IMG/VR virus record: IMGVR_UViG_3300037508_001402
DNA from: an uncultured virus (IMG/VR IMGVR_UViG_3300037508_001402)
Lineage: Duplodnaviria > Heunggongvirae > Uroviricota > Caudoviricetes
DNA: 20,000 nucleotides
Strand: one strand, 5' to 3'
Every line of letters starts with the position of its first letter. The first letter of the stretch is position 1. The position numbers and the translations under genes were made by a program. This document shows positions 1-20,000 of the stretch, in pieces. Under the pieces are notes generated by a model that saw nothing but the letters and a program-made list of their open reading frames with translations, made no database searches and was not told the DNA's origin.

Positions 1-336
1 TTTGATTACAGGCTCAGGATCTGGGTACCCATTTGCCAAAGAGAAGGCTTGCGCATCTTCCCAGCGAGTGAACAACTTAGGCTTTTTGCCAGGGATGTTG
101 ACCGACCACTTGCTGACCTGTTGCAAAAGCGCAGTTTCAACCGCTTGGGTCTGGCTCATCTTCCAAGCCACAGCCAGGGCCTTTTTGGCTGCCAGCGCAG
201 CAGCAGACAGGCGCATTGATGTTGAGCCTGATTGTTTTACCTTGGCAGACTTCGCACCCTTGGGCTTACCCCAAGGCAGGCCCTTTTCGCTTGGGTCTCT
301 GGGCTTGCGCCCTGACTTTCCTTTTACTCCAGACAT
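1..336 (-). CDS. Ribbon-helix-helix (CopG/Arc-like) DNA-binding protein, 3' end runs off window
   Basis: Not in the ORF track; translated by hand. ATG at 336 follows a GAGGAGG RBS and overlaps the ibrB end. Sequence MSGVKGKSGRKPRDPSEKG...STSMRLSAAALAAKKALAVAWKMSQTQAVETALLQQ has a basic N-tail, then a beta-strand/helix/helix RHH-like pattern. Open to position 1. Confidence 0.6.
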   Translation of the reverse strand, partial: MSGVKGKSGRKPRDPSEKGLPWGKPKGAKSAKVKQSGSTSMRLSAAALAAKKALAVAWKMSQTQAVETALLQQVSKWSVNIPGKKPKLFTRWEDAQAFSLANGYPDPEPVIK

Positions 337-992
337 GGTTCCACCTCCTCATAAGATGCTTCCCAGGCTTCAGAGAAATCACGATCAGCAAACAGTTCAG
401 CAAGGCCTGAGATTTGTTTGAGACGAAGAACCTCGTCAGGCTCCATGCCCAGCTCTTTAGCAATCTTCTGATCGTTCCAATTGCGGCGGGCAAGGTCTTG
501 CACGATCTCTGACATGGCGTCAACCTTATGTTTGCCCCTTGCGCGATTGTGGCGAATGGTAGAGGCCATGCGATCATTAAGGTCTTGCCGATCAGCTTTA
601 ACCAGGGTGATGGGCAGATAGCCACGGACACGGGCGCAGACCGCTTTGTCTTCTTTGCCTACCCTGTTACGATGGAACCCGTCAATCACCTCATAATACC
701 CGTTTGTTCCCCAGGCCACGATAGGCTGAGTATAACCGTCCTCAGAGATACTGTGAGCCAAGAGCTTCATCTCAGGCGGAGCCACGCTGTTGGGGTTGTA
801 ATCATTTGCCTCAACAGAGTCATTTTTAACCCACAGCACACAGTCCACTGGTTCATCACGCATGGGGCTGGCTTCGTGCAGGGCCTGACGAATTTCGTTT
901 AATACTGTGATGGCGGTCTCTGGATCAAGGGCTGCAATTTCAGCGGCCAATTCTTTGCCTTTCTCGATCAGGCTTGATTCAAACAGGTTCAT
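324..992 (-). CDS. ibrB: IbrB-like ParB/Srx N-terminal domain protein
   Basis: Motifs EPVDCVLWV, ANDYNPNSVAPPEMKLLAHSISEDGYTQPIV, EVIDGFHR, ASTIRHNRARGKH and LGMEPDEVLRLKQISGL are typical of IbrB/YbdM. Start moved to ATG 992 (GGAGA RBS); the track start at 1256 overlaps ibrA. Confidence 0.9.
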   Translation of the reverse strand: MNLFESSLIEKGKELAAEIAALDPETAITVLNEIRQALHEASPMRDEPVDCVLWVKNDSVEANDYNPNSVAPPEMKLLAHSISEDGYTQPIVAWGTNGYYEVIDGFHRNRVGKEDKAVCARVRGYLPITLVKADRQDLNDRMASTIRHNRARGKHKVDAMSEIVQDLARRNWNDQKIAKELGMEPDEVLRLKQISGLAELFADRDFSEAWEASYEEVEPCLE

Positions 993-1045
993 AGTTGTTT
1001 CTCCATTTTCGTGTATTTCTTTAAATTCGAGGGCTTCATTGGCAA

Positions 1046-2242
1046 TCAAATGTAACTCCATTTTGCTCTTCTCTTTTTCATGATTTTTTTGTACTGAAAA
1101 TATGCCGTGGACTTGGTGGGGCTGAAAGACAAGCTCTTTGCCCAGTAATCGTTTTTCAAAAGCATCTTGCAAATTCGCTTCCAACTTGGGGAGCTTTTGT
1201 CTGTCGGTCCATCGTCGGGGATCGCGCCAAACTGAAACCCCCGCATGTGGTACCAATTCAGGAACACAGAGATCTTGTTTTCATAATGCTCTCTGGTTTG
1301 AGGCGGTAGGCTTTCAAGCAGTAGCTTTGCAAAGCTCTCCCAGGTGTGGCCTTCGGGCTTTGATATGGTGATCCGTCCCAAGATGTTGCCCGACTCGCTG
1401 GCATACAGCGCCCCCTGGTTTGCACCATTGACACGCGCCACAATCTTGCTCCATGTCTCAGGCTCAATCACATGATAGAGCCACAATCCCCGGCGCTGAT
1501 CGTCTCCGTAGGGCTGGCAGATGCGGGCTTGATGAATGGTGAGCCCGGCCCGGTGCATCCGGTCATACAGTTTGTTGTAGGACTTTTCAGGGAATTTGCC
1601 GTGATACGTCCAGATGTCCTCTGTGCGCCAATCATAAATTGGGTATGCGTTATACACGCCCCCGCTTTTCCAGGTTGTCCATTTAAAGCCCTGGTAATTG
1701 CTGCCCCCTGCAATAGCTCTGAAGCGGTTCAGCGATTCATCAGAGCGAATCCCCACAAAACAGCAGGTCAACTGACCGTTGCCATACCAGTGGCCAAAAT
1801 GCTCGATAAACTCTTCAAACTCCATGGCGTAGGTATAAAAGGGGAATTTTGCCTGATCAGTGATCGCGTATTTCGGAGGGGTACGAACCCAATCAGCCTC
1901 TCTGCCTGGCTCCCAACAGACCCATTGGGGCTCAAACTGACTGACGGCATTGCGCAGATGGATGGGCAGAGATACCCAAAAGGGCTCAATGTGCAGGCCA
2001 TACTCTTTGAATGTCGCGTCAATATGCTCGATAGTGAATTTATACTGTGCTTCGAGGTCGATAAACAAAAGCCCGATCTTGCGATTGCGCCTGATCGCCT
2101 CCTCCATGACAAGGTGCAGCATCACGGTTGAATCTTTCCCGCCTGAATAGCTCAGGTAGATTTTAGGGAAATCATCAAAGGCTTTTGCTATGCGCTGACG
2201 GGCAGCGGTTAAAACATCCATTCCAAGGCCAATTTTAGGCAT
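1046..2242 (-). CDS. ibrA: IbrA-like PAPS-reductase-family (PP-loop) protein with DUF3440-type C-terminus
   Basis: PP-loop SYSGGKDS, FIDLEAQY, GIRSDESLNR, YPIYDW, RICQPYGDDQRRGL and SWKRICKMLLKNDYW. Start moved to ATG 2242 (MPKIGLG, GGAGG upstream), overlapping the upstream gene's stop. Confidence 0.9.
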   Translation of the reverse strand: MPKIGLGMDVLTAARQRIAKAFDDFPKIYLSYSGGKDSTVMLHLVMEEAIRRNRKIGLLFIDLEAQYKFTIEHIDATFKEYGLHIEPFWVSLPIHLRNAVSQFEPQWVCWEPGREADWVRTPPKYAITDQAKFPFYTYAMEFEEFIEHFGHWYGNGQLTCCFVGIRSDESLNRFRAIAGGSNYQGFKWTTWKSGGVYNAYPIYDWRTEDIWTYHGKFPEKSYNKLYDRMHRAGLTIHQARICQPYGDDQRRGLWLYHVIEPETWSKIVARVNGANQGALYASESGNILGRITISKPEGHTWESFAKLLLESLPPQTREHYENKISVFLNWYHMRGFQFGAIPDDGPTDKSSPSWKRICKMLLKNDYWAKSLSFSPTKSTAYFQYKKIMKKRRAKWSYI

Positions 2243-2606
2243 TTTCTTCCTCCAGTTTTGTTCTTTGTCCGAGGATAGAATCAACTTCCTCTTGGGTGAT
2301 CTCGACGATCTGCGCTTCTCGCACTTGGCAGAAATAGCGTTTAAAATTGCGCCAACTGATTTGCTCTTGCACCTGGTAGACTTTGCCCTCGTCGAGCAGA
2401 TACCAGCAGTAGACGCCCCGTGTTCCTCTTGAGTTTGAATGCGTGTAATCGCGTTTGCGCTCAATAAACTTGCGGCGATAACCGTCAGGGGTGTGCCCCA
2501 AGATTTCAGCGACCCATGGGTTTTTTTTGCGCATGGCGGCTTTTTCGCTTTCGCGCTTGTAAAGCTGATTGACATCAAAATATTCTAGGGATAGCGTGGT
2601 TTTCAT
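2235..2606 (-). CDS. Conserved hypothetical protein of the type found upstream of ibrAB
   Basis: 123 aa, coupled on both sides. Pattern PWVAEILG...RDYTHSNSRGTRGVYCWYLL..G.VY.V....SW....RYFC recalled from ibrA-adjacent proteins; not search-verified. Confidence 0.75.
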   Translation of the reverse strand: MKTTLSLEYFDVNQLYKRESEKAAMRKKNPWVAEILGHTPDGYRRKFIERKRDYTHSNSRGTRGVYCWYLLDEGKVYQVQEQISWRNFKRYFCQVREAQIVEITQEEVDSILGQRTKLEEENA

Positions 2607-4307
2607 TTACAGCTCCAGAAATATTTCAGCATTGGATTGGTATTTCTCGCAGGCAGATTGAACCCGCTCCCAGAGTTCAACAGAGTCAGGAACACGCTTG
2701 CCCACTGCCCCGGCCCCACCTGTGCGCACATTGTTGATTGCCCAAAAATCACCATCATGACCATTGTTGACCACAGCCCAGATATGGGATTCTGTGCGCA
2801 CAAACCAGCGACCGCCACCATAAATGTTTTGGGGGTCAAAAGGAAAGTCAATGCGTGAACCCTCAAGCTCGACAGGATGATCGTAATCACCCACAGTTTC
2901 ACCGTCTTTCATAATCTGTGAGTGGATGGCGGTCAATTCAGCGGAGGCCTGCTTGCGCTCTGTTTTGCGGGCATCCTCAGCCAAAAGCGGGGCTGATTCA
3001 TCTTCGGTGGCCAATACATACTCATAACGGGTATACCATGGCATATCTTCATCAGGGCTGCCAAAGCTCAGGGGCTCTTGGGTATATTTCGGCTCCTCAA
3101 CGCGAACCACTTTGATGATCTCTTTGGTGCCATTGAGACGATTTTTGCGCATGATTTGACCCTCTTGGATAGGCGCATATCTTGAAGCACTCCAGGCAGT
3201 ATCACAAGAGACACCCTGAGCAGCCCGCTGGGTTCTGCGCTCTGCTTCTCTGTCTGCCATTTCTTTGATCTTGGCGGTCTGTTTGGCTTCTTTGTCTTCA
3301 AAGATTTTGCGGATCTTTGTCAGGGCTTGACGAGATTCTTCGAGGTTTTCAAATGGCAGCAACCAAGCTTTTTTGGTTCCGTTGTACTCACGTCCTTTGA
3401 CTGACCGGGCAATCTCAACAGCATCAGGCTCATACGGGAAAGCCACACTGATGTATTGACCTTCACGGCTCAAGGCATAGTGAACAGAGCGAAACTCTTC
3501 AAAGATCCCAGGCCAGGCTTGTTCTGAAAATTCCAAGAGTTGTTGTTTGGTGGCGGCTTTCTCAGCAAAGAACCCGCGAATGTCTTCAATCGCTTTTTTA
3601 ATTGCTTCGGCATTGTCACCAGTGACATCAATAACCCAGCGGTTCATCATCTCAGGTTGAAACTTAAACCCGGCCAATTTAGCGATTTCTGAAGCAGATG
3701 AACTTTTGGGCATCACCAAGATCAACTGAGTTGTGTGAAAGGAATTAAACACAACCTCAACGCCCAAATGCTTACCGCAAATAGATTTAAGGCTCTCTGC
3801 TGCAATCATGGATTGCTGACGGGTATAAGCCTCATCAGCAAGTTTTTGGGCCTGCTCTTTGTTTGCTTTCTTATCACGAGCTGCCAAGGTCTTTTTGACT
3901 TTCAAGGCAACCTCTTCAGCCTCTTCAGCATCAAGCACAGTCTGGAGTGCCCATACGTTTGCATAGGAGTTATAACGGGCTCCGGGGCGCGTGACATCAA
4001 TTTTGCCCTCAGACTCGCCCAGGTGATCTGTAATCATTTTTGCGGTCCAGCCACGGGCCTCGATCTCTTTTTTCTTGATCCAGCCCTCAGCAGGGGGAGC
4101 AACAAGAAAATCCTCAATTTCAAAATCTTCAATTGACTCCCACTCAGCAGGGATGTCAATACGGAAGTGGGCCATGTCGCTGCCCAGAACGTAAAAATAC
4201 TGCCCGTCCAAATTGGTGAGCAGCATTTTTTTATTGGGGTTCTTTGTGCGAAAGAATTTGACAGCGGCCCCGGTCTGGATGCTATCTTTGAGTTGAGTTA
4301 AATTCAT
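2607..4307 (-). CDS. 566-aa multidomain hypothetical protein with HARP-like repeats
   Basis: Long ORF with AAGGAG RBS. Segments VAFPYEPDAVEIARSVKGREYNGTKKAWLLP and AKLAGFKFQPEMMNRWVIDV resemble HARP/DUF5710-like modules. C-terminal IYGGGRWF...NNGHDGDFWAINNVRTGGAGA block. Confidence 0.8.
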   Translation of the reverse strand: MNLTQLKDSIQTGAAVKFFRTKNPNKKMLLTNLDGQYFYVLGSDMAHFRIDIPAEWESIEDFEIEDFLVAPPAEGWIKKKEIEARGWTAKMITDHLGESEGKIDVTRPGARYNSYANVWALQTVLDAEEAEEVALKVKKTLAARDKKANKEQAQKLADEAYTRQQSMIAAESLKSICGKHLGVEVVFNSFHTTQLILVMPKSSSASEIAKLAGFKFQPEMMNRWVIDVTGDNAEAIKKAIEDIRGFFAEKAATKQQLLEFSEQAWPGIFEEFRSVHYALSREGQYISVAFPYEPDAVEIARSVKGREYNGTKKAWLLPFENLEESRQALTKIRKIFEDKEAKQTAKIKEMADREAERRTQRAAQGVSCDTAWSASRYAPIQEGQIMRKNRLNGTKEIIKVVRVEEPKYTQEPLSFGSPDEDMPWYTRYEYVLATEDESAPLLAEDARKTERKQASAELTAIHSQIMKDGETVGDYDHPVELEGSRIDFPFDPQNIYGGGRWFVRTESHIWAVVNNGHDGDFWAINNVRTGGAGAVGKRVPDSVELWERVQSACEKYQSNAEIFLEL

Positions 4308-4336
4308 GGGGCATCTCCTTTTAGTGTGATACCCCT

Positions 4337-4365
4337 ATTTTATTATGTATTTTATAAAATTGCAA
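4337..4365 (-). promoter_or_regulatory. Sigma70-like promoter for the 566-aa/ibrAB operon
   Basis: Minus strand TTGCAA (4365-4360), 17 nt, TAAAAT (4342-4337) in an AT-rich gap, about 30 nt upstream of ATG 4307. Confidence 0.6.
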
Positions 4366-4378
4366 TACGTTTATAAAA

Positions 4379-4894
4379 TTATTTCTGTCTTTGCGCCAAA
4401 TCAACCAGATCACGGGTCTCGATTTCGAGAAGCCTGTTAGTGGCTGCGTGGACGGCTTCAGCAGGAAAAAAGTTTTTGCTTTGTTCAGTAATTGCTGTGT
4501 GCAATTTTTGGCCAAATTTATTGGGCATGGTCAACTGTCGAATCACAACCACTTTTCCAGTGTTGGCATCGAGAAGATACACGGTCAAAACTGGCATTTG
4601 GGTCTCTGTTAAAACAGGAGGGATTGCCCGTCTATCCTCTGGCATGGCCCAATAGCTAAAAAAAGCATCACACCAGGGCTGTGAGCCAAACTTAAACAGC
4701 AAAACCAGCGTCTCAGGCTGCACATAAACCTGGAATTTAACAGGCCCTTTGCGGATGTCTTCAATCTCTTGGGCTGTCGGTGAGCCATACATCATAATCA
4801 GCTCATGGCCTACATCATAATAGTTGTACTCATTGCGCTCAGGTAGTTCTGTCCTGTTTGGGAAAAAGAGATCGCCGATACCGATTGCGTGCAT
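4379..4894 (-). CDS. Hypothetical protein (171 aa)
   Basis: Start moved to ATG 4894 (GGAGA RBS, just after the upstream stop at 4897). Globular-looking sequence (LLFKFGSQPWCDAFF, LLDANTGKVVVIRQL). Confidence 0.75.
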   Translation of the reverse strand: MHAIGIGDLFFPNRTELPERNEYNYYDVGHELIMMYGSPTAQEIEDIRKGPVKFQVYVQPETLVLLFKFGSQPWCDAFFSYWAMPEDRRAIPPVLTETQMPVLTVYLLDANTGKVVVIRQLTMPNKFGQKLHTAITEQSKNFFPAEAVHAATNRLLEIETRDLVDLAQRQK

Positions 4895-4896
4895 AA

Positions 4897-5109
4897 TTAT
4901 TCTCCAGACGTTTTGATAGATTTTATCATGCACACCTGACAAATCCTGTCATGTTTGGCCCGCGCTTCCTCTGCCCACTTCTGAATCATCGACACCAGCG
5001 CCACAAACTCATCCCGGCATGGCCTCTCCCCCGTGGTCTGGACGATCATAAGCTGGGCAGCGCAGAGTTCTGAGATCTTGGTGAGGGGGTCTTTGGGTGG
5101 TCTGGGCAT
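4897..5109 (-). CDS. Hypothetical protein (70 aa)
   Basis: Abuts neighbours on both sides within the operon; C-terminal CxxC. Confidence 0.6.
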   Translation of the reverse strand: MPRPPKDPLTKISELCAAQLMIVQTTGERPCRDEFVALVSMIQKWAEEARAKHDRICQVCMIKSIKTSGE

Positions 5110-5925
5110 CTATCCCACCATCAGCTCATCATTGTCAGTGCTACGGCCCTTGCGCTTCTTTTTGCCGTATGGCTTCTTGCTCTGCTTGGGCGGCTCATTG
5201 GCCCTCTGCCAGGATTCATCAGACCACTCCCAGCCACGGGCGGAAACCTCATCACGGGCAAACTCTTCAGCAAACATGCCGTATTTTTTCACAGCCCTGC
5301 GCATAGCGTTGAGCATCCTGATCTTGATCTTGGTTTCTTCAGGCATGACCTTTCGGGGTTTTTCGTCCACATAGACATTCACCAGATGATTGAGAGTTGG
5401 ATGCAGGCGCATGAAGTCTCGAACCTTGGCGCGATCCTCCATGGGCAACTCATTGGCAAAGATGGTTTGGAACGGCCCCAACTCATACCGCTCTCTGGGC
5501 TGGACGTAGGGATTGCCTGTGCCCATGATGATGAACTGATCGCGTGGACGGGCAAGCACATGCTCAGGTGCATCAGGCAGCTCCATCATCTTTTCGTACC
5601 AGGGAATAGACACAGGCCTGGGCATGAGGGCGGGGTTGACCGGGAACGTGGGCAGATCAAACAGCTCACAGATATTGTCTCTGAGATAGTCAGGCATGTC
5701 GATCCAGTTATCGCGGGAGTCCCAATAGTCGAAGCCCTTAGCTTTGATCAGGCGCTCAAAGTTGTATTGAGCAGGTGAGCCAGGGCCGCATGAGATGGCC
5801 ACCAATTTGTTCATCTGCTCTTTGATTGTGAGCCCTGATAAATCAGCAGCCTTGACCGCATACTTGATCTTTGCTGTGGGCTCACAGGCGGGCTTGGGTC
5901 TGTCGAAGATGCTCAATTGTGACAT
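5110..5925 (-). CDS. Hypothetical protein (271 aa)
   Basis: GAGGTG RBS. Phage-typical MSQLSIFD start and C-terminal KIRMLNAMRRAVKKYGMFAEEFARDEV motif. Confidence 0.75.
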   Translation of the reverse strand: MSQLSIFDRPKPACEPTAKIKYAVKAADLSGLTIKEQMNKLVAISCGPGSPAQYNFERLIKAKGFDYWDSRDNWIDMPDYLRDNICELFDLPTFPVNPALMPRPVSIPWYEKMMELPDAPEHVLARPRDQFIIMGTGNPYVQPRERYELGPFQTIFANELPMEDRAKVRDFMRLHPTLNHLVNVYVDEKPRKVMPEETKIKIRMLNAMRRAVKKYGMFAEEFARDEVSARGWEWSDESWQRANEPPKQSKKPYGKKKRKGRSTDNDELMVG

Positions 5926-5983
5926 TTCAGCTACACCTCTTGATTATTTACTTATAAAACTATACGATTGTATGTAATCGTAT

Positions 5984-6352
5984 TTAGTTAGAGCGAGGGG
6001 TAACATGGGACTCCCCACACTTGGCGCACTTGGCGCTGCTGACAATATTGAGGGCGTCTGCCACGGGCAGGCTCACCCACTCATGGGTACAGGTTTGGGC
6101 CTGGGCGGCTTGGTGATAGGCGGCAAACTCAGCAGCCTTGATCTCCTTGCCTGCGTTTATTTCTGCAATGGCAGCAGAGATGAACTGGGCGATCTTGCGC
6201 TCTGCTTCGGCGATGCTTTTGGCCTCAAGGTTGAACGTCATGCCTTGGTGCTGGGCTTTGATCTCGATGCCAGACAGGCCCTTGATCGCATCAAAGTACA
6301 TCAGGCCACGGCTTGCACTCCAACCTGTGGGGGTCTTTTTGAGTTTGAGCAT
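5984..6352 (-). CDS. Hypothetical protein with C-terminal Zn-ribbon-like motif; first gene of leftward operon
   Basis: ATG 6352 follows GAGGTG (the track starts at GTG 6361). CTHEW...CAKCG motif. Confidence 0.7.
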   Translation of the reverse strand: MLKLKKTPTGWSASRGLMYFDAIKGLSGIEIKAQHQGMTFNLEAKSIAEAERKIAQFISAAIAEINAGKEIKAAEFAAYHQAAQAQTCTHEWVSLPVADALNIVSSAKCAKCGESHVTPRSN

Positions 6353-6374
6353 CTTGGGCACCTCTGTTTGTTTC

Positions 6375-6475
6375 TTATGTTATCCATACTAACATAACAG
6401 ACAGGGGTAAATCAAGATATTTTTATACTGTGATTGATTATTCGTTGACAATATTTGGTTAGTGAGGTTAACATA
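6375..6475. promoter_or_regulatory. Divergent promoter pair with two related operator-like inverted repeats
   Basis: Leftward: TTGATT (6415-6410), 18 nt, TGn-TAGTAT (6391-6386). Rightward: TTGACA (6445-6450), 18 nt, TAACAT (6469-6474). TTATGTTA-N7-TAACATAA (6375-6397) and TTGGTTA-N7-TAACATA (6455-6475) each overlap a -10 box. Confidence 0.6.
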
Positions 6476-6480
6476 GTGGT

Positions 6481-6798
6481 ATGAGTCACAAAAATCTTGA
6501 ACAAGAAGCTGTTATGCTGGTTTTGAATAAGTCAAACCTCCATGAATTTGGGTTTGATGAAAAAGGAAATCAGTTGAGATACATTCGGTTTTCCGCTGAA
6601 AACATCAAGCAGCTTAGAAAAGAACTCGCTCTGTCGCAGGATAAGCTCGCTTCAGCTATGGACGTGGCCAGAACCACGATCACCCATTACGAATCAGGCT
6701 ACTTAGACAAGCCCTCTTTCGAGATTTTATTGCAACTTGGCAAAGTGTTCTCAGAGCTTGCAGGGTACAAAATCGTATTCTACGCAGACTGGGAATAG
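6481..6798 (+). CDS. XRE-family HTH transcriptional regulator (repressor/Cro-like)
   Basis: IKQLRKELALSQDKLASAMDVARTTITHYESGYLDKPSFEILLQLGKVF is an HTH_3 pattern. Confidence 0.85.
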   Translation: MSHKNLEQEAVMLVLNKSNLHEFGFDEKGNQLRYIRFSAENIKQLRKELALSQDKLASAMDVARTTITHYESGYLDKPSFEILLQLGKVFSELAGYKIVFYADWE

Positions 6799-7047
6799 CC
6801 TTTAGCAGCGTGACTCATGCGCTGTGAACCTTGACAAAAATCAGACCCCCAAAAGTGGGCACGGCCCCTGAAGCCTTGGAGCTTACCCACCTTTCAGCTC
6901 CTACGGTGGCGAGCAGCGTGGCTTGCGCTTATGGTTATTGGTGCAAGCGTTGGCTGTAAGGCTGTTAGATTCAGCCTGTAACCGAATCACTGTGATCTCC
7001 TCTCGCAGTGTTGGCCGTGCTTTCCTTTGGGGGCCTGAGATGATTAT

Positions 7048-7117
7048 TGGCATGTAGCTCAGTGGTAGAGTCCCGTTCTGGACTTGGGAGGTCGCAGGTT
7101 CAAATCCTGCCCGGCTG
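7048..7117 (+). tRNA. tRNA-like element 1 (pseudo; bulged anticodon arm, possible CTG loop; own acceptor strands do not pair)
   Basis: TA-GCTC-AGTGGTA-GAGT D arm and GCAGG-TTCAAAT-CCTGC T arm. The 5' strand TGGCATG is not complementary to the 3' strand CCGGCTG. Confidence 0.55.
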
Positions 7118-7121
7118 TAAT

Positions 7122-7192
7122 GGCCGCGTAGCGCAGTAGGGAGCGCGCCCAAAATAGGCGGAGGGTCGCAGGTTCGATTCCTGCCTTGCCGA
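7122..7192 (+). tRNA. tRNA-like element 2 (pseudo; shortened anticodon arm, no U33; own acceptor strands do not pair)
   Basis: TA-GCGC-AGTAGGGA-GCGC D arm and GCAGG-TTCGATT-CCTGC T arm. Anticodon-position hairpin GCC-CAAAATA-GGC. The 5' strand GGCCGCG is not complementary to the 3' strand CTTGCCG. Confidence 0.55.
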
Positions 7193-7399
7193 CTATCCAA
7201 GAAAAATCCACAGAGGCAACCGTGCCCAATTTGGGACACCTGCCATATTGATGAGCAGCCTGTGGACGGCAGCCTGCGAAATTAGCTTTTTATCGCAAAC
7301 ACTGAGCAAAGGACGCTTTGAGCGGTGGGGATTGCTGGGAATACAAAAGCCGGAGTAAGGCACGAAAGCCTCACCGTAGATCTTCGGGTCTGCGGTTTT

Positions 7400-7472
7400 G
7401 CCCCCGAAGCTCTTGGGTAAGAGCGCTCCTGCAATACGGGAAAGGATGCAAGTTCGAGTCTTGCCGGGGGTT
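7400..7472 (+). tRNA. tRNA-like element 3 (complete cloverleaf, non-canonical anticodon loop, no encoded CCA)
   Basis: Acceptor GCCCCCG/CGGGGGT, D arm GCTC-TTGGGTAA-GAGC, T arm GCAAG-TTCGAGT-CTTGC. A instead of U at position 8; loop GCAATAC lacks U33. Confidence 0.6.
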
Positions 7473-7558
7473 CTCCCAGAAATGGGAAACAATTAACAAA
7501 TCGCCAATAGGCGTGAGGGTTAATTGCTCGGGTTCGTTTCGTTAAAGGAAAGATATAG

Positions 7559-7586
7559 GCCGGGGTCATGTGGCCCTGGCTTTTTT
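7559..7586 (+). terminator. Intrinsic terminator
   Basis: GCCGGGGTC-ATGT-GGCCCTGGC followed by T6. Confidence 0.65.
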
Positions 7587-7684
7587 GCACCACAAAAGCA
7601 GCATAGCCCTTCTCTGTGCTGCTCTTGCGGGTCAAATAAACATCAAGGAGAGGAAAAGTCCCTTGGCAATTAGGAATGTGTTGT

Positions 7685-7708
7685 TCGGGCAGCCCGCGCC
7701 CGGTTTTT
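7685..7708 (+). terminator. Terminator-like hairpin (repeat copy 1)
   Basis: TCGGGC-7 nt-GCCCGG followed by T5. Confidence 0.4.
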
Positions 7709-7801
7709 GCTCCCAATGACAGCATTGCCTTTCGAGCTTGTGCTGTCTTTAGGGGTAAAAAATACAGCAAAGGAAAAGGGAGAGATCATCGAGTGCATTG
7801 G

Positions 7802-7825
7802 CGGGCCTACCCCTGCCCGGTTTTT
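7802..7825 (+). terminator. Terminator-like hairpin (repeat copy 2)
   Basis: CGGGC-8 nt-GCCCG, then G and T5; shares GCCCGGTTTTTG with copy 1. Confidence 0.4.
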
Positions 7826-7933
7826 GTTCGCAACGGCTGCATGTTTGGCCCGTGCAGCCCTTACGGTCAAAAGCCGTAATAAATTGAAAAGGAGCAGTTT
7901 CTACGTTCTCGAAGTGGTTTAAATTTTTGCAAC

Positions 7934-7962
7934 GGGTCAGGCTAAACCCTGGCCCATTTTTT
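7934..7962 (+). terminator. Intrinsic terminator
   Basis: GGGTCAGG-CTAAAC-CCTGGCCC, then A and T6. Confidence 0.6.
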
Positions 7963-7967
7963 CTCAC

Positions 7968-7994
7968 AAAAAAAGCGGTAGTTCTCGCTACCGC
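7968..7994 (-). terminator. Minus-strand-oriented intrinsic terminator
   Basis: A7 followed by GCGGTAG-TTCTCG-CTACCGC, i.e. hairpin plus T7 when read on the minus strand. Confidence 0.55.
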
Positions 7995-8100
7995 ATTTAA
8001 GATGCGCAGCACATAGTACAACACATCCCAAATAACCATCACCAATATACCACGCTGCGCCTCTCAATTATCACGCCAATCGGCAGAGAGGTCTTTTTAC

Positions 8101-9462
8101 ATGTTTCAACACGTCAAACAGTATCGGCAAAAGCACGGACTCACACAGGAGGCCATGGGCAATCTATTGGGGATGGATGCAAAGTTCATCTGGAATTTAG
8201 AGAAGCACAAGCCACGCATGAGCATCAATGGTGTTCGTGTGGTTTATTCCCCCCAAGAAGAGGTGATGCTGAAATCTGTTTTTGGAGATTCAGCAGACGC
8301 AGGCAAACACCCCAGCTATTTTGAAGGGCTTCCATCCATCACAGGACAAGATCTGTACAGCATCCGCAAACAGAAGCGCATGACGCAGGCTGAGGCGGGT
8401 GAGGTCATTGGTGTATCAGCCGCGCAATGGGGCGTACTCGAAGCAGGCAAAAGCAAAGAGGACACCCCCAACATCCGCCGCTGGTACACATTGCTTCTCG
8501 TTCACCACTTCCCCGAATACTTCCAGCCCACAGAAATGACACTTGCTGACGAATCGCTCATGGTAGAGGCACAGGTTTTGACACCTGAACCCGAACCTGT
8601 TCAGGATGACTTTGCAGATCAGCCCGGCTTGATCCCTTTCGCGTATGGCTCTCAGAAAGTGCGTGTGAAGTGGATTGATGGGGAGCCATGGTTCATGCTT
8701 TTAGATGTCTGCAAAGCCGTTGGATACAAGTCTATCCAACACGCAGCTGAACTTATTCGGGAACGTGACATCCGCAAAGTGGAGTGCGCCGATTCACTTG
8801 GTCGGGTGACTGAAGCAAACTTTGTCTCAGAGCGTGGCATGTCTCAGTTCTTTTTAAGAGCTCGCGTGCCAGCTGTCGAGCAATTTCAGGATTGGGTATT
8901 TGATGAGGTACTGCCATCAGTTTATAAAACAGGCGGCTACCAAGTTAATCAACCTCAGCAGATTCAGGCTTCCATCGATCCCCTTTCTCAGGTGCTGATG
9001 ATTGGCCAGGCACTTCAGACAATTGCCCAACAGATGCAGGCCCAAGCCAGCGAGATCAGTTCTCTCAAAGAGCAGGTTTCCAAAGTCAATTACCTGGAAG
9101 TATCCAAGACCGATCGCTCTGAAGTTCTCGAGATCGTGCAAAGCGAAGTGCTGGAATCAAAGCTCAAAGAGAAACAAGAGCAAAAGATCCACTATCGCAA
9201 GCGCAAAGAGCTTGAAAATCGTGTTTCTGACCTTGGCTGGTCAATCGTGAAGGCTCACGGCGGCAACCATGGGGAAGTTATCAAAGGCATAAACAAGCGA
9301 ATCAAAGCGGCTCTCAGGGGTGTGTATGGATATGCCATTGCCAGGGAGCGGTACACCGATGAAGATTTTGCCCTGGCTTACCAGGTGATCGCAATGGTTG
9401 AAAAAGAGATCAAGGACTTTCCCAAACAGGGAGAAATAAATTTTGATGGAGACGCAGCATGA
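8101..9462 (+). CDS. Antirepressor-like protein: two XRE HTH domains + BRO-N domain + coiled-coil C-terminus
   Basis: HTH motifs VKQYRQKHGLTQEAMGNLLG and IRKQKRMTQAEAGEVIGVSAAQWGVLEAG. BRO-N FAYGSQKVRVKWIDGEPWFMLLDVCKAVGY...FVSERGMSQFFLRAR...FQDWVFDEVLPSVYKTGGY. Confidence 0.85.
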   Translation: MFQHVKQYRQKHGLTQEAMGNLLGMDAKFIWNLEKHKPRMSINGVRVVYSPQEEVMLKSVFGDSADAGKHPSYFEGLPSITGQDLYSIRKQKRMTQAEAGEVIGVSAAQWGVLEAGKSKEDTPNIRRWYTLLLVHHFPEYFQPTEMTLADESLMVEAQVLTPEPEPVQDDFADQPGLIPFAYGSQKVRVKWIDGEPWFMLLDVCKAVGYKSIQHAAELIRERDIRKVECADSLGRVTEANFVSERGMSQFFLRARVPAVEQFQDWVFDEVLPSVYKTGGYQVNQPQQIQASIDPLSQVLMIGQALQTIAQQMQAQASEISSLKEQVSKVNYLEVSKTDRSEVLEIVQSEVLESKLKEKQEQKIHYRKRKELENRVSDLGWSIVKAHGGNHGEVIKGINKRIKAALRGVYGYAIARERYTDEDFALAYQVIAMVEKEIKDFPKQGEINFDGDAA

Positions 9463-9950
9463 CAGCAGTAAACCAAGTATTTTTGATTGGCCGTGTTGGC
9501 CAGGCCCCCGAAGTGAAATACACCAAAAGCGGCATGGCCTATGCCCAGGTCAATCTTGCAGTGAACAGAACCACCAAAGACGCAGCGGGCAACACGATCA
9601 CAGACTGGATTCCTCTCCAGTTTTGGGACAAGCGGGCAGAGAACTTTGCCAAGTACGTCAGCAAGGGCGATCAGATCTCTGTCACCGGGCAGCTTCAGAT
9701 CGAACTGTGGGAGCAGAACGGCGAAAAGCGCAGCAAAGCCAAGGTGATCGTGGACGGCTTTCACATGCTGGGCTCAAAGTCTGACAAGGCCCCTCAAGAC
9801 CCTGAGAGCATCGAGCGCAATCAGGCAGTGAGACAGGCCACCGCTGCCATTGAGAAGAGCAAGAACCGCGATGCTGCGATAGATAGCGAGTTGTCAGGCG
9901 CGCATATTGACCCTGAGTTTGTGGATGATGAAGATCTACCCCCCTTTTAG
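9459..9950 (+). CDS. ssb: Single-stranded DNA-binding protein
   Basis: VNQVFLIGRVGQAPEVKYT, TDWI..WDKRAE..AKYVSKGDQISVTGQL, acidic tail DDEDLPPF. Confidence 0.95.
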   Translation: MTAVNQVFLIGRVGQAPEVKYTKSGMAYAQVNLAVNRTTKDAAGNTITDWIPLQFWDKRAENFAKYVSKGDQISVTGQLQIELWEQNGEKRSKAKVIVDGFHMLGSKSDKAPQDPESIERNQAVRQATAAIEKSKNRDAAIDSELSGAHIDPEFVDDEDLPPF

Positions 9951-10380
9951 CGGTGCCGCTGCCTCTTTAGGTGCTGCGTACTTCACAGCGGTCTTGTGTG
10001 GAGTATGTGGCATCAGAGAGTGGGGCGCTTTGATTGTGACTGTGTTGGTGGGTGCCCTGACCTGTGCTGTGGTCAATTCTGTTGATAGCATTGCTCCCAG
10101 CGGTCAATTCACAGGGCTTCGCAAAAGAGCTTGGGGCCATGTGCCAATTGTCAAAGATGAAGTGCCCCCGCTGCCAAATATTGACCAAGACCCCCTGGCA
10201 ATAAAGATCCAGCAAGCTGCTTATGATGCAGGGCTTACTTTTTTTCGTAAACCCCAAACAATGCCCAAATGGGCCAAACACTCACCAATTGTTGAGTACA
10301 GAATCGAAGATGTCTGCATCGTTGAATATCCCGCAAATATTGAAAGGAAAAGCAATGACCAATTGGAACCTCCCCTATAA
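9925..10380 (+). CDS. Putative membrane protein (two N-terminal hydrophobic segments)
   Basis: Fills the gap between ssb and the next gene. Hydrophobic AAASLGAAYFTAVLCGVCGI and WGALIVTVLVGALTCAVV. Start uncertain; it overlaps the ssb tail. Confidence 0.5.
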   Translation: MMKIYPPFSGAAASLGAAYFTAVLCGVCGIREWGALIVTVLVGALTCAVVNSVDSIAPSGQFTGLRKRAWGHVPIVKDEVPPLPNIDQDPLAIKIQQAAYDAGLTFFRKPQTMPKWAKHSPIVEYRIEDVCIVEYPANIERKSNDQLEPPL

Positions 10381-10594
10381 ATGCCTGACATGTGGCAACC
10401 GCATGGACGTATACCCGCGCATCGCCTGTCGTGACGTGTTCTGCTCTGCCTGTGGCATCAACCGCTTTCAGCAGGTCGTGTGGGTGGGTGACGGCCCTGA
10501 GCCCTCACAGCCCAAAGAGACCAAGCAAGTGACACACTACGGCCCAATCATCGGCCACATTCCACCCATAGAAAGAGAGGCTGTAAATGCCTGA
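10355..10594 (+). CDS. Small Zn-ribbon protein
   Basis: Start moved to ATG 10355 (AAGGAA RBS). CLTC...CSAC. Confidence 0.7.
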   Translation: MTNWNLPYKCLTCGNRMDVYPRIACRDVFCSACGINRFQQVVWVGDGPEPSQPKETKQVTHYGPIIGHIPPIEREAVNA

Positions 10595-10763
10595 GTACGT
10601 TCGCACTGGAAACTATCAGGACACAGTTCACTATTATCACCGCTGCCAGGGCTGTGGGAACATCTTCACAGCCTCAGACAGGGAAAAGGATTGCCCCAAG
10701 TGCAAGACCCGTTCTGTGGCCCCTGGACGGCCTGTATTCGCAACAAGGAGGATTGAGAAGTAA
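10587..10763 (+). CDS. Small Zn-ribbon protein (58 aa)
   Basis: Below the track cutoff. MPEYVRTG...HRCQGCGNIF...DCPKCK...RRIEK; GAGG RBS; overlaps the upstream stop. Confidence 0.7.
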   Translation: MPEYVRTGNYQDTVHYYHRCQGCGNIFTASDREKDCPKCKTRSVAPGRPVFATRRIEK

Positions 10764-10942
10764 TGCAGACAGAGAACCCGTACTTGCGCTGCCAGAACGT
10801 GGCCAGGCTGATCAGAAAGGGAATCCCCACCAATGAAGAGACAGAGCAGGCCCGTACATTGCAGGCAGCTTTGAGAGTTGCTGAGATTCGCAGGATTGAG
10901 GGGCAGACCAGCAGGAAGCGGGGGCCTCGGAGGGCGCGTTAA
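10763..10942 (+). CDS. Small basic hypothetical protein (59 aa)
   Basis: Below the track cutoff. AGGAGG RBS and TAATG coupling. MQTENPYLRCQNVARLIRKG...RKRGPRRAR; its stop overlaps the stop of the convergent HTH gene. Confidence 0.65.
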   Translation: MQTENPYLRCQNVARLIRKGIPTNEETEQARTLQAALRVAEIRRIEGQTSRKRGPRRAR

Positions 10943-11178
10943 GCCTGGGAGGCAAATAGAGGGTGAGCGCAGTCTGGACGGATACGAATCTCTATCCCAA
11001 AGATTTGCGCCATTCTCAGCAGCACTTCATAAGAGGGGATGTTGTCTCCCTGTTCATACTTCTGAACCATTGAAAGAGACACGCCAAGTTTCTCAGCCAT
11101 TTTTCGCTGTGAAAGGTTCGCGTTCTCTCTAAGTTTCTTGAAGTCTTCCGGCAAGACATCCGCTGTCATTAAAAGCAT
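10939..11178 (-). CDS. XRE-family HTH regulator (CI-like position, no peptidase domain)
   Basis: FKKLRENANLSQRKMAEKLGVSLSMVQKYEQGDNIPSYEVLLRMAQIFG; divergent from the replication operon. Confidence 0.85.
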   Translation of the reverse strand: MLLMTADVLPEDFKKLRENANLSQRKMAEKLGVSLSMVQKYEQGDNIPSYEVLLRMAQIFGIEIRIRPDCAHPLFASQA

Positions 11179-11335
11179 ATCCTCAGTTTATTTGATCTCA
11201 GATTTTTTATCTGTGACATTATACTAAAAGCGTAGTTTAAATGACATAGGTTTGTCAATGATTAAAATATCACTTGATTTTTAATATTGTTATGCGTAAT
11301 AATACTATGTAGATAGATTGTGAAAGGCAAGTACA
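11179..11335. promoter_or_regulatory. AT-rich divergent control region
   Basis: Minus-strand TTGACA (11258-11253) and TATAAT (11223-11218); plus-strand TTGATT (11274-11279); inverted repeat TGACA-N6-TGTCA (11242-11257). Exact promoter pairings are ambiguous. Confidence 0.45.
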
Positions 11336-11500
11336 ATGCAATCCCAAATAACCCAGGCCCCCACGGCTGAACAGATCCGCTACAAGACCACCCTGGCCAA
11401 TCCTACCCACGGCAACCGCCCCACCTGTGGCTGTGACATGTGGGTGGACTATGGCCGCTGTCGCCATATCAGTGAGATGAAAGAGGCCAGCAAGAAATGA
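11336..11500 (+). CDS. Stand-alone SWIM-type zinc-finger microprotein (54 aa)
   Basis: Below the track cutoff. ...RPTCGCDMWVDYGRCRHISEM... fits CxC-xn-CxH. GAAAGG RBS; ATGA overlap with the initiator gene. Confidence 0.65.
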   Translation: MQSQITQAPTAEQIRYKTTLANPTHGNRPTCGCDMWVDYGRCRHISEMKEASKK

Positions 11501-12687
11501 AAAAGTCTCGCGCTCTCATCGACAGAAACCCCATGGCTATTGATAAAGATTTGGCCAATGTCTTTGGGCTTGACCTTGCCGCTCTTTTGCAGCACATTCA
11601 CTTCTCTATCACAGAGAAGGAATCAAACCCCAGAAAATACTTTAAGAGCTATAAAAACGGCTTTTTCTGGTATTACGACACAAAGACAGCTATTTCTGAA
11701 GAACTTCCATTCTTGGGCTCTACACGCACGATTCAGCGCCTTATTTCAAAAGGGCAAGAAATGCAGGTTTTGATTGTTGAAGAGTTCAACTCTTTGCCAG
11801 GGGATAACACCAACTGGTTCAGAATTGATCACCCAAAACTTGATGAAATCATGCAGGATTATTACTCAAAAAAATATCCTGAGATGGCAGAATTTTATGC
11901 TCAGGCTGATCAAGAACAAGACACCCCCCCAAGACAAATTGGCTGCACCCCCGAGACAAATTGTCCTACCCCCCAAGACAAATTGTCCTACCCCCCAAGA
12001 CAAATTGTCTCGACCAATACCATAGACTTCTCAGAGACTTCTCATAGAAAAGATCTTAATACCCCCTTTAATCCCCCGCAGGGGGAAGCGAGCGATCAGA
12101 AAAAATCTTTGCCTGTTTGGATGCCTTCTGAGAAATTCAGGGAGGTTGCTGTTCAGGTTATGGATGATTACTCAGAAGCATTTCAAGCCCTGGCCAATAA
12201 CCCACTGCCCCAAACAACCGAAAAAACACCGGAACCCCCCAGTTCCGCGCCCCCCCCTTTGCGCCTGGCTGGAACACTGGCCGGTGTGACTGAGGCAGAA
12301 ATCGCAGAGGTTGTGGATCGCCATGTCGAAGCGGCCACAGCCAACCCACAGGGATTTGATGAGTTCTGGCAGCAGTACCCTGCAAAGGTTGCCAAGCCAG
12401 CCGCGCTTAAGGCCTGGAAAAAGCTCAAACCCAGTGCAGAATTGCAGGCAACGATCCAGCACGACATAGCCAAACGCAAGCAGACGGATCGCAAGTGGCT
12501 TGGGGGATTCATTGCAAACCCTGCAACTTACCTAAATCAGGCAAGATGGGCTGATCAAGTAGAAGCCCTGGCAATAACAGACACAAGCTCTGAAGCAATG
12601 CGCAGATCAAATCAACCAATGAGCCAGCATGAGAAAAACATGCTTGAACTGAAGAAATACGCAGAGAAACACGGGGTTAATTTCTAA
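11497..12687 (+). CDS. Phage replication initiator (lambda O-like / replisome organiser)
   Basis: N-terminal wHTH-like block (FGLDLAALLQHIHF...GFFWYYDT...ELPFLGSTRTIQRLI...NTNWFRIDH). C-terminal FDEFWQQYPAKVAKPAALKAWKKL...FIANPATYLNQARWAD. Internal iterons. Confidence 0.85.
   Translation: MKKSRALIDRNPMAIDKDLANVFGLDLAALLQHIHFSITEKESNPRKYFKSYKNGFFWYYDTKTAISEELPFLGSTRTIQRLISKGQEMQVLIVEEFNSLPGDNTNWFRIDHPKLDEIMQDYYSKKYPEMAEFYAQADQEQDTPPRQIGCTPETNCPTPQDKLSYPPRQIVSTNTIDFSETSHRKDLNTPFNPPQGEASDQKKSLPVWMPSEKFREVAVQVMDDYSEAFQALANNPLPQTTEKTPEPPSSAPPPLRLAGTLAGVTEAEIAEVVDRHVEAATANPQGFDEFWQQYPAKVAKPAALKAWKKLKPSAELQATIQHDIAKRKQTDRKWLGGFIANPATYLNQARWADQVEALAITDTSSEAMRRSNQPMSQHEKNMLELKKYAEKHGVNF
11923..12010 (+). 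repeat. Four ~22-bp iterons; putative replication origin
   Basis: ACCCCCCAAGACAAATTGTCCT-like units start at 11923, 11947, 11968 and 11990. Core GACAA-A-TTGTC is palindromic (one mismatch in the first copy). Confidence 0.85.
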
Positions 12688-12688
12688 A

Positions 12689-13387
12689 ATGGCAAGCAAA
12701 GAAACGGTTATGCAAATGTTACGCAGGTTTTCAGTGGTGTTTGACCTGCGCATGGATCAGGACGCAATCGAAACCTGGGAGATGGCCCTGAACGATCTCT
12801 CTGACGAAGTTGTCCAAGCCGCAACGGTGCATTTTGTCAAAAGCTGGGGCAGTCAGTACAACCGCAAGCCGCGCCCCGGCGATGTCCATGAATTTTTCAA
12901 TGAAGTGTTTGACACGTCTTGGCGTGACGCTTGGGCAGAAGTGCAATTTTTAATGGTCGCCTGCCAGCAGCCGGGAAGCTCTGTTGAGTTTTCATCTCAC
13001 GCAATCAAACTGGCTGTTGAAAGCCTTGGACGTTTGCGGACAATTTACGAAACGCCCCCCGCCTTACTGCCAAAGCTGCGCGATCAATTCAGGGATGCCT
13101 ACAAAGAGATCAAGGCAGAGATGAAGATCAAGGGCATTATTGAGCAGAAAAAAACCGCAAGAATCGAGTATTACGCTCCAGACGGTGAAGCGATTCAGGA
13201 GTATAACCCAGATGACAAATACGGCATTGATCGCCTTAAGGAGCAACTGGCACAACTGCCCGAACCTGAAAACCATAACTGGCACACCTACGAAAGCGCC
13301 AAGCCAAAAACAAGCCTGAACTTGTCAAGCCTCAGAGGGCCTGAAGGTCAAGTGATCGATATTTCAAAAATCGTGAAAAGGGGATGA
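12689..13387 (+). CDS. Replicative helicase loader/inhibitor (G39P/DUF6475-like)
   Basis: Directly follows the initiator. WEMALNDLSDEVVQAA...P.PGDV...AWAEV...AVESLG...RDQFRDAY pattern. Confidence 0.7.
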   Translation: MASKETVMQMLRRFSVVFDLRMDQDAIETWEMALNDLSDEVVQAATVHFVKSWGSQYNRKPRPGDVHEFFNEVFDTSWRDAWAEVQFLMVACQQPGSSVEFSSHAIKLAVESLGRLRTIYETPPALLPKLRDQFRDAYKEIKAEMKIKGIIEQKKTARIEYYAPDGEAIQEYNPDDKYGIDRLKEQLAQLPEPENHNWHTYESAKPKTSLNLSSLRGPEGQVIDISKIVKRG

Positions 13388-13391
13388 AGTG

Positions 13392-13568
13392 ATGCAGAAA
13401 ATCACACTCAACGCAAAGCAAGACCGCATGGTCCAGGCCCTCAGAGCTGCTGAGATTCACCGGGTCAACGGCTACAAAAGCGCTGCGATCACTGTCGAGG
13501 GCGTGGTGTTCCACGTCTACTACACCAAGACTGGGCTGGTCGTGAGACAGCAGGAGGTGACTGCATGA
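13392..13568 (+). CDS. Hypothetical protein (58 aa)
   Basis: Below the track cutoff. MQKITLNAKQDRMVQALRAAE...VVRQQEVTA; ATGA-coupled to the next gene. Confidence 0.6.
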   Translation: MQKITLNAKQDRMVQALRAAEIHRVNGYKSAAITVEGVVFHVYYTKTGLVVRQQEVTA

Positions 13569-13744
13569 CCGCCAAATTCTTCCTCTACGAGTTTCGCCAC
13601 TGTGGCAAGGAATGGCGCAGCACGTTTGAGGAAAGCAAATGCCGGGGCTGTCGAAAGATGATTGAAGCGTGGTCGAAAGAGCTGATGAATGGGCCTGAGA
13701 GTATCGATAGTTTTAGAGCGAAGTTTGCTGGAGTGCTGAAATGA
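13565..13744 (+). CDS. Small Zn-finger-like protein (59 aa)
   Basis: Below the track cutoff. GGAGGT RBS; HCGKEW...KCRGC; ATGA overlaps at both ends. Confidence 0.65.
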   Translation: MTAKFFLYEFRHCGKEWRSTFEESKCRGCRKMIEAWSKELMNGPESIDSFRAKFAGVLK

Positions 13745-14013
13745 CTCAAAATCCATTGTTTGATTTGTCTACTTTTGGCCCCGTTGATTTTGAGCCGCTT
13801 GGTTTAACTGCTGAATATTTCGCCAAGACTGAAAGGCTGGCTGAAATTCAACAGGAAATCAATTGGTGGGAGAGGAAGCGGCAAAGGCTCCTGCTAAAAG
13901 GGAAAGGCGCTTGGCTTGGTCCCACAGGCGACTACAACCGCAAAATGCTTAAGCGGTGTGAGAACAAGCTGAAAAAATTGAATGAAAGAATAAAAGAGGT
14001 TGAAAACGCATGA
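13741..14013 (+). CDS. Hypothetical protein
   Basis: 90 aa, ATGA-coupled, GGAG RBS. Confidence 0.65.
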   Translation: MTQNPLFDLSTFGPVDFEPLGLTAEYFAKTERLAEIQQEINWWERKRQRLLLKGKGAWLGPTGDYNRKMLKRCENKLKKLNERIKEVENA

Positions 14014-14405
14014 GCAACGAAATTACCGCTCCAGATGGGTCTAAATGGCAATGGAAAGATGGGGAGTGGGTGAAAGCGGAGAAAAAGCGCGGGCCTTTGG
14101 GGGGCGAGTTAGATTATGTAAAAAACCTTGAAATTGGAGATGCTTGCTTTTTAAAAGCTGTTGTTGATGAAAAAGAGCATGGATGGGTTCATTTAAAAAT
14201 AGATGACAGCGATTCAACAATGCCGGTCAGACCTCAAACCATTGTCGAAACCAACATCCCGCCTCGCCTTGCCGGTGAGCGGATGACAGATGCTGAGCTT
14301 GCTGCTGAGGCTGGGACTGGTAATCTTGATGGTCGATGGGTTGCTGCTCAAGTTGGGGGAGCCAATGCAGGCGTAATCCTGCTGCCGGAGGGCTTCGGGG
14401 AATGA
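14010..14405 (+). CDS. Hypothetical protein
   Basis: 131 aa, GAGG RBS. APDGSKWQWKDGEWV N-terminal Trp-rich motif. Confidence 0.65.
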   Translation: MSNEITAPDGSKWQWKDGEWVKAEKKRGPLGGELDYVKNLEIGDACFLKAVVDEKEHGWVHLKIDDSDSTMPVRPQTIVETNIPPRLAGERMTDAELAAEAGTGNLDGRWVAAQVGGANAGVILLPEGFGE

Positions 14406-14734
14406 GCGAGAATCAAATACCTGCGGAGTTTGAGTGGATTAAGCCGGGGGTGAAGGCTACATGTCAAAAGTCAAAGCGAAATGTGATTATCACAAGAGAT
14501 ATTGACCACAGTGCTGATGGCTTTGGTGGGCAGGATTGGTTCGTGTCTTGGTGCTATGACGGATCTGTGTATGGTGGCAGCAATTGCAAAGATTTGACAC
14601 CAGGGCACACAGGCAATGTCACCCTCACCCTGACCCGCGAGCAGGCAGAGCAGTTAATTGAAGATTTTAGCACATCAAAAATTACCCGCTCTATGGACGA
14701 TTTAAAGCAAATGATAAAGGAGAAACTGAAATGA
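14402..14734 (+). CDS. Hypothetical protein
   Basis: Start moved to ATG 14402 (ATGA overlap; MSENQIPAEFEW). Confidence 0.65.
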   Translation: MSENQIPAEFEWIKPGVKATCQKSKRNVIITRDIDHSADGFGGQDWFVSWCYDGSVYGGSNCKDLTPGHTGNVTLTLTREQAEQLIEDFSTSKITRSMDDLKQMIKEKLK

Positions 14735-14916
14735 GCCAAACTAAAGGCATTGGATTAACCGGCGAATTGGTTGAAATGGCGCAATGTGATGACGACAAAG
14801 ACAAGGTTGAAATAAAAGTGATCGTTGATAAAAGTGAGTTTGCAAAACTTTATGTCAACCTGCTTTATAAACGTGTAGATATTAAAATGTCAAATGAACA
14901 GGATAATCTGAAATGA
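14731..14916 (+). CDS. Hypothetical protein (61 aa)
   Basis: AAGGAG RBS; ATGA overlaps at both ends. Confidence 0.65.
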   Translation: MSQTKGIGLTGELVEMAQCDDDKDKVEIKVIVDKSEFAKLYVNLLYKRVDIKMSNEQDNLK

Positions 14917-15089
14917 CCCCAGAGCAAAGCGCCGCAATCAACCAGTTTTGCATGTGTGATGATTATTCAAACAGAATCGAGGACGCTATTGAATTGATTG
15001 AAAAAGAGCCTAAAAACGACTTTTATTATAGCGTTTTGATGCCGATTAAACTTATTTTGCAAGGGATTAATGACAAAGATGAACAATGA
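14913..15089 (+). CDS. Hypothetical protein (58 aa)
   Basis: Below the track cutoff. MTPEQSAAINQFCMCDDYSNRIEDAIEL...; ATGA-coupled and fills the gap. Confidence 0.55.
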   Translation: MTPEQSAAINQFCMCDDYSNRIEDAIELIEKEPKNDFYYSVLMPIKLILQGINDKDEQ

Positions 15090-15651
15090 ACAGCTTGCCG
15101 CAATCGAGCGGCTGAGAGAGTTAGAGCCTTCGTTGAAAGAGTTGGTGTTTTATCAAACTAAAAAATATCCGGGCTCTCTTGTGATTGAAACAAAAGACGG
15201 TAGGTATTTTTTGGGGTTATATAAATCAAATCCTGGGCTCCAAGAGCGTGAGTTTATTAAGGTTTTGGAGACTTATAACGAAGCCCTGCCGCTGATTGAA
15301 GCCCTTGCCGCTGAGAACGAGAGGCTTCTGTCAGAGAATGACGCATTGCGGGCATCTCACGACAAGACGCACCAAATGATTGACCGCATCCATGCGGCTT
15401 TGAATTATAAGGCATCAGGCTTTTCAACGCTTGACATGGCAAATGATTTGCATGAGATGAAAGGGCAAATCATCACAATTCTGGACGAAGTTTTGGACGA
15501 AGACACGCAGGAAAGCAAATGCGTGAAATGCGAGGCGCTTCAGGCAAGGATTGACGGGGCTTTGGGTGAATTGTCTAATGATTGGCATAGTGTTCGGGTT
15601 GTTGTCAGAGCAGTCGAGATTCTGAAGGGAGAGCAAAGCGGTGTCAATTAG
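15070..15651 (+). CDS. Hypothetical coiled-coil protein
   Basis: 193 aa; LIEALAAENERLLSENDALRAS heptads. Confidence 0.7.
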   Translation: MTKMNNEQLAAIERLRELEPSLKELVFYQTKKYPGSLVIETKDGRYFLGLYKSNPGLQEREFIKVLETYNEALPLIEALAAENERLLSENDALRASHDKTHQMIDRIHAALNYKASGFSTLDMANDLHEMKGQIITILDEVLDEDTQESKCVKCEALQARIDGALGELSNDWHSVRVVVRAVEILKGEQSGVN

Positions 15652-15883
15652 AAAAGCAATGGCGAATCAGACAATTGATAACCTGCAAGTTCAGCTCAGG
15701 CAGTTCTTTGAAGACCCTGACTTTCAGCTTGATGGAGTCACCAAAGCAGGAATACATGGCTCTTTTGCCTGGATTGAAAAGAAGGCTCAGGCTGAATTTG
15801 CAGAGCGTGAAAGGTTTGAAAAAGACGGTTTGCCTGGTTTAGCAGAAATGATGGAGGCTTTGGGTAATGAGCGGCAAGGCTGA
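15641..15883 (+). CDS. Hypothetical protein
   Basis: 80 aa, GTG start with GGGAGAG RBS, overlapping both neighbours. Confidence 0.6.
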   Translation: MSIRKAMANQTIDNLQVQLRQFFEDPDFQLDGVTKAGIHGSFAWIEKKAQAEFAERERFEKDGLPGLAEMMEALGNERQG

Positions 15884-16475
15884 TCTGTGGTCAAAAGAAG
15901 AAACTGACTTGCTTAAAAAGAATCATGGCAAAATGTCTTGTCAGCAAATCGCTGAATTGATCAACCAAAAATACCGGGTTGGCATGAGGCAAAGAACAAA
16001 AAAGCAAGTCAAAGCAAAGGCTTTTTCATTGGGTTTGTTCACCACAAAAAAGGAGGGGTATGTCACTTTGAGTCAAGCAGTCTTTTTGACTGGGGTTTCA
16101 CGCGAAAAACTAAGTCATATATTTAGCTCAAAAACAAGAAAGTTCAGGGACTTTCAAGCCTACAGCACGGGCATGGGTGGCAGAATCCTGATCTCTTTAG
16201 ACGATTTAGAAAAGATCAAACAGATGTATCCTCAAGTCCCGCCCAATCACATACCCACATCTCAAGCAAATGCAATGCTGGGCAAGTACACACGCTGCTT
16301 TCATGATGTGTGTAGAAGAGGGGTTATTCCTTATGTCAAGACAGGACATAAGATATTTATCCCCAAGCAGATCGCAGAATTGGCCAGGGCCAATATGCTT
16401 GAAACAGGCAGATTGATCGTAGACTGGAAAAAGGTTGTGTCAGAGTACAACCGCCTATACAAAAAGGCCGCATAG
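15867..16475 (+). CDS. Multi-HTH DNA-binding protein (Myb/SANT-like N-terminus + excisionase/MerR-like HTHs)
   Basis: WSKEETDLLKKNHGKMSCQQIAELI...RTKKQVKAKAFSLGL; YVTLSQAVFLTGVSREKL; IPTSQANAMLG...CRRGVIPYVKTGHKIFIP. Confidence 0.65.
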   Translation: MSGKADLWSKEETDLLKKNHGKMSCQQIAELINQKYRVGMRQRTKKQVKAKAFSLGLFTTKKEGYVTLSQAVFLTGVSREKLSHIFSSKTRKFRDFQAYSTGMGGRILISLDDLEKIKQMYPQVPPNHIPTSQANAMLGKYTRCFHDVCRRGVIPYVKTGHKIFIPKQIAELARANMLETGRLIVDWKKVVSEYNRLYKKAA

Positions 16476-16514
16476 ATCACAGACCCCACAGCCCACAGAG
16501 CTTATTCTGAGGGC

Positions 16515-16841
16515 ATGTTTTTAATTGAATTGAACCCCCAAAGCCTTGCCCTATTATCCCACCTCACAAAGTCACCATTGACCGCTGAGCGAGCTGTAGA
16601 GGTATTCCAATGCACAGCCATCCCCCCTTTCTCAGAGGGGGCTTTTTTATGCCAGTTCACGGGTGACTCTCTGCGAATCCTGCGCAAAGCCCACAAAATG
16701 ACACAGACAGACCTCGCGGCCCTTGTTGGGATGCACAAAACTTACATCTCGCGCTTAGAGTCTGGATACTGCATCAATCCTGGGCTAGACACCCTTGGCA
16801 AATTGGGAGAGGCATTGAATTGTAAATTTATGTTAATCTAG
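16515..16841 (+). CDS. XRE-family HTH regulator
   Basis: LRILRKAHKMTQTDLAALVGMHKTYISRLESGYCINPGLDTLGKLGEAL. Confidence 0.8.
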   Translation: MFLIELNPQSLALLSHLTKSPLTAERAVEVFQCTAIPPFSEGAFLCQFTGDSLRILRKAHKMTQTDLAALVGMHKTYISRLESGYCINPGLDTLGKLGEALNCKFMLI

Positions 16842-16902
16842 GGATCGTAAAAAATAGCAGCTTTTGCTAACATTGTGACATCTAACACAGAAGGATGTTG
16901 CC

Positions 16903-17319
16903 ATGGGACTGATCACGAACCACACCCCCACCCCCGAAGATTCACACTCTCTGCTTGCTGCCAGGGCAGAGCAACGCGCCAAAGAAGCAGAGGCAAAGCT
17001 GTCTCAGTCCCTGAATGACAATGCCGCTTTACTGATTGCCCTGCAAGCTGAACAGAGCAAGAATGAAAAGCTGGCATCGGTGATCGAGGATCAGGCAGAG
17101 GAGCTGACCCGCCTGAAGCGTGACAATCAATGGTATGCCGCCAATAACCTGAAGCAGCTCAGGCTCATCTCCGACATTAAAAACCTCACCCACGAATACC
17201 CGCGCCGCATTGTGGACAACATGCCCACCCCCTCTGACATTATTGAAGATTATGAGCGTGGGGTCGCAGCTGTGGGCAAGGCCTTCCACGATCACTTTGG
17301 AAAAGTGGTGCCCTTTTAA
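16903..17319 (+). CDS. Hypothetical coiled-coil protein
   Basis: 138 aa, AAGGA RBS, heptad-rich. Confidence 0.7.
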   Translation: MGLITNHTPTPEDSHSLLAARAEQRAKEAEAKLSQSLNDNAALLIALQAEQSKNEKLASVIEDQAEELTRLKRDNQWYAANNLKQLRLISDIKNLTHEYPRRIVDNMPTPSDIIEDYERGVAAVGKAFHDHFGKVVPF

Positions 17320-17600
17320 TGAGTGGCATGGAATCCAGCAGCAAAGCCTTCCCACCCATGAGCGCCCCCATTGATCGTGTTGACATTATCAGCATGGCCA
17401 TTGGGCAGCTTGCCACAGCACAGAGATATATTGCCGCTATTGAAGAGGAGGATCTCGCTGACAACGAAAGAGAGCAGCTTGAAGAGCAAGCCAAGGGCTG
17501 CATCCAACAGGCAAGCCAGTACACAGCCATCGCCCACCGTGGCAAGCGTCTCCTGATTATTGAGATGGGCCTGCCTGATCTCGACAGGGAAGAGTGCTAA
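17319..17600 (+). CDS. Hypothetical protein
   Basis: TAATG-coupled; helical and acidic. Confidence 0.6.
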   Translation: MSGMESSSKAFPPMSAPIDRVDIISMAIGQLATAQRYIAAIEEEDLADNEREQLEEQAKGCIQQASQYTAIAHRGKRLLIIEMGLPDLDREEC

Positions 17601-18101
17601 ATGTCCAGTCAAGAGTGGTACACGCCCCCTGAGATAATCGAGATGGTGATCGCCTGCCTGGGAGAGATCGACCTTGACCCGTGTGCAAATCCTCAAGAGA
17701 TGAAGACAGTACCGGCAAAGCACTATTTTGACGCAGGGGTGAATGGGCTGGATAAGCCCTGGAAAGGCAAGGTGTTTCTGAATCCCCCTTTCGCCGGGGC
17801 TGGTCAGTGGGTGGGTAAGCTCCAAGAGGAAGTATGGGCGGGCAACGTGACAGAAGCGATTCTCCTGTGTCTAGCCTCGACAGAAACCCGCTGGTTTCAA
17901 TGGCTCGCAGCACAGCCCCTCTGCCTGCCCAATAAGCGCATCAATTATCTGTATGAGACGCCTCTGAAAGTGCTTGTGCAGAAAAAAGGGTTTGACCGGG
18001 CATCATGCCTGTTTTACTTTGGCCCACGTCCGGACAAATTTGCGCAGGTGTTTGGCGCTCCCTTTGGGCGCGTTTATCGCTGCGTGAACCCACTAAGTTA
18101 A
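17601..18101 (+). CDS. Phage DNA N6-adenine methyltransferase (phage Dam family)
   Basis: EWYTPP, IDLDPCA, NGLDKPWKGKVFLNPPF (motif IV NPPF) and ASTETRWFQ. Confidence 0.9.
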   Translation: MSSQEWYTPPEIIEMVIACLGEIDLDPCANPQEMKTVPAKHYFDAGVNGLDKPWKGKVFLNPPFAGAGQWVGKLQEEVWAGNVTEAILLCLASTETRWFQWLAAQPLCLPNKRINYLYETPLKVLVQKKGFDRASCLFYFGPRPDKFAQVFGAPFGRVYRCVNPLS

Positions 18102-18305
18102 GTTTAGGTAAAACATTCAATGGCTGAAAACCGCATTGCACCGTTGGGCTGGAAAAAGTCAAATGTGACGCGAATCACTGACATAGTGATAGCTAGGATC
18201 AAGGTATAGCCTCAAAAAGCAATAACACGCGTTATGGATCGTGTACATTTATTAACTTACGTTTTACGAATTTGTGACAGAAAACACTGAAAGGAAAAAA
18301 GAATT

Positions 18306-18500
18306 ATGCAGGGTGTCAATGATTATGTTGCTCGACAAAGCGCAGCCAAAGACCTCGAAATCACTCAGCTCAATCAAACCATTCGCCGCCTGGAATATCG
18401 CATCGGCAACGCAAAGGAGTATCTGAAGGGCCGGGCCTATCCTGAAAACGCGATCAACCTGGCAGAGCATGAGCTGAACTTGGCGATGAGTGGCAAATGA
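18306..18500 (+). CDS. Hypothetical protein
   Basis: 64 aa, AAGGA RBS, first gene after an intergenic gap. Confidence 0.6.
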   Translation: MQGVNDYVARQSAAKDLEITQLNQTIRRLEYRIGNAKEYLKGRAYPENAINLAEHELNLAMSGK

Positions 18501-18748
18501 TTTGCCTTCATTATCGTGACAGGTATGGAGAGCCCAGATGTGGGCGCATATCCAAGAGCCCAGAAAAGGCAGGGCTTACCATCAACAAAGATGAAGTGAC
18601 CTGTAAAACTTGCCTTATATTAATTGATGAAAAAAGCCCAGTAATAAAGTCACAGCGCAAAAAAATGAGGGATTTCATTTTTGAAAAAGAGAATAAACCC
18701 CTTAAGCGAACCATCAGCACAGCAATAAATAACAGGAGGGAAATATGA
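18497..18748 (+). CDS. Small Zn-finger-like protein
   Basis: H...PRCG...EVTCKTC; ATGA-coupled. Confidence 0.6.
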   Translation: MICLHYRDRYGEPRCGRISKSPEKAGLTINKDEVTCKTCLILIDEKSPVIKSQRKKMRDFIFEKENKPLKRTISTAINNRREI

Positions 18749-19134
18749 GAGCCCCCAACCTCACCCCCACTGAACACCAAGAGCAAGTGCTGTTTGTAAA
18801 TTGGTTTCGCCTGACCTATCCCGGTGTTCTGATCCATACCGTACCCAATGGCGGGCTGCGCAATAAAAGAGTGGCAGCAGACCTCAAAGCAGAGGGGGCT
18901 ACGGCTGGAATGCCTGATCTATTCATCCCTGCATGGGGCCTGTGGATTGAGATGAAGCGCCGCAAGGGTAGCAGCGTAAAACCAGAGCAAAAGCAAATAA
19001 TAAAATACCTCAGAGCTAACGGTGCCACAGTCCACGTCTGCAAAGGCGCTGATGAGGCCATGCAGGCAGTGACCGACTTCTACGCAAAGCACGAACCCCA
19101 CTTATTAAAACACACCCCACTGGAGCACCCATGA
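18745..19134 (+). CDS. VRR-NUC (PD-(D/E)xK) nuclease
   Basis: TEHQEQ..FVNWF, HTVPNGG, LKAEGATAGMPDLFI, LWIEMK and QKQ...L...G. Confidence 0.9.
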   Translation: MRAPNLTPTEHQEQVLFVNWFRLTYPGVLIHTVPNGGLRNKRVAADLKAEGATAGMPDLFIPAWGLWIEMKRRKGSSVKPEQKQIIKYLRANGATVHVCKGADEAMQAVTDFYAKHEPHLLKHTPLEHP

Positions 19135-19451
19135 GACAGTCCTGTTGCCTCGATTGCAACCACATCACCCCCTACCTCGACACGCTGATCTGCCCGTGCT
19201 GCCAAAGCGCCAACATGAGCAGCAATAGATTCCATGTTGTTTTGGCCCATGCCAAGCGCTTGGCGAATGAGCGTACTGAGGGCACAGAAGAGTTTAAGCA
19301 AAAGCGCTTTGAAACCCTGCAAGAGTTGGCCAAACAAGCAGACATAGCAGCAGACCGCCGCCGCAGGCGTACCGTGTCACTCAGAGAGATCTATGGCACC
19401 GCCGCCGCTTTTGAAGAGAACTGGAGGAAGATCCATGCAACAAGTAACTGA
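19131..19451 (+). CDS. Hypothetical protein with N-terminal Zn ribbon
   Basis: CLDC...CPCC; GGAG RBS; ATGA overlap. Confidence 0.65.
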   Translation: MRQSCCLDCNHITPYLDTLICPCCQSANMSSNRFHVVLAHAKRLANERTEGTEEFKQKRFETLQELAKQADIAADRRRRRTVSLREIYGTAAAFEENWRKIHATSN

Positions 19452-20000
19452 TCAGGAGAAGCTCGACTACCTGAATAAATTGTCTGCTTTTGCTGACAAC
19501 TGCCACAGGGCCAAAGACTGGGATATGACCGTCAAGGCCTACGAAGAGATGCTGCTGATCCACGAAGACCCTCGCGTCTTGATGAACCTGGGCATGGTCT
19601 ATCATCAGAACAACCTCCTGAGCATGGCAATCAAAAAATTCAACCGCGCCCTGGAACTGAACCCACGCAGCAAAGAGGCCTGTTTGATTCTCGCTGATTC
19701 ACAGCAGGAGACAGGCCACCCACTGACAGCACTCCATCTCAGGCAAAGAGCCCTGAGCCTGGCAAGTGGCAACCATGAGCGCGTGACTATCGAAGCCGCC
19801 AACATGTTCCTATACACCGTGCTGGGAACCCAACAGGACTATTTTGCAAAAATGACAGAGTTCTGCAATGCCCGCCTGCGTCATCTCTACCCCAAGGCAT
19901 GGCCCGCCCCTGAGCCCGTCAATGGCCGCAAGATACGCTTGGGGTACATCTCAGCAGACTTCAGTATTCACACAGTTATGTTCCTGCTGTGGCCCCTGAT
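19435..20000 (+). CDS. TPR + GT41 (O-GlcNAc transferase/SPINDLY-like) glycosyltransferase, 3' truncated
   Basis: Not in the track (no stop in window). GGAGG RBS. TPRs (VLMNLGMVYHQNNLLSMAIKKFNRALELNPRSKEACLILA) followed by RKIRLGYISADFSIHTV, matching the GT41 N-catalytic GY(V/I)SxDFxxH motif. Confidence 0.8.
   Translation, partial: MQQVTDQEKLDYLNKLSAFADNCHRAKDWDMTVKAYEEMLLIHEDPRVLMNLGMVYHQNNLLSMAIKKFNRALELNPRSKEACLILADSQQETGHPLTALHLRQRALSLASGNHERVTIEAANMFLYTVLGTQQDYFAKMTEFCNARLRHLYPKAWPAPEPVNGRKIRLGYISADFSIHTVMFLLWPL

What the first reader, a model, noticed from the sequence alone, without database searches (positions are those of the whole stretch)
6805..8095. ~1.3 kb ORF-free, hairpin-dense RNA locus between repressor and antirepressor: candidate new large phage ncRNA or regulatory leader
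Seen: in an otherwise gap-free phage gene string, this stretch has many helices. Examples: 6921-6948, 6959-6977, 6988-7010, 7207-7266 (TCCACAG/CTGTGGA), 7322-7377, the cUUCGg hairpin 7374-7395, the GAAA hairpin 7474-7487, CAATTAAC/GTTAATTG, 7597-7623, GACAGCA/TGCTGTC, 7835-7859 and 7861-7879. Mismatches are G-U on the + strand, which favours selection at the RNA level. It also holds 3-4 tRNA-like modules. Known: GOLLD and ROOL are large phage-associated, tRNA-linked ncRNAs, and P1 c4, P4 CI and N15 CA RNAs are processed from leaders that control immunity/antirepressor operons. Inference: either a new ornate ncRNA class or an elaborate RNA-based lysis/lysogeny switch.
Basis: partly seen in the sequence, partly recalled or inferred. 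Interest (0 to 1): 0.8.

Follow-up and report, generated by a model that had tools for sequence, protein, structure and literature searches.

The report
Phage tRNA-mimic and terminator RNA array
The 1.3-kb gene-free stretch of this lake-water temperate phage is not one giant RNA but a row of small RNA modules (three tRNA look-alikes, five transcription stop signals, a likely antisense RNA) sitting between a regulator gene and an antirepressor gene, and part of it belongs to a small RNA family that no catalogue lists.

Summary
Observation confirmed. Window 6799-8100 has no credible ORF, folds better than shuffles (z -3.0 to -5.6 for four natural segments), holds 3 tRNA-like elements (Rfam 26.9-38.4 bits; ARAGORN calls none) and is enriched in terminator-like hairpins (13 vs 2.2 expected). 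It matches no other Rfam family: not GOLLD, ROOL or C4.

It is not one large RNA. Five related loci (3 IMG/VR contigs, 2 contigs in genomes of one phylum) carry the same modules in the same order between an HTH_3 gene and an HTH+Bro-N gene. In 4 of the 5, protein genes lie between modules.

Modules:
- a conserved leader element just after the HTH stop codon;
- tRNA mimics that keep acceptor, D and T arms but lack a usable anticodon arm, two of them nested under one acceptor stem;
- a conserved T-arm/GNRA-hairpin/hairpin/terminator unit (a model built without the window hits 7448-7589 at 53 bits);
- a triplicated hairpin/purine-box/terminator unit;
- a conserved minus-strand promoter-like box and terminator upstream of the antirepressor gene.

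Best reading (about 0.45, mechanism inferred): a terminator-laden, RNase P/Z-punctuated leader plus an antisense RNA gating the antirepressor. Main rival: independent RNA cassettes. No expression data were found.

The parts
6445..6474 (+). Promoter-like site TTGACA-18-TAACAT. It ends 6 nt before the ATG at 6481, so the HTH mRNA would have little or no leader (inferred).
   Evidence: 10 of 12 matches; sequence
6481..6798 (+). HTH_3 (XRE-type) regulator gene, 105 aa. Whether it acts like Cro or like CI is not settled.
   Evidence: Pfam HTH_3 E 7.8e-11. PHROGs transcriptional regulator or repressor. The X9 variant has 23 of its 36 listed substitutions here.
6806..6824 (+). Module A, hairpin 1: 5-6 bp with loop GACUCAU. 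The relatives have a covarying hairpin with GAAA, GCGA or other loops at this place.
   Evidence: sequence; MFE; relatives' alignment, 3 compensatory pairs in this hairpin
6825..6837 (+). Module A, conserved single-stranded 13-mer TGAACCTTGACAA. The pattern TGMACMTTKAMAA fits the window and 3 of the 4 full relatives. L223 carries one extra base and L224 has only a degenerate copy.
   Evidence: It is the only 0-mismatch copy in the window.
6841..7038 (+). Module A, stem-loop 2. Here it is a 26-nt long-range stem (6841-6866 with 7013-7038) that encloses about 146 nt with four hairpins. Relatives have a 7-10 bp covarying stem with a 13-17 nt loop at this place.
   Evidence: inverted repeat I1; fold z -4.46; covariation in relatives
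7047..7192 (+). Nested pair of tRNA-like elements (TLS1 7048-7118, TLS2 7122-7191). An outer acceptor-like stem, 7048-7054 with 7185-7191, closes both.
   Evidence: Rfam tRNA 32.5 and 26.9 bits. Outer stem 6 of 7 paired, against 5 of 7 for each element's own stem, 3 and 1 of those pairs being G-U. MFE keeps the outer stem. L117 has the same outer stem around a single element.
7195..7373 (+). Structured spacer (module B'). 7220-7235 is 88% complementary to 6849-6864.
   Evidence: fold z -3.31; inverted repeat I7. No sequence match in relatives.
7374..7399 (+). Hairpin with a cUUCGg loop followed by UUUU, abutting the next tRNA-like element. All relatives have a hairpin plus U-tract directly before their tRNA or tRNA-like element.
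   Evidence: sequence; relatives
7400..7472 (+). TLS3, a tRNA-like element. Acceptor stem 7 of 7, D stem 4 of 4, T arm 5 of 5. The anticodon stem has a C-A mismatch and the loop GCAATAC has C at position 33.
   Evidence: Rfam tRNA 38.4 bits. ARAGORN does not call it. Arm counts. T arm plus 3' acceptor strand are 23 of 23 identical to a tRNA-Arg(CCU) gene of G001.
7473..7586 (+). Conserved trailer: GNRA hairpin 7474-7487, hairpin 7490-7526 (inner 7502-7513), then terminator 7558-7580 with U6 at 7581-7586.
   Evidence: Model R1, built from 4 relatives without the window, hits 7448-7589 at 53.3 bits, E 3e-11, full length. Pair counts.
7581..7708 (+). Repeat unit U1: hairpin 7581-7639, purine box AAGGAGAGGAAAAG 7645-7658, terminator 7685-7703 with U5.
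   Evidence: (I2)
7704..7825 (+). Repeat unit U2: hairpin 7704-7761, purine box 7769-7784, terminator 7800-7819 with U5.
   Evidence: (I5)
7818..7962 (+). Repeat unit U3: hairpin 7818-7876, purine box 7886-7897, terminator 7934-7955 with U6.
   Evidence: (I3). The X9 variant has 46 other letters in the hairpin loop.
7968..8052 (-). Predicted minus-strand small RNA. It has an extended -10-like box TGgTATATT (8052-8044), an inferred start near 8037, a terminator hairpin 7994-7975 and a U7 run 7974-7968. It is antisense to the antirepressor leader 64-133 nt upstream of the ATG.
   Evidence: - strand terminator. Box and - strand terminator aligned in 5 of 5 loci. The - strand is the more stable one here. 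Weak PinT-like match, 22.3 bits against a gathering score of 60. The start point is inferred.
8101..9462 (+). HTH + Bro-N protein (antirepressor-like), the first protein gene after the array.
   Evidence: Pfam Bro-N 2e-14 and HTH_31. PHROG 130 'anti-repressor Ant' 1.6e-34.

Best explanation
The stretch is a mosaic non-coding leader of the phage's rightward operon. It is built from separable RNA modules, not from one RNA.

Proposed course of events (inferred):
1. Transcription starts at the promoter-like site 6445-6474 and reads the HTH gene.
2. It then meets a conserved leader element (module A), a nested pair of tRNA mimics, and a hairpin/U-tract.
3. Next comes a third tRNA mimic fused to a conserved trailer that ends in a terminator.
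4. Three diverged copies of a hairpin/purine-box/terminator unit follow.
5. The five successive intrinsic terminators stop most polymerases. The antirepressor-like gene and the SSB and replication genes behind it are therefore made only when terminators are read through or overridden.
6. The tRNA mimics keep exactly the parts recognised by RNase P, RNase Z and the CCA-adding enzyme (acceptor, T and D arms) and have lost a usable anticodon arm. They would be cut out of read-through transcripts. This would uncouple the upstream mRNA from downstream RNA and release stable tRNA-shaped RNAs.
7. A short minus-strand RNA, made from a conserved promoter-like box to a conserved terminator, is antisense to the antirepressor leader and adds a second brake.

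Shown: non-coding nature, the structures, homology and order of modules in six loci, and terminator enrichment.
Inferred: every step about transcription, processing and regulation.
For: Non-coding and structured.

Terminators: 13 terminator-like sites against 2.2 +/- 1.6 expected. The + strand ones lie at 7558, 7685, 7800 and 7934, and 7374-7399 was found by eye.

Same order of parts (HTH_3 gene, module A, hairpin/U-tract, tRNA or mimic, GNRA hairpin, hairpin, terminator, long hairpin, purine box, terminator, - strand terminator, HTH+Bro-N gene) in L117, L001, L002 and L223 and, in part, L224.

Homology of the trailer: model R1, built without the window, gives 53.3 bits, E 3e-11, full length. 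The next best hit in the window is 21.8 bits.

Pairing is kept:
- 99% of 105 cells are paired and 3 of 19 pairs change on both sides (the alignment is fitted to the model).
- Module A in 4 relatives: 6 of 18 pairs have compensatory changes.
- The three window units are about 65% identical yet keep their hairpin.

tRNA mimics:
- Acceptor stems are 6-7 of 7 paired in 8 of the 9 closing-stem readings. For L117 the script's register gave 5 of 7; I read 6 of 7 by hand.
- The anticodon arm is aberrant in most. ARAGORN gives 0 in the window and L117, odd loops in L002 and L223, and a true tRNA-Met only in L001.

Read-through is needed in relatives: ORFs start 25-30 nt after the second terminator with no room for a promoter (L001 4825, L002 2948).

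Minus-strand box and terminator are aligned in 5 of 5 loci, and the - strand is the more stable one there.

Precedents:
- Gifsy-1 IsrK terminator read-through in the isrK/anrP locus switches on a downstream gene (PMC4825925, abstract and section headings).
Against: - No expression data. No RNA run is listed for this DNA, so no start, end or processing site is known.
- No antitermination factor or known antiterminator RNA was recognised. PHROGs gave none for 36 ORFs and Rfam gave none.
- The 13-mer agrees with the recalled E. coli rrn boxA at only 9 of 13 positions and has no second copy.
- No + strand promoter was found between the last terminator and the antirepressor gene, but the scan covers only sigma-70 consensus promoters. 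The antirepressor gene may have its own unrecognised promoter, in which case the terminators merely end an upstream operon.
- The U-tract of 7374-7399 has only 4 U.
- Covariation rests on six loci, three or four of them close to each other.
- In the relatives the predicted minus-strand RNA would be only about 45 nt, and its promoter box lies inside the arm of a long hairpin. The conservation could therefore serve the + strand leader instead.
- RNase P/Z cleavage of the mimics is assumed from their shape.
Confidence: 0.45

Rival explanations
1. RNA-cassette hot spot. The stretch is a row of independent small RNA genes (tRNA mimics and sRNA-like units), each with its own end. They sit in a moron-type insertion site downstream of the regulator gene, as in the tRNA/stable-RNA clusters of lytic phages. 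The mimics act on the host, for example as decoys for a tRNA-binding or tRNA-cleaving factor. The purine boxes might titrate CsrA. The terminators are plain gene ends, not a gate on the antirepressor.
For: - The occupant of the tRNA slot changes between loci: single mimic, nested pair, 95-nt long mimic, or true tRNA-Met.
- Protein 'morons' are inserted between modules in 4 of 5 relatives.
- The window has three copies of a unit that appears once in L117, L001, L002 and L223 and only in part in L224.
- The A.GGA motif occurs 5 times in 7540-7965 against 1.26 +/- 1.03 in shuffles, with 1 of 500 shuffles reaching it.
- Both candidate host genomes encode CsrA at 86-87 bits.
- Phage tRNAs with altered anticodon loops have been proposed to evade host tRNA nucleases (PMC10264068, abstract).
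Against: - No promoter-like site lies in front of any unit. The hairpin/U-tract abuts the tRNA mimics with 0-2 nt between, leaving no room for one.
- There is only about one GGA box per 120-nt unit, far sparser than in known CsrA sponges (recalled).
- The order of modules and their place between the same two genes is fixed in six loci.
Confidence: 0.27
2. Decaying tRNA gene cluster. The tRNA-like elements are pseudogenes of once functional phage tRNAs, and the rest is spacer with ordinary terminators.
For: - ARAGORN calls none of the three and one scores below Rfam's gathering score.
- Relatives hold a true tRNA-Met at the same slot.
- The D-to-T distance of single mimics is 22-23 nt, as in a normal tRNA.
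Against: - Decay is confined to the anticodon arm. Acceptor stems stay 6-7 of 7 paired with different sequences in different loci, and T arms stay 5 of 5 in 10 of 11 readings.
- The flanking hairpin/U-tract and trailer are conserved.
- Non-tRNA parts fold far better than shuffles.
Confidence: 0.1
3. P1 c4 / P4 CI / N15 CA-type immunity RNA. A small RNA cut from the leader (by RNase P, helped by a tRNA-like shape) pairs with repeated target boxes downstream and blocks antirepressor expression.
For: - The location is upstream of an antirepressor-like gene.
- tRNA-like shapes that could recruit RNase P are present.
- 7664-7684 is 81% complementary to 8018-8038 in the antirepressor leader (I4).
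Against: - No Rfam C4 or isrK match at E <= 10 in 6400-8400.
- Duplex energies between units and the antirepressor leader are not better than shuffles in the window (4 units) or in 4 relatives, z -0.8 to +2.1.
- No icd-like small ORF was seen.
Confidence: 0.07
4. One large ornate ncRNA of a new class, like GOLLD or ROOL.
For: Length, density of helices, nearby tRNA-like elements, phage context, and no protein-coding signal.
Against: - Five internal terminator-like hairpins.
- Modules are separated by genes in 4 of 5 relatives.
- About half of the stretch (6867-7012 and 7195-7373) has no counterpart in relatives.
- No GOLLD or ROOL match.
Confidence: 0.03

Closest known systems
Phage lambda nutR-tR1 region and the rrn-type boxB-boxA leader (processive antitermination)
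   Same: - It sits right after the first gene of the rightward operon and before the delayed genes.
- A hairpin, a conserved single-stranded 13-mer and a second stem-loop lie upstream of terminators.
- In relatives, genes directly behind terminators have no visible promoter.
   Different: - The 13-mer agrees with the recalled rrn boxA at 9 of 13 positions only, and its pyrimidine core differs.
- No N- or Q-like protein was found.
- There are five terminators instead of one.
- tRNA mimics are embedded in the leader.
- The host rrn leader could not be checked, because G001 has no 16S gene.
Phage P22 sar RNA (antisense control of ant)
   Same: A short RNA predicted from the opposite strand just upstream of an antirepressor gene, ending at its own terminator. 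The role of sar is cited from PMC5415839 (passage).
   Different: As I recall, sar covers the ant ribosome-binding site. Here the predicted RNA lies 64-133 nt upstream of the ATG and does not cover the Shine-Dalgarno region. There is no sequence relation. Expression is unknown.
Phage T4 species 1 and 2 RNAs (rnaC, rnaD) in the T4 tRNA cluster
   Same: These are small stable RNAs of unknown function that sit with tRNA genes in a phage. rnaC (139 nt) has one T arm and a closing stem (annotation, fold).
   Different: - rnaC has one T arm and a long non-tRNA insert. The nested pair here has two D arms and two T arms under one outer stem.
- There is no sequence or Rfam relation. rnaC scores only 17.5 bits to tRNA-Sec.
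- T4 is lytic, whereas this array lies in the regulatory region of a temperate phage.
Bacterial Y RNA YrlA (RF02553)
   Same: The T arm of TLS1, the short hairpin between the two elements and the D arm of TLS2 match the permuted tRNA-like module of YrlA. The match covers model positions 19-90 at 30.9 bits.
   Different: - The score is below the gathering score of 69.
- The Ro-binding stem (model positions 1-18 and 91-114) is not matched.
- No Pfam family at E <= 0.01 in the 566-aa protein 2607-4307 or the other 17 proteins scanned points to an Rsr/Ro60 (TROVE) protein.
- Any two tandem tRNAs with a short spacer would give such a permuted match (inference).
P1/P7 c4, P4 CI and N15 CA RNAs, and Gifsy-1 IsrK (leader-derived RNAs controlling antirepressor operons)
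   Same: An RNA-rich leader with a terminator in front of an antirepressor-type gene. IsrK terminator read-through in the isrK/anrP locus switches on a downstream gene (PMC4825925, abstract and section headings).
   Different: No Rfam C4 or isrK match. There is no significant pairing between leader units and the antirepressor leader.

Membership tests
tRNA (RF00005), as functional decoding tRNA | Score at or above Rfam's gathering score of 29 bits | tested here: met
   TLS3 38.4 bits and TLS1 32.5 bits. TLS2 26.9 bits is below it.
tRNA (RF00005), as functional decoding tRNA | Canonical anticodon arm: 5-bp stem and a 7-nt loop with U33 and a purine at 37, accepted by a tRNA gene finder | tested here: not met
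   ARAGORN finds 0 genes in the window. The TLS3 loop GCAATAC has C33 and its stem has a C-A mismatch. TLS1 has C33 or a 9-nt loop. TLS2 has a 4-bp stem with loop CAAAATA.
tRNA (RF00005), as functional decoding tRNA | Paired acceptor stem, D arm, and T arm with a TTCRANY loop | tested here: met
   TLS3 has 7/7, 4/4 and 5/5. The outer stem of the nested pair has 6/7. Both T arms have 5/5.
YrlA / bacterial Y RNA (RF02553) | Full-length match at or above 69 bits, including the Ro-binding stem | tested here: not met
   30.9 bits, model positions 19-90 of 114 only.
YrlA / bacterial Y RNA (RF02553) | Neighbouring rsr (Ro60, TROVE domain) gene | tested here: not met
   No such Pfam family among the 18 window proteins scanned at E <= 0.01.
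C4 antisense RNA family (P1 c4, P4 CI) and N15 CA-type control | Match to the Rfam C4 or isrK models | tested here: not met
   No such match at E <= 10 in 6400-8400.
C4 antisense RNA family (P1 c4, P4 CI) and N15 CA-type control | Leader RNA complementary to target boxes in the antirepressor leader | tested here: not met
   One 21-nt, 81% complementary pair exists. Duplex energies are not better than shuffles in 8 of 8 unit/leader pairs.
GOLLD / ROOL large ncRNAs | Match to the Rfam models, and one contiguous conserved RNA | tested here: not met
   No match. Modules are separated by genes in 4 of 5 relatives.
nut / rrn boxA-boxB antitermination site | boxA consensus 13-mer | tested here: inconclusive
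   9 of 13 positions agree with the recalled E. coli rrn boxA. The pattern fits the window and 3 of the 4 full relatives (L223 has one extra base). The host's own boxA could not be read.
nut / rrn boxA-boxB antitermination site | Cognate antiterminator protein (N-like), or function with Nus factors | not testable with these tools
   No PHROG or Pfam antiterminator among 36 ORFs. N-like proteins are short and poorly conserved.
P22 sar-type antisense RNA | Minus-strand promoter and terminator giving an RNA antisense to the ant transcript | tested here: inconclusive
   A terminator and an extended -10-like box are conserved in 5 of 5 loci. Transcription is untested.
P22 sar-type antisense RNA | Overlap with the ant ribosome-binding site | tested here: not met
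   The predicted RNA spans 8037-7968, while the SD-like GAGAGG lies at 8085-8090 and the ATG at 8101.
   Window 7448-7589: 53.3 bits, E 3e-11, positions 1-138 of 138. G005:C81: 52.1 bits.

The most novel reading that the evidence does not exclude
The tRNA mimics are the functional core. This would make them a new family of phage RNAs that keep only the 'top half' of a tRNA (acceptor, T and D arms). They come in three forms: single, fused to a GNRA-hairpin trailer as an RNA of about 190 nt, or as a nested pair under one acceptor stem. They would be made from the regulatory region of a temperate phage and would bind or saturate a host factor that reads tRNA shape rather than the anticodon, such as a processing enzyme or a defence nuclease. 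That would link the lysis-lysogeny decision or superinfection defence to the host's tRNA machinery.
Probability: 0.2. Interest if true: 0.7.

Novelty: new variant of a known kind. Interest (0 to 1): 0.45.

Why it matters
Temperate-phage switches are mostly described through proteins and a few small antisense RNAs from enterobacterial phages. Here an uncultured freshwater phage lineage devotes 0.75-1.3 kb of its regulatory operon to RNA modules. One contig of this lineage lies in a genome whose record is titled Candidatus Sericytochromatia. The modules include anticodon-less tRNA mimics whose shape is kept by compensatory change, and an unusually long run of terminators in front of an antirepressor gene.

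If the reading holds, it gives:
- a testable example of stepwise termination plus tRNA-type processing as a gate on prophage induction;
- a new small RNA family (model R1) that can be searched for in metagenomes;
- another case for the long-open question of what tRNA-shaped stable RNAs of phages (T4 species 1 and 2 and the like) are for.

If only the ordinary parts hold, it is a well-mapped regulatory leader.

Tried and rejected
**DNA similarity**
- The phage collection matched only a 61-66-nt tRNA piece in 4 records.
- Plasmids and E. coli genomes gave no match.
- No whole genome is held for the window.

**Searches for relatives through the flanking proteins**
- Viral contigs with the antirepressor protein alone: 0 relatives.
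- Viral contigs with the HTH protein: 1 locus.
- Viral contigs with the alignment: 2 loci.
- Genome contigs: 11 loci matching only the Bro-N core. Only L004 led on to a relative, via G001.
- Metagenome contigs: 80 loci kept of 272. All matched the Bro-N core only, so none was used.

**DNA patterns in viral contigs**
- 44 stretches, of which 3 had a T arm upstream. These were L117 (new) and two contigs already known.
- 81 stretches, of which only the same three contigs encode the antirepressor.
- My first pattern did not fit the window's own hairpin spacing.

**Expression and read data**
- Sequencing runs: no RNA holder listed. Seventeen DNA runs are listed, labelled lake water, freshwater or plain metagenome.
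- Read laying shows variants only. X9 has no cover at 7204-7471.

**Hypotheses tested and dropped or left weak**
- boxA idea: no second copy in the window. A loose pattern count in G001 was uninformative. G001 has no 16S gene. Paper searches for the recalled boxA letters found no paper holding both terms and 5 papers holding the DNA form, none opened.
- attP idea: TLS3 shares 23 nt with a G001 tRNA-Arg(CCU) gene. I rejected it because the locus is contiguous in all six loci and lies inside an operon, not next to an integrase.
- Small ORFs behind the purine boxes: no consistent start codon by eye. ORF 7676-7879 has codon score -0.17.
- c4-like pairing: not better than shuffles.

**Other**
- Earlier notes of this scan: nothing by place or by sequence.
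- I did not run protein homologue searches, structure prediction or complex prediction, because the finding is about RNA.


Full report
**What is in the window**

The window is the early/regulatory region of a temperate phage.
- Leftward genes include a ParB-like and a PAPS-reductase-like pair.
- A promoter-like site lies at 6445-6474.
- An HTH_3 gene lies at 6481-6798.
- The queried gap follows.
- After it come an HTH+Bro-N gene (8101-9462, 'anti-repressor Ant' in PHROGs), SSB, a replication initiator and further + strand genes.
- No whole genome is held for the window.
- The DNA occurs in metagenome DNA runs, most of them labelled lake water. No RNA run is listed.

Coding signal is absent.
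- The ORFs inside 6799-8100 have no Pfam family.
- Their codon log-odds are -0.29 to +0.17, against 0.07-0.49 for genes of the window.
- They have no protein-level match in four relatives.
- A variant strain (run X9) is close to identical here but carries single-base deletions at 6995, 7046 and 7885 and a 46-letter replacement in a hairpin loop. The contigs are of low depth, so this is only a hint.

The natural segments fold better than dinucleotide shuffles.
- 6800-7045: z -4.46.
- 7192-7400: z -3.31.
- 7396-7535: z -2.96.
- 7540-8100: z -5.63.
- The tRNA-like pair does not, as is usual for tRNAs.

Terminator-like hairpins number 13 against 2.2 +/- 1.6 expected in 6300-8300.

The + strand is the better-folding strand everywhere except 7960-8100, where the - strand wins.

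Rfam finds three tRNA-like elements and nothing else above noise. ARAGORN accepts none.

**Relatives**

Sequence searches of the phage, plasmid and E. coli collections found nothing beyond a tRNA fragment. Using the flanking proteins, DNA patterns and a genome search, I found five related loci.
- L001 (IMG/VR contig).
- L002 (IMG/VR contig).
- L117 (IMG/VR contig).
- L223 = G001:C312. G001 is the genome that holds L004, whose record title reads MAG: Candidatus Sericytochromatia bacterium.
- L224 = G005:C81, from a sample of the same phylum.

All of the first four have an HTH_3 gene upstream. L001, L002 and L117 also have an HTH+Bro-N gene downstream (29-44% identical to the window's), and L223 holds its N-terminal start.

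The 80 metagenome loci and 10 of the 11 genome-contig loci matched only the generic Bro-N core and were not used.

**Anatomy, 5' to 3'**

(A) The leader element comes right after the HTH stop codon.
- It has a hairpin (6806-6824), a 13-mer (6825-6837) and a second stem-loop.
- The 13-mer pattern TGMACMTTKAMAA fits the window and 3 of the 4 full relatives. L223 has one extra base.
- In four relatives, 6 of 18 predicted pairs show compensatory changes.
- In the window the second stem is a 26-nt long-range helix (6841-6866 with 7013-7038). It encloses an extra 146 nt with four hairpins.

(B) The tRNA mimics.
- TLS3 (7400-7472) has perfect acceptor, D and T arms but an aberrant anticodon arm.
- TLS1 and TLS2 (7048-7191) pair poorly within themselves, yet the 5' strand of TLS1 pairs with the 3' strand of TLS2 in 6 of 7 positions.
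- L117 has the very same outer stem around a single element.
- L001 has a 135-nt element with two T arms under a perfect 7-bp stem.
- Across loci the slot holds a single mimic, a nested pair, a 95-nt mimic or a true tRNA-Met.
- Acceptor stems stay 6-7 of 7 paired with different sequences, while the anticodon arm is degenerate. It has a 6-nt loop in L223, a 9-nt loop in L117 and no stem in L002.
- Every mimic next to the trailer is directly preceded by a hairpin plus U-tract.

(C) The trailer.
- It consists of a GNRA hairpin (GAAA, or GCAA in L223 and L224), a second hairpin with a shared AGGCG-G box, and a terminator.
- A covariance model built from the four relatives only (R1) hits window 7448-7589 at 53.3 bits over its full length. 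The next best hit in the window is 21.8 bits.
- It also finds G005:C81 at 52.1 bits. In 151 genomes of the phylum sample, 6 had E <= 0.001. Only G001 (a training sequence) and G005 are convincing.
- On the model-fitted alignment of six sequences, 99% of cells pair and 3 of 19 pairs change on both sides, all in the T arm.

(D) The repeat units.
- Three diverged copies, about 65% identical, of a unit: U-tract/long hairpin, purine box (AAGGAG-like), variable stretch, terminator.
- L117, L001, L002 and L223 hold one copy; L224 holds only part of one.

(E) The minus strand, upstream of the antirepressor gene.
- It carries an extended -10-like box and a strong terminator. Both are aligned in 5 of 5 loci.
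- In the window this predicts an RNA of about 70 nt from 8037 to 7968.

**Why it is not one large RNA**

- In 4 of 5 relatives, protein genes lie between modules. L002 has DUF4145 and VRR_NUC genes. L223 and L224 have reverse-strand ORFs. L001 has four ORFs.
- L117 alone keeps the modules contiguous, over about 756 nt with no ORF of 54 aa or more.
- About half of the window's stretch has no counterpart elsewhere.
- Terminators cut the stretch five times.

**Mechanism**

I commit, at about 0.45, to a gated leader.
1. Polymerases starting at 6445-6474 are stopped stepwise by the terminators.
2. The antirepressor and replication genes then depend on read-through or antitermination.
3. The tRNA mimics serve as RNase P/Z cutting points that uncouple and stabilise RNA pieces.
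4. The minus-strand RNA adds an antisense brake, in the manner of P22 sar (passage in PMC5415839).

Indirect support comes from the relatives. There, ORFs begin 25-30 nt behind the second terminator with no promoter-like site in between. Gifsy-1 IsrK gives a precedent for terminator read-through in the isrK/anrP locus switching on a downstream gene (PMC4825925, abstract and section headings).

Module A is a candidate antitermination signal by its position and build. The evidence is thin:
- It agrees with the recalled boxA at 9 of 13 positions.
- It has no second copy in the window.
- No antiterminator protein was found.
- The host rrn leader is not available.

**Rivals**

- Independent RNA cassettes (0.27). 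Supported by the shuffling of slot occupants, the moron-like insertions, the enrichment of A.GGA boxes (5 against 1.26) and CsrA genes in G001 and G005. Against it: there are no promoters before the units.
- Decaying tRNAs (0.10). Against it: decay is limited to the anticodon arm.
- c4/CI/CA-like control (0.07). There is no Rfam match, and pairing is no better than shuffles.
- A single ornate RNA (0.03).

**Comparison with known systems**

- The partial YrlA match (30.9 bits against 69) is what two tandem tRNAs give by construction. It lacks the Ro-binding stem and an rsr gene.
- T4 rnaC shares the general idea of a tRNA-framed stable RNA, but neither sequence nor architecture.
- Papers on phage tRNAs offer possible roles for real tRNAs, not for anticodon-less mimics. 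These are PMC10264068 on evasion of anticodon nucleases and PMC10865867 on tRNA-dependent lysogeny. I read the abstracts only.
- My paper searches listed nothing describing this arrangement. That is two keyword searches, not proof of absence.

**Verdict**

This is a real, conserved, mostly + strand non-coding region. It is a new variant of known kinds: a phage regulatory leader with terminators and antisense RNA, and phage tRNA-shaped RNAs. It is not a new giant RNA class. All functional statements await transcript mapping.

Noticed in passing
window 6276-6500: The + strand just upstream of and across the HTH promoter folds much better than shuffles (z -4.19 and -4.43 in two 150-nt windows). 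A terminator-like hairpin lies at 6317-6334. It may be the end of a leftward/rightward unit or an operator region.
   Followed up: no
window 6503-6735 (HTH gene), run X9: A variant strain is about 10% diverged in the HTH gene (23 of its 36 listed substitutions) but only about 1.5% diverged in the non-coding array and the start of the antirepressor gene. This looks like exchange of an immunity gene. The contigs are of low depth.
   Followed up: partly
window 7448-7470 and 7164-7185; G001:C299 (L234, L235): The T arm plus 3' acceptor strand of TLS3 is 23/23 identical to a tRNA-Arg(CCU) gene of genome G001. The T arm of TLS2 is 22/22 identical to that of its tRNA-Arg(UCU). This suggests the mimics derive from tRNAs of a host of this kind.
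   Followed up: partly
L224 1960-2410 (G005:C81): About 450 nt of GC-rich sequence with no Rfam match at E <= 0.1 lies between a conserved about 110-nt module and a tRNA-Met. The module is also present in L001 at 4320-4440. It is possibly a further structured RNA cassette.
   Followed up: no
window 324-2578 (-): A ParB-like protein (PHROG 2159) overlaps a PAPS-reductase/DUF3440 protein. This is a pair often seen together in phages, and its role here is unknown.
   Followed up: no
window 7053-7070 joined to 7164-7185, runs X6 and X7: Contigs of other organisms in the same metagenomes join these two pieces through a 20-letter normal-looking anticodon arm. A real tRNA therefore shares the D arm of TLS1 and the T arm of TLS2. 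The nested pair may have arisen by insertion into such a gene.
   Followed up: no
window 7664-7684 and 8018-8038: The variable part of repeat unit U1 is 17/21 identical to the 5' end of the predicted minus-strand RNA, and so complementary to the + strand leader. By the duplex test this is not significant, and it remains unexplained.
   Followed up: partly
window 16515-16841: A second small HTH_3-type regulator (108 aa) lies among the + strand genes. It could be the partner (Cro- or CI-like) of the 105-aa HTH protein.
   Followed up: no
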